Source: Gemmatimonadaceae bacterium
GTDB lineage: Bacteria; Gemmatimonadota; Gemmatimonadetes; Gemmatimonadales; Gemmatimonadaceae
Direction: 5' to 3'
Length of the DNA: 64,000 bases
NCBI GenBank assembly: GCA_036392315.1
Contig: DASVYG010000443.1
Span: 8,474-72,473 of the forward strand
Below are positions 1-64,000 of this stretch, in pieces. Positions within the stretch are counted from its first letter, which is position 1. The number at the start of each line of letters is the position of its first letter. The translations under genes were made by a program, and so were the position numbers. The notes under the pieces are model-generated. The model worked only from the letters and a program-made list of their open reading frames with translations. It was not told the origin of the DNA and searched no databases.

Positions 1-1934
1 TCGCCGATGCCATCGACGATGCGCTTCACGCGTTCGGCACGACTCCGCCCAGGCGGCGACGCGCGTTCGAGAAGCTGCCCGGTCATCCGCTCGCATGGGC
101 CGGTTCGGTTGCGATGATGTTGGCCCTCGCGTCGCTTGGCGCGGCGCCGTTGCGGAGCATCCTGCGCGATCGCGCGGGCAACACGCTCGAGGCGGCGACG
201 CGATCGGCGCGCGATTCGTACAGGTTGGGGAAAGCGGCGTTCGACAAATGGGATCTGTCGACGGCGGAGCGCGAGTTGGAACGCGCGGCGAGCGGCGATG
301 CGCGGCTCGTGTCGGCACAGCTGTTGTTGGCACAAACGCTGGAGCTCGAGCGGCGACTCGACAGCGACCAGTTCCGGCTCGCCACGGCGCGCATCGCCGC
401 GTCGCAAGCAGCCTTGCACGGGCGCGACTCGCTGTACGCCAGCGCGCTGATCGCGCTTGGCGAGCGATCGTATCCCCGCGCGTGCGACTCATTCAACCGC
501 TTGCGTTCCGCTGATTCGCTCGACGCATTGGCATGGTATGGGATGGGTGATTGCCTGGCGCTCGACTCCGCGATCGTGCGCGACGCGAACAGTCCGTCGG
601 GCTGGAGTTTCCGCACGAGCTGGTCGGCCGCCGCGCAAGCGTACATGCGTGCCGCGACGGTCGATCCATCGGCGCATCGCGCGCTGTCGTATTCGATGAT
701 CGCGAACCTCGTTCCAACGACGCCGCTGCAGATTCGAACGGGCCGCACGACGGACGCAGCGCCCAGAGCATTCGCCGCCAATCCGTCGCTGATCGGCGAC
801 ACCGTCGCCTACGTCCCGGTGCCGCTCGCCGATTTCACGGCAGCGAAAGCCGGCTCGGTGCCGGCGACCCTCCCCGATGCGCTGCGGCGAAATCGAGACA
901 TCTTGCTCGCCTTCGCCCGCCAGTGGGTCGCGTCGAATCCGCAGAATCCCGACGCCTTCGAAGCGTTGGCCGCAGCGCACGAAGCTCGCGGCGAACTAGC
1001 ATCGGATTCCGATGGAGCCGGTGGTGCGATTCGACGAGCGCGGTCGCTTGCCACAGTGCCGGACCAGCAGCTCAGGCTGGCGGACGTTGAAGTCCGCCTG
1101 CGACTCAAGCGCGGCGAGCTCGAATCGACGCGGGCGTTGGCCGATTCGCTACTCTCGGCGTGGGGGGAGAAGACGCCATCACCGGCGACGGCGGCTCGGC
1201 TGTCGGGAATCGCGGCGCTGACCGGCCGGCTCGATCGGGCCGGCGAGTTGCGGGCGATCGCAACCTCCGAGCACAATGCGGGGCTTGGGATCGCGCCGCC
1301 GCTCACGAGCATCGCGAGTCGATTGTTCATTCGGGCTGCGGCCGGTCTCTGCGACGACTCGCTGCTCGCTATGCGCCGCGAGGTCGATCGGATGATGGAG
1401 AGCTATAGCCAACCGGCGCGCGTCGATGCGGTGCGTCGGGAGCTCCTCGTCCGCCCAATGAGCTTGGCGTTCCCGTGTCTCGGCCCACACGCGCTCGACG
1501 GGTTGCCCGCGATCTCGGCGCTCGATGTCGCTCAACACGCTGCGGCGGCGCAGGACGCCCGCCGCGTTCGCGCCGTGCTGGACTCGCTCGACGCGGTCCG
1601 TAGCGTGCTTCTTCCCGGCGAAGTCGCCTTGGATTTCACCGTGCAGGAGGCGTGGCTGCGCACGTCGATTGGCGACACGGCTGTCGCGATTCGACAGCTC
1701 GACCGGGTGCTCAACGCTCTTCCAACACTCGGACAGTGGGCCACGCGCGAAGACGCACAGGCCGCCGCGGTCGGACGCGCGCTGGTGCTGCGTGCGGAGT
1801 TGGCGGCGAGCATGGGCGAGATCGCCGAGCGGCAGCGACGGGCGCAGGAAGCCTTGGTGTTGTGGCAGCATGCGGATGCGTCGTTCAAGCCGACGTTGGA
1901 TCGGCTGCGAGCGCTTGCGACGCCGACCCGTTAG
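1..1934 (+). CDS. Helical-repeat (TPR-like) protein with one predicted TM segment; 5' end outside window (partial)
   Basis: Frame 3 is open from the window edge (..ADAIDDALHAFGTTPPRRRRAFEKLPGHPLAWAGSVAMMLALASLG..) to TAG 1932-1934. Third-position G/C bias is strong. A hydrophobic stretch is followed by about 580 aa of Ala/Leu/Arg-rich helical repeats. Function cannot be assigned from sequence alone. Confidence 0.6.
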   Translation, partial: ADAIDDALHAFGTTPPRRRRAFEKLPGHPLAWAGSVAMMLALASLGAAPLRSILRDRAGNTLEAATRSARDSYRLGKAAFDKWDLSTAERELERAASGDARLVSAQLLLAQTLELERRLDSDQFRLATARIAASQAALHGRDSLYASALIALGERSYPRACDSFNRLRSADSLDALAWYGMGDCLALDSAIVRDANSPSGWSFRTSWSAAAQAYMRAATVDPSAHRALSYSMIANLVPTTPLQIRTGRTTDAAPRAFAANPSLIGDTVAYVPVPLADFTAAKAGSVPATLPDALRRNRDILLAFARQWVASNPQNPDAFEALAAAHEARGELASDSDGAGGAIRRARSLATVPDQQLRLADVEVRLRLKRGELESTRALADSLLSAWGEKTPSPATAARLSGIAALTGRLDRAGELRAIATSEHNAGLGIAPPLTSIASRLFIRAAAGLCDDSLLAMRREVDRMMESYSQPARVDAVRRELLVRPMSLAFPCLGPHALDGLPAISALDVAQHAAAAQDARRVRAVLDSLDAVRSVLLPGEVALDFTVQEAWLRTSIGDTAVAIRQLDRVLNALPTLGQWATREDAQAAAVGRALVLRAELAASMGEIAERQRRAQEALVLWQHADASFKPTLDRLRALATPTR

Positions 1935-1990
1935 ATAACCCGCATTACCGTTCGCCAACTTCTCTAACCGACAACCATCAGGAGTCCGAG

Positions 1991-2752
1991 GTGACGAAGC
2001 CTTTGGCAGTACGCTCGGCGTGTGCCTTGGTGATCGCGCTCACCGTCATCGCTATCGCCGGATGCGGCGGGTCGAAGCAAGATCGATCCGACACCGGCGC
2101 CGCGGCAGCCCGGAGAGCTACGGCCGCCGCGCCTCTCGCGGCAACCGCGGCGATACCGCAACCCGGTGCGCTTCCCAAGCCCGTCGATCAAATGACGGGT
2201 GATGAGCTGTACAATTTCACGCACGGTCTCACCTTCACCGGTGGACAGGAACGACAACGTCGCTGTCGCGGCGAGGCGGCCTGCGGCGGTCCGAACCCGA
2301 CGCGGTTCACGCGCATTCGCATCGATGCCGTGGGCGGCGAGGATTCGCTCACCACGGGCGCGGGTTTGTCCGCCAACGGCACGGTGGCGGTGCGAGGACT
2401 CAACCGCGGTCAGTTGGCAGACTCGATGTACCACATGCAGCCCGGGCAACGCTATGAGTTTTATCTGATCGTGCTGCCGGGTCCACAGGGAGGCGGTGCG
2501 ACGTGGCGATTGGAGGAGCTCACGACGACGGCCGGCTCGCGCTCGCACCGGTCGATTAGGACGGGCGCATTCAAGGGTTGTAATCACCCATTCGTGCGGG
2601 GTGCGCGAGCCGACTTCAAGACGTGTGCGCAAGCGGCGCCGGTTCGCCAAGCCAGTTTTGGCGGCTTGCTGCAAACCGAAATCGACCCGCCGATTTGGAT
2701 CTCGTGTGCCGCGGGCTGCTGCACGTCCGATCCGCCGGACGGCACGACCTGA
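1991..2752 (+). CDS. Hypothetical lipoprotein
   Basis: GTG 1991 lies 6 nt after GGAG (1981-1984). The N-terminus VTKPLAVRSACALVIALTVIAIAGC is a signal peptide plus lipobox. The ORF-track start at 1652 overlaps the upstream gene and is rejected. Confidence 0.6.
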   Translation: MTKPLAVRSACALVIALTVIAIAGCGGSKQDRSDTGAAAARRATAAAPLAATAAIPQPGALPKPVDQMTGDELYNFTHGLTFTGGQERQRRCRGEAACGGPNPTRFTRIRIDAVGGEDSLTTGAGLSANGTVAVRGLNRGQLADSMYHMQPGQRYEFYLIVLPGPQGGGATWRLEELTTTAGSRSHRSIRTGAFKGCNHPFVRGARADFKTCAQAAPVRQASFGGLLQTEIDPPIWISCAAGCCTSDPPDGTT

Positions 2753-2765
2753 GCTTCGCTCGACG

Positions 2766-3281
2766 ATGGAGCTTCGATCACCATTCTGCGTCGTCCGCAG
2801 CTACCGATTGGACGACGCAGCGAGCCTCGCCAAGCACGGCAATAATCGACGCATCTGGGAGAATCTCCGTGATCGCTTCCCGCATCCGTTCACGGATGCG
2901 CACGCCGTCGACTACATCACGCGCGTCGTGGCCGATCCGGACGCCACCAGCTTCGCCATCGACGTCGGTGGCGAGGCGGTCGGCGGTATCAGCCTGCATG
3001 CCGGCACGGACATCGAGCGCATCGGCGCCGAGATCGGATATTGGCTCGGTGAAGAATTCTGGGGACGTGGCATCATGACCGCCGCGATCGGGCTCGTGAC
3101 CGATTACGCGTTCGCCAAGCGCGGACTCGTGCGCGTGTTCGCGGTGCCGTTCACCACGAACATCGGGTCGATTCGCGCCCTCGAGAAGGTGGGTTACCAG
3201 CGCGAGGCGATCATGCGGCGGAGCGCGATCAAAGACGGAACGGTCCGGGACCAATACCTGTACGCCATCGTTCGCGATTGA
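2766..3281 (+). CDS. GNAT family N-acetyltransferase (RimJ/RimL-like)
   Basis: ATG 2766 is internal to the 2496 ORF. GNAT motif A is present (EEFWGRGIMTAAIGLV), and the tail AVPFTTNIGSIRALEKVGYQREA is typical of RimJ/RimL-type acetyltransferases. Confidence 0.85.
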   Translation: MELRSPFCVVRSYRLDDAASLAKHGNNRRIWENLRDRFPHPFTDAHAVDYITRVVADPDATSFAIDVGGEAVGGISLHAGTDIERIGAEIGYWLGEEFWGRGIMTAAIGLVTDYAFAKRGLVRVFAVPFTTNIGSIRALEKVGYQREAIMRRSAIKDGTVRDQYLYAIVRD

Positions 3282-3348
3282 CGCGCAGCGCACGCGGCAC
3301 CAACCCGATGCGAGGGTGTAAGCATACGCACCTTCCTTTGGAGCCTGT

Positions 3349-3666
3349 ATGCGCTTCCAAGTCAGTGCGCCGTTGATCGTGCTCGCCGCGATGACGTCGC
3401 TCGCCTGCACGACGAGTCGAACCACCCCTCCGGGCAGCGCGCCCGACCCAAGCCGGAATCCGGTCAGCGGGAAAGTGCCGGGCCAACGCACCACCGCGAG
3501 CTCGCAGCCGAATGCGAGCCGCAAGCGAGTCGACGCCAAAGAGGAGCCGGCGACGCTCGTCGCATTCGATCGAACGCGGTGCGTCGTCACGGACCAGCGC
3601 TTTCGCGACACCAAAGTCGGCGATACCGTGACGTGCGACTGGCGCACCGGCGACCGCGCGCCGTAG
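3349..3666 (+). CDS. Small hypothetical lipoprotein
   Basis: GGAG precedes the ATG. MRFQVSAPLIVLAAMTSLAC is a signal peptide plus lipobox. GC3 is high. Confidence 0.55.
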   Translation: MRFQVSAPLIVLAAMTSLACTTSRTTPPGSAPDPSRNPVSGKVPGQRTTASSQPNASRKRVDAKEEPATLVAFDRTRCVVTDQRFRDTKVGDTVTCDWRTGDRAP

Positions 3667-3751
3667 ACACAGACGGCGCCGAGCAATTCGGCAACAGATC
3701 GCGGTCTTGGTCGTCTGATTAGTCCAATCAATATCGAGGACGACCGGGAGC

Positions 3752-4300
3752 ATGATTGCGTTGAGATTTCTGACCGCGACTGTCGTCGCGGCGGCAGTGA
3801 CCGCGATATCCGCGTGCTCGAACGAATCAGCGCGTCGCGAGGGGGCGACCGACACGGCAATCGTCGCGTCGCCGAGTCGTCGAAGCGCGGCGACACCCGG
3901 ACCGACCAGCGGCGCCGGGCGCAGCGAGTCGCTCCCGCCTGGTGTGAAGCTCGAAGGCGGCGCAACGATTCCGAATACGGATTACGTATTTCGCCGTGTT
4001 TCGACACCGCGCGGAGGCGCGATCTGGTTGGACAGCATGACAAAGGATGGCAGCGGAGCTCCCGTTCGAATTCGTCGCGCCGAGCTCGCCGTGCCGCCAC
4101 TCGCCGCAGACGAGCGCATGATGCTCGCATCATGCGACGTGAAAGGTCGGTTGGATCCGTTCGTTGTCGCGATCGTCGTGAGCGAAGCGAACGTTTCGCG
4201 GTTCAGCAAGATTCGTCAGGCGTGGCGGGCGAGTCCGCGAACGGGCACGTTCGATATCATGCCGGTGGCCGGCATCGTCTGCGAGGATCCCGGCTCCTGA
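3752..4300 (+). CDS. Hypothetical lipoprotein
   Basis: GGGAG precedes the ATG. MIALRFLTATVVAAAVTAISAC is a signal peptide plus lipobox. Codon bias looks coding. Confidence 0.6.
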   Translation: MIALRFLTATVVAAAVTAISACSNESARREGATDTAIVASPSRRSAATPGPTSGAGRSESLPPGVKLEGGATIPNTDYVFRRVSTPRGGAIWLDSMTKDGSGAPVRIRRAELAVPPLAADERMMLASCDVKGRLDPFVVAIVVSEANVSRFSKIRQAWRASPRTGTFDIMPVAGIVCEDPGS

Positions 4301-4331
4301 TTGTGATGTCGCGCACGCCACCGCGTCGCCC

Positions 4332-4360
4332 TTGACAACTCTCTCATTTTCGTTTAAACT
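4332..4360 (+). promoter_or_regulatory. Sigma70-type promoter: TTGACA-N17-TAAACT
   Basis: TTGACA is at 4332-4337, followed by a 17-nt AT-rich spacer and TAAACT at 4355-4360. It lies in an AT-rich patch inside a gene-free gap. Confidence 0.6.
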
Positions 4361-4516
4361 CGGCGCCCTGGGAGTCGCGTCCCGATGTGTAGCTGTCGTT
4401 CCTCCGCGCCAACGCGCGGTCGACGACTACCTCGATGGCCACATGCGTCGAGCCCTCCATCGGCGGCGCGATTTGTCGTTTCAGGACACACGTTCACGAG
4501 GATTCACGCGCTGATC

Positions 4517-4729
4517 ATGACCGCCTCCACGCTTCGCCAACTCGACCGCACGCGACAGCCGGGCTTCGCCCGGCGTGGCGCGAGCTGGTACGCGCCCGTC
4601 GAGGGCGCGCAGAGTCAGGCCGGCGTGACGAACGTCAGGCGCAATGAATTCAGTTCGATCGACGGCCGAGACTCGTGGCCGACAAGCATGAGCGGTGCAG
4701 TGACTGTATCGGGAGGTTCGACGTCGTAG
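4517..4729 (+). CDS. Possible 70-aa small protein (speculative)
   Basis: This is an ATG-to-TAG ORF inside the unit above. GC3 is high for about the first 45 codons and then decays. The product MTASTLRQLDRTRQPGFARRGASWYAPVEG.. has no hydrophobic core. The GAGGA (4497-4501) is about 15 nt upstream, which is poor spacing. Confidence 0.25.
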   Translation: MTASTLRQLDRTRQPGFARRGASWYAPVEGAQSQAGVTNVRRNEFSSIDGRDSWPTSMSGAVTVSGGSTS

Positions 4730-4769
4730 CGCGTCCGACAACCCGTTCAGTCAAGGGAGCGTACCAACG

Positions 4770-4810
4770 CCCCACCTGCGCCGAGCGCATGGTGGGGCGT
4801 TTTCCGTTTT
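4770..4810 (+). terminator. Rho-independent terminator
   Basis: The stem is ccccacctgcgc / gcgca(t)ggtgggg (12 bp with one bulge and a 3-nt loop). It is followed by cgttttccgtttt. Confidence 0.7.
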
Positions 4811-5142
4811 GAACAGTTCTTTCACGAGGTGACCATCAGAAAATTCGGCCGGCCAGGCACGACGCTCGAGTAGTTGGAACGCGACTCCCCTACTCGGTAT
4901 TCGCCCTCTGCCTGCGCCGCGCCGTTCAATCGTTTCACCGTAACACCTTTTTTCGGCACGTATGGGCAATGCCGCGTGCCGCCGGGAACCGTAGCTCAAA
5001 GAGGTCAGAGCACGACGTCGCCGCACGATCATCCCATGGGCCGAAAGCCGGGACCGTGAGGACACACGACGTCGCGATGCGGGGAGGACTTTCCGCCGGC
5101 CCGGTCTCGAACACGAACGCCAGAGGTCATGAGGAAATTTCC

Positions 5143-5742
5143 ATGTTCGCGATCAACGCCAGAAACATCCAAGAAGTCCGGCGCCGCACCGGCGCCGGCA
5201 TGCTTCAGTGCAAGACCACGCTCGAACGAACGCAGGGCGACGTCACGAAAGCTGTCGACCAGCTCCGCATGAGCGGCGCAGCCAACGCCGAGACGCGCAC
5301 CAGTCGGCCGACCGGCGAGGGTTTGATCACCAGCTATGCCCACCACAACGGAAAGATCGGCGTGCTGGTCGAGGTCAACTGCGAGACTGATTTCGTCGCT
5401 CGTACGGACGACTTCAGGACGCTCGCGCGGTACTTGGCCGAGCAGATCGCGGCGGCGGCTCCGATCGCGGTGGATCGGGACCAGATGGCGGCGGACGTCG
5501 TCGAGCGGAAGCGAGAGGCGTTCGAGCAACAGGTGCGGTTGCTCGGGAAGCCCGAGCACCTCGCGGAGAAGATCGTCGATGGAAAGATGGAGGCGTATTT
5601 CCGCAGCGTCGTGCTGATGGATCAGGAGTGGGTGCGCGAGCCGAAGCTCACGATCCGCGATCTCGTCCGGGACGTGTCCGCGAGAACCGGCGAGGCCATT
5701 CGCGTTCGCCGGTTTGCCCGGTTCCACATGGGTATTGCGTAG
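5143..5742 (+). CDS. tsf: Translation elongation factor Ts (short, about 199-aa form)
   Basis: GAGGA lies 7 nt upstream of ATG 5143. Motifs VRRRTGAGMLQCKTTL (UBA-like N-domain), VLVEVNCETDFVAR, and GKPEHLAEKIVDGKMEAYF..VLMDQEWV match EF-Ts. Confidence 0.9.
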   Translation: MFAINARNIQEVRRRTGAGMLQCKTTLERTQGDVTKAVDQLRMSGAANAETRTSRPTGEGLITSYAHHNGKIGVLVEVNCETDFVARTDDFRTLARYLAEQIAAAAPIAVDRDQMAADVVERKREAFEQQVRLLGKPEHLAEKIVDGKMEAYFRSVVLMDQEWVREPKLTIRDLVRDVSARTGEAIRVRRFARFHMGIA

Positions 5743-5755
5743 TACGCGTAGTAAT

Positions 5756-5800
5756 GGTTGCAGAGCGAGGCGGTCTCCGCCGTGCACTCGCTCTGCAACC
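5756..5800 (+). terminator. Stem-loop downstream of tsf (13-bp perfect stem, no U-tract)
   Basis: ggttgcagagcga...tcgctctgcaacc are perfect complements around a 19-nt loop that contains ggcgg/ccgcc. The structure lies 14 nt after the tsf stop. Confidence 0.45.
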
Positions 5801-5869
5801 AATGCGCGCCCTGCTCCGTATAGCCTTACGGGCGAGGCGCTGCGTCGATCCTTCACGATCCGAGAGCCT

Positions 5870-6181
5870 ATGATGAACGACCACGATCTGGCGATCTTCC
5901 TGCTGACGACGTCAGGGGCGCTGCTCACGACGACGCTCATTTTCTGTACGCTCTGGCTGCGCGCGCGCGAGCGAGGCCTGCGCTCGATGCTCCCCGACAA
6001 GTCTCCGCGGGACGCCGGTGCGGAGATCCAGCACCTTGTGCACGCCGTGGACGCAATCGCGGTCGAGGTCGAGCGTATCTCCGAAGCGCAGCGGTTCACC
6101 GCCCAGGTGCTGGCCGAGAAGATGGACACCGAGCCGACGCTGGTGAAGCGATTTCCGGGGCGGGTCATCACACCGCACTGA
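5870..6181 (+). CDS. Small membrane protein (one TM plus helical tail), hypothetical
   Basis: ATG 5870 is internal to the 5714 ORF. MMNDHDLAIFLLTTSGALLTTTLIFCTLWL is a TM helix, followed by a charged helical region. Codon bias looks coding. Confidence 0.55.
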   Translation: MMNDHDLAIFLLTTSGALLTTTLIFCTLWLRARERGLRSMLPDKSPRDAGAEIQHLVHAVDAIAVEVERISEAQRFTAQVLAEKMDTEPTLVKRFPGRVITPH

Positions 6182-6271
6182 TTCGGCGAGTCAGGATCTG
6201 TCGCTGACGAATCGAGCGTCTCATATTCCGGCGCTCGATTGGCCACTCTGACCTTTTCCGACACATCCTGA

Positions 6272-6730
6272 ATGAGAAGCTCTTTCACTCGCGCTCTTGT
6301 CGTGCTCTCAGCGATGCTCGCGAGCTCCGCATGCCATAAGTCCGGTGGATCTCCTACCGCGGCGTCGCCGTCGGTCTCACCGCAGGGCAGCGCGGCCGCG
6401 CGCTCGATGAGCGGCTTGCCGGCCGGCGTCACTGCAACGACGATCGCGCTCGGTGATTCGCTGTTTCACGCCAGCACGTGCGTTCGCTGTCACGGCGCCG
6501 ACGCGAAAGGCGCCCAGAACGGACCCGATCTCACCACGGCGAAACACACGCACGTCAACGGCACGTACCAGGACTTCGTTCGCCTAATCACGACCGGTGT
6601 GCCGAAGGATTCGGTCCAAGACAAGTCGCACCGTTATGCAATGCAGCCGCGCGGCGGAATACAAAAGCCGCTCAGCGACGAGCAGATCCGCGCGGTGGCG
6701 GCGTTCGTCTACTCTCTCAGCCATAAGTAG
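6272..6730 (+). CDS. Class I c-type cytochrome, lipoprotein
   Basis: Signal peptide plus lipobox (LASSAC), heme-binding CVRCH, and a distal Met region (YAMQPRGG). Confidence 0.85.
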   Translation: MRSSFTRALVVLSAMLASSACHKSGGSPTAASPSVSPQGSAAARSMSGLPAGVTATTIALGDSLFHASTCVRCHGADAKGAQNGPDLTTAKHTHVNGTYQDFVRLITTGVPKDSVQDKSHRYAMQPRGGIQKPLSDEQIRAVAAFVYSLSHK

Positions 6731-6734
6731 CAAT

Positions 6735-7484
6735 ATGGTGGCGGCGCGCGCTGCCGTTCTGTTGACCGCGACGACGATTTCCGTGAGCGGGCAGGTGTCG
6801 ACACAGTGGCCACAGCACTCCATGGATCGACCGCAACCGCGCGTCGTCTCGCCTGGCCCGTTCGTCGCCTCGGCGCCGCCGTCGGACGCGATCGTTCTGT
6901 TCGACGGACGATCGCTCGCCGGCTGGCAATCCGCCGATCACGCAGGGCAGCCGGCGAAATGGAAAGTTGAGAACGGATACGCCGAAGTTGTCGCCGGCGC
7001 TGGAGGCATCGAGAGCAAGGAGGCGTTGGGCGACGTCCAGCTGCATATCGAATGGCGAACGCCCACGCCGCCCAAGGGCGAGAGTCAAGAGCGCGGCAAC
7101 AGCGGCGTGTTTCTCATGGGCCGCTACGAGCTGCAGGTGCTCGACTCGTATCACAGCATCACGTATCCGGATGGCCAGGCGGGCGCGATCTACGGACAGT
7201 TTCCGCCCCTCGTGAACGCGAGCCGACCACCAGGCGAGTGGCAGACGTACGACATCGTCTTTCACCGGCCGCGGTTCGACGCGGCGGGCAAGGTAACGCG
7301 TCCAGCCCGAATGACGGTGCTGCACAACGGTGTGCTCGTGCAAGACAACGTCGAGTTGAGCGGGCCCACGGCTCATCAGTCGCGCCCGCCGTACGCCAAA
7401 CACGCCGACGCGCTGCCGCTCATGCTCCAGGACCACGGCAATCCGGTGCGTTTCCGCAACATCTGGGTGCGAAAGCTCGAATAA
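6735..7484 (+). CDS. DUF1080 (3-keto-disaccharide hydrolase family) domain protein, secreted
   Basis: ATG 6735 lies 5 nt after the cytochrome stop. A signal peptide is present. Motifs FDGRSLAGW, WKVENGY, GNSGVFLMGRYELQVLDS and VRFRNIWVRKL are typical of DUF1080. Confidence 0.85.
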   Translation: MVAARAAVLLTATTISVSGQVSTQWPQHSMDRPQPRVVSPGPFVASAPPSDAIVLFDGRSLAGWQSADHAGQPAKWKVENGYAEVVAGAGGIESKEALGDVQLHIEWRTPTPPKGESQERGNSGVFLMGRYELQVLDSYHSITYPDGQAGAIYGQFPPLVNASRPPGEWQTYDIVFHRPRFDAAGKVTRPARMTVLHNGVLVQDNVELSGPTAHQSRPPYAKHADALPLMLQDHGNPVRFRNIWVRKLE

Positions 7485-7551
7485 ACTCGGCGCGCCCTGT
7501 GCAAGTCTCCCGCGCCAAGACGTCTCCTATGGAAGACCCGCGGAGGCGACG

Positions 7552-7956
7552 ATGTACAAATTCATCGGTGTAGCAGTCGGACTGGTCGGTCTGGCGGCAG
7601 CGCCCGCATCTCGGCCACACGCGAGCGAGCTGACGCTTCGCGTCGAATCAATGTCATCGCGGCCCGTCACGTTCACGGTTTGGATGCGCACCGGCGCTCG
7701 TACCGGCGCCGGCGCCGACAGCGCTCGTACCACGGATTCGCTCACGAAAACGACGCCGGCCTCGATCCCGCTCGACTCGGCGACTCGTGAGATTCGCGTT
7801 TTGACCCAAGCAAACGCCGCGGTGCGCGTGCGAGTGCTCGGCGATTCGCGAGAGCTGCAGCGGCCGGCGAATGCGTGGGGCCGAGACCTTCGGCTTACGC
7901 GCGTCGACGACCGCTATCACGTGGTGTTCGACGTCAGGCTGATCCAGCCGCGCTGA
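7552..7956 (+). CDS. Hypothetical secreted protein
   Basis: GGAGG precedes the ATG. The N-terminal signal peptide is MYKFIGVAVGLVGLAAAPA. Codon bias looks coding. Confidence 0.55.
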   Translation: MYKFIGVAVGLVGLAAAPASRPHASELTLRVESMSSRPVTFTVWMRTGARTGAGADSARTTDSLTKTTPASIPLDSATREIRVLTQANAAVRVRVLGDSRELQRPANAWGRDLRLTRVDDRYHVVFDVRLIQPR

Positions 7957-7985
7957 ACGGACGCGCGGCGTTCAGCTCCGAGCGC

Positions 7986-8438
7986 TCAGGCCGCGCTGGC
8001 TGCGGGTCCGCAGTAACGATTGAACGCGTTCACCAAATCGTGCGCGATCTCGTCCGCCGGTCGTCCCTCGATCTGCCAGCGCTCGAGCATGAACACGAGT
8101 TGGCCATCTTTGAACAGCGCGATCTGCGGAGAGGAGGGCGCGTAGCCGGTGAAATAGCTGCGGGCTCGCTCCGTCGCCTCGGCGTCCTGGCCGGCGAACA
8201 CGGTCGTGAGATGCTGGGGCTTGATCGGATTCTCGAGCGCGATCGCGACCGCGGGTCGAGCCATTCGCGCCGAACATCCGCACACCGAGTTCACGACGAC
8301 GAGTGTCGTGCCCTTCGTGTCCTTCAATTCGGCGTCGACTTCGTCGGCCGTTCGGAGCTCTTTGATTCCTAGGCGCGTGAGATCCTGGCGCATAGGGGTC
8401 ACGAGACGTTCGTCGTACATCTGTTGGGGAAGACGCAT
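7986..8438 (-). CDS. Bacilliredoxin (BrxA/BrxB, YphP/YqiW DUF1094 family)
   Basis: GTTLVVVNSVCGCSARMARPA carries the CGC redox motif. VFAGQD..AT..R.YFTGY.PSSPQIALFKDG and IEGR also match. The true start may be the internal MYDERLV (8420). Confidence 0.85.
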   Translation of the reverse strand: MRLPQQMYDERLVTPMRQDLTRLGIKELRTADEVDAELKDTKGTTLVVVNSVCGCSARMARPAVAIALENPIKPQHLTTVFAGQDAEATERARSYFTGYAPSSPQIALFKDGQLVFMLERWQIEGRPADEIAHDLVNAFNRYCGPAASAA

Positions 8439-8499
8439 ACAAAACCTACAGTCTGGGTTTGCTAGAAGAACGCGCAGCTAGTCGCAAAGGCAACGCCGA

Positions 8500-8862
8500 T
8501 CACTCGTCCCGCACGAGTGCAAGAATTGCCGCTTGAGGGACGACCAAATAGCGCTCGCCCTCGAACGTGATCTCGACCGCCGCCTTGCGGAAGAACAGCG
8601 CGTAGTCGCCGGTCCGAGCCTGCATCGGAAGGAACCGCGTCTCGCGCGACGGCATGCGCCACGGCTCCTCCGACGAATATGAATCCGGACTCGGCATGGG
8701 AAGTCCCGGGCCGGTCGCCATGATCGTTCCGCCCTGCACCGCTTGGTTGTCGACGGCGGTCGGCGGCAGGTACAAGCCGACGTTCGTACGCTCTTCGCCC
8801 TCTTCGACCCGGACGAGGACGCGGTCGCCGACGACGATGAGTTCCTTATCACGCTTGATCAT
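8500..8862 (-). CDS. GroES/Cpn10-family protein (divergent, stand-alone)
   Basis: ATG 8862 follows GGGAGAG. GDRVLVRVEEGEERTNVGLYLP....GTIMATGPG and a C-terminal YLVVPQAAILALV resemble Cpn10. A 30-aa insertion is present and no groEL lies nearby. Confidence 0.7.
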   Translation of the reverse strand: MIKRDKELIVVGDRVLVRVEEGEERTNVGLYLPPTAVDNQAVQGGTIMATGPGLPMPSPDSYSSEEPWRMPSRETRFLPMQARTGDYALFFRKAAVEITFEGERYLVVPQAAILALVRDE

Positions 8863-8942
8863 CGGGCTCTCCCGCAAGGGAGTGAGGTAGGGAGTACCGA
8901 GTACTCATGTCGCAACTTCAATCTTGTCAAAGGTACGGGCCC

Positions 8943-10265
8943 TCAGAAGGGGCTGGCAGCTGGCTGGCGCGTCAGGCGGAAGACCGGATAGCTGATCAGC
9001 ACGATGAATAACGCGTAGAGACTGTTCCGGCGATCTCCCACGATGGCGCTGGCCAGAAACGCCAACGAGCCAAGCAGGACGAACCCCGTCGTCCATGGAT
9101 GTCCAATGGCTCGATACGGCCGCGGCGCATCGGGCTCGCGGTGGCGAAGCACGAACACGGCGATGAACGACAACGCGTAGTCGGCCACGAAGAAGAACGC
9201 GGCAATGGCGATGATCGTCTCGAACGTTCCAGTCGCGAGGAACGCAATCGCCACCAACGCGCTCGAGACGAGTGCGACGGTCGGCGTCCCGCCCGCATTA
9301 ACACGCGTCGCGAACGGAATGCCGAGTCCGTCGCGGCTCACCGAGTAAAGGACGCGCGAGCCCATGAGCAAGTTCGCGTTGACGGCGCTGGGCAGCGACA
9401 CGATCACCACGAGTCGAACGAGCAGTTCACCGCGTCCGCCGAAAAGGGCCTGCGCTACGGTCCCCGCGGCGAGCTGGGATCCGGCGAGCGCGCTCGTCGG
9501 CACGGCGGTGAGGAACGCGATGTTCGTCAGCAGATAGATGACCGCGACACACAGCAGTCCATAGAACATCGAGCGGGGGATCTGACGCGACGGATCGTCG
9601 AGCTCCTCGGAAAAATAGATCGGCCCGTCCCATCCATCGTACGTATAGATCACCGCCTGCGCGGCGAGCATGAACGCAACGAACACCGACGTTTTCGCGG
9701 CTGCGCCAGCCGCGGGCGCGGCAGCAACGTGGGCTCGTCCGGCGAACACGAAACACGCCACGATCAAGGCGAGCAACGCCAGCGCTTTGGCCAGACTCGT
9801 AACCTGCTGCGCGATGTTACCGGACTTCGCGCCGCGGAGCAGGAGCACCATGAAAATGACGACGACCGACATCGCAATCGGCGCCGCCGCGCCACTCGAG
9901 AGCGACATGACCCGCACCGTGGATTCGCCAATCACCAGTGAGATCGCGGCGATCGACGCACAGGTCGAAATCCAGTCGTTCCAGCCGACGAAGAACCCCG
10001 CGTAGTCGCCGAACGCGCGGCGCGCGAAGATGAACTGGCCGCCACTGCGCGGGAGCATCGTCCCCAACTCGGACAGCGCGTTCGCACCCAAGAGCGCGTA
10101 GAATCCGCCAACGACCCAAATCCCAATGAACAGCCACGGATTTGGCAGCAGCGCCGCGATGTCACCGGGTGTACGCAAAATGCCGGCACCGATCGTATTT
10201 CCGACGGTGACGGCAAGGCCAAATGACAGACCGAGGATTCGAAGCAGCGACTGAGGGCGACTCAC
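8943..10265 (-). CDS. APC-superfamily amino acid permease
   Basis: 440 aa with about 12 hydrophobic helices. The N-terminal GNTIGAGILRTPG and SELGTMLPRSGG motifs are typical of APC transporters. Confidence 0.9.
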   Translation of the reverse strand: MSRPQSLLRILGLSFGLAVTVGNTIGAGILRTPGDIAALLPNPWLFIGIWVVGGFYALLGANALSELGTMLPRSGGQFIFARRAFGDYAGFFVGWNDWISTCASIAAISLVIGESTVRVMSLSSGAAAPIAMSVVVIFMVLLLRGAKSGNIAQQVTSLAKALALLALIVACFVFAGRAHVAAAPAAGAAAKTSVFVAFMLAAQAVIYTYDGWDGPIYFSEELDDPSRQIPRSMFYGLLCVAVIYLLTNIAFLTAVPTSALAGSQLAAGTVAQALFGGRGELLVRLVVIVSLPSAVNANLLMGSRVLYSVSRDGLGIPFATRVNAGGTPTVALVSSALVAIAFLATGTFETIIAIAAFFFVADYALSFIAVFVLRHREPDAPRPYRAIGHPWTTGFVLLGSLAFLASAIVGDRRNSLYALFIVLISYPVFRLTRQPAASPF

Positions 10266-10469
10266 CGGCGCAAGGATCGCCTAGTATTGGTGAGTTCGCC
10301 AGAGACGGATGACGACGGGGTGAGTGCCGCTCTCGTTCCACCTCGGCATCACCCCGTCGAAACCCCGCTTTCATGAGATGCGGCCTGCCCCCACCCGAGC
10401 CGGCGCTGCATTCACGAAAGCACTGCCCTACGACTGCAAGACACGTAGCGCGCGCGCTACCCCTATGCC

Positions 10470-10973
10470 TCAGCCGCCGATCGTCAGCGTCGCGCTCGAT
10501 GCGTCGTAGTTCGCCGGATATGACCTCAGGTTCGTTGTAGGCTGGCCGCCAATCCACTGGCCGGACAGGTTGAACGTCGCGCCGTGACGCGGGCACTGAA
10601 ATCCGTTGTTGAACACGTCGATCGTGCTGCCCTGGTGCGGGCAGATCCGGGAGAATGCAGCAAAGGTCGACGCGCCGGTGCGCACAATCGCGATCGGAAC
10701 GCCACTCACGGTCGTCGTCGCAACGCCGCCCACGTTCGCCAACGCCGGAAAGTCCGAAACTTTGATGCTGGTCGACGTCACCGTGCCCGGGGACGTCAAG
10801 AAATCACCTGTGCCCGTCGTGCTGCATGCCGCGAGAGCCATCGCCGCCAATGCAGCCGCCGCACTCGCTACGAACTCACGGCGGGCCATTCCATGCGTGG
10901 CACCCTCGGCCGCGGCGCACGGGCATGCATGGCCCGGCGCCGCGTCTACGGTCAGCTCTTTTCTACTGCTCAT
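10470..10973 (-). CDS. Exported Rieske [2Fe-2S] domain protein (Tat signal, lipobox)
   Basis: CPHQG..x..CPRHG is the Rieske cluster motif. MARREFVASAAAALAAMALAAC is a Tat motif plus lipobox starting at residue 29. GGAGAAG precedes ATG 10973, and 10889 is an alternative start. Confidence 0.85.
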   Translation of the reverse strand: MSSRKELTVDAAPGHACPCAAAEGATHGMARREFVASAAAALAAMALAACSTTGTGDFLTSPGTVTSTSIKVSDFPALANVGGVATTTVSGVPIAIVRTGASTFAAFSRICPHQGSTIDVFNNGFQCPRHGATFNLSGQWIGGQPTTNLRSYPANYDASSATLTIGG

Positions 10974-11009
10974 CTGTACTTCTCCATCTTCTCAGAGTTT
11001 CGACGCCGA

Positions 11010-11921
11010 TCACTGGCAGGTCAAACGCCCGTGCGGCAGCGGAAGCGTGCAATTCTGGGTCGTGCCATCGTGCGTGATGACCACCTTTGCCGTTGCCGAT
11101 CCATCGTACGTGATGACCTCACGACGCGACGAGGTCGTTGGCGACTGTCCGGAGATCGTGACCGTCGCGCTCATGGCGCGAATGACTGTCCCGGCCGTGG
11201 GGTACGTTCTTGTCGTGCCCGTCGGCGCGGGGATCACGACGGCCTTGGTCGTGTCACCGGTCACGCGCATCGCGGTGAACGCACCTTGTGACGACATGCC
11301 GGTGGTATTCTCGGTGCCGGCGGACGCGCCGTTGATGGTACGCTGCGCGCTTCCCTTGGCGAGACCGGTGATCGTCTGATTGCTCGACTCGTTCACCACA
11401 CTCTTACTACTGTCGCGACGCGTCGCAGTTCCAGTTACCGTCACCGTGGTCGTTACGGTGTTCGTCGTACTGTCCGGTTTCTCCTGCGCTTGTCCGGCGG
11501 CTGTCGTGTACTTCGAGACGCGCGTCACCGTCAATCCATCGCGGGTAGTGAACGTGCAGGTCACCAGTCCGGTGCTGCTCGAGAAGGTGCACGAGCCGTC
11601 GCTCGAATGCATGGGGCCGAGGCCGTCGCCGAGGAATGGCCCGCCGAGCCCGCCACCCATGAAGCCGAGGCCGAATCCGGGGCCGCCACCGAGCGGACCG
11701 AAACCGCCGTGGCCGCGACCATGGTCGCCGAACTCGGGCTCGAACGCCCCGGCCGACGAGTCGGCGCTGAAGCTGCTGTTGAGTTGGGCGTAGCCAGCGG
11801 GCGCGGTGGAGTATGCCGAGGCCATCGTGATGGCGAGCTGGCTCGATGGCGCGTTCGCATCGTTACAGGCAGTAACAAAAATTGCGGCGGCGCAACTTGC
11901 TGTAATGACGAACTGTTTCAT
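11010..11921 (-). CDS. Hypothetical lipoprotein (Gly-rich linker plus Thr-rich beta region)
   Basis: MKQFVITASCAAAIFVTAC is a signal peptide plus lipobox. It is followed by a GHGGFGPLGGGPGFGLGFMGGGLGGP tract and then Thr/Ser-rich repeats. It lies directly downstream of the ECF sigma gene. Confidence 0.65.
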   Translation of the reverse strand: MKQFVITASCAAAIFVTACNDANAPSSQLAITMASAYSTAPAGYAQLNSSFSADSSAGAFEPEFGDHGRGHGGFGPLGGGPGFGLGFMGGGLGGPFLGDGLGPMHSSDGSCTFSSSTGLVTCTFTTRDGLTVTRVSKYTTAAGQAQEKPDSTTNTVTTTVTVTGTATRRDSSKSVVNESSNQTITGLAKGSAQRTINGASAGTENTTGMSSQGAFTAMRVTGDTTKAVVIPAPTGTTRTYPTAGTVIRAMSATVTISGQSPTTSSRREVITYDGSATAKVVITHDGTTQNCTLPLPHGRLTCQ

Positions 11922-11987
11922 CGAAAGGGTCCTGTTCTGGGTTCAGAGACAGGACACGTCACGACGCGCGAACCCTCATCGTGCTGT

Positions 11988-12539
11988 CTACAGCGCTCCG
12001 CCTTCCGGCAGCCAACCCGCGAGTCGCGTTCGCAAATGGCGGAGCGCTTTGCCCATCTGCGACTCCACCGTCTTGACGGAGATTCCGAGCGTGCTCGCGA
12101 TCTCGGAGTAACGGAGGCCTTGGCCGCGGCTCAGCTCGAACACCTCGCGACATGCCGGCGGCAACTCTGCCACCGCCGCGACGATCGCGGTGCGCAGCTC
12201 GCTCGCGACGAGCATCGACGCGCCGGTGGCCGCGATCGAGTCTTCGCTCATCAGCTCGGGCTCAGCGCGGCGGCGCACGTTCGCGTGGCGCACTTGATTC
12301 AGCGCGCGATTGCGCGTGGCACGCAGCAGATACGCGCGAAGCGATTCATGAATCGCGAGCTCGCCGCGGCGGCGCCACAACTCGAGCATCACTTCCTGTG
12401 CGGCGTCTTCCGCCGCGGCACGATCGCGGAGCAAGTTCTGCGCGAATGCCACTAACTGCGCGTAATGTGCGCGGAAAATGGAGTCGAACGCGTCTTGATC
12501 GCCGGACTTCAGCCGGTTCAATAGATCGCGATCGTCCAT
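11988..12539 (-). CDS. ECF-type RNA polymerase sigma factor
   Basis: ATG 12539 is internal to the 12692 ORF. Region 2 is DAAQEVMLELWRR. Region 4 HTH is LRYSEIASTLGISVKTVESQMGKAL. Confidence 0.9.
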   Translation of the reverse strand: MDDRDLLNRLKSGDQDAFDSIFRAHYAQLVAFAQNLLRDRAAAEDAAQEVMLELWRRRGELAIHESLRAYLLRATRNRALNQVRHANVRRRAEPELMSEDSIAATGASMLVASELRTAIVAAVAELPPACREVFELSRGQGLRYSEIASTLGISVKTVESQMGKALRHLRTRLAGWLPEGGAL

Positions 12540-12667
12540 GAGATCGTCGGGAAAGAATGATCGGTGGCCGAAACGGGTGCTGTCCGCAGTCGCGGCCTTC
12601 CCGTATACTCCGAACGGCGATTCATGATCCGAATAAGGGTACGCAATCCAACGCGTGTCGATAGGGT

Positions 12668-13735
12668 ATGACGAGCGACGCCTCTCCCCCAAATCAGAGC
12701 AGCTCGGCCAACATTCCCGACTGGGACGCGATCGCTCGTTTCCTCGCCGGAGAGAGCTCGGCCGAGGAGGCGAAAAGCGTGCAACGTTGGTTGGAGGCGA
12801 ACCCGGTCGAGAAAGAGCTCGTGGCGCGGCTCGATGCCGCCGTCACCGCCGACGCCGGGGCCGACGTTGACGTCGAGGCGGCGCTCGCGCGCGTTCACGC
12901 GCGAATGGGTGAGACGGAACGCCGCCCGCGGCTCACGCTCGATCGCGGACATCCCCCGGCCCGTTGGCGCACCGTGATGGTAGGCGCGGTGCTCGCCGCC
13001 GCAGCCGTCGTCGGCATGATGGTCACCTTGCGCTCGGCGCACATCGCGTCGACGCCAACGATGCTCGCGGCTCACACGTACACCACCCAGGTCGGGAAGC
13101 GGGATTCAGTCAAGCTTGCCGACGGTACGCGGGTGCTCCTCGGACCCGACAGCCGTCTCACCGTTCCGGCCGACTACGGGACGACCTCACGAACAGTGGA
13201 CCTGCATGGCGACGGATACTTCGACGTGCGTCACGACGCCCAAAAACCATTCGCCGTCCGCGTCCGAAGCGCGCTCATCGAGGACGTCGGGACGACGTTC
13301 ACGGTTGAAAGCGACGACGCCGATACCACGAGTGTCGCCGTCGTTACGGGGAGTATTCGGCTGCGTGAACGCAACTCCGCACCCGATGGTGGTGTAGTAC
13401 TGGCCGCAGGGGATCGCGGCTCGATCGATGCGCGAGGCAACGTGCGTGCGGAGCGGCAGTCGGTGCGTGACGATGATGTCGCCTGGACCACTGGGCGACT
13501 GGTCTTCCGTGAGGCATCGCTCACCCGCGTGGCGGGAGAGATTCACCGGTGGTATGGCGTAACGCTGCGCGTTGCGGATTCATCATTGCTCGACCGGCAT
13601 GTCACCATGCAATTCGCCGGTGAGCCGATCGATCAGGTGCTCAAGATTCTTGGACTCACGCTCGGTGCGCGGGTCGAACGGCAGGGAGACAGCGCGACCG
13701 TCACGACGATACACGGATCAAACTCGGCGCGGTGA
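12668..13735 (+). CDS. FecR-family anti-sigma factor / transmembrane sensor
   Basis: An N-terminal anti-sigma region is followed by a single TM (TVMVGAVLAAAAVVGMMV). The periplasmic FecR domain includes LADGTRVLLGPDSRLTV..GDGYFDV..PFAV. Confidence 0.85.
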   Translation: MTSDASPPNQSSSANIPDWDAIARFLAGESSAEEAKSVQRWLEANPVEKELVARLDAAVTADAGADVDVEAALARVHARMGETERRPRLTLDRGHPPARWRTVMVGAVLAAAAVVGMMVTLRSAHIASTPTMLAAHTYTTQVGKRDSVKLADGTRVLLGPDSRLTVPADYGTTSRTVDLHGDGYFDVRHDAQKPFAVRVRSALIEDVGTTFTVESDDADTTSVAVVTGSIRLRERNSAPDGGVVLAAGDRGSIDARGNVRAERQSVRDDDVAWTTGRLVFREASLTRVAGEIHRWYGVTLRVADSSLLDRHVTMQFAGEPIDQVLKILGLTLGARVERQGDSATVTTIHGSNSAR

Positions 13736-16251
13736 AGAGACTTCGATTGCGGAGACGCCACGGATTGCTGAGCGTCGTCGTGGCGCTGGGCGTCGTTCGC
13801 CCGGCGCTCGCGCAATCGCGCGTCTGTATTACAACCCAAACCGATACGGCGGAGAGCACGGCGCATTGGGCGGCGCCGCTCGACCGTCCCGTCACCCTGC
13901 ACGCGAGCGACCTCGCGCTTCGGGACGCGCTCGATCGCGTCGCCAACCTGGCAAAGCTCCGCCTCTCGTATAGCACCGAGCTGCTGCCGCTCGACCACGT
14001 GGTCTGCGTCACCGCCGACGCGGAGCCCGTCGGAAGAGTGCTGTCCGACCTGCTCCGCGAGACGAACCTCGCCGCGGTGGGCGTCGGCGGCGATCAAGTC
14101 GTGCTGACCCCGCGAGCGAACACAGAGTCGCGCGAATCGACGCCCGACATGTCGCGTACCGTCGGCGTGCTCGATCGCGTCGTGGTCACGGGGAGCGCGG
14201 TCGGCTCGTCGCAACGCGAGCTCTCCGTGGGACTCGATGTGCTCGACGGCCGGCAGCTCGCGCGCGACAACACGAACACACTGTCCGGCGCGCTCGACAC
14301 CTACGTGCCGGGGATGTGGAGCTGGACGCAATCGCCCACCAGTATGGTCAGCTCGTACGCGAGCATTCGCGGCGCGAGCTCGTTTGGGCTCAGCTATCCC
14401 AAGATCTACATCGACGGTATCGAGGTCGCGAACCCGCTGCTCGTCACGCGATTCAACGCCGGCTCGATCGACCGCATCGAAGTCATTCGCGGGCCGCAGG
14501 GCTCGGCGCTCTACGGCACCGACGCGATCAGCGGCGTCGTCAACATCGTGACCCGTCACGAGGGAGCGAGCGGCGACGGAACGCGCGCCTCACTCCGGAC
14601 AACGGCCGGCTTGTCGGAAAGCTCGTTCACCCACGATGTCCTCGCGCAGGATCACGCGCTGTCGATCGTCAGCGGCACGAGCACTCGCTCGGCTGACCTG
14701 CACGTCTCGGGTGGAAGCATGGGCGCATTCATTCCCAATGGGTACAGCCGAGATCTGATGGCGAGCGGCAGCGCGCGGGTCGTCGGCGCCAACAGTTCGG
14801 TCGCGGCGACGGCGCGGTTCTTCACGCAGCAGGCCGGAACGCCGAACAGGTCATTGCTCGCTGGATTCGCGGCGAGACCGAGCGGATCCGACTCGACCGG
14901 GTCCGGCCCGGCGACGCAGTCAACCGACACGCCACAATCGGTGCAGGAGTACACCGTCGGCGTTACGGGAACGCTGACGCCCGACTCTCGATGGACGCAT
15001 TCGCTCGTCGCTGGTGTCGATGGCTACCGGCTGGCGAACGCAGAAACGAATTTCACGCCGTTTCCGAATCCCGCCGATTCTGCATTGCGCGCGGCCGAAG
15101 GCGGCGCCGATCGCGCGACATTGCGCGCGAGCAGCGTCCTGCGGTTGGCGACGACCGAATCGTCACGCGCGACGCTGACCTTTTCCGCCGAGCATGCGGC
15201 GCTCCGTGGAAGCTCGATCCGTAAGACGGCGCTGTTCTCCGAGCAAGGCAAGACCGCCCTGATGCCGGCGCGCACCGAAACGAGCGACCTCGTGACGTGG
15301 CAGAACAACTCCGGGTTCACCACGCAGGCAAACGCGTCCTACGACAACACGTTCTTCGCGACGGGCGGAGTTCGGATCGAGCATGATAGTCGTCTGCCGG
15401 CGTCGAATCAGTTCGTCACGCTTCCGATGTTCGGTGGCGCCGCGGCGCACGACTACGGTCCATTCACCGTCAAGTTGCGGGCGGCGTACGGCAAGGGCAT
15501 TCGGCCCCCGGCGACGCTCGTGCACTCCTCGTTCTGGCAGTCGTGGAACGGCGCGACGCAGGCGGCGCTCGGTCCCGAAGTGCAATCCGGCACCGAGGCG
15601 GGCTTCGATGTGTGGTTCCGCCATGCGTTCTCGGTGCAGGTCACACGGTTCGATCAACGGGCGTCGGGCTTGGTGCAGCAGGTCGCCGTGTCTGCCGACT
15701 CGGGCTACCAGTCCCGGCACGTGACCTACGCGCTCCAGGACGTGGGTGAGATCTCGAACCGCGGGTGGGAGATCGCCGCGGCGGAAAGTGTCTCGCACTT
15801 GGCGGTGACGGGTGCGCTCTCGTTCGTCGGCAGCCGCGTCACCAAGCTGGCGAACGGCTACACGGGCGACCTGCAGACAGGCGACCGTATGCTCCAGGTC
15901 CCATCGAGTACGGCGAGCCTGACGGCGTCGTGGACAGGCAACCACTGGTACGCCACGTTGGGCGGCGCGCGCGCGATGGATTGGATCAACTATGACGAGC
16001 TCGCGATGACCCAGCAGTTCACCAGCGGGAGCCATCCGGCGCACGAATTACTCGGCTCCCAACTTCGCCAGTATTGGCGGCGCTATGACGGCGGTCTCCG
16101 CTTACGTGCATCGGCGTCCCGCGACATTCGAGGTATGTTTTCGATCGAGCTGTCAGCGGACAACTTGCTGAACTACCAGCGCGGCGAGCCCGACAACGTC
16201 ACGATCGTTCCCGGACGGACGATCATGTCCGGCGTCCGGGTCAAGTTCTAG
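13732..16251 (+). CDS. TonB-dependent receptor with N-terminal STN signalling domain (FecA-like)
   Basis: The GTG start overlaps the FecR stop (GTGA). The gene has a signal peptide and an STN domain (LHASDLALRDALDRVANLAKLRLSY). The plug signature is DRIEVIRGPQGSALYGTDAISGVVNIVT. The protein ends in a C-terminal Phe. Confidence 0.9.
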   Translation: MKRLRLRRRHGLLSVVVALGVVRPALAQSRVCITTQTDTAESTAHWAAPLDRPVTLHASDLALRDALDRVANLAKLRLSYSTELLPLDHVVCVTADAEPVGRVLSDLLRETNLAAVGVGGDQVVLTPRANTESRESTPDMSRTVGVLDRVVVTGSAVGSSQRELSVGLDVLDGRQLARDNTNTLSGALDTYVPGMWSWTQSPTSMVSSYASIRGASSFGLSYPKIYIDGIEVANPLLVTRFNAGSIDRIEVIRGPQGSALYGTDAISGVVNIVTRHEGASGDGTRASLRTTAGLSESSFTHDVLAQDHALSIVSGTSTRSADLHVSGGSMGAFIPNGYSRDLMASGSARVVGANSSVAATARFFTQQAGTPNRSLLAGFAARPSGSDSTGSGPATQSTDTPQSVQEYTVGVTGTLTPDSRWTHSLVAGVDGYRLANAETNFTPFPNPADSALRAAEGGADRATLRASSVLRLATTESSRATLTFSAEHAALRGSSIRKTALFSEQGKTALMPARTETSDLVTWQNNSGFTTQANASYDNTFFATGGVRIEHDSRLPASNQFVTLPMFGGAAAHDYGPFTVKLRAAYGKGIRPPATLVHSSFWQSWNGATQAALGPEVQSGTEAGFDVWFRHAFSVQVTRFDQRASGLVQQVAVSADSGYQSRHVTYALQDVGEISNRGWEIAAAESVSHLAVTGALSFVGSRVTKLANGYTGDLQTGDRMLQVPSSTASLTASWTGNHWYATLGGARAMDWINYDELAMTQQFTSGSHPAHELLGSQLRQYWRRYDGGLRLRASASRDIRGMFSIELSADNLLNYQRGEPDNVTIVPGRTIMSGVRVKF

Positions 16252-16259
16252 CGGTCGCG

Positions 16260-16769
16260 TTACGTTGTCGGAGCCTCGCCCGGCTCGGCGTCTTCGTGAA
16301 CGATGGTCCGACGGACGAGTTGCACGACGCCGGCGAGAATGAGCCCCCAAACGACGATCGCCAAGCCTCGATAGAGTAGCGCGTGCAGGCCCATGCCGAC
16401 CATGTCGTCCCAATGGGCTCGGACCGTTCCATTCGCTTCGCGGCCGGCCGTGACGAGCAGCGCGCTGGTGACCATCTCCGCCGCGACCTCGACGAGGGCG
16501 AATGCCGGCGCGCGCCAGAAGTACTGGTGGAGCGGGTAATTGGCGAGGTGCGCCGTGAGCATTCCGAACAGCAGAATGGAACCGACGGCAAACACCACCG
16601 CGAGATAGACCCAATTATTCGAGCCGTGGGTGAAGGCAGCGAGTCGAAGCAGGCGAACAAGGACGCCCGTAACGATCGCCATCTCGACCAGCGAGAACGA
16701 GAAGCGCCGAAAGGCCTGCGGCTCCTCGAGCTTGATTTCGACGGCGTGGTTAGGAAAGAAGCTCGGCAT
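16260..16769 (-). CDS. Hypothetical integral membrane protein (4-5 TM)
   Basis: 169 aa with several hydrophobic helices and coding codon bias. It is the last gene of a same-strand run with the Rieske oxygenase. Confidence 0.6.
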   Translation of the reverse strand: MPSFFPNHAVEIKLEEPQAFRRFSFSLVEMAIVTGVLVRLLRLAAFTHGSNNWVYLAVVFAVGSILLFGMLTAHLANYPLHQYFWRAPAFALVEVAAEMVTSALLVTAGREANGTVRAHWDDMVGMGLHALLYRGLAIVVWGLILAGVVQLVRRTIVHEDAEPGEAPTT

Positions 16770-16978
16770 TGCTCACCCCCTTAGACAAACGAACCGTTGA
16801 AAGGGTAGCAACGTGCCCGGTCTCACAACCAGCGGCGCAGCGTAAGGAGCCTGACCGCCTCATCCGGGCCGACCAACCCATTGGGCTGTCCGGCGAGAGC
16901 AGACCGCGGCATCAACACGCCAGCATCGCCAATTTGGCGCCACCAACGTCGCTAGTCGCGTCCAATCGATGGTTGCGG

Positions 16979-18064
16979 CTAGGTCAGAAACTCATGGAGC
17001 AGCGAATGGAAGTGATGGACACCCCGCTCGCGCAGCGCCGAATAGCGTCCACGATCATAGACCCGTGACCGCAGATTCCGCTGGACTCTCTCGCAGATCT
17101 CGACGTCTTCGTCTTGTATCTCGTCGCTGAAGGCGATGAGGCGCGACCACGCCGGGTCGGTGGCGGGATCGGCGGGCGGATCATGCGCGAACCACTCGAA
17201 CGCAACGATGGTTCGATCCTGCGAGACGGGGATGATGACGTTCGTCTGCATCTGTCCCATGTAGACGTTGAGCATGATGTTCGGGAAGATCCAGCCGTAC
17301 ACCGCCTCGGGCACGTCCGCCTTGGAGGGGTCGTACTTGCGATCGACCGCACCGCCGACCACAGGCCGCAAGGGCGCGTGTTGGATCGATGAGTAGCGCT
17401 GCGGCTCGACCCGATAGCTGTCGTAGTCGATTTCCTTGTGCAGACTGGGATGGACGACCGGGATGTGGTACCCCTCGAGATAGTTGTCGACGTACACCTT
17501 CCAGTTGCAGTCGAGCTCGTATTCCTTGCGCATCACGTACCGCATCGACTCGCAACCGAACCGGGCGACGCGACCGGGAATGTCGCCGAGCATTTCGTCG
17601 AGCGCCGGCGCCGCGCCGTCGAGGTTCACGAACACGAGCGGTCCCCATGTGGCGACGGCCACGGGACGAAGGCGCATGTCCTCCGGCGTGAATCGCTCCA
17701 CGCCTTCCATTTCCGGGGCGTGAAGCAGCTCGCCCTTGAGCGTGTACGTCCATCCGTGGTACTTGCACTGGAGCGTCTGGCGTTTGCCGCATCCGTGCGC
17801 GACCGGTCCGGCGCGATGGAGACAAACGTTGTGGAAACCGCGCAGCGTATCGCCATCGCGCAGCACAACGACGGAGTCATTCCCTACCTCGGCGGTAAAG
17901 AACGTCCCGGTCTCGGTCACCTGCTCGAGCCGTCCGACGAGTTGCCACGAATGCGCGAACACGCGGTCGCGCTCGAGCTCGAGGTAAACCGGATCGATGT
18001 AGAGTCGCGACGGAATCGTGGAGGCGCGGCGGATGTCCGGCTCGAAGGGAAAGATGAGGGACAT
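16979..18064 (-). CDS. Rieske non-heme iron oxygenase, alpha subunit-like
   Basis: The Rieske motif is CLHRAGPVAHGCGKRQTLQCKYHGW. The mononuclear-iron region is NWKVYVDNYLEGYHIPVVHP. Confidence 0.9.
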   Translation of the reverse strand: MSLIFPFEPDIRRASTIPSRLYIDPVYLELERDRVFAHSWQLVGRLEQVTETGTFFTAEVGNDSVVVLRDGDTLRGFHNVCLHRAGPVAHGCGKRQTLQCKYHGWTYTLKGELLHAPEMEGVERFTPEDMRLRPVAVATWGPLVFVNLDGAAPALDEMLGDIPGRVARFGCESMRYVMRKEYELDCNWKVYVDNYLEGYHIPVVHPSLHKEIDYDSYRVEPQRYSSIQHAPLRPVVGGAVDRKYDPSKADVPEAVYGWIFPNIMLNVYMGQMQTNVIIPVSQDRTIVAFEWFAHDPPADPATDPAWSRLIAFSDEIQDEDVEICERVQRNLRSRVYDRGRYSALRERGVHHFHSLLHEFLT

Positions 18065-18099
18065 GAGTCGTCGTTATGAGGTACGCGAGGCGACCTGTC

Positions 18100-20016
18100 T
18101 CATTGCGGGAGGCTGAACGCCACCAGCTTCGCTCCCGTGGCCCCGCCGGTCGCGATCACGACGAACTGCTTGCCCGCCTTCGTGCGATACGTCATGGGCA
18201 CGGCGTATCCGTTCTGACCAAGATCGGCGGACCATAACGTCGCACCGTTCTGTACGTCGATCGCGTAGAGCGTCGCGCCGCCGCCGGTCACGAAGATGAG
18301 GCCGCCGGCAGTCACGATCGGCCCCGGTGCACCAGCAACGCCCACCGGTGGAAGATTCAAATTCTTCAATAGCGGGTGATTCCTAATGCCAGGCGTGTCA
18401 CCGAGGGTGACGTTCCACTTCGTGGCGCCCGTGTTGAGGTCGATGGCGACCAGAGTGCCGTACGGTGGCTTGTTGATCGGGAGGGGCGGAAGGCGTTGTC
18501 CGCTGTCACGCGGCGGCATCACGACGCGCAACGACTGCGCGGAGAGATCGGCCGTGTAGTCGGCGTCGAGCGTATCGCTGCGCACCGGCCGGATGATCTT
18601 GTACAGCGCCGGCTGATTGGTCGCTTTGATGTAGATCGTTCCCGTCGATGGATCGAACGCGCCACCGCCCCACCCCGCTCCCCCGATCGCGCCCGGCATC
18701 ACGATGGTTCCATCTACCGACGGTGGAGTGAATAGGGGTCCAACGCGGTAGTCTTTGATCGTTTCGAGTGCGCGCGCTTCGATCTCGGGTGTGAAGTTGA
18801 CCAGATCGTTGAAGCTGAAGCCTTGCTTCGCGAACGCCGCGGGCAGCGATGGAACCGGCTGGGATTGCGCAGCTTGCTCGCCAGGCACATCGCTCGCCGG
18901 CACCGCCCGCTCTTGGATCGGCCAGATGGGCGTTCCATTCACGCGGTCGAACACGAAGAGAAAACCGGTCTTCGTCGGGACGGCGACGATGTCGCGGCGA
19001 CGCCCGCCAACGGTTACCGTGCCGAGTACCGGGGCGGCGGGAAGATCATAATCCCAGAGTCCGTGGTGCACCGTCTGGAAGTACCACACGCGGTGGCCAT
19101 TGCGCGCGTCGAGACAGACGATGGACTCCGCGTAGAGATCGTTCCCTCTCCGCGCTCCGCCGTACCAATCGTTGCTCGGCGTGCTCACCGGCAAATAGAC
19201 CAAACCTCGCCGGTCGTCGACGCTGAATGGAGCCCAGACGTTGGCGTGGCCGGTCGTCTTCCATGAGTTGTCCTGCCAAGTCTCGGCTCCGTCGTCATCG
19301 GCGCGCCGGGGAACGGGGCTGAAGCTCCACACGCGCTTTCCAGATTTCACATCGAACGCCTGGACGTCGCCCGGTGGATCGTTCGGGTAAATGAGCTTGT
19401 CGGCGACGCCATTCCCCACAATGACGAGATTGCGCCACACGACGGGCGGCGACGTCTCGGTGTAGTGAAGCTTGTTGACCGCTTTGCCGTTGCGCGCAAG
19501 ATCCTTGGTGAGATCGACCACGCCGGTATCGCCGAAATCGTGAATCGGTTTCCCGGTCGAGGCATCGAGTGCAATCAGGCGCCAGCGGCTGTTCATGAAA
19601 ATCCGCCGCTGTCTTCCGTCGCTCCATGTGGCGACGCCGCGATGAACGAATCCCGTGCCGTTGGGCGGCTGACCCGCGAGGTACGCCTTGGGATCGTACG
19701 ACCAAAGCGGCTGGCCAGTGTTCGCGTCGAGCGCGACGACTCGGTTGTACGACGTGCTCAGAAAGAGCGTGTCGCCGATCATGAGCGGCGTCGCCTGAAA
19801 ATTCCCTGGACGGGTTCGCGGCTCGGTATTCGGCGTTTCGCCCGTCGCCCATTCCCAGGCTTTCGTCAGTTGGTTGACGTTGCCGCGATTGAGATCAGCG
19901 AGCGTCGAGTATTTGGTCGCGGCCAGGTCGCCGCCCCAAGCAGGCCACTCGTTTCCCGCTTGGGCGCCGGCGACACGTGCCAGCGCCGCGACCGCCAAGA
20001 GGAGCGTGGCTCTCAT
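18100..20016 (-). CDS. PQQ-dependent dehydrogenase (quinoprotein, 8-bladed propeller), secreted
   Basis: The signal peptide MRATLLLAVAALARVAGAQA starts at ATG 20016. NEWPAWGGDLAATKYS and repeated W-motif blades are typical of quinoprotein glucose/alcohol dehydrogenases. The 20133 start is rejected. Confidence 0.9.
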   Translation of the reverse strand: MRATLLLAVAALARVAGAQAGNEWPAWGGDLAATKYSTLADLNRGNVNQLTKAWEWATGETPNTEPRTRPGNFQATPLMIGDTLFLSTSYNRVVALDANTGQPLWSYDPKAYLAGQPPNGTGFVHRGVATWSDGRQRRIFMNSRWRLIALDASTGKPIHDFGDTGVVDLTKDLARNGKAVNKLHYTETSPPVVWRNLVIVGNGVADKLIYPNDPPGDVQAFDVKSGKRVWSFSPVPRRADDDGAETWQDNSWKTTGHANVWAPFSVDDRRGLVYLPVSTPSNDWYGGARRGNDLYAESIVCLDARNGHRVWYFQTVHHGLWDYDLPAAPVLGTVTVGGRRRDIVAVPTKTGFLFVFDRVNGTPIWPIQERAVPASDVPGEQAAQSQPVPSLPAAFAKQGFSFNDLVNFTPEIEARALETIKDYRVGPLFTPPSVDGTIVMPGAIGGAGWGGGAFDPSTGTIYIKATNQPALYKIIRPVRSDTLDADYTADLSAQSLRVVMPPRDSGQRLPPLPINKPPYGTLVAIDLNTGATKWNVTLGDTPGIRNHPLLKNLNLPPVGVAGAPGPIVTAGGLIFVTGGGATLYAIDVQNGATLWSADLGQNGYAVPMTYRTKAGKQFVVIATGGATGAKLVAFSLPQ

Positions 20017-20142
20017 TCGCGTCAATATGCCGCCGGGAGCGGCGGGCGGAAGAGTCGGATGATGTCCACGAAAAGACCTGGCCGGCGTTCCCCGAAGGTC
20101 GCGCCGGCCAGAACCACTCGTCCGCGTCCTCACGCTCGAACG

Positions 20143-20991
20143 CTACGGAGCGACGACAATCTCCTTCGCCATTCCGTGGACGAAGTGCGGCTTTCCGTCC
20201 TTCGCGTCGGGAATGAAGCACAGCAGCGCGTAATGGCCGGGCGTAAAGTCCGCCGTGATGAACATGTGCCGGCCCTTCGCCAAGCCCGACGCGCCACCCA
20301 TCATCACGATCGGCGGCGGTCCAGCCTGTCCCGCGCTCAGCCACGTAACGGCTTGCGCCAAGCTCTTGTCGGGCAATAGTCGCGCGATGACTGCTTCGTG
20401 GCTCTGCGCCGCGCGATTTTCGAACCGGATCGTGTGCTTACCCGGCGTGATCGGCTTGCTCAAGTCGAAGCTGTAATCGTCCATCATCATCGTGATATCA
20501 GCCGTCGGTTCGGCGGCGGCCACTGCGGGGCCGGTGACCGTCATCTCTTTGACCATTCCCTTCATGACGTGCAGCATGCCGTCGGGCGACGCGATCCAAC
20601 ACACCAGCATGTACGTGCCGGGCTCGAGGGTCATCGTTCCTTCGGCGGTTTCATTGCTGCCGGCGGTGTTCGGCCCGCCGACATCGACGGCCCATGCAGG
20701 CATCTTGAGCGCCGAGCCCCAAGCCTTCATCGCCTTGTTGAAATCAGCTGGCGTCTTGCCGCCCGTGAGCTGGACGATCCACAGGTGATGCGGCTCTTTC
20801 CCAAGGTTCTGCAGCCTGAACGTGGTCGTTCCCGCCGGAATCGACGCGGGTGCTTCGAAGCGGTAGTCGAACGCTTTGACGTTCACGACGTGCGGCGATC
20901 GTGTTCCAGCAGCCGGAGCCTGCGCGGCGCTCGGCGTGACCGCACCGCTCGCGAAGGCGAGCGCACCAGTCACTAGCAATGTCTTGATCAT
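20143..20991 (-). CDS. Tandem two-domain cupredoxin-like protein, secreted
   Basis: The signal peptide starts at MIKTLLVTGALAFASGA. An internal duplication pairs GTYMLVCWIASPDGMLHVMKGM with GHYALLCFIPDAKDGKPHFVHGM, each giving Cys..His..Met type-1 copper-like ligands. Upstream His residues are at EPHHLW and QSHEAV. Confidence 0.75.
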   Translation of the reverse strand: MIKTLLVTGALAFASGAVTPSAAQAPAAGTRSPHVVNVKAFDYRFEAPASIPAGTTTFRLQNLGKEPHHLWIVQLTGGKTPADFNKAMKAWGSALKMPAWAVDVGGPNTAGSNETAEGTMTLEPGTYMLVCWIASPDGMLHVMKGMVKEMTVTGPAVAAAEPTADITMMMDDYSFDLSKPITPGKHTIRFENRAAQSHEAVIARLLPDKSLAQAVTWLSAGQAGPPPIVMMGGASGLAKGRHMFITADFTPGHYALLCFIPDAKDGKPHFVHGMAKEIVVAP

Positions 20992-21188
20992 GTCGGAGCC
21001 CCCAGAGCTCGAGCGGTAGATTCTCGCGAGATAATAGAGCCTCATCTGTGTGAAGCTGCGGGGGATTCCCCTACAAGCAGTCCGGACTCTGCCGCGACTT
21101 TTGGGCGCCGGTCTCCTTTAGTGTTTCATAATCGACAGGTGTCGCCAACGCCGTCGAGCGCGTCCCAGCGTCCAGCCTGGCACGTCGC

Positions 21189-22232
21189 GTGCTTCCAGAG
21201 CGGCCTGTGCCTCTGCGTCTTGCGCTGGCTTGGCTCCATTTGCTCGCCCTTGGCGTTGGCTTGGGCGGTGTGTGGGGACGCGCCCGGGCGTTGCACGATT
21301 CATTGCGCGATCCCGTAGACGAGCGGGCGTTGAAGCGTGCGCTGGTTGCGGACACGTGGTGGGGCATCGCCGCCGTTGTGTGGTTGGTAACGGGCCTGTG
21401 GCGATTGTTGGCGAGCACCGAGAAGAGCACCTCGTACTACCTGTCCAACCACGCGTTCTACGCGAAGATGGGCATGTTCGTCGCCATCCTCGCGCTCGAA
21501 GTGTGGCCGATGGTGACACTCATTCGCTGGCGCACGGCAACGCGAGAGCCGAACACACGCGACGCCGGCAGGATCGAGGTCATCAGCTATGTCGAGTGCG
21601 CGCTCGTCATTGCCATGGTCTTCGCCGCCGCCGCGATGGCGCGAGGCTTCGGCATGAACACCGCGTCCTCACCCGTCGCGGTGACCGACTCGCTCACGGC
21701 ACTCGGCGATTCCTCCGCAGTGCCGTCGACCGAGCCGACGTCGGCGTCATCCACCCTGCCGGTGACGACGCCGTCCGATCTCGAGCTCGTGAGTCGCGAG
21801 TTGGCGATGCCCCTCACGGGAGTCGATCCAATGAAGCTGCATAGCAACTTCAATGCGCTGCGAGGTGGAACACGTCGTCACGAGGCACTCGACATCATGG
21901 CACCGCGACGAACGCCGGTGATGTCTGCCGCGTCGGGGCGCGTGCTCAAGCTCTTCACCAGTCGCAACGGCGGCCTGATGGTGTACGCCGCCGATTCGTC
22001 GGAGCGCTTCATTCTCATGTACGCGCACCTCGACAGCTACGCGCCGGGTCTGCACGACGGTGATGCGTTGACGCGTGGCCAACTCATTGGGTACGTCGGC
22101 TTCACCGGCGACGCGTCGCCCAACGCCCCTCATCTGCATTTCGCGATCGCGCGGAGCAACGACATCCGTCGCTGGTCCAAGGGTACGCCCGTGGATCCAC
22201 TGCCACTCCTCCAGGCAGCAGCGCATCACTGA
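21189..22232 (+). CDS. Membrane-anchored M23 family metallopeptidase
   Basis: An N-terminal 4-TM domain (DUF2214-like from memory, unverified) is followed by a Ser/Thr/Pro linker. The M23 motifs are HEALDIMAP.., MYAHLDSY and APHLHFAI. Confidence 0.85.
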   Translation: MLPERPVPLRLALAWLHLLALGVGLGGVWGRARALHDSLRDPVDERALKRALVADTWWGIAAVVWLVTGLWRLLASTEKSTSYYLSNHAFYAKMGMFVAILALEVWPMVTLIRWRTATREPNTRDAGRIEVISYVECALVIAMVFAAAAMARGFGMNTASSPVAVTDSLTALGDSSAVPSTEPTSASSTLPVTTPSDLELVSRELAMPLTGVDPMKLHSNFNALRGGTRRHEALDIMAPRRTPVMSAASGRVLKLFTSRNGGLMVYAADSSERFILMYAHLDSYAPGLHDGDALTRGQLIGYVGFTGDASPNAPHLHFAIARSNDIRRWSKGTPVDPLPLLQAAAHH

Positions 22233-22284
22233 CGGTTGACGCGGGACGTTCGCGGCGACAGCGTATCGCCTTCACCCTGGGGCG

Positions 22285-22860
22285 ATGCTTTCTATGGAAC
22301 GGCGTGACCTCCTCCGAGCATTCGGCGCCGCAACGGCGCTCGCGTTGCTTCCGCATGACACGATCGCCGCCTGGGCGCGAGTGGCGACCGGTCTTCGTCC
22401 ATCGGCCGGTCTGAGCGACGCGCAGCTTGCGCTCGTCGGCGCGATCGCCGATGTGATCATTCCGCGAACGGACACGCCGAGCGCAACGGATGTCGGAGTA
22501 CCCGCATTCGTCGACGTCGTCGTGTCGGAGAATTATGACGACGCCGAGCGCGCGGCATTTCTCGCCGGGCTCGACGCGTTCGATGCACAGGCGAAGAACG
22601 CGGGCGGCGCCGCATTCGCCGATCTCGCACCAGCCGCGCGCGCTTCGGCGATCGAAGCGATCGAGAGCGCCGGCGACCGCCGATCCGAACCGAATCGCAC
22701 TTACTGGCGACTCAAGGGTCTCATCGTGCACGGCTACTTCACGAGCGAGCCGGTGATGAAGAAGGTGCTCAAGGTCGAGATCATGCCAGGCAGGTTCGAG
22801 GGCGCCGCACCGATGCCGCCGAAAGCGGCGCGCATCGAAGGAGGACGGGCCCATGACTGA
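22285..22860 (+). CDS. Gluconate 2-dehydrogenase subunit 3-like small subunit (Tat signal)
   Basis: MERRDLLRAFGAATALALLP is a Tat signal. The 3' end overlaps the GMC gene by 8 nt. Confidence 0.8.
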   Translation: MLSMERRDLLRAFGAATALALLPHDTIAAWARVATGLRPSAGLSDAQLALVGAIADVIIPRTDTPSATDVGVPAFVDVVVSENYDDAERAAFLAGLDAFDAQAKNAGGAAFADLAPAARASAIEAIESAGDRRSEPNRTYWRLKGLIVHGYFTSEPVMKKVLKVEIMPGRFEGAAPMPPKAARIEGGRAHD

Positions 22861-24544
22861 GACGACGCACTACGACGCGATCGTGGTCGGCTCGGGAATC
22901 AGCGGCGGCTGGGCGGCGAAGGAGCTGACCGAGCACGGTCTCAAAACGCTCGTGCTCGAGGCGGGCGGTCTGGTTGATCCAAACACGGACTTCGTCGAGC
23001 ATGTGCAGCCGTGGGAGATGCATTTCCGCGGACTCGGCGATCGCAAGCAGCTCGAGCGCGACTACCCCGTGCAGCGTGGCTGCTATGCATGCGACGAGGT
23101 CGGCCACAAGTTCTTCGTGAAGGACGCGGAGAATCCGTACACGAATCCGGGCGACGCGCCGTTCAAGTGGTTTCGCGGGCGGCAGGTCGGCGGTCGCTCG
23201 ATCACGTGGGGCCGTCAGGTCTATCGGTGGAGCGATCTCGATTTCGAGGCGAACGCGAAAGATGGTCACGGCACCGACTGGCCGATTCGATACAAGGACA
23301 TCGCGCCGTGGTACACGTACGTCGAACGATTCATCGGCGTCACCGGCGCGCACGAAGGGCTCTCACAATTGCCCGACGGCGACTTCTTGCCGGCGATGGA
23401 GATGACCTGCGTCGAGGCGGACGCGCGGCCAAAGATTCTCAAAGCGTTCAACGGCGAGCGCGTGATGACGATCGGCCGCGCGGCCATTCTCACGAAGGCC
23501 CACAATGGTCGCTTGCCGTGTCATTATTGCGGTCCGTGCGAACGCGGATGCGTCACGCTCTCCTACTTCAACAGTCTCGGGTCCACGCTGCCTGCCGCGC
23601 GCAAGACGGGCAACCTCACGCTGCGGCCGAACAGCGTCGTCGCCGAGGTGCTGTACGATCCGAAACGCAGTCGAGCGCGCGGCGTTCGCGTGATCGACGC
23701 GCAGACGATGCAAGAGCACGAGTTCACCGCGCGTTTGGTCTTTCTCTGCGCCTCGACGATCGAGTCGGTTCGCTTGCTGCTCAACTCGAAGAGCGCGCGT
23801 TTCCCCGATGGCCTCGCGAATTCGAGCGGCACGCTCGGCCGATACGTGATGGATCATCACTACGGCTCCGGTGCGTCGGGAACGATGCCCGGCTTCACGG
23901 ACAAGCGGACGATCGGCCATCGCCCGAACGGCATCTACATCGCGCGATTCCGCAACGTGAAGACGCAGCACCCCGATTTCCTTCGCGGGTACGGAATGCA
24001 GGGAGGGTCCGGACGCTCGGGTTGGGGGCGCGGATCGAGCATGCCCGGCTACGGCGCGGCGTTCAAGCAATCGCTCATCGATGACCTCGGGCCGTGGTCC
24101 CTCTCGGCGTCTGGTTGGGGTGAGACGCTGCCGCACGAAGACAATCGCGTCACGCTCGACCCCGATGTGAAAGACAAGTGGGGCATTCCCGCCGCGCGCA
24201 TCGACGTGCGCTGGCGCGACAACGAACGCGCGATGGACAAGGACATGATGACGGCAATGGCCGAGATGCTCGACGCGGCGGGCTGCACCGACATCCGCCA
24301 GCACGGGTCGGACAATCCGCCGGGGCACTGCATTCATGAAATGGGTGGCGCTCGCATGAGCCGCACGGTCAACGAGGGCGTCGTGAACCGTTGGAACCAA
24401 GCGTGGGACGTGAAGAACCTCTTTCTCACCGACGGGTCGTGCATGGCGAGCACCGCGTGTCAGAACCCGAGTATCACGTACATGGCGTTGACCGCTCGCG
24501 CGACGGCGCACGCGGTGGCGGCGATGAAGCGAGGCGAAGTCTGA
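22853..24544 (+). CDS. GMC family FAD-dependent oxidoreductase
   Basis: GAAGGAGGA precedes the ATG. YDAIVVGSGISGGWAAKELTEHGLKTLVLEAG is the FAD-binding fold. The C-terminal region HEMGGARM...NLFLTDGS is the GMC active-site region. The protein has no signal peptide of its own. Confidence 0.9.
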   Translation: MTETTHYDAIVVGSGISGGWAAKELTEHGLKTLVLEAGGLVDPNTDFVEHVQPWEMHFRGLGDRKQLERDYPVQRGCYACDEVGHKFFVKDAENPYTNPGDAPFKWFRGRQVGGRSITWGRQVYRWSDLDFEANAKDGHGTDWPIRYKDIAPWYTYVERFIGVTGAHEGLSQLPDGDFLPAMEMTCVEADARPKILKAFNGERVMTIGRAAILTKAHNGRLPCHYCGPCERGCVTLSYFNSLGSTLPAARKTGNLTLRPNSVVAEVLYDPKRSRARGVRVIDAQTMQEHEFTARLVFLCASTIESVRLLLNSKSARFPDGLANSSGTLGRYVMDHHYGSGASGTMPGFTDKRTIGHRPNGIYIARFRNVKTQHPDFLRGYGMQGGSGRSGWGRGSSMPGYGAAFKQSLIDDLGPWSLSASGWGETLPHEDNRVTLDPDVKDKWGIPAARIDVRWRDNERAMDKDMMTAMAEMLDAAGCTDIRQHGSDNPPGHCIHEMGGARMSRTVNEGVVNRWNQAWDVKNLFLTDGSCMASTACQNPSITYMALTARATAHAVAAMKRGEV

Positions 24545-25401
24545 TGCGCGACATCACGCGGCGCGAAGCGGTCGGGACGCTCGGCACATTGGCTGCCGCC
24601 ACGACGCTCGCGCCGCGAGCGTTGCTCGCGCAGCCCGTGCGCTCCGCGTCGCGGCTCAAGCAATCGGTGTCGCGCTGGTGCTACGGACGCATCCCCCTCG
24701 ACGACTTGTGCGAGGCGGCGAAATCAATCGGCTATCGCGCCATCGATTTGCTCGATGAGGCGGACTGGCAGGTGCCGAAGAAACACGGGCTCGAGTGCAC
24801 GATGGCCAATGGTTTCGGCACGATCCCCGTCGGGTTCAATCGACCCGATCATCACGACAAGCTCGTCGCCGACGCCGAGGTCATGATTCCAAAGGCCGCG
24901 GCGGCCGGGGTGCCGAACATCGTCGTGTTCAGCGGCAACCGCGCCGGCCTCTCGGATGGCGAAGGCATCGCGAACTGCATCGCGGGTTTCAAGCGCGTGA
25001 CACCAACGGCCGAACACTACGGCGTCACGCTCTGTCTCGAGGTGCTCAACAGCAAGGTGGACCACAAGGACTACCAGGCGGATCACACGGCGTGGGCCGT
25101 GCAAGTAGTGCAAGGCGTCGGCTCACCGCGCCTCAAGCTGCTGTACGACATCTATCACATGCAGGTCATGGAAGGCAACGTGATCGCGACGATCCGCGCC
25201 AACGCTCAACACATCGCGCATTATCACACCGGTGGCGTCCCCGGTCGGGGCGAGATCGACGACACCCAGGAGCTCAATTACCGCACGGTGATGCAAGCGA
25301 TTGCCGATCTTGGATTCACGGGGTTCGTGGGGCAGGAGTTCGTGCCGAAGCGCGATCCGCTCACGTCGCTGAAGCAAGCGTATGAGATCTGTGACGTGTG
25401 A
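24544..25401 (+). CDS. Tat-exported sugar-phosphate isomerase/epimerase (xylose isomerase-like TIM barrel, hydroxypyruvate isomerase-like)
   Basis: The ATG overlaps the GMC stop (TGATG). The Tat signal is MRDITRREAVGTLGTLAAATTLAP. Motifs LEVLNSKVDHKDY, LYDIYHMQVMEGN and HYHTGGVPGRGEID are present. Confidence 0.9.
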   Translation: MRDITRREAVGTLGTLAAATTLAPRALLAQPVRSASRLKQSVSRWCYGRIPLDDLCEAAKSIGYRAIDLLDEADWQVPKKHGLECTMANGFGTIPVGFNRPDHHDKLVADAEVMIPKAAAAGVPNIVVFSGNRAGLSDGEGIANCIAGFKRVTPTAEHYGVTLCLEVLNSKVDHKDYQADHTAWAVQVVQGVGSPRLKLLYDIYHMQVMEGNVIATIRANAQHIAHYHTGGVPGRGEIDDTQELNYRTVMQAIADLGFTGFVGQEFVPKRDPLTSLKQAYEICDV

Positions 25402-25421
25402 GTGGGCCGGGCGGCGGCGCG

Positions 25422-26570
25422 CTATCTCGCCGGCAACAGTGACGTGCCTACGTCGCCCACGCAGGACAACGGTGTCGCCGGCCGCGCGTCACTGGAACAC
25501 GGGGGCGCTCCGTTGATGAACGCGTCGACCCAGTCGCGGAGTCTGACGCCGTCGACCGACGTCGTGTAGAACTCGGGCCGCCAAATGATCGTGTGCGTCA
25601 CACCAGGAATCGTGTAGCTCCGGAATGACGGCAGCGCACGCTTGATCTCGGCGAAGTTCCGGGCCAAGAGGACTGGAACCGCGGGCGACGATCGGTCGGC
25701 CAGGCGAAGAAAATACGTCTGCGTCGAATCGTCTGCGCTGTTGATTTGCGCGAACGAAATGCGCGACGACGAGCGCGCCGCCAGACCGTAGAGCGCAGAA
25801 TACGTCAAGGTCGCCGAATCGATGGCCGGCAACACGTTGAGTGCGCGAAGAGCGGGCAGTCCTCGCCAAGACGTTGTAATTCCAGAGGCGTTCCCGTACG
25901 ACCCCGAACCGTCGCCGAGCTGGACGACCCGCGCGCGCGGATAGTGCTTCGACACCGCGGCCGCGTAGACGGGCGTCGGAACGGATCCCGCACTCACGCC
26001 CGTGACGAAAATCGTCTGCGGCGATGGCACGTGGGCGTACACCCAATCGAGCGCGACCATCGCATTCGCGACGCCGTTGTAGTGGATCTCGAATAGATGC
26101 GCCGAATCCGGCGGCATGGCCGGAACGTCGAACGCGACTGTGCGCGCTCCGAGATGAAGATCGGCCGTGCAGTACGGCACGAACACTTTGGTATAGCCGC
26201 GAGTGGGGTTCTCTGGATTTGTCGGATCCAGGATCCCGGTTCGATACGGCCGCTCCTGCTGGCCTACGACCGGCTTGTAGTTGTGTGTCTTGCTCCGCGG
26301 GTCGCAGGTCGCAGCGTCCCAACACACGCCCCCACCCTGGAAGAAGATCATCACCTTCCGTGGATCGCCCACCTCCACGAAGAACGCGTACGGCGTCCCG
26401 AGCGCACACGTCGTATGCGGACCGCCGGGAATCCGATTCCACCCGGGCACGAGCGACCCAACCGATGCGAGCGGCGCCGCCGACTGGCCCGCTGGACGCG
26501 CCCGGCCGCACGAGGCGAGGACGACGATGGCGAAAGCCGCCGACCAGCGATGCCGGATCGACGCGGTCAT
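25422..26570 (-). CDS. Secreted alpha/beta hydrolase, pectin acetylesterase/Notum-like
   Basis: Signal peptide plus lipobox (VLASC), FFQGGGVCWDAATC, and nucleophile elbow GVSAG. The start shares one nucleotide with the msrB stop (TAATG). Confidence 0.7.
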   Translation of the reverse strand: MTASIRHRWSAAFAIVVLASCGRARPAGQSAAPLASVGSLVPGWNRIPGGPHTTCALGTPYAFFVEVGDPRKVMIFFQGGGVCWDAATCDPRSKTHNYKPVVGQQERPYRTGILDPTNPENPTRGYTKVFVPYCTADLHLGARTVAFDVPAMPPDSAHLFEIHYNGVANAMVALDWVYAHVPSPQTIFVTGVSAGSVPTPVYAAAVSKHYPRARVVQLGDGSGSYGNASGITTSWRGLPALRALNVLPAIDSATLTYSALYGLAARSSSRISFAQINSADDSTQTYFLRLADRSSPAVPVLLARNFAEIKRALPSFRSYTIPGVTHTIIWRPEFYTTSVDGVRLRDWVDAFINGAPPCSSDARPATPLSCVGDVGTSLLPAR

Positions 26571-27100
26571 TAGAATTTTACAAATCGGAGCGCCACTGAA
26601 TCGATGCAGTACCGCAAGCCGGTCGGGCGCGGGCCGTCATCGAACAGGTCGCCAAGGTGCGCGTCGCAGCGCGTGCACGTCACTTCGCTGTTGGTGTACC
26701 CGCCGCTCGGCTTTCCATGCCGCACATTCTCCTCGGCGATCGGTTGCCAGAAGCTCGGCCATCCCGTTCCCGAATCGAACTTCGCGGCCGAGCTGAAGAG
26801 TGCGGTGTCGCAGCACACGCACCGGAACAAGCCCTTGTCGTGAAGGTTCCAATACGCACCCGTGAACGCGCGCTCGGTGCCGGCCTGGCGAGTGATTTCG
26901 TAGGCGAGCGGCGAGAGTTGCTTCCGCCAATCACCTTCCGGCTTGACCACCTTCGGAACGCGAACGCTTCCCTGCCGCTCTCCGGCATCAGAGAACTGAA
27001 CGATGAGGACGTCGACCGGCGGAAGGGCGAACAGGCGATGCGGCCGCGACGCGGCGGCAGCCGCCGCGACGACCACGAACTCTCGGCGGGTGAGATGCAT
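26570..27100 (-). CDS. msrB: Peptide-methionine (R)-S-oxide reductase MsrB with Tat-type signal
   Basis: MHLTRREFVVVAAAAAAS is a Tat-like signal. Zn ligands are CVCC and CTRC. GTGWPSF and the catalytic RYCIDS are present. Confidence 0.9.
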   Translation of the reverse strand: MHLTRREFVVVAAAAAASRPHRLFALPPVDVLIVQFSDAGERQGSVRVPKVVKPEGDWRKQLSPLAYEITRQAGTERAFTGAYWNLHDKGLFRCVCCDTALFSSAAKFDSGTGWPSFWQPIAEENVRHGKPSGGYTNSEVTCTRCDAHLGDLFDDGPRPTGLRYCIDSVALRFVKF

Positions 27101-27179
27101 GGCGATGTCCCGGAGTCGGTAACGCGATTAATGGAACCCTACAGGAACATATACGACAACGCTGCTCGTGGAGCGCTCA

Positions 27180-29006
27180 TCACAACGCTGGGTGCTTCGT
27201 GTGCCAGCTCGTGTGCGTCTGATATTGATGCGCGACGGATAGAATCTTGTCGTCGTTGTAGAGATTGCCGGCCAACACGGCACATATCGGCTGCTGGTTG
27301 TAGACGATCGGCTCAGCGGCGGCCCGACCGGCCGTCGTGTCTACTCCACCACGTCCGCCGCCACCCCCGCGCCCCGCAGGCGGTGAATCGAACTTGTACG
27401 GAACGACGGCACACGGATGTCCAGTTTGCGCATGCAGACCGATGTCCCACTGCCCTTGGCCGCTACCGGCCGGGACGTACATGTCGAAATCCTTCAGCAG
27501 CTCGGCCATCTGTGTGATGAGGATGTGTCGGCGACGCTGTTGCTGAACGAAGTCGATGGCTCGCGGGAATCGTCCGGGAGTCCAGCGGGTGAGCGCCGCC
27601 ATTCCCGTCGGGTTTCCCGGATCGCCGCGTCCGCCACCCGGGCCGCCTCCCCCTCCGCGCCCCGCGCCGGGCTGCGGTTCCGGGATCGTGGCGAGGTCGA
27701 TGCCCAGCTCTTGTGCTTTCGCCCGCACGTACGCGTCGAAGGCCGCCGCGTATTCGACGCCTCCCACTCCGCCGGGCTGCCACTGCGGACGCGGACCGAT
27801 CTCCTTGGGCGCGGCGCCGAGCTCGCGCAGCGTGTCGACGAACTCCTTCGGCGCGTTCGCGTCGACGCCGATGCGCACCGACGCGAGCTTGATGTTCGGA
27901 TCGAAGTGGAACGGCGTCGTCACGGTTCCCGGATCCTTGGGATCGACGCCGTGGATCGCGTTGAAGACCATTGCGCAGTCTTCAATGCTGCGGCAAATGG
28001 GACCAACGCGATCCTGCGACCACGCGAGCACCATGCCGCCATAGCGGCTCACACGACCGAAGGTCGGACGCAGCGCACTCAAGCCACACTCGCGGGCCGG
28101 CGATACGATCGACCCGGACGTCTCGGTGCCGATGCCGAAGGCGACGCACCCCGCCGCCGTCGCAGACGACGGACCCGCTGATGATCCGCTCGAGCCGCGC
28201 CGAATGTCCCACGGATTGTTCGTGCGCCCGCGATACCATTGATCGCCCGTGGCGAACAGACCGGTCGCGAGCTTCGCCATCAATACTGCGCCGGCGTCGC
28301 GCAGCCGCACAACGACTTCCGCATCGTCGTCGATGATGCGATTCTCGTAGTCTCGCGATCCCCAGGTGGTGCGAACGCCCTTGGTCGAGAACAGATCCTT
28401 CACTCCGTACGGAATGCCGTGCAGCGGCCCGCGATACTTGCCCGCCTTGAGCTCGGCGTCGGCCCGCGCCGCGTCGGCGAGTGCCTGTTCCTCCATGATG
28501 GTCACGGCGCAGAGAAGCGTCGGATCGAGCCGCTTCATGCGCTCGAGATAGATGTTCGTGAGTTGCGTGGACGTGATCTTCCGCGCGCGAATCAACGCCG
28601 AGAGACGATGCGCCGGCAGGAACGCGATTTCCTCTGGCGCGGTCGGGACCGGGCCCGTCCACGGAGCAACGGCGAACGTCGATCGCTCGAACGCCGCCGC
28701 ACCGCGTTCGTGGATGAGCTTTTCCATCAGCGCGCCCGTTCCGCCCGGATATGGCTGGAATGTCCACGAAACCGGCTCGCCGTTCCCGAGGGTTGGAAGT
28801 GGCTCCTGGGGAGCTGGCGCGCCGGGCGTCGGCGCTTGTGCGCGCGCGCGTGAGCCGACGCCGAATGTGCTCGCGGCGGCGGTCACGAGCGACCAAAACA
28901 GGAAATCGCGCCGTTGGATGCCGGTCGATTCTTGGACGGCGTCGGCAATCTCGGCGAGCTCCGATTGTGTTTGATCGAGTAACTCGAGGTCTTCACGCAC
29001 GCTCAT
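27180..29006 (-). CDS. Amidase-signature family amidase, Tat-exported
   Basis: The Tat signal is QRRDFLFWSLVTAAASTFGVGSRARA. Motifs GPLHGIPYGVKDLF and GGSSGSSAGPSSATAAGCVAFGIGTETSGSIVSPA match the family. Two Gly/Arg-rich inserts are present. Confidence 0.9.
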   Translation of the reverse strand: MSVREDLELLDQTQSELAEIADAVQESTGIQRRDFLFWSLVTAAASTFGVGSRARAQAPTPGAPAPQEPLPTLGNGEPVSWTFQPYPGGTGALMEKLIHERGAAAFERSTFAVAPWTGPVPTAPEEIAFLPAHRLSALIRARKITSTQLTNIYLERMKRLDPTLLCAVTIMEEQALADAARADAELKAGKYRGPLHGIPYGVKDLFSTKGVRTTWGSRDYENRIIDDDAEVVVRLRDAGAVLMAKLATGLFATGDQWYRGRTNNPWDIRRGSSGSSAGPSSATAAGCVAFGIGTETSGSIVSPARECGLSALRPTFGRVSRYGGMVLAWSQDRVGPICRSIEDCAMVFNAIHGVDPKDPGTVTTPFHFDPNIKLASVRIGVDANAPKEFVDTLRELGAAPKEIGPRPQWQPGGVGGVEYAAAFDAYVRAKAQELGIDLATIPEPQPGAGRGGGGGPGGGRGDPGNPTGMAALTRWTPGRFPRAIDFVQQQRRRHILITQMAELLKDFDMYVPAGSGQGQWDIGLHAQTGHPCAVVPYKFDSPPAGRGGGGGRGGVDTTAGRAAAEPIVYNQQPICAVLAGNLYNDDKILSVAHQYQTHTSWHTKHPAL

Positions 29007-29291
29007 GGTCGGTCCGGATCGGTGTGAGGAATCGCGACAAGCATACGCCCCGCCTTGGGGCCGTCAAGCACATGGCAATTCGCGCAAAGTGAGCGATTGC
29101 TCTTTCTGGATTTCGGCGATAAGTCAGAGGCAGTCCAACCGCCCTCCATGGGCGCCCCGCGGCGCGACGGATCCGACGGCCCATCTCCCGCGGAGCGCAG
29201 TGTTCTCATGCATCGACGCGAATTCCTTACAACTGGCGACGATGCCTCCTACCGCTCCCCCGGTGGAAGCGTTCTTCGATCGACAATCCTG

Positions 29292-30650
29292 ATGCGCGCC
29301 ATCGCCATCCCCGTCAGCGTGATCTTGATCGCGGCCGCGCCCGCCCGGATCGCGGCGCAGCGCGCAATCGCATTCACGCATGCGAGCGTGATCGATGGCT
29401 CCGACTCCATTCCTCGAAACGACCAGACCGTGATCGTTCGCGGCGACCGCATCGTCGCCGTAGGCCCGTCACGGCGCACGAACGTTCCACCAAGCGCGCG
29501 CATCGTCGACGCGCGCGGCCAGTTTCTCATTCCCGGATTGTGGGACATGCACGTGCACACCGCGGTGCTCGGTGGACGCAACCTCCTCGGGCTGTACGTC
29601 GCCAACGGAGTGACCGGTGTGCGCGACATGGCGGGCGATTGGGATACGCTCACGACGTGGCGACGAGACATCGCCGCGCATCGACTGATCGGACCACGCA
29701 TCGTCGCCTCTGGCCCGTACCTCGAAGGCGGCGACGTTCCGATCCCTCACATCCTCACGCGGACTCCTGACGAAGGGCGCGCCGCCGTCGACTCGCTCGT
29801 GGCGCTCGGTGTCGACTTCGTCAAGGTGCACGGACAGCTTACACGTGAGACGTACTTTGCGATCGCGCGACGCGCTCGCGAGCGTGGGATTCCCTTCGCC
29901 GGCCACGTGTCGCAGCTCGTGGGATCCGCCGACGCTTCGGACTCCGGGCAGCGCAGCATCGAGCATCTGCTCGCGATTCCCGCGCCGTGCACGCCGGCGG
30001 AGTCGATCGCGTTGCGGCCACGCTTCACGGTGCAGGGCGCCTTGGGTCGGTGTTCGTCCCAGGATCTCGCTCCGCTCTACGCGCGTTTCGTGCGCAACGG
30101 AACGTGGGTGACGCCGACGTTCACTGCGGCGTTCGAGGTCGCGTCGTGGCCGAATCGAACGGTGCCCGGCGATTCGCTCGCGCACTACCTGCCCGTATCG
30201 CTGCGACGTTTCGTCGAGCAGATCTTTCCGATGCCGGATAGCGTCCCCGCCGGCGCCGACGTCGTTGGTCGCGCGATGTTCGCCAAGCGGCTCGAGCAAA
30301 TCGCGAGGATGCACCGAGCGGGTGTCCACATCTTGGCGGGAACCGACGCGCCGCTGCGCAACAGTCCGCCCGGGTTCGGGCTCCACGAGGAGCTTGCGCT
30401 CTTGGTGCAAGGCGGCATGTCGCCATTCGATGCGATCAGCGCGGCGACGATCGAGCCGGCTCGCTATTTCGGGATGCTCGACTCGATCGGTACGATCGCT
30501 CCGGGTAGGCTCGCCGATTTGGTGCTGCTCGCCGGCAACCCGTTGCGAGACATTCGCCAGACGCGACGCATCGTGGCAGTGATCGCGAACGGACATTTGA
30601 TCGACGCTGCGGAGCGTCGGCGTCTGATCAGCCTGGCGGCGCGGCCGTAA
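29292..30650 (+). CDS. Secreted metal-dependent amidohydrolase
   Basis: ATG 29292 gives the signal peptide MRAIAIPVSVILIAAAPARIAA. Motifs PGLWDMHVHT, VDFVKVHG and GTDAP are present. The upstream extension from 29055 is rejected. Confidence 0.85.
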   Translation: MRAIAIPVSVILIAAAPARIAAQRAIAFTHASVIDGSDSIPRNDQTVIVRGDRIVAVGPSRRTNVPPSARIVDARGQFLIPGLWDMHVHTAVLGGRNLLGLYVANGVTGVRDMAGDWDTLTTWRRDIAAHRLIGPRIVASGPYLEGGDVPIPHILTRTPDEGRAAVDSLVALGVDFVKVHGQLTRETYFAIARRARERGIPFAGHVSQLVGSADASDSGQRSIEHLLAIPAPCTPAESIALRPRFTVQGALGRCSSQDLAPLYARFVRNGTWVTPTFTAAFEVASWPNRTVPGDSLAHYLPVSLRRFVEQIFPMPDSVPAGADVVGRAMFAKRLEQIARMHRAGVHILAGTDAPLRNSPPGFGLHEELALLVQGGMSPFDAISAATIEPARYFGMLDSIGTIAPGRLADLVLLAGNPLRDIRQTRRIVAVIANGHLIDAAERRRLISLAARP

Positions 30651-30776
30651 GGCGCGTCAGTGGTTGGGGAGCGGCCAATCGCGCCAGTGGCGCGACTATA
30701 AGAAGTTGAGTATGATGGTTCTCTCTTCATCGTGGTCAAATGACCGCGCTGGGTCCTCCTCTCCAGCCATGGACGC

Positions 30777-31271
30777 ATGTCGCTTCGAACGATCGCTGTC
30801 GCGGGAATGGTAGCGTTCGCCGCCGCATGTGCGACCGGCGGCGGAAAGAGCGCGCGCGGCGCGGGGTGCGATCTCCGGGACCGCGACTCCGTGTTCGCGG
30901 TCATCGGGCCGGTGTATCGTGATTGCGCCGTCGACCGCGCCGCGCACCTGCTGTCCACCCAGACTCATCCCGATTATCGACCGACCACCCCGCGCTCGAC
31001 GTGCTACTCCGCGGATCTAGAGTTCGTCGTCGACGCGGCTGGTAGACCCGAAGTGCCGACAATTCAGGTCGTCCGCGCGAACGACCAAGGCTTCGCGGAA
31101 TCCGTGCTCGCGATGGTGAGGGGGTGGAGGTACGATCCCGCGGTTCGCGAGGGGAGGGCGGTGCGGCAGATCGTGACGTCGCACCAGGTGATGGGCACGA
31201 TGGTGGTCGCGGTACCGAAGGGCGCGTCGCCACCGTCCGGCCCACCTACCCAACGCCAGCCGTCCTGCTAG
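30777..31271 (+). CDS. Lipoprotein with TonB C-terminal-like domain
   Basis: Signal peptide plus lipobox (AAAC). LEFVVDAAGRPEVPTIQVVRANDQGFAESVLAMVRGWRYDPAVREGRAV resembles a TonB-C / energy-transducer fold. Confidence 0.55.
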   Translation: MSLRTIAVAGMVAFAAACATGGGKSARGAGCDLRDRDSVFAVIGPVYRDCAVDRAAHLLSTQTHPDYRPTTPRSTCYSADLEFVVDAAGRPEVPTIQVVRANDQGFAESVLAMVRGWRYDPAVREGRAVRQIVTSHQVMGTMVVAVPKGASPPSGPPTQRQPSC

Positions 31272-31353
31272 CGACGCGCAGCGATCCCTTCCGCCGGCCA
31301 ATCGACTATTCGAGATTGGGGCATCGTTCCGAGATCCCCAATCCGAGGCTCAG

Positions 31354-31788
31354 ATGCGAAAATTCTTGCCGGCGTTCGCGGCCGCAATCCTCGTCCCATC
31401 CATTATCTCCGCGCAACGACAGGCGATCGTGCCGACGGGAATGTCCGCGTCCGCCACTCTCACTCCGGGCATCCGCCATGGCGACGTGATCTACACGTCG
31501 GGACAACTCGGCGTGTCTCGCGATGCGCCCGACAGCACGATCCAGGGCCAGACCAAGAAATCGCTCGAAAACGTCAAGGCCGTCGTCGAAGCAGCCGGCG
31601 GCACGATGGCGAACGTGCTCAAATGCACGGTGTTTCTGGTCGACGTGAAGGACTTCGCGGGGATGAACTCGGTCTATAGCCAGTTCTTTCCGAAAGAGCC
31701 GCCCGCCCGCTCGACGGTGATCGTTGCCGCGCTCGTCAGCGCGGCGGCGAAGGTCGAGATCGAGTGCATCGCCGCGACCACGAAATGA
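31354..31788 (+). CDS. RidA/YjgF family protein with signal peptide
   Basis: The N-terminal signal is MRKFLPAFAAAILVPSIISA. Motifs YTSGQLG, VLKCTVFLVDVKDFAGMNSVY and PARSTV are present. Confidence 0.85.
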   Translation: MRKFLPAFAAAILVPSIISAQRQAIVPTGMSASATLTPGIRHGDVIYTSGQLGVSRDAPDSTIQGQTKKSLENVKAVVEAAGGTMANVLKCTVFLVDVKDFAGMNSVYSQFFPKEPPARSTVIVAALVSAAAKVEIECIAATTK

Positions 31789-31843
31789 GCGGCCGCTGAT
31801 CAGGTAAGTCTAATAGAAGCGGAGTGCGCAGCAGTCGCTTCGC

Positions 31844-34375
31844 CTACTTGCTGGCCCGAATCGTCCGCACGCCGAACACGGGCGCGATGCGTCCTCCCGG
31901 CGTCGCCTGAAAGCGAACGGTGACTTTGCTCTTCCCACGCGCGACCGCCGCAGGCACCGCGTATTGCGCGTCGAAGAAGCCCGTTGCGGTTGTATTCGGC
32001 GCGAATGGCGCAATCACAGTTCCATCAATGAGGATCTGAAAATTGCCGGAGGCCGGGGGCAGACCAAGTTCGTTCAGATAGGTGACGACGATTGCCGTCT
32101 CCGAGTTCGCGTCGACCGGGAGATCGAACGAGAACCACCCCGGCCCCGAACGATTCGCCCGACCGTTCGTTCGCTGCACCGGGCGGTTGGCGGGATCGCT
32201 TTGATAGTTGAACTCGTGCTCGGGCTGCGAATCACCGACCTGCACGAACGCCACCGTCGCCGCCTCGAGCGTACGAATGCGCTCCTGCTCAGCGGCCAGC
32301 GCCGCGACCCGCGCGTCGAAGTCCGACGGCGTGATCACGTCGAAATACACGCTGTAGGTGCGGCGATGCGTGCGGTAGAACGGCGCGAGCGGCACGTCGG
32401 TGGGCGGCGCCGGCTGCGCGGGGACGCGAGCAACCTGGCTCACGCGGAAATCACCGGCCCGCGCCGGCGAGGGGACGACCCATTGCTCGAGCGGACGATT
32501 CGCCGCCACCAGCACTGGAATCGGCGCGGGAGCGGCCGGCACCGACGCCGACGAATCCGCTGTGCGGACACGTCCTTCGCGCCGCGGCCCGAAGTCGCCG
32601 GCGAGCACGAGCGGTCCCCACATGATCGCAGCAACGCTCCGATTGTCGGGTGTCGGATCGATCCACAGCGATTTCGGCAGCGTCAGCTCGACCGTATCGC
32701 CCGACTTCCATGTGCGCTTCAATTCGACGAATGAGCTGGGCTGGGGCGACGCGTCTTCGTTGCCCATCACTCGACCGCCGGCGCTGCCCGCACGAAGGCT
32801 CGCCAGCGGCGGAGCGTCGACGCTCGATCCGTTCACCTTTACGGTGAATCCGTCACCCGCCCAATTCGGTCGACGAACCGCGAGCGTGAACGCCGCAGGC
32901 CTCGGCATCGCGAGCGTGATCTTCGCCGAGCCGCCATCGGGAAAATCGGTGTCCATCGTGAGATGCACGCCCGCCGTCGTGAATTGCGCCGTCGACGGAA
33001 CGAACAGGTTGACCCACAGCGTGTCCGGCGATTCGTAATAGAGACCATCGCCATGTAAGGCGTGGTTCTCCATTCCCGTGCCGACGCAGCAGGTGAAGCT
33101 CTCCAGCATGTCCTGATATTCCTGCTGGACCCCGCGACCAACCGGAACCATGTACGATGTTCGGCCTTGCTCGGGATCGATCGACGCCAGCACATGATTG
33201 AACAGCGCGCGCTCCTGAAAGTCGGCATAGAACGCATCGGGGTGCAGCGAGAACAACCGGCGCGTGAGCTTGAGCATGTTGTACACGTTGCACGACTCAC
33301 ACGTCCGCCCGTCCACACGCGCGCTCAGTTGGTCCGGATATCCGAAATATTCGGCGAGGCCGTGGCCACCGGTCGCATAGCTGTGGTGCTCGGTCACGCG
33401 GTCCCAGAAGAACGAGGCCGCGAGAATGTCACCCGTGTCGCCGACGTAGGTATAGCGCGCCGCCGATCCGATGAGCTTCGGGATTTGGCAGTTGCCATGT
33501 TTGCCGGCCAGGTTGTCCTGCCCCCGCTTGAGGGCGTCGGTGAACGCGCGGTGCTCGAACTTGTAGGAGAGATCGAGCCAACGTTTGTCTCCGGTATCGG
33601 CGTAGAGGTCGGCGAGCACCTCGTTCATGCCGCCGTGCTCGGTGTTGAGCATCTTCTGAATCTGCGCGTCACTCAGCGGCGCGAGCACGCCCTCCGCCCA
33701 TCCGGCAAACTTGGTCTCGACGTCGAGCGCCGCCTTGTTGCCGGTGTGGCGATGGGCATCGCGGAGTCCAGCGAACGTCTTGTGCAGCGTGTACCATGGC
33801 GACCAGAGACCGTTGAGATCGAACGCGCCGGACCGGATGTCGCCTTTCGACAGCGCGGCAAACGCTTCGCGGCCGCCCTCGAGCGCGCTCAGATACCCGT
33901 CGCCGTTCTTGTCCTGCACCTCTTTGAGCTCACGGACGAGATAGTCGGCCCGCGCCTTGAACCGCGCGTCGCCCGTCGCGAGATACATCAGACTCACTGC
34001 CGACAGATGGTGCCCGGCAATGTGCCCGGTGAGGTTGCGTCCTCCGCCATCCCACCCGCCGTAGGGCTGCGCCTTTTGCGGAAGTCCTGCTCGCACGCGA
34101 TAGTATGCCATCATGCGATCGGGCTCGAGCGAGAGTAGATACTTGGCCGTCACGTCCTGCGCCGTCTTGAGCGGGCCGCCGAGCAAGCGAACTTTGCTCA
34201 GGTGCACGGGTCGCGCACGGATCACCTTCTCCTCGATCGCGCGCGATTCGGGCGATCCAGCGCGGCGAGCGCCCGTAAGAGTTTCGGCAACGGCACTCTG
34301 AGCCAGCGGACTCAGAGTGAGCGCCGCGGCAGCGGAGGCCGAAGCCTGCAGGAAATCGCGTCGATTGGAGGGCAT
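31844..34375 (-). CDS. Glycoside hydrolase family 127-like (beta-L-arabinofuranosidase/DUF1680), Tat-exported
   Basis: ATG 34375 gives MPSNRRDFLQASASAAAALTL (Tat). LTGHIAGHHLSA is present, along with Zn/catalytic-Cys-like motifs CESCN and FTCCVGTG. A long C-terminal beta region follows. Confidence 0.85.
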   Translation of the reverse strand: MPSNRRDFLQASASAAAALTLSPLAQSAVAETLTGARRAGSPESRAIEEKVIRARPVHLSKVRLLGGPLKTAQDVTAKYLLSLEPDRMMAYYRVRAGLPQKAQPYGGWDGGGRNLTGHIAGHHLSAVSLMYLATGDARFKARADYLVRELKEVQDKNGDGYLSALEGGREAFAALSKGDIRSGAFDLNGLWSPWYTLHKTFAGLRDAHRHTGNKAALDVETKFAGWAEGVLAPLSDAQIQKMLNTEHGGMNEVLADLYADTGDKRWLDLSYKFEHRAFTDALKRGQDNLAGKHGNCQIPKLIGSAARYTYVGDTGDILAASFFWDRVTEHHSYATGGHGLAEYFGYPDQLSARVDGRTCESCNVYNMLKLTRRLFSLHPDAFYADFQERALFNHVLASIDPEQGRTSYMVPVGRGVQQEYQDMLESFTCCVGTGMENHALHGDGLYYESPDTLWVNLFVPSTAQFTTAGVHLTMDTDFPDGGSAKITLAMPRPAAFTLAVRRPNWAGDGFTVKVNGSSVDAPPLASLRAGSAGGRVMGNEDASPQPSSFVELKRTWKSGDTVELTLPKSLWIDPTPDNRSVAAIMWGPLVLAGDFGPRREGRVRTADSSASVPAAPAPIPVLVAANRPLEQWVVPSPARAGDFRVSQVARVPAQPAPPTDVPLAPFYRTHRRTYSVYFDVITPSDFDARVAALAAEQERIRTLEAATVAFVQVGDSQPEHEFNYQSDPANRPVQRTNGRANRSGPGWFSFDLPVDANSETAIVVTYLNELGLPPASGNFQILIDGTVIAPFAPNTTATGFFDAQYAVPAAVARGKSKVTVRFQATPGGRIAPVFGVRTIRASK

Positions 34376-34495
34376 GATTTGATTGTGTGAGGGCGGCGGG
34401 GCAGATGCAAGGGCACTGGGCGCCCGCACCGGTTCCGGCAGGCGAGCTCTCAGCGCCTAGTAACCAGCGCCCACGTCTCGGTATTACTTATTCGC

Positions 34496-36403
34496 ATGCA
34501 GAACGCCGACGTCGACGCCCTCTTCCTCGCCTTCCAGCAGGCGGTCGTCGGGCGCTACTCGCTGGAACGCGAGCTCGGACGTGGTGGAATGGGCGTCGTC
34601 TATCTCGCGCGCGAGGTGCTGCTCGACCGGCCGGTCGCGATCAAGCTACTCCCGCCGGAGTTCGCGGCGCGGCCCGAGCTCCGCGACCGCTTCATGCGCG
34701 AGGCGCGAACGGCCGCCCGGCTGTCTCATCCATACATCGTACCCATCCACAGCGTCGATGAGATCGGCGGATTCGTGTTCATCGTCATGGCGTACGTCGA
34801 CGGAGGCACGCTGGCGCAACGCTTGGCCACGCACGGTCCGCTTCCGGCGCACGATGTGACGCGCATCATGCGCGAGGTGGCATGGGCGCTCGCCTACGCA
34901 CACGCGCAAGGCGTGGTGCATCGCGACATCAAGCCCGCCAACATTCTGCTCGAGCGCGGCACGGGGCGCGCCATGGTCGCCGACTTCGGCATTGCCCGAC
35001 TCGCCGACACGACGGGCGACACCGCCGTCGGCGTCGTTCTCGGCACGCCCGAGTTCATGAGCCCCGAACAGGCAACCGCGGAAGAGCTCGACGGCCGCAG
35101 TGATCTCTACGCGCTCGGCATCGTGGCCTATCTGGCGCTCACCGGAACCCTTCCCTTCTCCGCGAACACGGCGCAAGGCGTGATCGCGCAGCATCTCACG
35201 CAACCGCCGCCGCCGATCGCGTCCGTCGCGCGCGGAGTTCCGCGATCGCTGGCGCAAGCCATCGATAAGTGTCTGCAAAAGCAGCCGTCGGCCCGATTCC
35301 TCAATGGCGAGGCGTTGGCCGACGCCCTCGCGCCAGGGATCGAGAAGCGGCCCGAGGTTCCAATCCCAATTCGTGTCTTCCTCGATCGCCGCCGGATGGG
35401 CGCGTTGGTGGTTCCGGCGGCGCTCGCTGTGCCGTTGGTTTCGGGAATTGCCCGAAGCATCGCGAGGCAAGGTGGGCATGTGGCGCCGATCGCGGTCCTC
35501 GTGGCAATGACGGCCGCCAGTCTCGGATTTCCGTTCGGGATGATCGTCTACCGTCTACGCAAACTTCTGCGAGTCGGCTACGGACCCGACGACATCGTCG
35601 CCGCGTTGCGCACGACGTTCGAGCGGCGGCGTGAGGAATTCTTGTACGAGTACGGCGGCGACCCGACCGCGCGCGAACGACTGTTCACGTTCATCGGTGC
35701 AACGGGGCTCATCGTGGGAGCCGGCGCCGTAGCCACGACGATCCTCGCGCCGCACGTGGTTGGTTTCGCCGCGCCTGTCGCCATCATCTCGCTGTACATG
35801 GGCACGTTCGCCACCGCGCTCAGCACGCGTTGGCGTCGCTTGCGCCGCGGCTCCGGCTCGATGTGGTCCAAGCTTTGGTCGGGCAAGATCGGAGAGCAGC
35901 TCGCTCGCATCGCCTCGTTCAAGCTCGGCGATCGCGCCGTACCTGCCGACCGTCCCACCGAGATGGCGATCGCGATGTCGGCCGAAGCGATGTTCGCGAC
36001 GTTTCCGAAAGAGTTGCGCGAATCGCTCGGCGACGTTCCAAAAGCGTTACACGGACTCGAGTCCCACGCGCGCGCGATGCGTGCGAGAATCGAGGAGCTC
36101 GACGCGTCGCTCGCCGAGGTGCAGCGTGGCCCCTCGCGCGTGGTCGCGACGGAACGACAGGAGGCATTGGTCGCCGATCTCGTGCTGACGCGAGAGCGTG
36201 CGCAGACACGCCTTGAAGAATTGGTCACCGCTCTGGAAAACTTGCGGCTCGATCTGCTTCGCTTACGCGCCGGCGGCGGATCGATCGACGGAATCACGCT
36301 CGACCTCGCGACGGCCCGGGAGTTCGGCCAGGAAGCGGATCGCCTGCTGGCCGGTGGACGTGAGGTGGAACAAGCGCTCGCCGCTCCGCGCGATGCAACG
36401 TGA
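34496..36403 (+). CDS. Ser/Thr protein kinase with multi-TM and coiled-coil C-terminal region
   Basis: GRGGMGVVYLA, VAIKLL, HRDIKPANILL, DFGIARL and GTPEFMSPEQ match the kinase domain. Hydrophobic helices and a helical tail follow. Confidence 0.9.
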   Translation: MQNADVDALFLAFQQAVVGRYSLERELGRGGMGVVYLAREVLLDRPVAIKLLPPEFAARPELRDRFMREARTAARLSHPYIVPIHSVDEIGGFVFIVMAYVDGGTLAQRLATHGPLPAHDVTRIMREVAWALAYAHAQGVVHRDIKPANILLERGTGRAMVADFGIARLADTTGDTAVGVVLGTPEFMSPEQATAEELDGRSDLYALGIVAYLALTGTLPFSANTAQGVIAQHLTQPPPPIASVARGVPRSLAQAIDKCLQKQPSARFLNGEALADALAPGIEKRPEVPIPIRVFLDRRRMGALVVPAALAVPLVSGIARSIARQGGHVAPIAVLVAMTAASLGFPFGMIVYRLRKLLRVGYGPDDIVAALRTTFERRREEFLYEYGGDPTARERLFTFIGATGLIVGAGAVATTILAPHVVGFAAPVAIISLYMGTFATALSTRWRRLRRGSGSMWSKLWSGKIGEQLARIASFKLGDRAVPADRPTEMAIAMSAEAMFATFPKELRESLGDVPKALHGLESHARAMRARIEELDASLAEVQRGPSRVVATERQEALVADLVLTRERAQTRLEELVTALENLRLDLLRLRAGGGSIDGITLDLATAREFGQEADRLLAGGREVEQALAAPRDAT

Positions 36404-36437
36404 CGGCCGCCAACGATAGCACGGAGAGAGTAGCATC

Positions 36438-39143
36438 ATGCAGAGGATGATCGCTGCAGGCGTCGGGATTGCCGTGAGCGGGGTGGTCGCCCAAGCCCAA
36501 CAGACGTACCCGAAACGCGAGCTGTCCGACCCTGGGGTCATTGCCACGGGCCAGCGCGTGACGCCGGCAGGCGTTCAGAGCGTGTTCGACGGAAAAGTCG
36601 GCGGCGTGCGATTCGGAGCGTCGTCTGACGAAGTGTGGGTCGCGGTGCCCAACTACGTCTACCGGCTCGATTGGCGCAGCAACGGCGTGCGCGCGCGCGC
36701 CCACGTCGACGGACGCCCTGGCGTATACGCGCTCGGCATCGATTCGGCGACACATCGCGTGCTCGCGTCGTCGGTCGGCCGGGTGCTTCCACTCACGACG
36801 ACAAGCATGGGTCGAACGCCGCGTGTCGCGCAGGTCAGCGGGTTCGATGCCGAGCTCACCGGCGACGCGGCGACGGCACGCTTCAATTCCGGCGCACTAG
36901 GCGACTACATGGCCGGGGCACCGGCCGTCGCCGCGCGCGCCGGTGCAAGCGGACGACGTTTCGCTGTCGTTCCACTCCCAGCCAATGACGCGCTCGCCGT
37001 GCTCGACGCCGAGTCGGGCTCGCTCGTGCGAACCATCGCGCTCGGCGTCGAGCCGATTGCGTCGGTCATCTCCACCGACTCCCGCGTCGCCTACGTGTCC
37101 GTGCTTGGCGGACGAAAGCCGACGTCCGCGCAACGCGCCTCGATGCAGTGCTGTGATCCGCGTGCCGAAGCGGTGCGGGTCGACGAGCGCGGGATCGCCG
37201 AGCCGGGTAGCGTGAGCCGCGTCGATTTGGAGACGGGAACCATCACGCACGACATCGTTGTCGGACGGCATCCGACCGCGATCGCATGGGACGAAGCGGG
37301 CGCGCGACTGTATGTCGCCGCAGGAAACTCCGACTCCGTGGCGATCATCGATACGAAATCGAACGCCGTCGCCGGATACATCGCCATCGTGCCCTTCCGC
37401 GAGCGCAAGATAGGACTCGCACCAACCGCGCTCGCCCTGTCGCCCAATCAGAAGACGCTCTACGTCGCACTCGGCGGCGTCAATGCGGTGGCCATGTATG
37501 ACGTGAGTCCCGCGTTGGCGACGCCGATGTTTGAGGGACTCATTCCCACGGCTTGGTATCCGTCGAGCATCGACGCGAGCGCCGACGGGCGCTACCTCGC
37601 CGTCGGTTCGCTGTTCGGCATGGGATCGGGCGAGGGCACCACCGGCGGAACGCGCAGCCGATACGTGTTCGCGATTCGTGGATCGGTGCACGTCATTCCC
37701 GTTCCGACCCCGAGTGAGTTGAGCGCCTTCACGACCGCGGTGAGCCAGAACAATCGTCTCGCGCTCGCCACGTCCATCGCGCCGACATTCACGACTGCGA
37801 CCATCGCCCGTGCCGTGCCCGCGCGTCCCGGTGATCCATCGCTGATCAATCACGTGGTCTTTATCGTGCGCGAGAACCGCACCTACGACCAGGTGCTTGG
37901 CGACCTCGATCGCGGGTCACGTGATCCCGCGCTTGTGCTCTACGGACGCAAGATCACGCCGAACACGCATGCGCTCTCGGAGCAGTTCGTCACGCTCGAT
38001 CATTTCTTCGCCTCGGGCGGGAATTCGGCCGACGGCCATCAGTGGCTGACGCAGGCGAACGAGACCGACTATCCCATGTGGCCGCTCTATTTCGGACGGA
38101 GCTATCCGTCCGAAGCCGAGGACGCACTCACGTACTCGTCAGGCGGGTTCTTGTGGGAAGCGGCCCGGTCCAAAGACAAGACGGTCGCCGTGTTCGGCGA
38201 ATACGCGCCATCACCCAAGGTTTCGTCCGACAGCATCCGCCGGCGAATGTTCGCACAGTACGACGCACACCCGAAGGATTATGCGTTTCAACGCAACGTG
38301 TTGAAACAGCGCTTCGATACGCACTCGGATATTTCGTCGCTCGATCGTCAGCTCGTCCGCGAGTATCCGGGTTGGACGGAGGAAGTGCCCGACGTGATGA
38401 AGGCGGGCGATATCCTCGCCCATCTCGCCGACTGGGAAGCACAGCATGCGATGCCGAATCTCGTGATGGTCATTCTCCCGAACGACCATACGCAGGGCAC
38501 ATCCGCTGGCTGGTGCACTCCGCGCGCCTGCGTCGCCGACAACGACTATGGACTCGGCATGATCGTCGATGGCCTCAGCCATTCGAGCTTCTGGAAGGAC
38601 ATGGCGATTCTCGTCGTCGAAGATGACGCACAGGACGGCGTCGATCACGTGGACGGACACCGTACGGTGGCGCTCGCGATTTCTCCGTATACGCGACGCG
38701 GTAGCGTCGACTCGACGTTCTACAGCCAGCCGAGCATGGTGAAGACGATCGAGTTGATGCTCGGGTTGCCGTCGATGTCGATCTTCGACCTCGTCGCGAC
38801 CGACATGCGCGCCAGCTTCATCGATCCGGACGCCAAGGCCGATTTCACGCCATACTCGGTGGTCGCGCCCGAGCAATCGTTGCTCGAGTTGAATCAACGC
38901 ATCGGCTCGATCGACGGTCCGTGGGCGGGCGAACGCCGCGCCGCCGCGCGTGCGTCAGCGCGAATGAGCTTCGCCGGACCCGATGAGGCGCCGACCGAAC
39001 AACTCAATCGGATTCTCTGGCACGACGCGAAGGGCTGGAGCACACCATATCCCGCGGTGAAGCGCTCCCTCTTCTTCCCACTCTCGATCGACGTCGCTGA
39101 CGATGAACGGCCGGAGAAGGGTGGAAGCCGAAAGAAACGGTAG
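36438..39143 (+). CDS. Secreted beta-propeller (YncE-like repeats) fused to phosphoesterase (PLC/AcpA family) domain
   Basis: A signal peptide is followed by repeated ..YV(A/S)..G.N.V..(I/Y)D.. blades. The C-terminal domain has HVVFIVRENRTYDQVLGDL and EDDAQDGVDHVDGHRT. Confidence 0.85.
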   Translation: MQRMIAAGVGIAVSGVVAQAQQTYPKRELSDPGVIATGQRVTPAGVQSVFDGKVGGVRFGASSDEVWVAVPNYVYRLDWRSNGVRARAHVDGRPGVYALGIDSATHRVLASSVGRVLPLTTTSMGRTPRVAQVSGFDAELTGDAATARFNSGALGDYMAGAPAVAARAGASGRRFAVVPLPANDALAVLDAESGSLVRTIALGVEPIASVISTDSRVAYVSVLGGRKPTSAQRASMQCCDPRAEAVRVDERGIAEPGSVSRVDLETGTITHDIVVGRHPTAIAWDEAGARLYVAAGNSDSVAIIDTKSNAVAGYIAIVPFRERKIGLAPTALALSPNQKTLYVALGGVNAVAMYDVSPALATPMFEGLIPTAWYPSSIDASADGRYLAVGSLFGMGSGEGTTGGTRSRYVFAIRGSVHVIPVPTPSELSAFTTAVSQNNRLALATSIAPTFTTATIARAVPARPGDPSLINHVVFIVRENRTYDQVLGDLDRGSRDPALVLYGRKITPNTHALSEQFVTLDHFFASGGNSADGHQWLTQANETDYPMWPLYFGRSYPSEAEDALTYSSGGFLWEAARSKDKTVAVFGEYAPSPKVSSDSIRRRMFAQYDAHPKDYAFQRNVLKQRFDTHSDISSLDRQLVREYPGWTEEVPDVMKAGDILAHLADWEAQHAMPNLVMVILPNDHTQGTSAGWCTPRACVADNDYGLGMIVDGLSHSSFWKDMAILVVEDDAQDGVDHVDGHRTVALAISPYTRRGSVDSTFYSQPSMVKTIELMLGLPSMSIFDLVATDMRASFIDPDAKADFTPYSVVAPEQSLLELNQRIGSIDGPWAGERRAAARASARMSFAGPDEAPTEQLNRILWHDAKGWSTPYPAVKRSLFFPLSIDVADDERPEKGGSRKKR

Positions 39144-39161
39144 CCCGCCGTCGGGCTCGCC

Positions 39162-39929
39162 GTGAGTCGACCCGCGCGCGGAACCGTGAGCGTCGCACGC
39201 GGACTGTCCAAGCTTGGCGTGTGCTCCCGCAGCGAAGGCGAACGATTGGTCGAAGCCGGGCGCGTTCGGGTCAACGGCGTCGTCGTTCGGGATACGAACT
39301 TCCGCATCGTGCCCGAGCGAGATGTGATCGAGGTCGATGGAGAGCGCGTCGGCCGCGTCGAACGCGTTTATCTGGCGCTCAACAAACCGCGGGGGCTCGT
39401 GACGACCCGCGATGATCCGCGGAACCGCGCCACCATTTACGATTGTCTCGCCGGCGCTGCGCTTCCGTTCGTCGCTCCGGTCGGCCGACTCGACAAAGCG
39501 AGCGAAGGCCTGCTGTTACTGACGAACGACTCCCGATGGTCGGCGCGCGTCCTGGACCCGAGCTCGCACGTCGACAAGCTCTATCACGTGCAGCTTCGCA
39601 CACTCGTCGACGATACACTCATCGCGCGTGTGGCAGCCGGCGTGGTCGAACAAGACAGCGGCGAGAGACTCACCGTCAAACACGTCTCGCTGCTGCGCAC
39701 CGGGTCGCGCAGCAGTGCGTGGCTCGAGATCACGCTCGACGAAGGAAAGAATCGGCACATCCGCCGTTTGTTCGCCGCGCTCGGCATCGAGGTGCTGCGG
39801 CTCGTCCGCGTCGCCATCGGTCCGCTCGCGCTCGGCACGCTGGCGAAAGGCCAATGGCGACGGCTGGCTGACGATGAAGTCCGCGCGCTATCTGGTGCGC
39901 CGCTGTCTTCTAGGGATGCACGGCTGTAG
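39162..39929 (+). CDS. Pseudouridine synthase, RsuA/RluB family (S4 domain plus catalytic domain)
   Basis: The S4 region is LSKLGVCSRSEGERLVEAGRVRVNG. The catalytic motif is VGRLDKASEGLLLLTND. GKNRHIRRLF is also present. Confidence 0.9.
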   Translation: MSRPARGTVSVARGLSKLGVCSRSEGERLVEAGRVRVNGVVVRDTNFRIVPERDVIEVDGERVGRVERVYLALNKPRGLVTTRDDPRNRATIYDCLAGAALPFVAPVGRLDKASEGLLLLTNDSRWSARVLDPSSHVDKLYHVQLRTLVDDTLIARVAAGVVEQDSGERLTVKHVSLLRTGSRSSAWLEITLDEGKNRHIRRLFAALGIEVLRLVRVAIGPLALGTLAKGQWRRLADDEVRALSGAPLSSRDARL

Positions 39930-41553
39930 CGAACACGCTGCCCTTTACCCACGCCGGCCGCGTCGGACGATCGGCCACGAGGTGAACGAGGTCGATGTAC
40001 ATCGCGTCGAATCCGATCGCGGCATCGAAATTCACCGGTTGGTCGAGATCGTCCGACGGCTTGTGATAGCGCATGCGATTCCACTCGGCGATCACCGAGT
40101 CGCCCGGCGAGCCTGGGAGATACCCGATCTTGAGGGCGAGCGCCGGAATGCCGCGCTTGATGAAGCTGTATTGGTCGCTTCGAATGAACCGCACCTGCTC
40201 CGGATGCGGATCGTCCATCAGCGTGAGGTTGTGGAGCTTGAGCGCCTGTCGAAGATCATTTCCCAAATCTGATTCGTCGGCGCCATAACCAAACACGCCG
40301 ACGAGTGGAATCTGCGGCTCCCACATGTCGGTGTTGAGATCGGCGACGATCTGTCCGACCGGAACCGTCGGATGCGTCGCGAAATACGCCGAGCCGAGCT
40401 CGCCTTTCTCTTCCGCGGTAACCGCGGCGAAGATGATCGAACGCTTTGGCGAGATATGCCGGTTGTGAAATGCGCGCGCCGTCTCGACCATCGTGGCAAT
40501 TCCCGACGCGTTGTCCATCGCGCCATTGTAGATGCTGTCGCCGTCGACGGCGCGACCGACGCCCAAGTGATCCAGATGCGCGCTCACGATCACGTACTGG
40601 TCGCGCAGCGCCGGATCGGAACCGCGCAGCATTCCCAGCACGTTCGGCGCCTCGAGCGGAGTCGTGGCGAGCTCGGTCCACACCTGCAACGTCGGCGCGA
40701 GCGCGAAGGTCGGAAGCACGGCCGCGCTGTCCTTGTTCGCCACGGCGACAAGCTCCGCATACGTGTGGCCGGAGCCGACAAAGAGACGCGCCGCGGCGGA
40801 GTCAGGGACCGTGATCATCACACCGCCGCCCGTCGGATCGTCGGCCAGACCATTGGCGGGACGCCCACCGCCAGCGCCCGGTGCTGCGCCGCCCCGCCCA
40901 TCACGGCCGCCTGCGCTCGGTGGCTCGGTGATCGCGATCGCCGCGATCGCGCCGGCCGCGCGCAACGCCTCCCATCGACCGGAACGCGAGTGCGCCATGA
41001 TCGTAGCGTTGAGCCCCGACGGCAATCGATTCAAGTAGACCGCCACTTTTCCGCGTACGCTCGTGCTACCGAGATCATCGCGTATGCCGGGGAAGTGCAG
41101 ACCGTAGCCCACGAACACCATCGGTCCTTCGGCGCGCGGTGCCGTGGTCGTGCTCAGACTGATCGACGCGTCGGTACCGAGCTTGAGCGTATCGGCAACG
41201 CCGTTCGTAACGAGCGCGATGCCCGAATGCTCAGCCACGAGGCGCGCCGTCGACAAATGCGCGGTCTGGAAGTACCCGTCCGTTCCAGCCGGCGCGAGGC
41301 CGGCCCTTTGAAATTCCTGAGCGATGTAGCGCGCCGCCTTGAGATAGTCTTCCGTGCCAGACGCGCGACCGCGCAGACTGTCGTCCGCCAACACCGTGAC
41401 CACACCCCACCAACTCGCGGCCAACGGCGGCACGACCTGCTGGGATCCGGCGTGAGCCTGCGCGCCGAGCGAAGGGACCGCGAACAGAGACGCTGTCGCC
41501 GCGATTGCGACCCGGTCGATCAGCGACTGGGGAACGCGAATGAGTCGTTGCAT
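39910..41553 (-). CDS. M28 family aminopeptidase with PA-like insert, secreted
   Basis: A signal peptide is present. Zinc-ligand motifs are SAHLDHLG, GAMDNASGIA and TAEEKGELGS. The 3' end overlaps the pseudouridine synthase gene by 20 nt (convergent). Confidence 0.85.
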   Translation of the reverse strand: MQRLIRVPQSLIDRVAIAATASLFAVPSLGAQAHAGSQQVVPPLAASWWGVVTVLADDSLRGRASGTEDYLKAARYIAQEFQRAGLAPAGTDGYFQTAHLSTARLVAEHSGIALVTNGVADTLKLGTDASISLSTTTAPRAEGPMVFVGYGLHFPGIRDDLGSTSVRGKVAVYLNRLPSGLNATIMAHSRSGRWEALRAAGAIAAIAITEPPSAGGRDGRGGAAPGAGGGRPANGLADDPTGGGVMITVPDSAAARLFVGSGHTYAELVAVANKDSAAVLPTFALAPTLQVWTELATTPLEAPNVLGMLRGSDPALRDQYVIVSAHLDHLGVGRAVDGDSIYNGAMDNASGIATMVETARAFHNRHISPKRSIIFAAVTAEEKGELGSAYFATHPTVPVGQIVADLNTDMWEPQIPLVGVFGYGADESDLGNDLRQALKLHNLTLMDDPHPEQVRFIRSDQYSFIKRGIPALALKIGYLPGSPGDSVIAEWNRMRYHKPSDDLDQPVNFDAAIGFDAMYIDLVHLVADRPTRPAWVKGSVFATAVHP

Positions 41554-41578
41554 GATGAGTTCAGTTGGTGGGCGCCGG

Positions 41579-42094
41579 CTACAGCGTTCCCCACGTCGTG
41601 AATCGAGGCGGCTTGGGGAATGGCGGGCCGGCTTCGATCACGATGTCGGTGTGCGCAGCAAGCGCAATGGTGCGCGGATCGCCGGTGTATCGAGTGCCGT
41701 TCACCCACACGCGCAGCGTTTGTCCCCTTGCGGCGATCGCCGAGGCGGCTTGCGTGCGACTCAGCGTCTGCCCCCACACGGCGAAGAAGTCCCCGAGCGT
41801 GAATGAGCGAGACTGCGGCGCCTCGATGTGAATCACGCCGTCGGGCGTGTGCGTGTGCACCCAGTAGATGCAACGCTTCTCCGCCGGCTGGCCGACGTTC
41901 GGTGGAATGGCGACGGCGTGGCCGTGGTCGAGAATCGTGAGGTGCTGATGGATGTGGATTCTCGAGCCTTCCATCGCGTCGCACGACATGCCGGCAATCG
42001 GATCGCCGCGCGGCGTGGCGTACTGAGCGAGCGCCGATTGTCTTCCGGCGAAAATGAGTGCGGCGGATGCGAACAGCGTGACGAGAGGCTTCAT
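41579..42094 (-). CDS. Hypothetical secreted His-rich protein
   Basis: ATG 42094 gives the signal peptide MKPLVTLFASAALIFAGRQSALA. His clusters are HIHQHLTILDHGH and WVHTHTPDGVIHIE. Confidence 0.6.
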   Translation of the reverse strand: MKPLVTLFASAALIFAGRQSALAQYATPRGDPIAGMSCDAMEGSRIHIHQHLTILDHGHAVAIPPNVGQPAEKRCIYWVHTHTPDGVIHIEAPQSRSFTLGDFFAVWGQTLSRTQAASAIAARGQTLRVWVNGTRYTGDPRTIALAAHTDIVIEAGPPFPKPPRFTTWGTL

Positions 42095-42140
42095 ACGATA
42101 GGCGAGAGTTGAAAGCGTGTGGCTGAGCCTTGGACTTCGT

Positions 42141-43706
42141 TCATCGAACCGTGACGAGGTGGCCGAGGAGCTGCTGCGCATTCACCGGCTTCACCAAATG
42201 CAAATCGAATCCCGATGCGAGCGCGCGCTGTTTGTCTGCCTCGCGCCCGTAGCCGGTCACCGCGATCAGCCGCACCGAGCCCGTCTCGGGACTCTGGCGA
42301 AGCGCGTCGGCCACGGCATAGCCATCCATTCCAGGAAGCCCGATGTCGCACAGCACCACGTCAGGACGCTGCGACTTGGCCGCGGTCACGCCTTCGAGAC
42401 CGGTGTACGCCACCGACACCGTATACCCGTGATACTCGAGCAGTGTTCGCAAAATGTCCGCTGCGTCAACGTTGTCTTCAACGATCAAGACCCGCAGCGG
42501 TTGCGCGGTGCCCGGCGCGTCGAGCAACGTTGACGCCAGCACTGCCGGCTCGACCTCGCTGGGGATTCGTATCGTGAACTCCGCCCCGCGACCCTTGCCC
42601 GCGCTGGACGCGGTGATCGTGCCTCCGTGCAGCTCGATCAATCCCTTGGTGACGGCGAGCCCGAGCCCAAGGCCGCCGCGCGTCCGATCGAGCGATTGCT
42701 CGGCTTGCGCAAAGACGTCGAACACATGGGGCAGCAGCGATGGCTCGATGCCGATTCCCGTGTCCCGCACTACGACGATCGCGCGCCGCGTCTCGGCGTC
42801 GTGGCCGACGCGAACGCTCACGACGCCGCCCGACGTGGTGAACTTTCGCGCATTGTCGAGCAGGTTGTCGAACGATTGTGTGAGGCGGGTCGGATCACCC
42901 ATCACCCACAGCGGCTCGTTGGGGAACTCCGCGTCGATCTTGAGGCCGGCGGCTTCGAGCGTTCCGCGCCGATCCTCGATCGCTTGCCGAACCAGCCGCG
43001 CGAGATCCAATCGCTCCCGCACGATCGACAGCTTTCCACTCGTGATGCGCGACACGTCGAGCAGGTCGTCGACGATGCGAGCCATGTGATGCACCTGGCG
43101 CTCGAGCATCTCCCGAGTGCGCGCCAGCATTTGCGGGCTGACCTCCGGGAGACCCAGCAGGTGAATTCCGTAGCCGATCGGCGCGAGCGGATTCCGAAGC
43201 TCGTGAGCGAGCATCGATAGGAAATCGTCCTTGCGCCGATTCGCTTCGCGCAGCGCTTCTTCTCTGCCGGTTGCGCGCTCGACTTCTTCGCGCATGCGCG
43301 ACAGCTCCATGCACGTGCGAACCCGCGCGAGCAGCTCCCGCGGGCTGAACGGTTTCACGAGATAGTCGTCCGCGCCCGCTTCCAACCCCTCGACGCGCGA
43401 GTCCACTTCGCCGCGCTCGGTGAGCACGATGGCCGGCAGCGTGCGCAGCGCCGGATCGGAACGAATCGCCTTGAGCAGTCCGAACCCGTCGAGATGCGGC
43501 ATCACGATGTCCGTGATCAACAAATCCGGCCGCGCGCGACGGGCCGACTCGAGCGCGTCGCGGCCATTGGCCACGACGTCGACGTCGTATCGGTCGGCCA
43601 AGAGGCGGCGAATGAACGCACGCATCTCCGCGTTGTCGTCGGCGATGAGCACCCGCCGACGCTGGGCGTGGGAGAACGCTCGTTCCGAAAGCATCATGTC
43701 GTACAA
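42141..43706 (-). CDS. Hybrid histidine kinase, REC-HisKA-HATPase-REC, cytoplasmic
   Basis: The N-terminal REC is VLIADDN..DLLITDIVMPHLDG. The H-box is FLSMLAHELRNPL, with VRDTGIGI and GGLGLGL in the ATPase domain. The C-terminal REC is VLIVEDN..DVVLCDIGLPGMDG. No TM segment is present. Confidence 0.9.
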   Translation of the reverse strand: MYDMMLSERAFSHAQRRRVLIADDNAEMRAFIRRLLADRYDVDVVANGRDALESARRARPDLLITDIVMPHLDGFGLLKAIRSDPALRTLPAIVLTERGEVDSRVEGLEAGADDYLVKPFSPRELLARVRTCMELSRMREEVERATGREEALREANRRKDDFLSMLAHELRNPLAPIGYGIHLLGLPEVSPQMLARTREMLERQVHHMARIVDDLLDVSRITSGKLSIVRERLDLARLVRQAIEDRRGTLEAAGLKIDAEFPNEPLWVMGDPTRLTQSFDNLLDNARKFTTSGGVVSVRVGHDAETRRAIVVVRDTGIGIEPSLLPHVFDVFAQAEQSLDRTRGGLGLGLAVTKGLIELHGGTITASSAGKGRGAEFTIRIPSEVEPAVLASTLLDAPGTAQPLRVLIVEDNVDAADILRTLLEYHGYTVSVAYTGLEGVTAAKSQRPDVVLCDIGLPGMDGYAVADALRQSPETGSVRLIAVTGYGREADKQRALASGFDLHLVKPVNAQQLLGHLVTVR

Positions 43707-43800
43707 GTGCGGCGAAGGTGAGATGGAAAGGTCGGCGGCGGCGTCCTTGGATCATACGCCAGTGCATCCGGCGGCGCGATGCCTCGCGACGGAAGTCGGG

Positions 43801-43830
43801 ATGACAAGGTCGTCCCCCGTGCGCTATACT
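43801..43830 (+). promoter_or_regulatory. Candidate sigma70 promoter (ATGACA-N18-TATACT) giving a near-leaderless mRNA
   Basis: TATACT at 43825-43830 lies 11 nt before ATG 43842. A -35-like ATGACA is at 43801-43806. Confidence 0.4.
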
Positions 43831-43841
43831 CTGAGCGCGCC

Positions 43842-45977
43842 ATGCTACTCGGGAGGAAGGTCCTGTCCAATTCGTCACGCCGTGGCTTCAAGTTGGCCGT
43901 GGGCCTCGCCACAGCGCTGGCGCTCGCGATCCTCCTCGGCGTTCGAGCCTTGGACCTGCGATCACAACGAGAGCAGCTGCTGCGCAGCGGCGATCGTCGC
44001 GCGGCGAATCTCGCCGTCGTGCTCGCCGGATACCTCGGGCAGACGTTCTCCGCCGTCGACGCATCGCTTCGCCAGCTCGCGCTCCAGAGTCAACGCATCG
44101 GAGGGGCCGTCGCACCTGAAGCCATTTGGAGCCCGGCACTCGTGTCCGCCCGCGCCGCACTGACCGCGGCGGGATCGATCTCCGTCGTCGACACTGCCGG
44201 TGTCATTCGCCATTCCACGCAGCCGGCCATCGTGGGTCAATCGCGACGCGATCAGTACGTCTTCAGACGGCTTGCGTCGGACACGACCGACGATCTGGTC
44301 GCCGACACGCCATTTCGCACCGTTGCCGGACGCCGACAATACATGATTCCGCTCGGCCGTCGCCTTACGGCGCCCGGCGGCGGCTTCGGCGGAATCATCG
44401 TCGCCACCTTCATTCCCGACGAGCTTCGCGCGGTGCTGCGTTCGGCCGATGTGGGCGCCAAGGGGGTCGTCACCGTCTTTCACCGCGATGGGATCGTCGT
44501 TTTCCGTGAGCCCTCGGCCAAGAACCCCATCGGTGAAGTGGCGACGACCGAGCCGCTGTTCGAGGCGGCCGTGCGGAGCGGCGGCAACGGAATGTATCGC
44601 GGACGCGCCGAGGCGAACGGCCCGATGTTTCGGACCGCATTTCGAGCATTCCCCAATAACGACCTCATCGTCGCCGTTTCACTCAGCGAGGACGAGCTGC
44701 TGAGTGATTGGTGGCGCGACATTTCCACTTCGCTCGTTCGCGTGGTGCTGTTCGCCGCCGCGCTCTCGGCGATTCTCATGCTCACGTTCCGCGAGATGGA
44801 CACACGCGCCGCGGCTCAGGAAGCGCTGAGTCGCTCACAGCGCCTCGAGTCTATCGGGCGGCTGACCGGCGGCATCGCCCACGATTTCAACAATCTGCTC
44901 ACGGTGATCCTCGGCAACGTCTCGCTGATCAAGGACGGACTGGGCCGGGACACGAAGGAGGCGACGGAAGAATCCGCCGCGCAGATCGAGCGCGCTGCGT
45001 CGCGCGGGACCGCATTGATTCGGCAGCTGCTCGCGTTCGCCCGACGTCAGCCGTTGCAGCCGCGCACGGTGGATCTGGGCGCGCTGGTCCGTGACGCGAA
45101 GCCGATGCTCGACCGCATCCTCGGCGAGGACGTCACTGTGCAATCCGATTTTGCGCCGGCCTCCAAACACTTCCTCGCCACCGTCGATCCGGTCGGCGCC
45201 GAAAGCGCGCTGCTGAATCTGTGCATCAACGCCCGCGACGCCATGCCGAACGGCGGTACGATCAAGATCGAAGTTGGATTGGTGACGCTCGGCCACGATG
45301 AGGCGCGCGCGAACGACGTCGTGCCCGGCTCGTATGTCATGGTCAGTGTCGGCGACACGGGGACCGGCATTCCGGAGGAACACCTCGCGCATTTGTTCGA
45401 GCCGTTCTTCACGACGAAAGGCCTCGGTCGCGGAACCGGTCTGGGTCTCAGCATGGTATACGGCTTCGTGAAGCAATCCGGCGGCTTCGCGAAAGTTCAG
45501 AGCGAGGTGGATCGCGGAACCACCGTACAGTTGTTCTTTCCAGAGGCAACGGGTCCGCTCCCTGCGCCAGAACCGGAGGAGCCCAGTCAGCCGCCGCGCG
45601 GCAACGGCGAGACCATTTTGCTCGTCGAAGACGAACCCGATCTGCTCACGCTCGCGACGCGATTCCTCCAAGAGCTCGGCTACCGTGTGCTCGGCGCCGC
45701 AAATGGCGCTCAAGCGATCGACATCGCGAACCGAACAGATCGGATCGACGTGTTGTTCGCCGACATGGTGATGCCCGGCGGGATGAACGGGCGGCAGCTC
45801 GCCGCCGCGCTGCGCGCCACGCGACCGGACCTTCCTGTGCTGTACATGAGCGGCTATTCCGACGATGATGGCGATCGAGCGCCCGGATCGGCGGTCGGCC
45901 ACGTCGTTGCGAAGCCGTACGATCGCGCACAGCTCGCCGTGGCGTTGCGCGACGCGCTACATCCGGTCGAACACTGA
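43842..45977 (+). CDS. Membrane hybrid sensor histidine kinase (periplasmic Cache-like domain, HisKA, HATPase, REC)
   Basis: ATG 43842 is preferred because the promoter lies inside the longer 43779 ORF. Two TM helices flank a 260-aa periplasmic domain. The H-box is GGIAHDFNNLL, with GDTGTGIP and GTGLGLSMV. The REC is ILLVEDE..DVLFADMVMPGGMNG. Confidence 0.9.
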   Translation: MLLGRKVLSNSSRRGFKLAVGLATALALAILLGVRALDLRSQREQLLRSGDRRAANLAVVLAGYLGQTFSAVDASLRQLALQSQRIGGAVAPEAIWSPALVSARAALTAAGSISVVDTAGVIRHSTQPAIVGQSRRDQYVFRRLASDTTDDLVADTPFRTVAGRRQYMIPLGRRLTAPGGGFGGIIVATFIPDELRAVLRSADVGAKGVVTVFHRDGIVVFREPSAKNPIGEVATTEPLFEAAVRSGGNGMYRGRAEANGPMFRTAFRAFPNNDLIVAVSLSEDELLSDWWRDISTSLVRVVLFAAALSAILMLTFREMDTRAAAQEALSRSQRLESIGRLTGGIAHDFNNLLTVILGNVSLIKDGLGRDTKEATEESAAQIERAASRGTALIRQLLAFARRQPLQPRTVDLGALVRDAKPMLDRILGEDVTVQSDFAPASKHFLATVDPVGAESALLNLCINARDAMPNGGTIKIEVGLVTLGHDEARANDVVPGSYVMVSVGDTGTGIPEEHLAHLFEPFFTTKGLGRGTGLGLSMVYGFVKQSGGFAKVQSEVDRGTTVQLFFPEATGPLPAPEPEEPSQPPRGNGETILLVEDEPDLLTLATRFLQELGYRVLGAANGAQAIDIANRTDRIDVLFADMVMPGGMNGRQLAAALRATRPDLPVLYMSGYSDDDGDRAPGSAVGHVVAKPYDRAQLAVALRDALHPVEH

Positions 45978-46006
45978 TCGGAACGCCCGCGCCTTCATCG
46001 CCGAAA

Positions 46007-48286
46007 TCATAGGTTCATGCGCCGCACCAATGCCTCGAACCGCGGATGACCGCGCATGGGGTCCATGAGCGGATTCACATTCACGTACGCTAGCCATCCG
46101 CGGCGGTCGTCGTACGCCCGCTCCGACCAGTCGATCGCTCGCTCGACGTCGCCAAGGCCCAGCAAGATTGTGGCGAACGCGACCGGCGAGACGTAGCCGA
46201 TGGCCGCATGGGCTTCGAGCTCCGCCAACAGCACCAGCGCTTCGTCGCGCCGGCCGGCGCGAGCCAGGGCGTAACCCAACGACGCGCTCGTATACGTCCC
46301 CGCGCCCGGCATCGTCACCGTCTCGCGCAACACTCGCTCGGCGTCCACGTGCTTGCCTTCGAGCGACAGTGTGACGCCGAGTACCCTGAACGTCTCTTCG
46401 GCGTTGGGATTCATCGTGATCGCGCGCTCGAGATGGTAACGCGCCTGCTCGTACCGTCTCGCATACAGATACGCCCAGCCGAGCGAGCGGCGCGCTGACA
46501 CGGAGCCGGGATCGAGCTCGATGGCGGTGTGTCCCTCGACCAACGATTCGCCCGTCGCGCCGAGCGCACATAGCAGGAACGCGTACCATTGATGGGCCGT
46601 GGCATAGCGCGGGTCGAGCTCGATCGCGCGGCGAAACTCCTGGCCCGCCGACGCCCAGTCCCAGTCGTACGCGAACCGGCACCACGCGAGCGACGCATGT
46701 GCTTCGGCGAGCGAGTCATCGAGCTCGATCGCCTTCAGCGCGTACTTCTTCGCCTGCATGAATCCCTCGTCGACCGGCACGCTGCGATAGTCGACGTGCA
46801 ATGCGTAGCAGTCGGCGAGTCCCGTGTACGCCAGCGCGTACGACGGATCTTCGGCAATCGCTTGCTCGAAGTAGCGAATGCCGGCGGTGACGCCTTCCTG
46901 GGTCCGACGATTCCATTCGTAACGGCCTTTGAGATAGAGACCGTAGGCGCGCACGTTGTCCGTGTAGTGTTGGACGCGCGCCGGCGCGAGATCGGCGAAC
47001 CACGTGGCGCGCAGCGTGTCGACGATCGTGCGGCTGATCTCGTCCTGAATGGCGAAGACGTCGTCGAGCCGGCGATCGTAGCGCTGGGACCAGAGCAAGC
47101 GCCCTTCCGACGTGGACGTCAGCTGCGCCGTGATCCGGAGTTGTTGGCCCGATCGCCGCACCGTTCCTTCGAGAACCACGGAACAGTCGAGCAACGCGCC
47201 GATCGCTCGGACGTCCTGCAGCTTTCCCTTGAGCGCGAACACCGACGTTCGCGACGCCACGTGAATGCCCTCGACGTTGGCCAGCGCGTCGATCAGCTCG
47301 TCGGTGATCCCGTCGCTGAGATATTCGTTGTCCGGATCGGGACTCGCGTTGACGAAGGGCAGCACAGCGATGCTTCTCGTCGCGCCGGTCGCCACGTATC
47401 CGTGCGGCGCCGCGTCTGTTCGCAACGACGCAGTGAACTCGGCGACGCTCCCGAATCGGTGCGCCGGGTCCCGCGCCAGCGCCCGAGCAAGCGCGTCGTC
47501 GACCGGCATCGGAACTTCGGCGCGAAGCGTTCGTACGCGGCGCGCAGTCTCGGTCACGTGCTTGGCCATCGTCGAGCGCGCCGATGCGCCACGGTGCGGC
47601 GGTTCGCCGGCGAGCATCTCGAAGAGAACGCAGCCGAGGCTATAGACGTCGCTGCGCACGTCGAGCTCCACCTCTCCGCTCGCCTGCTCGGGACTCATGT
47701 ACTCGGGCGTGCCCACGATGACGCCTTCGCTCGTCACGGGTTCGACCGCGTCGTCGCCGCACGCGGCTCGCGCGATCCCGAAGTCGGCGAGCAGTGCGTG
47801 TCCGTCGGCGAAGAGTATGTTCTCCGGCTTGACGTCGCGGTGGACGAATCCGGCGCGGTTGGCGAAGTCGAGTCCGTCGCCGACCTCGCAGGTGATGCGC
47901 ACCGCGTCCTGAATCGAGAGACGGCCTTCGCGCTTCAAGCGATCGCGCAACGATCCGCCGGGGATGAAGACGGAGACATAGTAGAGCATTCCGTCGGCTT
48001 CGCCCGAGTCGATGAGCGGCACGAGATGCGGGTGCGACAGCCGTGCCGCGATCGCGATCTCGCGTAGAAAACGCTCGGCGCCGAACGTCGCCAGGAGCTC
48101 AGGTCGCAGCACTTTGACCGCGACCTGTCGTCCGTGCTTGCGCTCCTCGGCCAGATATACCGTTGCCATGCCGCCGCTTCCCAGCTCACGCTCGATGATG
48201 TAGCGATCGACGAGCGACGAATTCGGCAGGAGCGCGGGCGCCGCAGCGTGGTGCGGCAGCGAAGTCGAGTCGGGCACGATGGTCAA
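46007..48286 (-). CDS. Ser/Thr protein kinase with C-terminal TolB-N-like and TPR repeat region
   Basis: GSGGMATVYLA, VAVKVL, HRDVKPENILF, DFGIARA and GTPEYMSPEQ match the kinase domain. IAVLPFVN..SPDPDNEYLSDGITDELI follows, then multiple TPR-like repeats. Confidence 0.9.
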   Translation of the reverse strand: MTIVPDSTSLPHHAAAPALLPNSSLVDRYIIERELGSGGMATVYLAEERKHGRQVAVKVLRPELLATFGAERFLREIAIAARLSHPHLVPLIDSGEADGMLYYVSVFIPGGSLRDRLKREGRLSIQDAVRITCEVGDGLDFANRAGFVHRDVKPENILFADGHALLADFGIARAACGDDAVEPVTSEGVIVGTPEYMSPEQASGEVELDVRSDVYSLGCVLFEMLAGEPPHRGASARSTMAKHVTETARRVRTLRAEVPMPVDDALARALARDPAHRFGSVAEFTASLRTDAAPHGYVATGATRSIAVLPFVNASPDPDNEYLSDGITDELIDALANVEGIHVASRTSVFALKGKLQDVRAIGALLDCSVVLEGTVRRSGQQLRITAQLTSTSEGRLLWSQRYDRRLDDVFAIQDEISRTIVDTLRATWFADLAPARVQHYTDNVRAYGLYLKGRYEWNRRTQEGVTAGIRYFEQAIAEDPSYALAYTGLADCYALHVDYRSVPVDEGFMQAKKYALKAIELDDSLAEAHASLAWCRFAYDWDWASAGQEFRRAIELDPRYATAHQWYAFLLCALGATGESLVEGHTAIELDPGSVSARRSLGWAYLYARRYEQARYHLERAITMNPNAEETFRVLGVTLSLEGKHVDAERVLRETVTMPGAGTYTSASLGYALARAGRRDEALVLLAELEAHAAIGYVSPVAFATILLGLGDVERAIDWSERAYDDRRGWLAYVNVNPLMDPMRGHPRFEALVRRMNL

Positions 48287-48462
48287 TCTATGGTACGCAT
48301 GGCGCTATGTCCCGCGTGACGCCTGCGGCTAAGCTCGCCCGCGGCGTAGCTTGATATTCAAGTGATTGATTTGATACTTGACCCGTGCCAGACGCACCGA
48401 CCGCCGACGTCTACCACGCCATCGCTTACCCGCGCCGAGCAACAACGTTCACGGGAGAACAC

Positions 48463-49206
48463 ATGACAACCCATCGAGTCGTTTCACACGATCAATGGAT
48501 CGCCGCGCGCACGCAGTTTCTCGCCGCCGAGAAAGAGTTTACCCGTCTGCGGGATGAGCTCAGCCAACAGCGACGGGACCTGCCGTGGGAATCCGTCGAC
48601 AAGGACTATGTGTTCGAAGGACCGAATGGGCGCGAGTCGCTCTCCGACTTGTTCGAGGGAAGAAGCCAGTTGATCGTCTACCATTTCATGTTCAACCCGA
48701 AGGACAGCGTCGGATGTCCGCACTGCTCGTTTTGGGCGGACAATTTCAATGGCGCGATCATCCACCTGAACCAGCGCGATGCGACGATGGTCGCGATCTC
48801 GCGCGCGCCGTACTCCAAGCTCGCGGCCTATGAGCAGCGGATGGGCTGGACATTCAAATGGCTCTCGTCGGGCGACACAGATTTCAATTTCGACTACCAG
48901 GCGTCGTTCACGCCGAAAGAGCTCGCCGACAAGAAGGCGTTGTACAATTTCGCCGTGCAGAATCCCGGCGGACCCGACCGCGAGGGCCTCAGCGTCTTCT
49001 TCAAGGACGCCGACGGGAAGATCTTCCACACGTATTCGACGTATGCGCGCGGCATCGACATGTTCAACACGACCTATCAACTACTCGACTTGGCGCCCAA
49101 GGGACGCGACGAGGGAGATCGCGCCCAGTTTTGGGTCCGGCGGCACGATGAGTACGGCGCTACTCGTATCCGATCGCGGGCGACAGAGGGATCTGGCTCC
49201 GCATGA
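48463..49206 (+). CDS. DUF899 thioredoxin-like family protein
   Basis: GGGAG precedes ATG 48463. WIAARTQFLAAEKEFTRLRDELSQQRRDLPW, GCPHCSFWADNF and RRHDEY match the family. The 3' tail overlaps the convergent thioesterase gene. Confidence 0.85.
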   Translation: MTTHRVVSHDQWIAARTQFLAAEKEFTRLRDELSQQRRDLPWESVDKDYVFEGPNGRESLSDLFEGRSQLIVYHFMFNPKDSVGCPHCSFWADNFNGAIIHLNQRDATMVAISRAPYSKLAAYEQRMGWTFKWLSSGDTDFNFDYQASFTPKELADKKALYNFAVQNPGGPDREGLSVFFKDADGKIFHTYSTYARGIDMFNTTYQLLDLAPKGRDEGDRAQFWVRRHDEYGATRIRSRATEGSGSA

Positions 49207-49597
49207 ACGTCCCGCTCCCGCGGGCAATCTGACGACCGGCGGAATCCAGCAACTCCGCGTCGGCGATGATCAGGTTCTTCGATCGGTGGACGACGCGACC
49301 GGTCGCGCGCATCTCGCCCTCGGAAATCGGACGCGTGAAGAACACGTTGTACGTCACGGTGAGTACGAACACGTCCGGTACGAGCGAATTGGCAGCGAAG
49401 AATGCCGCGTCGTCGAGCGCCTTGAAGTAGACCGCGCCGTGGACCGCGTTCGCCGCGTGGAAGAAATCCGGCTTGATCGGAATGGTGATCTCGGCGCGGC
49501 CCTCATCGACGTGAAGGGCCGGCGCGAAGAATCTGCTGATCGGCGCTGCGTGAAACATGCGCTCGAGCTTGCGGTAGTGCTCTTCAGGGTGTCTCAT
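49160..49597 (-). CDS. PaaI-family hotdog-fold thioesterase
   Basis: HAANAVHGAVYFKALDDAAFFAA and GRVVHRSKNLIIADAELLD are typical PaaI/DUF4442-like motifs. The start overlaps the GMC gene stop by 4 nt. Confidence 0.85.
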   Translation of the reverse strand: MRHPEEHYRKLERMFHAAPISRFFAPALHVDEGRAEITIPIKPDFFHAANAVHGAVYFKALDDAAFFAANSLVPDVFVLTVTYNVFFTRPISEGEMRATGRVVHRSKNLIIADAELLDSAGRQIARGSGTFMRSQIPLSPAIGYE

Positions 49598-51192
49598 GCT
49601 CGACGTGGCAATCCCTTTTCGATCTCGTGCGCCGCGCGCAGCGACAAGGCGCAGAACGTCAATGTCGCGTTGGCGCAGCTCCCACTCACGCTCGTCGGCG
49701 CGCCGACCACGAACAGATTCTCGTGATCATGGGCACGTCCCCACGAATCTACGACGCTCACCGATGGATCATCGCCCATGCGACATCCTCCGGCGGGGTG
49801 GTCCTGGAAATTGTCGACCGACGTTCGCAGCAGCTTGCCGTCACCCGCCTTGGCCATGTTCGCGAACAGCGCGCGAATCGAATCCTCCGTCTGGGCGCGC
49901 AACGCGGCGGACTCCGGGGCATCGCGGAACGCAAGCTTGGGGAGTGGATCGCCCCACTGATTCTTCCGCGTAGCGTCGAGCGTCAGCTCGCTCGCGCGAT
50001 CGGGAATCACGTCATAGTAGGCGCGAACGCGCGCCGTTCCCGTCTTTGTCCGCGCTCGCCAGTCCTCGAGGATGGCATCGCCGAGCATCAACGCGCCGGT
50101 ATCGTCGACCAGACGCGGCGTGCGCGCGGTCGACGACTCCCAGACACGCAGATCATGTCGAATGAAGGTGCTGCCAGGCTTTGGCCGCATGAATTGCTTC
50201 GTGACCAGGCTGTGCTGTTCGTTCATTCCTGGGTAGAGTCGCAACGGCAGCTCGACGGTTCCCTGCACATTGCGATGCCCGGTGAGATACTTGCCGACGA
50301 GCCCGGAGGAGTTCGCCAGGCCGTTCGGCGCAGCACGTTGCGCCGAAAGCAGCAGAAGGTGCGCGCTCCACGTGTACCCGGCCGCGACGACGAACCGCTT
50401 GGCGTGAAATTCGACCGGCTCGTCCGGATGGTCTCGATCGACGGCAACGGCGTGCGAGATGGTCTTGCCGGTGGGATCGAGCACGAGCTTTCGCACGAGC
50501 GTGCGCGGCACGAGCCGAATTCTGTTGGTGCGCCGCAGCTCGCTCCACGTGAAGTCCGGCGAGTATTTCGCGCCGACGGGACAGATCGGCGAACAGGTAT
50601 CGTTGCGACAGCACTGCGCGCGTCCGCGATACGCCACCGAGTTTTTCGCCGACGGCTGACTCCACATCGCGATGCCCGCCTTCGACGCCCAATCTTTGAG
50701 CAGTCCCAGATTGTACGTGAGCGGCAGCGCAGGCATGGGGAATGGTTTACCGCGCGGATCGAGCTCGGGCGGACCCTGCTCGCCCGCCACACCCATCACC
50801 TCTTCGGCTTCTTGGTAGTACGGATCGAGCTCGTCGTATGAGATCGGCCAATCCGTGCCGACGCCGAACAAGCTTCGGTGCTTGAAATCCTCGGGTGAGA
50901 AGCGCGGTGTGACGCCGCCCCAGTGCATCGCCAGTCCGCCGACCTGCATCGAACGCGATTGCAGTGGACCGTCCACCTCGTATCCCTCGAGATGGTCACG
51001 TCCCCACGGATTCTCGGCGTAGCGAAGGAATCGTTCGCGCATCGCGGCGCGCTGCGGGAGCGGAATTGTCTCGTCGCCCGCCTCGACGACGACGATCTTC
51101 GCCGACGTCGTTCGCGCGAGCCGATCGGCAACCATCGCAGCGGTGATCCCCGACCCGATGATGCAGACGTCGCTCTCGATCGCGCGGCGCAT
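49594..51192 (-). CDS. GMC family FAD-dependent oxidoreductase (second copy)
   Basis: ATG 51192 overlaps the small-subunit stop (ATGA). SDVCIIGSGITAAMVADRLARTTSAKIVVVEAG is the FAD fold. HPAGGCRMG...NLFVVGAP is the C-terminal GMC region. The 51495 start is rejected. Confidence 0.9.
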   Translation of the reverse strand: MRRAIESDVCIIGSGITAAMVADRLARTTSAKIVVVEAGDETIPLPQRAAMRERFLRYAENPWGRDHLEGYEVDGPLQSRSMQVGGLAMHWGGVTPRFSPEDFKHRSLFGVGTDWPISYDELDPYYQEAEEVMGVAGEQGPPELDPRGKPFPMPALPLTYNLGLLKDWASKAGIAMWSQPSAKNSVAYRGRAQCCRNDTCSPICPVGAKYSPDFTWSELRRTNRIRLVPRTLVRKLVLDPTGKTISHAVAVDRDHPDEPVEFHAKRFVVAAGYTWSAHLLLLSAQRAAPNGLANSSGLVGKYLTGHRNVQGTVELPLRLYPGMNEQHSLVTKQFMRPKPGSTFIRHDLRVWESSTARTPRLVDDTGALMLGDAILEDWRARTKTGTARVRAYYDVIPDRASELTLDATRKNQWGDPLPKLAFRDAPESAALRAQTEDSIRALFANMAKAGDGKLLRTSVDNFQDHPAGGCRMGDDPSVSVVDSWGRAHDHENLFVVGAPTSVSGSCANATLTFCALSLRAAHEIEKGLPRRA

Positions 51193-51779
51193 CAGCGTTC
51201 CCTCAGCTTGATCACGGGCAGCGGCTTTCGCGACGACGCCGATAGCGGCCGGCAAGTCTGCTTGCCGATCTGCGCGCCATAACACAAGTCGGTCGCCGCC
51301 GAGCTGTCGTAGAAATGGGCGAGCAGCGCGATGGCCACGTGGTCGGCGCCGGCGACGGGCGGCATGCGATCGAGCCTCTGGCCTTGCAGCGCCGCACGAA
51401 CGAGATCCGCACGTTGCGCGATCGCGAGATCGCGAAAGCGCTTCTGATGGACGTTTTTGGCTCGCGTCTCGAGCTCGTCGAGTTGCGTCGTCCAACGCGT
51501 GAGCGGGGTCGGTCCGGTCGAGCGCAGGCGCGAGGTGCCGTAGCCGTGCACCAGTTCCGCGTTCTCGCGATAGTTCGCGCCCCAGTCGCGGAACTCACGC
51601 GCGACGTTGGTCGCACCGGCGCGGCCGAGCTCGGACGGAAGGATTGCCACCGCGAGCGCGTCGAGCGTGGCGGGATCGGATTCGAGATGGCTCGCCGCGA
51701 GTGCGTGCGCGCGGCGGGCGACGAGCGCCAGCGGGACCGCGGCGGCGAGTGAGGAGAGGAAACTGCGGCGGGAGAGCAC
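51192..51779 (-). CDS. Gluconate 2-dehydrogenase subunit 3-like small subunit (Tat signal), second copy
   Basis: MLSRRSFLSSLAAAVPLALVARRAHA is a Tat signal. It is translationally coupled to the GMC gene. Confidence 0.8.
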   Translation of the reverse strand: MLSRRSFLSSLAAAVPLALVARRAHALAASHLESDPATLDALAVAILPSELGRAGATNVAREFRDWGANYRENAELVHGYGTSRLRSTGPTPLTRWTTQLDELETRAKNVHQKRFRDLAIAQRADLVRAALQGQRLDRMPPVAGADHVAIALLAHFYDSSAATDLCYGAQIGKQTCRPLSASSRKPLPVIKLRER

Positions 51780-51856
51780 GGGTGGTGTCCTCCGGTTGTT
51801 GAATGCGGCGATCGCGTTCTTTCGTTATCGGTCGCGTTGCAGCGCAGCAACGCGGT

Positions 51857-52684
51857 TTACCGAATCCAATGCCCCAACCGCGACCAACGAATATCGGTGA
51901 TGAACGACACCGGCCGATCACTCACCTGTCCACTGCACTGATCGTTGCCTTCGCCTGGATCCGGCACGTATGAGTAGTACACGAACAGCGGCCGACCCCG
52001 AATGTTTTCCTTGGGAACGACTCCCCAGTACCGGCTGTCCTTGGAACAGTACCGGTTGTCACCCATCATGAAATAGTGATTGGCGGGAATCAGTAGCGGG
52101 CCCCAGTTGTCGTGCGTGGGTTGCGCCGGCGGAGCACCGAAGCGGGAGCCTTTGATCTCAACCTTGTGTTGCCAGTCGAAGTCGGCGTTTACCTCGTTCG
52201 GATCGCCTTTGTAGTTGTTCGCCGCGAACCCCTGATGCTGTGCGATGCCGTTCAAGTACAGAATCCCGGCGCGCATGTAGAGCGTGTCGCCCGGCATGCC
52301 GATCAGCCGCTTCACGAGCGTCGGAGTAAAATCCGGCGCGTTGTCGGCCTGGTAGGGCGACACGAAGACGATCACGTCTTGGTGCTTGGGATCGGAGTAT
52401 CCGGGCAGATGCGAGTTCGTGAACGGAATTGTCGGCCCGTACGCGAGCTTGTTGACGAACAGCCAATCGCCGACGAGCAGCGTGGGGATCATGCTCCCCG
52501 ACGGAATGCGAAATGCTTCGACGAACAGCGTCTTGACGAACAGATAGATCAGAATCGCGCCGGCGAGCGATTTGAAGTTCTCCCACAGCCATTTCCCGAA
52601 TGGCTGCGACGTCTTCTTTCCGGCGCCGCGCGCTTGCGCGACGACGTTGGCTTTGGGCTTGGCTTTCGCTGCGGGTTTTGCCAT
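51857..52684 (-). CDS. lepB: Signal peptidase I
   Basis: ATG 52684. A Lys-rich N-tail and a TM are followed by the catalytic box IPSGSMIPTL. GDNRYCSKDSRYWG is box E. Confidence 0.9.
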   Translation of the reverse strand: MAKPAAKAKPKANVVAQARGAGKKTSQPFGKWLWENFKSLAGAILIYLFVKTLFVEAFRIPSGSMIPTLLVGDWLFVNKLAYGPTIPFTNSHLPGYSDPKHQDVIVFVSPYQADNAPDFTPTLVKRLIGMPGDTLYMRAGILYLNGIAQHQGFAANNYKGDPNEVNADFDWQHKVEIKGSRFGAPPAQPTHDNWGPLLIPANHYFMMGDNRYCSKDSRYWGVVPKENIRGRPLFVYYSYVPDPGEGNDQCSGQVSDRPVSFITDIRWSRLGHWIR

Positions 52685-52822
52685 GAGTGCGGCGGAGCGG
52701 TGGAGCGGTGAAGGACAGAGCGACAAGCTCGACCGACGCTCAATCTAGTTGTCGTACGAGCGCGAAACACCACCGGTTCCACGTCCGCCGAGTGTGCGTG
52801 TCCCCGCCCCTAGAAATGCAGC

Positions 52823-52851
52823 GGGGGGACGTGCGCAACGCACGTCCCCCC
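52823..52851 (-). terminator. 13-bp perfect GC-rich hairpin downstream of the SWIB gene
   Basis: ggggggacgtgcg-caa-cgcacgtcccccc. On the minus strand it is followed by gcugcauuucua, a weak U-tract. Confidence 0.5.
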
Positions 52852-52869
52852 GAGTGCAGACCGGCGACC

Positions 52870-53244
52870 TTACTTGATGTGCTTGTTGACGAGCTTGGTC
52901 ATCTCGAACATCGAGACTTTGCCCTTGCCACCAAACACCACACGGAGCTTGTCGTCGGCATTGATCATGCGACGCTCCTTCGCATCCTGGAGGCCATTCC
53001 GCTTGATGTAGCCCCAGAGCTTCTTCGTGATCTCGGTGCGCGGAATCGGATTGCCACCGACGATCGCACTGAGCGCGGCATCCGGCTGCTTCGGCGCCAT
53101 GAACGCCGCATTCGGCACGCGCTTCGCGCCGCCCTTCTTCTTCGCGGCCTTTCTCGCGCCGCCCTTCTTTGCTGCGCGGCCTTTCTTGCCGCCCTTCTTG
53201 GCGCCGCCCTTTTTGGCGGCCTTCTTTCCCTTCTTTGCAGCCAT
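52870..53244 (-). CDS. SWIB/MDM2-domain protein with Lys/Ala/Gly-rich histone H1-like N-terminal tail
   Basis: GGGAGAG precedes the ATG. The tail is MAAKKGKKAAKKGGAKKGGKKGRAAKKGGARKAAKKKGGAKR. The SWIB core is PRTEITKKLWGYIKRNGLQDAKERRMINADDKLRVVFGGKGKVSMFEMTKLVNKHI. Confidence 0.85.
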   Translation of the reverse strand: MAAKKGKKAAKKGGAKKGGKKGRAAKKGGARKAAKKKGGAKRVPNAAFMAPKQPDAALSAIVGGNPIPRTEITKKLWGYIKRNGLQDAKERRMINADDKLRVVFGGKGKVSMFEMTKLVNKHIK

Positions 53245-53293
53245 TCTCTCTCCCGGTAGATGGAATGGTTGGGGAGAAATTCCCCTGAAGTGT

Positions 53294-53556
53294 GTCGATT
53301 TCCCCTATGAAAACCGACCCCCTTCGACGGCGAAAGGTATAATCATCGGCGTAGGACGCAATAGGGAATTTCCGTTTTTCCCTCTGAGAAGCGTCGATTT
53401 CCCCTCTGAAAACGGCCCGCGTTCGCTCGAGAACGGGGCCGTTTTCCCTCTGACAGCCGTCGATTTTCCACCGCGTGCGTCGGGATGCACCCGCGATCCG
53501 GCAACGAAAAACCGCTCGCATTTCAGAGGAGAAATCGCGTTTTCTCCTCTGAAAAC
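53294..53556. repeat. Array of 22-bp iteron-like direct repeats (consensus nnCGwTTTyCCCTCTGAaAAC) phased at multiples of 11 bp
   Basis: Copies are at 53294-53314, 53371-53392, 53393-53413, 53437-53458 and 53536-53556. A half copy is at 53459-53475 and an inverted copy at 53521-53534. TGA anchors at 53308, 53385, 53407, 53451, (53473) and 53550 give spacings of 77, 22, 44, 22 and 77 bp. Confidence 0.85.
53521..53554 (-). terminator. Perfect 14-bp inverted repeat (6-nt loop) 2 nt after the hydrolase gene stop; possible terminator and/or protein-binding palindrome
   Basis: tttcagaggagaaa-tcgcgt-tttctcctctgaaa. On the minus strand a short U-run (gguuuuu) follows after 10 nt. Both arms are copies of the repeat unit. 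Confidence 0.5.
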
Positions 53557-55125
53557 TCAGCGAAATTGACCGGTGAGCCAGTCGGCGATCGCACCCAATA
53601 CCTCAGGCCGCACGTGCAACGACGGCAGCTTTCCATAGTCGAATCCGCCGACCGCATCGGCGACGAACAGGTGATTCGTCTGCGGAAAGAGGCGAACGGT
53701 GACCCGCGAATTTCCGGCGGCGCGGAATGCCGCGGCGAGCTTCTCAGCCTCCGACGGCGGCACCTGACGATCGGTCGCGCCCTGCAGAATCAGCACCGGC
53801 GTCGTCACTCGCCGAGCGACGATCGACGGATCGTACTCGAGAAAGAACTTCATCCACGGCGTCGTCGCGGCGAGCGAGTCGGTCGCCTTCGCGGCACGCG
53901 CGAGCGCCTCCTCGCGCGCCGCACCGGTGAGATGCGCCATGCTGTCGACGCCGTACACCTGCTGCGCGCGAAGAATCTCCCGCCCGGTCGACGCGGTCCC
54001 CGCCATGAGCACGATCGCGCGCAGCGCAGGATCGGTCGATGCAACCATCGGCGCGATCATGCCGCCTTCGCTGTGACCAACCAGCGCGACGCGCGCCGGA
54101 TCGATCTCCACGCGCGTACGGAGATACGCAACGCCGGCGCGAATGTCGTCGGCAAAATCCTGCGACGTCGCCGTTCGCGGGCCGAGATCGGATCCGTTCA
54201 CGCCGCGGTCGTCGAGACGCAGCACGGCAATTCCGCGCCGACCGAGCGTGTCGGCCAGCTCGCGAAATGGACGATAGCCTCTGAGCGCGGTCGACTCCTC
54301 GTCGCGGTCCTCGGGGCCCGAGCCCGTGATCGTCACTACCGCCGGCGAACGACCCGTCGGGCGACCGCGCGGGATCGTCAATGTCCCGCTCAACTTCAGT
54401 CCCGCCGCTGTCTGCACGACCACTTCCTCCGCGACATACGGCGCGTCGGGCGGCGCAGAATAGTCCCGGCGCGACGCGACCAGCGCGTCGAGCGCGCCGC
54501 CGCGAACGATCGTCAACGCGCGCGCCGGCAATCCTCCGCCCACAATGCGACCCGTGGGCGACACGGCCAGATGCATGGAGACTCCCGCGTAGTCGAGCGT
54601 CGCTGAGTCGGCGCCCACCCACGTGACGACCGCGGGTATCGGCCGCGGTGCACCGACGATGAACAACGGGAACGATTGCTTGCCGCCGCCCATGGCGCGC
54701 GCATGAATCATGGCCTGCTCCATGAACGCAATCGATGGGTTCACGATCGCGAGAGCGCCGTTCACGCTCGGAATGTGCGCCGGAGCGGCGGTGCCCATCT
54801 GCGCCAACACACTATCGCCGCCAATCACGAACGTCGATTGGTCGCCCAATGTATCGGTCGCGGAACGAAAGTAGTGGGTCACGAGATGCGTGATCAATCC
54901 GTCGGGGGCGAGCGTCGCGACGTATGCGAGACGTCCACCGCGCGCGCGATCGAGAAATTCACCGGTCAGCTCGTCCGCGGTTCGTGTGCTCCGCTCTACG
55001 ATGACGGTATCGACCGTGTGAATGGCCGTTTGGCTGATGAGATAGAACGACGCACGCTCGGCGGTTTGCGACGATGCTGTCGCCGCCGAGAGCACGAGCG
55101 CGGTGAATGCGAGTGCGGCCTTCAT
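53557..55125 (-). CDS. Secreted alpha/beta hydrolase (S9/dienelactone-hydrolase-like) with N-terminal beta domain
   Basis: ATG 55125 overlaps the SdpI stop (ATGA). The signal peptide is MKAALAFTALVLSAATASS. The nucleophile elbow is LVGHSEGG, with LQGATDRQVP and TNHLF also present. The 730-aa version of the ORF is rejected. Confidence 0.85.
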   Translation of the reverse strand: MKAALAFTALVLSAATASSQTAERASFYLISQTAIHTVDTVIVERSTRTADELTGEFLDRARGGRLAYVATLAPDGLITHLVTHYFRSATDTLGDQSTFVIGGDSVLAQMGTAAPAHIPSVNGALAIVNPSIAFMEQAMIHARAMGGGKQSFPLFIVGAPRPIPAVVTWVGADSATLDYAGVSMHLAVSPTGRIVGGGLPARALTIVRGGALDALVASRRDYSAPPDAPYVAEEVVVQTAAGLKLSGTLTIPRGRPTGRSPAVVTITGSGPEDRDEESTALRGYRPFRELADTLGRRGIAVLRLDDRGVNGSDLGPRTATSQDFADDIRAGVAYLRTRVEIDPARVALVGHSEGGMIAPMVASTDPALRAIVLMAGTASTGREILRAQQVYGVDSMAHLTGAAREEALARAAKATDSLAATTPWMKFFLEYDPSIVARRVTTPVLILQGATDRQVPPSEAEKLAAAFRAAGNSRVTVRLFPQTNHLFVADAVGGFDYGKLPSLHVRPEVLGAIADWLTGQFR

Positions 55126-55757
55126 CGGGAAGTCTCCTGCCTCCAGGCAAAGTAGGAATAGATCGTCGAGCCTAGCGCGAACGCGGCGACGCAAGCGATG
55201 ATGACGAACAACGCCATGGAACCGGCAACGAGCGCGCTGACGATGACGACCCCGCCGGCCACGGTCATCAGGTAGCCGCCGACGCGCTGCGTCCGCTCCC
55301 AAACCCGCTCGTTGCTGAGCGTCCACGGCGTCCGGATGCCGAACCACCAGTTCGATCGCGCGCGCGGGAGCTGGTTGCCGATCGCGATCAGCACGAGACC
55401 AAGGGCGATCGGCGCCACGCGGTGAATCGAGATCGGAAGACCGAGCGCAAATCCGAGAACCGCGAGATGAATCAGCGCGACCAAGGTAAGCACGGCCCCA
55501 ATCATGAAATCGTACGTCGGCTGGAACTTGGCGTAGTTGGCGCGACGTGGATCGATCGCCGGAAGACCGCGCATCACGCCCCACAGCACGAGCATCAAAA
55601 CCGGCATGAGGAGCGCCGCCTGCCCACGCGACTGCCATGCGTTCACTTGTCCGCGCAGGTTCCAGTGACTGGGCACCGTCTCCGGCAACCGCGGATACGC
55701 GACCGCCGATACAATCGCCGTCACGGCGATCAGCACGGCGGGATACCACTTACGCAT
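55122..55757 (-). CDS. SdpI/YhfL-family membrane protein (DUF1648 plus SdpI domains)
   Basis: LPETVPSHWNLRGQVNAWQS is DUF1648-like. NWWFGIRTPWTLSNERVWERTQRVGG is the SdpI motif. The protein has about 6 TM helices. Its start overlaps the ArsR gene by 8 nt. Confidence 0.8.
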   Translation of the reverse strand: MRKWYPAVLIAVTAIVSAVAYPRLPETVPSHWNLRGQVNAWQSRGQAALLMPVLMLVLWGVMRGLPAIDPRRANYAKFQPTYDFMIGAVLTLVALIHLAVLGFALGLPISIHRVAPIALGLVLIAIGNQLPRARSNWWFGIRTPWTLSNERVWERTQRVGGYLMTVAGGVVIVSALVAGSMALFVIIACVAAFALGSTIYSYFAWRQETSR

Positions 55758-56037
55758 TGCGCTTTCCTCCGGGTTTGCGCCGCGGCTTCACCCAGTCGAG
55801 TATGTGCTCCACGAGATCGTCGAATACGGTGGTGTTGAGCTCATACACGATCTGCTGCCCCTGCCGCTCCGACAGAATGAGTCCGGCGTCGCGGAGCTGT
55901 CCCAGGTGCCGGGATACCGTGGCCCACGCCGTCGGGAACTCCTCGGCGATCTGGCCCGACGTGCGCGGCCCGTCGCGCAGCAAGCGAAGGATCTCGCGCC
56001 GCGTGGGATCGGCCAGGGCTTTGAAGGCGTCGTTCAT
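55750..56037 (-). CDS. ArsR/SmtB-family (SdpR-like) transcriptional regulator
   Basis: FKALADPTRREILRLLRDGPRTSGQIAEEFPTAWATVSRHLGQLRDAGLI is a winged HTH of the ArsR family. Confidence 0.9.
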   Translation of the reverse strand: MNDAFKALADPTRREILRLLRDGPRTSGQIAEEFPTAWATVSRHLGQLRDAGLILSERQGQQIVYELNTTVFDDLVEHILDWVKPRRKPGGKRNA

Positions 56038-56050
56038 GTGGGAGATAGTA

Positions 56051-56074
56051 TTACGTACTTAGCCAAGTACGTAA
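56051..56074. promoter_or_regulatory. Perfect 10-4-10 palindromic operator upstream of the ArsR-SdpI operon
   Basis: TTACGTACTT-agcc-AAGTACGTAA lies 14-37 nt upstream of the ArsR start codon. It overlaps a TACTAT -10-like hexamer on the minus strand. Confidence 0.65.
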
Positions 56075-56108
56075 GCATTCCCCGGCGAGTTTCAGGGCGT
56101 GTTGGGGG

Positions 56109-57002
56109 TCAGCCCGTGAAACCGTCCAGCAACGCCATCATCTGCACGTCGTACGGGTCGGGGCTCGCGTCGTCGTCGGCGATCTCCATGTTCAGCTGCG
56201 GGGTCTCGAGAATGAGCGGGATCCCGAGCGATCGCTTGTCAGCAAAAAGACGACGGAACGGCTCGACGCCGATCTGGCCGTCGCCGATCAGCATGTGTCG
56301 ATCCTTGTTCGACCCGAGCGCGCCTTCGCTGTCGTTGAGGTGAATGAAGCCGGGCGCTTCGCCCGTCTCTTCCTCGAACTCGTCGAGCACCTTGGATATC
56401 GCATCCTCCGACGCGCGCAAATCGTAGCCGGACGCATAGAGGTGACATGTATCGAGCCCGTATCCGGTGCGCGCGCGGAGCGCCTTGGGAACGTGTCTCA
56501 GAATCGATCCAACTTCGGCCGCGGTCTTGGCAAATGTGCGTCCGGCGCCCGCCGTGTTCTCGACGAGAACGCGCGTCGTGCCTCGCGGCACGTGATCGAG
56601 CGCGTGCACGATCGCGCCGGCCACGCGCTCGGCGGCCGCTTCGCGGTCGTCATCGGTCGCTGCGCCGGGATGAAAGCAAATCGCGCCTAATCCGAGCGCC
56701 GACGACCGCTCCAACTCTTTCGCCAAGCCGCCGCGGGCGCGCGACGACTTCTCTTCCTCGGGTGTCGCCGTATTCAGCACGTACGCCGCATGCGCCACGA
56801 CGAACTTGGGATCGATCTTCGCCTCGGCGAGCGCGCCGCGGAATCGTTCCACCCGCTCCGCCTTGATCGACACTTTGTCGCCGTAGTACTTCGGGATCGC
56901 GGTGAAGATCTGTAGTGCTTTCATCCCCGACGCGCCGGCTCGACGCGCGGCCATGTGAATGCCACCGCTGTCGATCGTGTGCGCTCCGAAGTAGTGAGTC
57001 AC
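56109..57002 (-). CDS. nfo: Endonuclease IV (deoxyribonuclease IV)
   Basis: GTG 57002 gives VTHYFGAHTIDSGG. Motifs HAAYVLN, ICFHPG, VLVENTAG, LDTCHLYASG, IHLNDS and DRHMLIGDGQIG match the Nfo metal-ligand pattern. Confidence 0.9.
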   Translation of the reverse strand: MTHYFGAHTIDSGGIHMAARRAGASGMKALQIFTAIPKYYGDKVSIKAERVERFRGALAEAKIDPKFVVAHAAYVLNTATPEEEKSSRARGGLAKELERSSALGLGAICFHPGAATDDDREAAAERVAGAIVHALDHVPRGTTRVLVENTAGAGRTFAKTAAEVGSILRHVPKALRARTGYGLDTCHLYASGYDLRASEDAISKVLDEFEEETGEAPGFIHLNDSEGALGSNKDRHMLIGDGQIGVEPFRRLFADKRSLGIPLILETPQLNMEIADDDASPDPYDVQMMALLDGFTG

Positions 57003-57037
57003 GTCGAGCTCCCGTAGATCGAGTTGCCGACTGCGCG

Positions 57038-57829
57038 TCAGTGAATGCGTCCGACGCGGACCACGCGTACCGCACTGCTGTCGCTCGAGCGCCGCGCGGC
57101 CCACGAGACGGCAAGCTCGCGGCCCGCGAGCGCCACGGCGGGCAGCGTCGCATTGTCCACACTGCGCGACGCGGTCGCATGCCACGCGAAGATGTGCCCC
57201 TGCGCAATCGAGAATGCAACGCCCACCTGTTGGCGCGTTCCGTTCGGATCTTCATAGGCGACAGCGACGTCGTCGCCCTCGGCGGAGATCGCGGTCGGCA
57301 CGAGCCGGTCGCCATAGATCACTGCGACCGGCGAATGCACCATCGCGCCCATCGAGTGTGCGAAGAAGACGCCCTTTCCCTCTGGCGCGACCATCGAATA
57401 CGCGACGAACAGGTCGTCGCCGACGGTCGCCACCGATGGCGGGGGCCGATTGCAGCCGGTCGAAGCAACGTCGGTCGTATCGACAGCGACGGGTGTGTTC
57501 CAGGTTCTTCCCGAGTCCGCGGAGCTCGCCATTAAGAGCGCCGAGCTGCTATCTCGGCGGACGTTCCACCACGCCGAGAAGATGCGCGTGGCGCCCGGAG
57601 CGGCGCGCAGTGACGTGACGCAGAGGCCGGGAGAGGTCGGCCCGCTCGGGACCGGCGCTGGACTGGCCACGAACACCGCGTGCCCGCTGGAATCGACAAC
57701 GAGTCGCGTCGGACTGGTCCCCTGGTCGATCGGAACGGGATCGCCCCATTGGACCGGCGATTCATCGCATGCGACGCCGGCGGCGACAGCGATCAGAGCC
57801 AAGAGCGAGAGTCGGATGCGAAGGTGCAT
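57038..57829 (-). CDS. Lipoprotein with BNR/Asp-box (sialidase-like beta-propeller) motif
   Basis: ATG 57829 gives MHLRIRLSLLALIAVAAGVAC (lipobox). An Asp-box SADSGRTW is present. Codon bias looks coding. Confidence 0.65.
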   Translation of the reverse strand: MHLRIRLSLLALIAVAAGVACDESPVQWGDPVPIDQGTSPTRLVVDSSGHAVFVASPAPVPSGPTSPGLCVTSLRAAPGATRIFSAWWNVRRDSSSALLMASSADSGRTWNTPVAVDTTDVASTGCNRPPPSVATVGDDLFVAYSMVAPEGKGVFFAHSMGAMVHSPVAVIYGDRLVPTAISAEGDDVAVAYEDPNGTRQQVGVAFSIAQGHIFAWHATASRSVDNATLPAVALAGRELAVSWAARRSSDSSAVRVVRVGRIH

Positions 57830-58009
57830 GGCTGAGAATAGCCGCGGCGGACAAGCCCGAGAAGCCGTGTCCGTCATCCTGACCGGGCGCGAACAACAGA
57901 GGGCGGGATCTGCTGTTGCCCCCGCAATGAGCGTATTTTGCATGCAGAGTCAATCGCCGAGCGGCTCACCCCACTCGTTTTGAATGTGCCCGCACCCGAG
58001 GATTGTTTC

Positions 58010-59722
58010 ATGGCAGTGACATCCGCACCCGACCGACTCGCCGCTCAGTCGGAGCAAGCCGAGCGAACCGTGGCTCCGCGTTCGGCTCCGTTGGCCGGCT
58101 TCAGCGGAACGCGTCGCGTTCCGCCACCGACCAACGATCCGATCAAGAGCTATGCGCCCGGCTCGCCCGAGCGGAAGGAGCTCAAGGCGCGTCTCGCAAC
58201 CATGGCGAACGAGCGGGTCGACATTCCGATGATCATCGGCGGCCGCGAGATTCGCACCGGCAAGTCGGCGCACGCGGTCATGCCGCACAATCATCGGCAC
58301 GTGCTGGCGGATTGGCACAAAGCATCGACGGAACACGTCAACGAGGCGATCGATGCCGCGCGCGATGCTCGCGCGGAGTGGGGCAACTGGGCATGGGAAG
58401 ATCGCGCTGCGGTGTTCCTTCGCGCGGCCGAGCTGCTGTCGACGACGTGGCGATCCACGCTCAACGCGGCCACGATGCTCGGCCAATCGAAGACCGTGTT
58501 TCAAGCCGAGATCGACGCCGCGTGTGAGTTGATCGATTTCTGGCGTTTCAATCCGGCATATGCGCAGGAGCTGTACGACGAGCAGCCCCTGTCGAACAAC
58601 GCCATGTGGAATCAGATCGACTACCGTCCGCTGGAAGGATTCGTCTACGCGGTGACGCCGTTCAACTTCACGTCGATCGGCGGCAATCTGCCGACGGCGC
58701 CCGCGTTGATGGGTAATACGGTGATCTGGAAGCCGGCGTCGACGGCCATGTTGTCGGCGTACTACATCATGCGTCTGCTGGAGGAAGCGGGGCTGCCCCC
58801 GGGCGTGATCAACCTCGTGCCCGGCGACGCGGCGGAGATCTCGAGCGTGCTGCTGTCGCATCGTGAGCTGGCCGGCGTGCATTTTACCGGAAGCACGACG
58901 GTGTTCAACAGCATGTGGCGGACGATCGGCGCGAACATGTCGAACTATGCGACGTATCCGCGCATCGTCGGCGAGACGGGCGGCAAGGACTTCATCGTCG
59001 CGCATCCGTCTGCCGATCCGCAGGCGCTCGCCGTCGCGATCGCCCGGGGCGGATTCGAGTACCAGGGACAGAAGTGCTCCGCGGCGAGTCGCGTCTACGT
59101 TCCGCGCTCGATGTGGAACGACGTGCGCGATCGCGTCGTGGCCATGATGGAAGAGATGCGCATGGGCGACGTGACCGACTTCCGTAACTTCGTCGGCGCG
59201 GTGATCGACCAGAAGTCGTTCGCGAAGATCAGTGAGTATCTCGACGACGCGCGCGCCAACGCGAAGATCATCTCGGGCGGCGTCGCCAAGGGCGACGAGG
59301 GCTTCTTCATCAAGCCGACATTGGTGCAGGCGAAGGAGCCGCGGTATCGCTTGCTGTGCGAGGAGATCTTTGGACCGGTCGTGACGGCCTATGTCTATGA
59401 CGACGACAAATGGGACGAGACGTTGGAAATCATCGATACGACGTCGCCCTACGCGCTGACTGGCGCCGTGTTCGCGAACGACCGCGGTGCGGTACGTCAA
59501 GCCATGATGGCGCTGCGCAACGCGGCCGGGAATTTCTATGTCAACGACAAGCCCACGGGCGCCGTGGTCGGGCAACAGCCGTTCGGCGGCTCCCGCGCGT
59601 CGGGCACGAACGACAAGGCGGGCTCCAAGCTCAACCTGGTGCGGTGGGTCAGCGCGCGATCGATCAAGGAGACCTTCTCGCCGCCACGCGATTACAAGTA
59701 TCCGTTCATGACGGAGGAGTGA
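58010..59722 (+). CDS. pruA: L-glutamate gamma-semialdehyde (1-pyrroline-5-carboxylate) dehydrogenase
   Basis: ATG 58010. This is an aldehyde dehydrogenase fold with VTPFNFTSIGGN, GETGGKDF and the catalytic Cys in EYQGQKCSAASR. Its length and termini are typical of stand-alone P5C dehydrogenases. Confidence 0.9.
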   Translation: MAVTSAPDRLAAQSEQAERTVAPRSAPLAGFSGTRRVPPPTNDPIKSYAPGSPERKELKARLATMANERVDIPMIIGGREIRTGKSAHAVMPHNHRHVLADWHKASTEHVNEAIDAARDARAEWGNWAWEDRAAVFLRAAELLSTTWRSTLNAATMLGQSKTVFQAEIDAACELIDFWRFNPAYAQELYDEQPLSNNAMWNQIDYRPLEGFVYAVTPFNFTSIGGNLPTAPALMGNTVIWKPASTAMLSAYYIMRLLEEAGLPPGVINLVPGDAAEISSVLLSHRELAGVHFTGSTTVFNSMWRTIGANMSNYATYPRIVGETGGKDFIVAHPSADPQALAVAIARGGFEYQGQKCSAASRVYVPRSMWNDVRDRVVAMMEEMRMGDVTDFRNFVGAVIDQKSFAKISEYLDDARANAKIISGGVAKGDEGFFIKPTLVQAKEPRYRLLCEEIFGPVVTAYVYDDDKWDETLEIIDTTSPYALTGAVFANDRGAVRQAMMALRNAAGNFYVNDKPTGAVVGQQPFGGSRASGTNDKAGSKLNLVRWVSARSIKETFSPPRDYKYPFMTEE

Positions 59723-59753
59723 TCGTTCTCAGGCGCGTGCACATCGACGAACG

Positions 59754-60455
59754 ATGCCATTGACCCCCGCCGCGCTGCGGTTCTTTCGAGAGCTCGCAGC
59801 GCACAACAACAAGCAGTGGTTCGAGGCGCACCGCACGCAGTACGAGCAAGAGGTGCGGGCGCCGATGCGCGAGCTCATCGAGGAGCTCGATGTTCGATTC
59901 GCGCGATTCGCTCCGGAGATCGGCGGTGATCCCAAGCGATCGATGTTTCGCATCAATCGCGACATCCGATTTTCGGAAGACAAATCGCCGTACAAGACGA
60001 ACGCGGCGTGCTGGTTCCATCATCGATCGGCGAGCCGACACGTCGGAGGGGAGGCGACCGAGGGCAGCGCGGGCTTCTACTTTCACTTCGAGCCCGGTGA
60101 GTCGCTCGTCGGCGCTGGATTGTGGATGCCGCCGCGTCCTCAGTTGAACCGTTTACGCGACGCGATCGCCGAGCGACCGGATGCCTTCAGTCGCATGATG
60201 GCTGGCCTGCCGAAGCGGTTCGCTGCTCTCGATGATTCCGCGGTGCTCAAGCGCATGCCGCGCGGCTACTCCGAGGAACATCCGGCCGCACGATGGCTTC
60301 GCTATCAATCGTTCACGAGCGGCCGGTCGTTGACCGACGCGCAGGTGACGAGCGCCAAGCTGCCCGATCTGCTTGCGCGGGAGTTCGAGCAGTTGCTGCC
60401 GCTCGTTCGCTGGTTGAATGGCGCGCTCGGATTTCGTGAAGGGCTCGCGCGTTGA
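59754..60455 (+). CDS. DUF2461 (TIGR02453) family protein
   Basis: FFRELAAHNNKQWFEAHRTQYEQEVRAPM and MFRINRDIRFSEDKSPYKT are signatures of this family. Confidence 0.85.
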   Translation: MPLTPAALRFFRELAAHNNKQWFEAHRTQYEQEVRAPMRELIEELDVRFARFAPEIGGDPKRSMFRINRDIRFSEDKSPYKTNAACWFHHRSASRHVGGEATEGSAGFYFHFEPGESLVGAGLWMPPRPQLNRLRDAIAERPDAFSRMMAGLPKRFAALDDSAVLKRMPRGYSEEHPAARWLRYQSFTSGRSLTDAQVTSAKLPDLLAREFEQLLPLVRWLNGALGFREGLAR

Positions 60456-60491
60456 AGCGGTGGCATCCATTACTGAGGAGGAATCGTCGCG

Positions 60492-60779
60492 GTGCTCTTC
60501 ATGATTATCGAACACTTTCGGCATCCTGACGCGACGCCCGTCTACGCGCGCTTTCGGACGCGCGGGCGCCTCGCTCCGGACGGCCTCGCGTACCTGAGCA
60601 GTTGGGTCACGGACGATCTCACGCGATGCTATCAAGTGATGGAGTGCGACGATCGAGCGCTGCTCGATGAGTGGATCGCGGCGTGGCAGGACATCGTCGA
60701 CTTCGAGGTGCATCCGGTCATCACGTCGGCGGAAGCGGCCGCGCGCGTGCCAACGCCCATCGACGCGGCCACGAGCTAG
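60492..60779 (+). CDS. DUF3303 family protein
   Basis: MLFMIIEHFRHPDATPVYARFRTRGRLAPDGLAYLSSWV..CYQVMECDD..LDEWIAAWQDIVDFEV matches my recollection of DUF3303. Confidence 0.7.
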   Translation: MLFMIIEHFRHPDATPVYARFRTRGRLAPDGLAYLSSWVTDDLTRCYQVMECDDRALLDEWIAAWQDIVDFEVHPVITSAEAAARVPTPIDAATS

Positions 60780-60785
60780 GGCACG

Positions 60786-61787
60786 ATGCTGATCCTTTCT
60801 CAGTCCGACGTCGAACGGCTGCTGCCGATGCGCGATTGCATCGAGATCATGGCGTCGACGCTGGCAACGCTTGCGCGCGGCGACGCCGTGCTGCCGTTGC
60901 GAACGGTCATCCGCATTCCTGGAACGAGCGATGCGTTCGGCGTCATGCCGGCCTACCTCGGGTCGCCGAAAACGATCGGCGCCAAGATCGTTAGCGTCTA
61001 TCCAGGTAATCACGGCACGGCCTTCGACTCCCATCAGGGCGCCGTGTTGTTGTTCGATCCCGACAACGGACGTCTCGCCGCGCTGCTCGACGCGACGGCA
61101 ATCACTACCATCCGGACGGCGGCCGCATCCGCCGTGGCCACGCGGCTGCTGGCCCGCGAGAATGCCTCGACGCTCGCCATCATCGGCTCCGGCGTTCAGG
61201 CCCACGCGCACGTGGAGGCAATCTGCGCGGTGCGACCGATCACGTCGCTGCGCGTCTGGAGCCGGAACAGCGACCGCGCTCGACACCTCGCGCAGTTCGC
61301 GCACGATCGCTTTCAACTCGACGCTTCGATGGCGATGACAGGCGAGGATGCCGTTCGCGACGCCGACATCGTCTGCACGGTTACGTCATCGACCACGCCC
61401 GTGCTCCATGGCGCATGGCTCTCGCCCGGAACGCACGTCAACGCCGTCGGGGCGTGCACGCCGAACGCATGCGAGATCGATTCCGCCGTCGTGGTGAATT
61501 CGCGGCTGTACGTCGATCGTCGCGAGGCCGCGCTCAAGGAGCCAGGCGACATTCTCGTTCCGCTGCAAAGCGGGGAGATCGGACCCGAGCACGTCGTCGC
61601 CGAGGTGGGTGAGTTGCTGGTCGGGCGCGGCGTCGGGCGGCGTGACGACCGCGAGATCACGCTATTCAAGTCGCTCGGCCTGGCAGTCGAGGACCTGGCC
61701 GCCGCGGCGCACGTTTACGAACAAGCGGTTCGCGCCGGGCTCGGTGTCGACGTCGAGCTTGGCGGAGCGCGGCATGCGAGTCATTGA
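60786..61787 (+). CDS. Ornithine cyclodeaminase / mu-crystallin family NAD-dependent enzyme
   Basis: LTAIRTAAASAVATRLLA and TLAIIGSGVQAHAH (Rossmann) match, as do the overall length and motifs of the OCD family. Confidence 0.9.
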   Translation: MLILSQSDVERLLPMRDCIEIMASTLATLARGDAVLPLRTVIRIPGTSDAFGVMPAYLGSPKTIGAKIVSVYPGNHGTAFDSHQGAVLLFDPDNGRLAALLDATAITTIRTAAASAVATRLLARENASTLAIIGSGVQAHAHVEAICAVRPITSLRVWSRNSDRARHLAQFAHDRFQLDASMAMTGEDAVRDADIVCTVTSSTTPVLHGAWLSPGTHVNAVGACTPNACEIDSAVVVNSRLYVDRREAALKEPGDILVPLQSGEIGPEHVVAEVGELLVGRGVGRRDDREITLFKSLGLAVEDLAAAAHVYEQAVRAGLGVDVELGGARHASH

Positions 61788-62733
61788 GCCGATAACGATC
61801 GACGACATCCACGCGGCGCGCGATCGCATCACGCGAACCGTGACGCGAACGCCGCTCCTCAAACTCAACGTCGATTCGCCGGCCGAGATCTACCTCAAGC
61901 TCGAGAATCTGCAGCCGATCGGCTCGTTCAAGCTGCGCGGCGCGTCGAACGCGATTCGGCAATTGTCATCCGACACGCTGGCGCGTGGCGTGTACACCGC
62001 GAGCGCCGGCAATATGGCGCAAGGCGTCGCATGGGGCGCGCGCGAGCTGGGAATTGCATGCACGGTGATCATGCCCGACAATGCACCGCGCACGAAACTC
62101 GACGCCGTGTCGCGACTCGGCGCGCAGATCGTGAAGGTGCCGTACGACGAGTGGTGGCAAACGCTCGCCGACCACGGCCGGCCGGACATGAGCGGAACGT
62201 TCATCCATCCCGTCGCTGATCGAGCGGTCATGGCGGGCAACGGCACGATCGGACTCGAGATCGCCGAAGACTTGCCCGACGTCGACACCGTGTTGGTGCC
62301 ATTCGGCGGCGGAGGTCTCGTCACTGGAATCGCGACGGCGATTCGCGCGCTGACGCCGCAGGCTCGCGTGTTCGGCTGTGAGGTCGAGACGTCGACCCCG
62401 TTGCGCGCGGCACTCGCGGCCAAGCGACCCGTGCGGGTCGAGCGCACACCCAGCTTCGTCGATGGCATTGGCGGGCGCGGCGTCTTGGACGAGATGTGGC
62501 CGCTTGTCTCGTCGTTGATCGAGGGCGCGCTCGTATCATCGATCGCGGAGACGAAAGCCGCGGTGCGCCTCCTCGTGGAGCGCGCGCGGGTGGTGGCTGA
62601 GGGCGCCGGCGCGGCGTCGGTGGCGCCGGCGATCGCGGGTCGCGCGGGCGCCGGCAAGGTCGCGTGCGTCGTGTCGGGCGGCAACATTGATCTCGCGATG
62701 CTCGCCGAGATTCTCACGCAGCCCGGCCTCTAG
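61774..62733 (+). CDS. PLP-dependent threonine/serine dehydratase-like enzyme (fold type II)
   Basis: ATG 61774 overlaps the OCD gene end by 14 nt. LENLQPIGSFKLRGA carries the PLP-binding Lys, and VPFGGGGLVTG is also present. No ACT regulatory domain is present. Confidence 0.9.
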   Translation: MRVIEPITIDDIHAARDRITRTVTRTPLLKLNVDSPAEIYLKLENLQPIGSFKLRGASNAIRQLSSDTLARGVYTASAGNMAQGVAWGARELGIACTVIMPDNAPRTKLDAVSRLGAQIVKVPYDEWWQTLADHGRPDMSGTFIHPVADRAVMAGNGTIGLEIAEDLPDVDTVLVPFGGGGLVTGIATAIRALTPQARVFGCEVETSTPLRAALAAKRPVRVERTPSFVDGIGGRGVLDEMWPLVSSLIEGALVSSIAETKAAVRLLVERARVVAEGAGAASVAPAIAGRAGAGKVACVVSGGNIDLAMLAEILTQPGL

Positions 62734-62879
62734 CTCGGACTGTCGTTGGCGCCATTCGTTCCGAATTGACACGACTGGCACCCAAACTGCCTCGCCTGCT
62801 CGTGGGCGTCACCGATGGAGCATCGACCGCTCGATCTGATCCAATGGCGCCGCCGACGAGATGCTGTGGGGTGCTCACC

Positions 62880-63149
62880 ATGCGAACAATCACTGACGCG
62901 GCGGGCGTCGAGTGGACGGTTTTTGAAGTCAGGCGAGACGGACAGACGACGGATCAGTGGTCGTACTTGCCCGAAGAGTTCGGCGACGGTTGGCTCTGCT
63001 TCGAGTCGCAGTTCAGCAAGCGTCGTCTCACGCCCGTGCCGGCCGACTGGCAACAGTTCGGGCAGGAGGATCTCGTCTCCATGCTCCATCAGGCGACGCC
63101 GGTCCGCCGCACGCAGACCAGCTCCGAAGATCGATCGACCGCCGAGTAG
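62880..63149 (+). CDS. Hypothetical 89-aa protein
   Basis: ATG 62880 gives MRTITDAAGVEWTVFEV..GWLCFES..KRRLTPVP. Codon bias looks coding. The start is uncertain (the ORF is open from 62766) and no clear RBS is present. Confidence 0.5.
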   Translation: MRTITDAAGVEWTVFEVRRDGQTTDQWSYLPEEFGDGWLCFESQFSKRRLTPVPADWQQFGQEDLVSMLHQATPVRRTQTSSEDRSTAE

Positions 63150-63170
63150 CGCTCCGACGGAGTTACGCGC

Positions 63171-64000
63171 TCACGGCTTCGGCTTCACCCGGCCAATCGC
63201 CCGATAGTACTCCTCGACATGCTGCTTGTACGCCGGCGGAACGTCGCCCGAGCGCTCGAGCAGAACGCGTGTCGAGTCGCCCTCGCCGAGCCTACGCCGC
63301 AATCCGAATTCGAAATCTTTGAAGCCTTCGATGGTCTTGGCGCGCAACTCGGCGGCCGTCCGCGTGTCCTCGAGCACGCGCGGATCGGCGAGCTGACGCA
63401 GCCCCTCGATCGCACGATCTAGATCGGCGGTCGGGATGCCTTGCTTCGCCATCTCGCGACGTAGCGCCTCGGCGTCGTTCAACCGTTGCTGCGCCTCGCG
63501 ACTGAATTGCTGTGCGTCCTCGGGCGACAAGCGTCCGCCGTTGGATTGCGGCGAGCCGCCGCGCGGACCGCCGGCGCCGTTCGGCGAACCGCCCGGTGCG
63601 CTGCCATTGGCCTGCTGCTGTCCGTTGCCGCGACCTTGTCCCTGGCCCTGACCCTGACCCTGCCGCTGACCATTCGGCTGCGACTGCTGTTGGCCCTGGC
63701 CGCCACCTTGTCCTTGCTGTCCTTGTCCTTGCTGTCCTTGTCCCTGTTGTCCTTGTCCCTGTTGTCCTTGTCCTCGCTGTCCTTGTCCCTGTTGTCCTTG
63801 CTGGCCTTGGCCCTGCTGGCCTTGTTGTGCCTGTCCCTGCCGACCGCTTTGATTCTGTTGACCACCCTGCGCTTGCTTGCCCTGCTGGTCACCGCCTTCG
63901 GCGAGCCGACGCTGCGCGCCGTTCGCGCCTTGCTCCTGTCGCTGGCGCATGCGCTCGTCCATCGACTCGAGCCCGCGAACGAGATCTCGCGCGCGATCTG
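63171..64000 (-). CDS. Gln/Gly-repeat protein with conserved helical C-terminal domain; 5' end outside window (partial)
   Basis: The frame stays open upstream of M63962 to the window edge (..DRARDLVRGLESMDERMRQ..). About 120 aa of (QGQGQ)n low-complexity sequence is followed by a structured tail ..VPPAYKQHVEEYYRAIGR. Confidence 0.6.
   Translation of the reverse strand, partial: DRARDLVRGLESMDERMRQRQEQGANGAQRRLAEGGDQQGKQAQGGQQNQSGRQGQAQQGQQGQGQQGQQGQGQRGQGQQGQGQQGQGQQGQGQQGQGGGQGQQQSQPNGQRQGQGQGQGQGRGNGQQQANGSAPGGSPNGAGGPRGGSPQSNGGRLSPEDAQQFSREAQQRLNDAEALRREMAKQGIPTADLDRAIEGLRQLADPRVLEDTRTAAELRAKTIEGFKDFEFGLRRRLGEGDSTRVLLERSGDVPPAYKQHVEEYYRAIGRVKPKP
63706..63795. repeat. Six tandem 15-bp repeats (ccttgtccytgytgt) inside the Q/G-rich gene
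   Basis: Units start at 63706, 63721, 63736, 63751, 63766 and 63781, each with 0-2 mismatches. Degenerate hexamer/15-mer repeats flank them from about 63630 to 63850. They encode QGQGQ pentapeptides on the minus strand. Confidence 0.9.

What the first reader, a model, noticed from the sequence alone, without database searches (positions are those of the whole stretch)
53278..53556. Helically phased array of 22-bp iteron-like repeats upstream of a SWIB/H1-like gene
The 313-bp spacer between the hydrolase stop (53557) and the SWIB start (53244) is visibly AT-richer than its flanks. It contains five clear direct copies of nnCGwTTTyCCCTCTGAaAAC. They lie at 53294-53314 (gtcgatttcccctatgaaaac), 53371-53392, 53393-53413 (gtcgatttcccctctgaaaac), 53437-53458 and 53536-53556. 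There is also a 5' half copy at 53459-53475 and an inverted copy at 53521-53534. The inverted copy and the last direct copy form a perfect 14-bp palindrome. I anchored each copy on the T of the conserved TGA (53308, 53385, 53407, 53451, [53473], 53550). The spacings are 77, 22, 44, 22 and 77 bp. Every spacing is an integer multiple of 11 bp, and the pattern is symmetric, so all sites face one side of the helix. Each unit embeds a TTTC-N6-GAAA dyad, which is the form of a dimer-type binding site. This architecture resembles plasmid iterons, type II parC centromeres or cooperative wrapped operators. No rep or par gene is adjacent. The neighbouring gene encodes a Lys-rich putative chromatin protein, so this could be an autoregulatory or nucleation site. 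I know of no described system with this combination.
Basis: partly seen in the sequence, partly recalled or inferred. Interest (0 to 1): 0.8.

Follow-up and report, generated by a model that had tools for sequence, protein, structure and literature searches.

The report
Phased operator array before SWIB gene
The repeats are real: a roughly 20-bp DNA motif, spaced in whole helical turns around the promoter of a lysine-rich SWIB chromatin-like gene, recurs in front of such lysine-rich genes in at least five bacterial phyla, so it looks like an undescribed, very old regulatory site whose binding protein is unknown.

Summary
Window 53276-53556 holds six full copies, one of them inverted, plus one half copy and one degenerate copy of cgaTTTYYCCTMTGARAAncg. 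A scan found 5 matches where 0.01 were expected, and nothing comparable occurs elsewhere in the 64 kb.

The organism is a Gemmatimonadaceae. The array sits in the promoter region of a 124-aa gene with a Lys-rich tail and a SWIB domain. It is conserved in every orthologous spacer examined, even where the upstream gene differs. Spacings between same-orientation copies are 22, 33, 44, 66, 77-78 and 121 bp, and orthologs differ by an 11-bp indel.

The motif is not dispersed. Eight Gemmatimonadaceae/Gemmatimonadales genomes each have one locus. In 68 diverse SWIB loci a strict regex gave 27 hits in 26 kb of upstream DNA and 0 hits in 208 kb elsewhere. The motif also lies upstream of SWIB genes in Bdellovibrionota, Acidobacteriota and Verrucomicrobiota, and beside tiny Lys-rich ORFs in Opitutaceae and a Bacteroidetes MAG. 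Its orientation relative to the gene varies.

Best reading: a helically phased operator array for an unidentified sequence-specific regulator, probably a repressor, of Lys-rich nucleoid-protein genes. The iteron, centromere, REP and RNA-element readings fail. Autoregulation by the SWIB protein itself is possible but untested. I found no description of the motif in the literature searched.

The parts
53536..53556 (+). Copy c6 (CGCGTTTTCTCCTCTGAAAAC). Most distal copy, about -220 from the predicted TSS. It starts right after the hydrolase stop codon.
   Evidence: (PWM 32 bits)
53516..53537 (-). Inverted copy (CGATTTCTCCTCTGAAATGCGA on the - strand). With c6 it forms a 14-17-bp-arm palindrome. 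As RNA on the gene strand this folds at -27.8 kcal/mol and is followed by GUUUUUC, so it may also terminate the hydrolase gene.
   Evidence: (I3)
53459..53475 (+). 5' half copy c5 (GTCGATTTTCCACCGCG), 22 bp from c4.
   Evidence: (family D4)
53437..53458 (+). Copy c4 (GGCCGTTTTCCCTCTGACAGC), centre about -121.
53393..53413 (+). Copy c3 (GTCGATTTCCCCTCTGAAAAC), the consensus copy, centre about -77.
   Evidence: conserved in orthologs
53371..53392 (+). Copy c2 (TCCGTTTTTCCCTCTGAGAAG), centre about -55, lying just upstream of the -35 region. It is tandem with c3 at 22 bp in the window and at 33 bp in some orthologs.
53356..53368 (-). Invariant TTCCCTATTGCGT on the gene strand. It contains the predicted -35 (TTGCGT, 53361-53356) and resembles a partial inverted motif copy.
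   Evidence: Invariant columns. The promoter assignment is an inference from TTGCNN-N16-TAnnTT being kept in all 14 aligned orthologs.
53334..53339 (-). Predicted -10 (TACCTT), which puts the TSS near 53327.
   Evidence: invariant TA...TT; inference. The sigma-70 consensus scan found nothing.
53294..53314 (+). Copy c1 (GTCGATTTCCCCTATGAAAAC), centre about +22 in the predicted 5' UTR, 77-78 bp from c2. It is the best-conserved copy in Gemmatimonadaceae.
53276..53292 (+). Degenerate copy c0 (GAAATTCCCCTGAAGTG), 22 bp from c1. It overlaps a GGGGA-loop-TCCCC hairpin that is present in only some orthologs.
   Evidence: (D4)
53245..53271 (-). Invariant leader end ACCATTCCATCTACCGGGAGAGAGA, which includes the ribosome-binding site, directly before the ATG.
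   Evidence: identical in 14 of 14 orthologs
52870..53244 (-). Regulated gene of 124 aa. Residues 1-38 form a disordered Lys/Ala/Gly-rich tail; the rest is a SWIB/MDM2 domain.
   Evidence: (PF02201, E 6e-26)

Best explanation
The array is a set of helically phased operator sites for a sequence-specific DNA-binding protein that has not been identified. That protein controls transcription of the Lys-rich SWIB nucleoid-protein gene.

Shown:
- Sites of about 20 bp (cgaTTTYYCCTMTGARAAncg) lie on both sides of a conserved promoter-like element.
- Same-orientation sites are spaced in multiples of about 11 bp.
- The array is conserved in orthologs.
- The motif occurs essentially only in front of genes for Lys-rich (H1-tail-like) proteins, in either orientation, in at least five phyla.

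Inferred:
- A regulator binds cooperatively along one face of the helix, with tandem 21-22-bp pairs as the basic unit.
- With sites at about -121, -77 and -55 upstream and +22 and +44 downstream of the predicted TSS, it wraps or loops the promoter.
- This represses, and so buffers, synthesis of an abundant polycationic DNA-binding protein. This is most likely a negative feedback on the cell's load of Lys-rich nucleoid protein.

Open questions: whether the regulator acts alone or through the peptide-binding cleft of the SWIB domain, and whether it activates in lineages where the sites only lie next to the -35.
For: Reality and uniqueness in the window:
- 5 matches against 0.01 expected, and no other site above 16 bits in 64 kb.

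Conservation in orthologs:
- The array and promoter are kept in 11 Gemmatimonadaceae metagenome loci. These include L008-L011, where a different gene lies upstream.
- They are also kept in the 14-sequence alignment, with invariant TTCCCTATTGC, TA..TT and the c1 core.

Phasing:
- Same-orientation spacings are 22, 33, 44, 66, 77, 78 and 121 bp.
- The mean resultant length is 0.73-0.84 at a period of 11-11.2 bp, against 0.41 at 10.5 and 0.08 at 10.
- L004-L007 differ from the window by an 11-bp duplication.
- The Bdellovibrionota array has spacings of 21, 42 and 53 bp.

Specificity:
- The genome-wide 20-mer scan hit eight Gemmatimonadaceae/Gemmatimonadales genomes, one locus each, always beside SWIB.
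- A strict regex gave 27 hits in 26.5 kb upstream of SWIB and 0 in 208 kb of flanking DNA in 68 diverse loci.
- The PWM gave 45 hits upstream against 3 elsewhere.
- An unbiased k-mer test on the 59 loci at or below 76% identity gave TTTCCCTC 19 observed against 0.6 expected, and CCTCTGAA 9 against 0.17.

Cross-phylum occurrence:
- Pseudobdellovibrionaceae L079 has at least six direct copies plus one inverted copy.
- Vicinamibacterales and Opitutaceae also carry it.
- Lys-rich mini-ORFs of 21-31 aa lie next to the exact 20-mer in two Opitutaceae MAGs and one Bacteroidetes MAG. No such ORF was found in about 1 Mb of other DNA.

DNA-level action:
- Orientation relative to the gene flips between lineages.
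- The position relative to the -35/-10 varies: next to the -35, in the spacer, or downstream.
Against: - No binding protein is identified, and none is encoded next to the array in any lineage examined.
- The promoter and TSS are predicted only. The sigma-70 consensus scan found nothing.
- The sign of regulation is unproven. In Opitutaceae and some other lineages the sites lie only just upstream of the -35, which is an activator-like position.
- The spacing statistics use related sequences, so they are not independent.
- The PWM was trained on upstream sites. Only the comparison with flanking DNA and the k-mer test are unbiased.
- Weaker sites elsewhere in the genomes cannot be excluded, because only one stringent 20-mer could be scanned genome-wide.
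Confidence: 0.62

Rival explanations
1. Direct autoregulation or nucleation. The Lys-rich SWIB protein itself recognises the motif. It binds cooperatively to its own promoter and perhaps spreads from there, as Fis, H-NS and IHF control their own genes.
For: - The only factor common to all SWIB loci with the motif is the gene itself. No regulator gene is linked in any phylum.
- The motif is otherwise almost absent.
- A chlamydia-related SWIB protein is DNA-associated in vivo, with 1920 ChIP-seq peaks (PMC6426960).
- The tail is polycationic and disordered.
Against: - The domain models as a SWIB/MDM2 peptide-binding fold, and the closest structures are MDM2 and BAF60. No sequence-specific DNA-binding fold is evident.
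- Waddlia SWIB binds all along the genome, and no binding motif is given in the passages read.
- In the UAF structure the Uaf30 SWIB region is unresolved (PMC9020658).
- The motif also accompanies Lys-rich mini-ORFs that lack a SWIB domain.
Confidence: 0.2
2. RNA-level element. The repeats act in the transcript, as a 5' UTR structure, a protein- or ribosome-binding leader, an sRNA, or the terminator of the upstream hydrolase gene.
For: - c1 and c0 lie in the predicted 5' UTR and can fold; the 92-nt leader folds at -32.6 kcal/mol with z = -2.0.
- The distal palindrome folds at -27.8 kcal/mol with z = -3.5 and is followed by GUUUUUC.
- The purine strand resembles a Shine-Dalgarno sequence.
Against: - There is no Rfam match even at E = 10.
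- The consensus fold has a covariation term of only -0.25, with 2 compensatory pairs out of 20.
- Motif orientation relative to the gene flips between and within lineages.
- Most copies lie upstream of the conserved promoter element.
- The tandem c3-c2 region folds no better than shuffles, z = +0.55.
- The U-run after the palindrome is absent in orthologs L004-L007.
Confidence: 0.07
3. Iterons of a replication origin, a partition centromere (parC-like), or recombination or arm sites of a mobile element.
For: - Direct repeats of 22 bp in helical phase, in two groups flanking a promoter, are the classic iteron or parC picture.
- In Opitutaceae the same 20-mer sits in a block beside tRNA fragments and variable cargo, which looks like an integrative-element junction.
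Against: - No rep, par, integrase or transposase gene is nearby.
- There is no DnaA box.
- The position is fixed in a conserved chromosomal synteny, AP endonuclease ... SWIB - signal peptidase.
- The viral-contig scan gave only single, chance-level hits.
- The motif follows the SWIB or Lys-rich gene across phyla, not a replicon.
Confidence: 0.03
4. Neutral tandem duplications or a dispersed REP-like repeat with no function.
For: Some copies clearly arose by local duplication: the 56-nt units 99 bp apart (D3) and the 11-bp duplication in L004.
Against: - The motif is conserved across genera and phyla.
- It is strongly enriched upstream of one gene class and absent elsewhere.
- Each genome has one locus.
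Confidence: 0.02

Closest known systems
parC centromere / ParR operator of plasmid R1 (type II partition)
   Same: Direct repeats in helical phase lie in two groups either side of a promoter. They are bound cooperatively into a wrapped complex that also represses that promoter. (From general knowledge.)
   Different: parC has ten 11-bp repeats next to parM and parR on a plasmid. Here the units are about 20-22 bp. The locus is chromosomal and syntenic, there is no par gene, and the motif follows a Lys-rich/SWIB gene across phyla.
Plasmid iterons (pSC101, P1, F, RK2) bound by Rep initiators
   Same: Direct repeats of about 19-22 bp spaced about 22 bp apart, and an inverted copy used for autorepression. 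(From general knowledge.)
   Different: There is no rep gene, DnaA box or AT-rich unwinding element. The array is conserved upstream of one chromosomal gene family.
Cross-phylum cis-elements tied to one gene family: MraZ repeats before the dcw cluster, NrdR boxes, CIRCE/HrcA
   Same: A short DNA motif, often repeated and phased, stays linked to the same target genes over very large phylogenetic distances.
   Different: In those cases the regulator is known and is often encoded at the locus. Here no regulator gene is linked. The target class, Lys-rich H1-like proteins with or without a SWIB domain, has no described regulon; literature searches found nothing.
Phased site arrays of nucleoid proteins at their own or strong promoters (Fis at fis and rrnB P1, Lrp at ilvIH/pap)
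   Same: Several sites on one helical face lie upstream of and over a promoter for an abundant nucleic-acid-binding product, giving feedback control.
   Different: Those sites are degenerate and AT-rich, and they occur hundreds of times per genome. This motif is information-rich (about 15 well-defined positions) and rare.
AraC/XylS- and MarA-type 17-20-bp asymmetric sites in tandem at about 21 bp; LysR-type paired sites next to the -35
   Same: An asymmetric site of about 20 bp, tandem pairs two helical turns apart lying next to the -35, and function in either orientation depending on distance.
   Different: There is no sequence similarity to any box I know. No such regulator gene is nearby. 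Additional downstream sites at +22 and +44 are unusual for these activators.

Membership tests
Iteron-type replication origin | Adjacent gene for a Rep initiator | tested here: not met
   The neighbours are ArsR, SdpI, an alpha/beta hydrolase, SWIB and signal peptidase I. Annotated orthologous loci likewise have no rep gene.
Iteron-type replication origin | DnaA boxes and an AT-rich unwinding element beside the repeats | tested here: not met
   There is no TTATCCACA (up to 1 mismatch) within 3.5 kb, and only 1 match in the whole window against 2.9 expected. The spacer GC is 0.52-0.58, only mildly below the flanks.
Iteron-type replication origin | Tandem direct repeats of about 20 bp in helical phase | tested here: met
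Type II parC/ParR centromere | Linked parM/parR (or other partition) genes, and a plasmid or mobile context | tested here: not met
   No par genes are present, and the chromosomal synteny is conserved across genera.
Type II parC/ParR centromere | Repeat clusters flanking the promoter they repress | tested here: inconclusive
   Copies lie on both sides of an invariant TTGCGT-N16-TACCTT element, but the promoter is only predicted (one search found no consensus match).
REP/BIME-like dispersed repeat | Many copies scattered through the genome | tested here: not met
   The array is unique in the 64-kb window. There is one locus per genome in eight Gemmatimonadaceae/Gemmatimonadales MAGs. There were 0 regex hits in 208 kb of flanking DNA.
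Cis-regulatory RNA (riboswitch or leader) or sRNA | Match to a described RNA family | tested here: not met
   An Rfam 15 scan at E up to 10 gave only two noise hits.
Cis-regulatory RNA (riboswitch or leader) or sRNA | Fixed orientation and position in the transcript, with base-pair covariation | tested here: not met
   Orientation flips between lineages. The covariation term is -0.25, with 2 of 20 pairs compensatory.
Transcription-factor operator array | Located in the promoter region of the target gene and conserved in orthologs | tested here: met
Transcription-factor operator array | Motif enriched upstream of the target gene class relative to other DNA | tested here: met
   27 hits against 0; 45 against 3; k-mer enrichment of 30-50-fold.
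Transcription-factor operator array | Independence of orientation and helical phasing of the sites | tested here: met
   an 11-bp indel between orthologs.
Transcription-factor operator array | A protein that binds the sites specifically and changes transcription | not testable with these tools
   This needs EMSA, footprinting, pull-down or ChIP, plus reporter assays.
Intrinsic terminator (distal palindrome only) | GC-containing stem directly followed by a U-run, conserved in orthologs | tested here: inconclusive
   In the window the stem folds at -27.8 kcal/mol (z = -3.5), is extended by CGCU/AGCG and is followed by GUUUUUC. Orthologs L004-L007 keep the palindrome but not the U-run, and L001-L003 lack the palindrome.

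The most novel reading that the evidence does not exclude
The motif is the signature of an ancient, pan-bacterial feedback circuit for polycationic H1-like nucleoid proteins, found in Gemmatimonadota, Bdellovibrionota, Acidobacteriota, Verrucomicrobiota and Bacteroidota. In this circuit the SWIB-domain protein is itself the sequence-reading component, or the obligatory partner of that component, and it nucleates on phased sites. That would be the first defined DNA target and the first regulatory role for a bacterial SWIB protein. It would also link the SWIB domain functionally to free-standing Lys-rich mini-proteins of 21-31 aa.
Probability: 0.2. Interest if true: 0.85.

Novelty: new member of a known kind. 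Interest (0 to 1): 0.62.

Why it matters
Bacterial SWIB proteins and Lys-rich H1-like proteins are widespread; this search returned more than 7,900 close relatives of this one protein. Yet they have no defined function or regulation. A high-information cis-motif that follows these genes through at least five phyla gives a concrete handle:

- It can be used as bait to identify the regulator.
- It can be used to define the regulon in complete genomes.
- It can be used to find unannotated Lys-rich mini-genes.
- It can be used to test whether nucleoid polycation levels are under feedback control.

The 11-bp quantised spacing also offers a natural system for studying face-of-helix cooperativity in high-GC bacteria.

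Tried and rejected
- Rfam scan of the spacer: nothing.
- Sigma-70 consensus scan: no promoter call. The promoter was instead inferred from invariant columns.
- Viral-contig scan with a 17-mer: 53 single hits, about the number I would expect by chance, and no arrays.
- RNA consensus folding of the leader: no useful covariation.
- Search for a linked regulator gene: none was found in the Gemmatimonadaceae, Bdellovibrionota or Lacunisphaera neighbourhoods. My own longest-ORF neighbour survey was too noisy in high-GC DNA to use.
- The ArsR gene two genes upstream is not the regulator of record. The ArsR-SdpI-hydrolase block is missing in L008-L011, yet the array is kept.
- Structure prediction and a Foldseek search of the SWIB protein: an ordinary SWIB/MDM2 fold, with no hint of sequence-specific DNA binding.
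- Literature: there was no paper on regulation of bacterial SWIB genes, and the motif strings appeared only in eukaryote-focused papers unrelated to bacterial gene regulation. One search was badly designed and uninformative.
- Look-up of the Lys-rich mini-proteins: they are too short for the homology search and absent from the protein collection.
- From memory I compared the motif with sigma-54, sigma-32 and ECF promoters, parS, the Noc NBS, the CodY box, and IclR and LysR boxes. Some half-sites look similar (ATTTCCC as in the NBS, ATTTTC/GAAAAT as in the CodY box), but spacing and taxonomy do not fit. These were leads only, not tests.
Full report
**Observation**

The 312-bp spacer between the hydrolase stop (53557) and the SWIB start (53244) contains the repeats exactly as described.
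- The repeat finder recovered a five-member direct family with spacings of 77, 22, 44 and 99 bp.
- It also found a 17-nt-arm inverted repeat at 53521-53554, with no gap between the arms.
- The consensus, allowing up to 3 mismatches, matched 5 times in the window, all inside the spacer, against 0.01 expected.
- A PWM built from the six copies scored them at 24-33 bits. The next best site in the 64 kb scored 16 bits.
- I add a degenerate copy at 53276-53292, 22 bp from copy 1.
- The spacer GC is 0.52-0.58, against 0.60-0.72 in the flanks.

**Context**

All genes here are on the minus strand. In order they are an ArsR-family regulator, an SdpI-like membrane protein, an S9/S33-type hydrolase, the spacer, a 124-aa protein with a SWIB domain (PF02201, E 6e-26) and signal peptidase I. 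No rep or par gene is present.

The SWIB protein has thousands of close relatives, and the named ones are from Gemmatimonadaceae. Its model has a disordered Lys/Ala/Gly-rich N-terminus (residues 1-38) and a confident SWIB/MDM2 fold. The nearest solved structures are plant SWIB, MDM2 and BAF60.

**Conservation in orthologs**

I recovered eleven metagenomic loci carrying SWIB proteins 84-98% identical to the window's. All keep the upstream region.

In L008-L011 the ArsR-SdpI-hydrolase block is absent and an AP-endonuclease gene lies upstream. Even so, two tandem upstream copies, the central conserved block and copy c1 are all retained.

In a 14-sequence alignment the following are invariant or nearly so:
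- TTCCCTATTGC
- a TA..TT element 16 nt after TTGCNN
- the c1 core GTTTTCATAGG
- the last 28 nt before the ATG

I read TTGCGT (53361-53356) - N16 - TACCTT (53339-53334) as the promoter, which puts the TSS near 53327. This is an inference; the generic sigma-70 scan called nothing. On this reading the site centres are at about:

| Copy | Centre relative to predicted TSS |
|---|---|
| c6 | -220 |
| inverted copy | -200 |
| c4 | -121 |
| c3 | -77 |
| c2 | -55 |
| c1 | +22 |
| c0 | +44 |

**Phasing**

Across the window and the orthologs, same-orientation copies are 22, 33, 44, 66, 77, 78 or 121 bp apart.
- The mean resultant length of all 48 spacings is 0.73-0.84 at a period of 11-11.2 bp. It is 0.41 at 10.5 bp and 0.08 at 10 bp.
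- These values are not independent, because the sequences are related.
- Orthologs do differ by a clean 11-bp duplication, which turns the c3-c2 spacing from 22 into 33 bp in L004-L007. That is what selection for helical phase predicts.
- In the Bdellovibrionota locus the spacings are 21, 42 and 53 bp.

**Is it dispersed?**

No.
- A 20-mer (TTTTCAKAGGRGAAATCGRC) scanned over 185,579 species genomes gave 37 loci.
- Eight of these are from Gemmatimonadaceae/Gemmatimonadales MAGs, one locus each, and all eight have SWIB next to the match.
- A 17-mer scan of viral contigs gave only single hits, about the number I would expect by chance.

**Beyond the family**

The same genome scan hit a Pseudobdellovibrionaceae MAG (L079, GC 0.45). 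There, at least six direct copies plus one inverted copy lie 130-370 bp upstream of a 125-aa gene with a Lys-rich tail and a SWIB domain.

I then fetched 80 diverse SWIB loci from metagenomes (63-94% identity, GC 0.44-0.71).
- In the 68 loci with enough upstream DNA, a strict 12-13-mer regex hit 27 times in 26.5 kb upstream of SWIB and never in 208 kb of the remaining DNA.
- A PWM at 12 bits gave 45 hits upstream against 3 elsewhere, and 29 of 68 loci were positive.
- An unbiased k-mer comparison, restricted to the 59 loci at or below 76% identity, ranked motif pieces at the top, alongside the sigma-70 -35 box. TTTCCCTC was seen 19 times against 0.6 expected, and CCTCTGAA 9 times against 0.17.

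An exact-sequence look-up placed motif-bearing loci in Vicinamibacterales (Acidobacteriota), in Lacunisphaera/Opitutaceae (Verrucomicrobiota) and in further Gemmatimonadaceae. In three Opitutaceae species two tandem copies, 21-22 bp apart, lie directly against a TTGCAT/TTGCGT -35. In 20 kb around the Lacunisphaera gene, only this site scores high.

**Orientation and position**

In Gemmatimonadaceae and in L079 the purine-rich strand is mostly the sense strand. In Opitutaceae, Vicinamibacterales and several unassigned lineages the pyrimidine strand is the sense strand. Mixed arrays also occur. Sites are found upstream of the -35, inside the spacer and downstream of the start.

This behaviour fits protein-binding DNA sites and not an RNA element. 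Several other results agree:
- Rfam found nothing.
- The leader alignment shows almost no covariation.
- The tandem c3-c2 region does not fold better than shuffles.

The distal palindrome does fold well and is followed by a U-run in the window. It may therefore double as the hydrolase terminator, but the U-run is not conserved.

**An unexpected extension**

Three of the non-SWIB 20-mer hits lie 90-270 bp from tiny, independently terminated Lys-rich ORFs:

| Locus | Source | Mini-ORF |
|---|---|---|
| L101 | Opitutaceae | MAKKKAAAKKAPKKAAGKKKK |
| L081 | Opitutaceae | MAKAKKKAVKKVAKKKTAAKKKK |
| L066 | Bacteroidetes MAG | MAKKAAKKGGKKKAAPKKKAAKKKTAKKKKK |

The same ORF filter found no other such ORF in about 1 Mb of other fetched DNA or in the window. 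The common denominator of the motif is therefore a gene for a Lys-rich, H1-tail-like polypeptide, with or without a SWIB domain.

Other Opitutales hits sit in a conserved block next to tRNA fragments and variable cargo. I did not resolve these.

**Motif anatomy**

Eighty-two distinct instances give the consensus cgaTTTYYCCTMTGARAAncg. The arms (cGATTTC / GAAAAyCG) are roughly palindromic. The most conserved positions, however, are the asymmetric centre CCTnTGA.

**Mechanism**

The best-supported reading is a phased operator array for an unidentified sequence-specific regulator, which binds cooperatively on one helical face. In this window the sites bracket the predicted promoter, and the best-conserved site (c1) lies downstream of the start. 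I therefore favour repression by wrapping or looping, most plausibly as feedback on the level of an abundant polycationic nucleoid protein.

Which protein binds is not shown. No regulator gene is linked in any lineage, and this keeps direct autoregulation by the SWIB protein alive. Against it stand three points:
- The SWIB fold is a peptide-binding module.
- A chlamydia-related SWIB protein binds genome-wide, and no binding motif is given in the passages read (PMC6426960).
- Mini-genes without a SWIB domain carry the motif.

An attractive intermediate is that the SWIB cleft binds the regulator as a co-factor. That idea is pure inference.

**Comparison with known systems**

The architecture works like parC/ParR or like the phased operator arrays of Fis or Lrp. 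In its cross-phylum fidelity it resembles MraZ repeats, NrdR boxes and CIRCE.

It is not an iteron origin or a centromere: there are no rep or par genes, no DnaA box, and the synteny is chromosomal. It is not a REP element, and it is not a described RNA family.

I found no description of this motif, or of any regulon of bacterial SWIB or Lys-rich genes, in the literature available to me.

**Verdict**

This is a real, conserved, phased cis-regulatory array. It is a new member of a known kind, with an unusually wide phylogenetic reach and an unknown binder.

Noticed in passing
L101:3660-3725 (+), L081:6254-6325 (+), L066:6026-6121 (+): Free-standing Lys-rich mini-ORFs of 21, 23 and 31 aa lie 90-270 bp from an exact copy of the 20-mer. 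L066 and L101 have clear terminators. They are too short to be in the protein collections. No such ORF turned up in about 1 Mb of other DNA.
   Followed up: partly
L087:2457-2640; also L069, L086, L097, L098: In Opitutaceae the exact motif sits in a conserved block of about 200 bp. The block holds the 5' half of a tRNA-Leu(CAG)-like sequence (ARAGORN calls no tRNA), the motif lying next to a TTGACG -35-like box, and GTGTAGAAAAA direct repeats. It is followed by variable cargo (ORFs that look like an AbiEii/AbiEi pair in L097, judged by eye and not confirmed by a domain search) and often by a contig end. It looks like an integrative-element junction or hot spot.
   Followed up: partly
L078:1380-1440 and L082:7590-7640: In L078 the motif forms a CCTCTGAAAA-ggccg-TTTTCAGAGG hairpin right after tRNA-Arg(CCT). 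In L082 two tandem copies precede a tRNA 3' fragment. The repeated closeness to tRNA sequences in Verrucomicrobiota is unexplained.
   Followed up: no
window 53245-53272 (- strand): The 28 nt before the SWIB start codon (ACCATTCCATCTACCGGGAGAGAGAATG) are identical in all 14 aligned Gemmatimonadaceae orthologs, whose proteins are only 77-98% identical. This is far more conserved than a ribosome-binding site needs. The predicted pairing CAUUC/GAAUG would cover the start codon.
   Followed up: partly
window 53320-53337 (- strand): A conserved small hairpin, CCTTTCGCCGTCGAAGG, overlaps the predicted -10 and TSS. The terminator scan flagged it. It is kept, with single-base changes, in most orthologs.
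   Followed up: no
window 55122-56037 (- strand): An ArsR-family HTH gene overlaps an SdpI/DUF1648 membrane-protein gene, forming an SdpR/SdpI-like pair. This pair plus the hydrolase is present in some Gemmatimonadaceae and absent in others (L008-L011), which suggests an indel of a three-gene block next to the array.
   Followed up: partly
window 53557-55749 (- strand): The mechanical ORF for the hydrolase is 730 aa, but called orthologs are 521-528 aa. The real start is probably near 55140, overlapping the end of the SdpI gene.
   Followed up: no
L004:3840-3870 (and L005-L007, L084): There is an 11-bp duplication (TTCTCAGATGG next to TTCTCAGAGGGG) between copies c3 and c2. It changes their spacing from 22 to 33 bp and so keeps the helical phase.
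   Followed up: yes
L128, L155, L166 and others, -12 to -14 from the ATG: In several non-Gemmatimonadaceae SWIB genes the ribosome-binding region itself (TTCAGAGGAGAAATCAAGATG) scores as a purine-strand motif copy at 15-16 bits. Either the site overlaps the RBS or the resemblance is due to the Shine-Dalgarno sequence.
   Followed up: no
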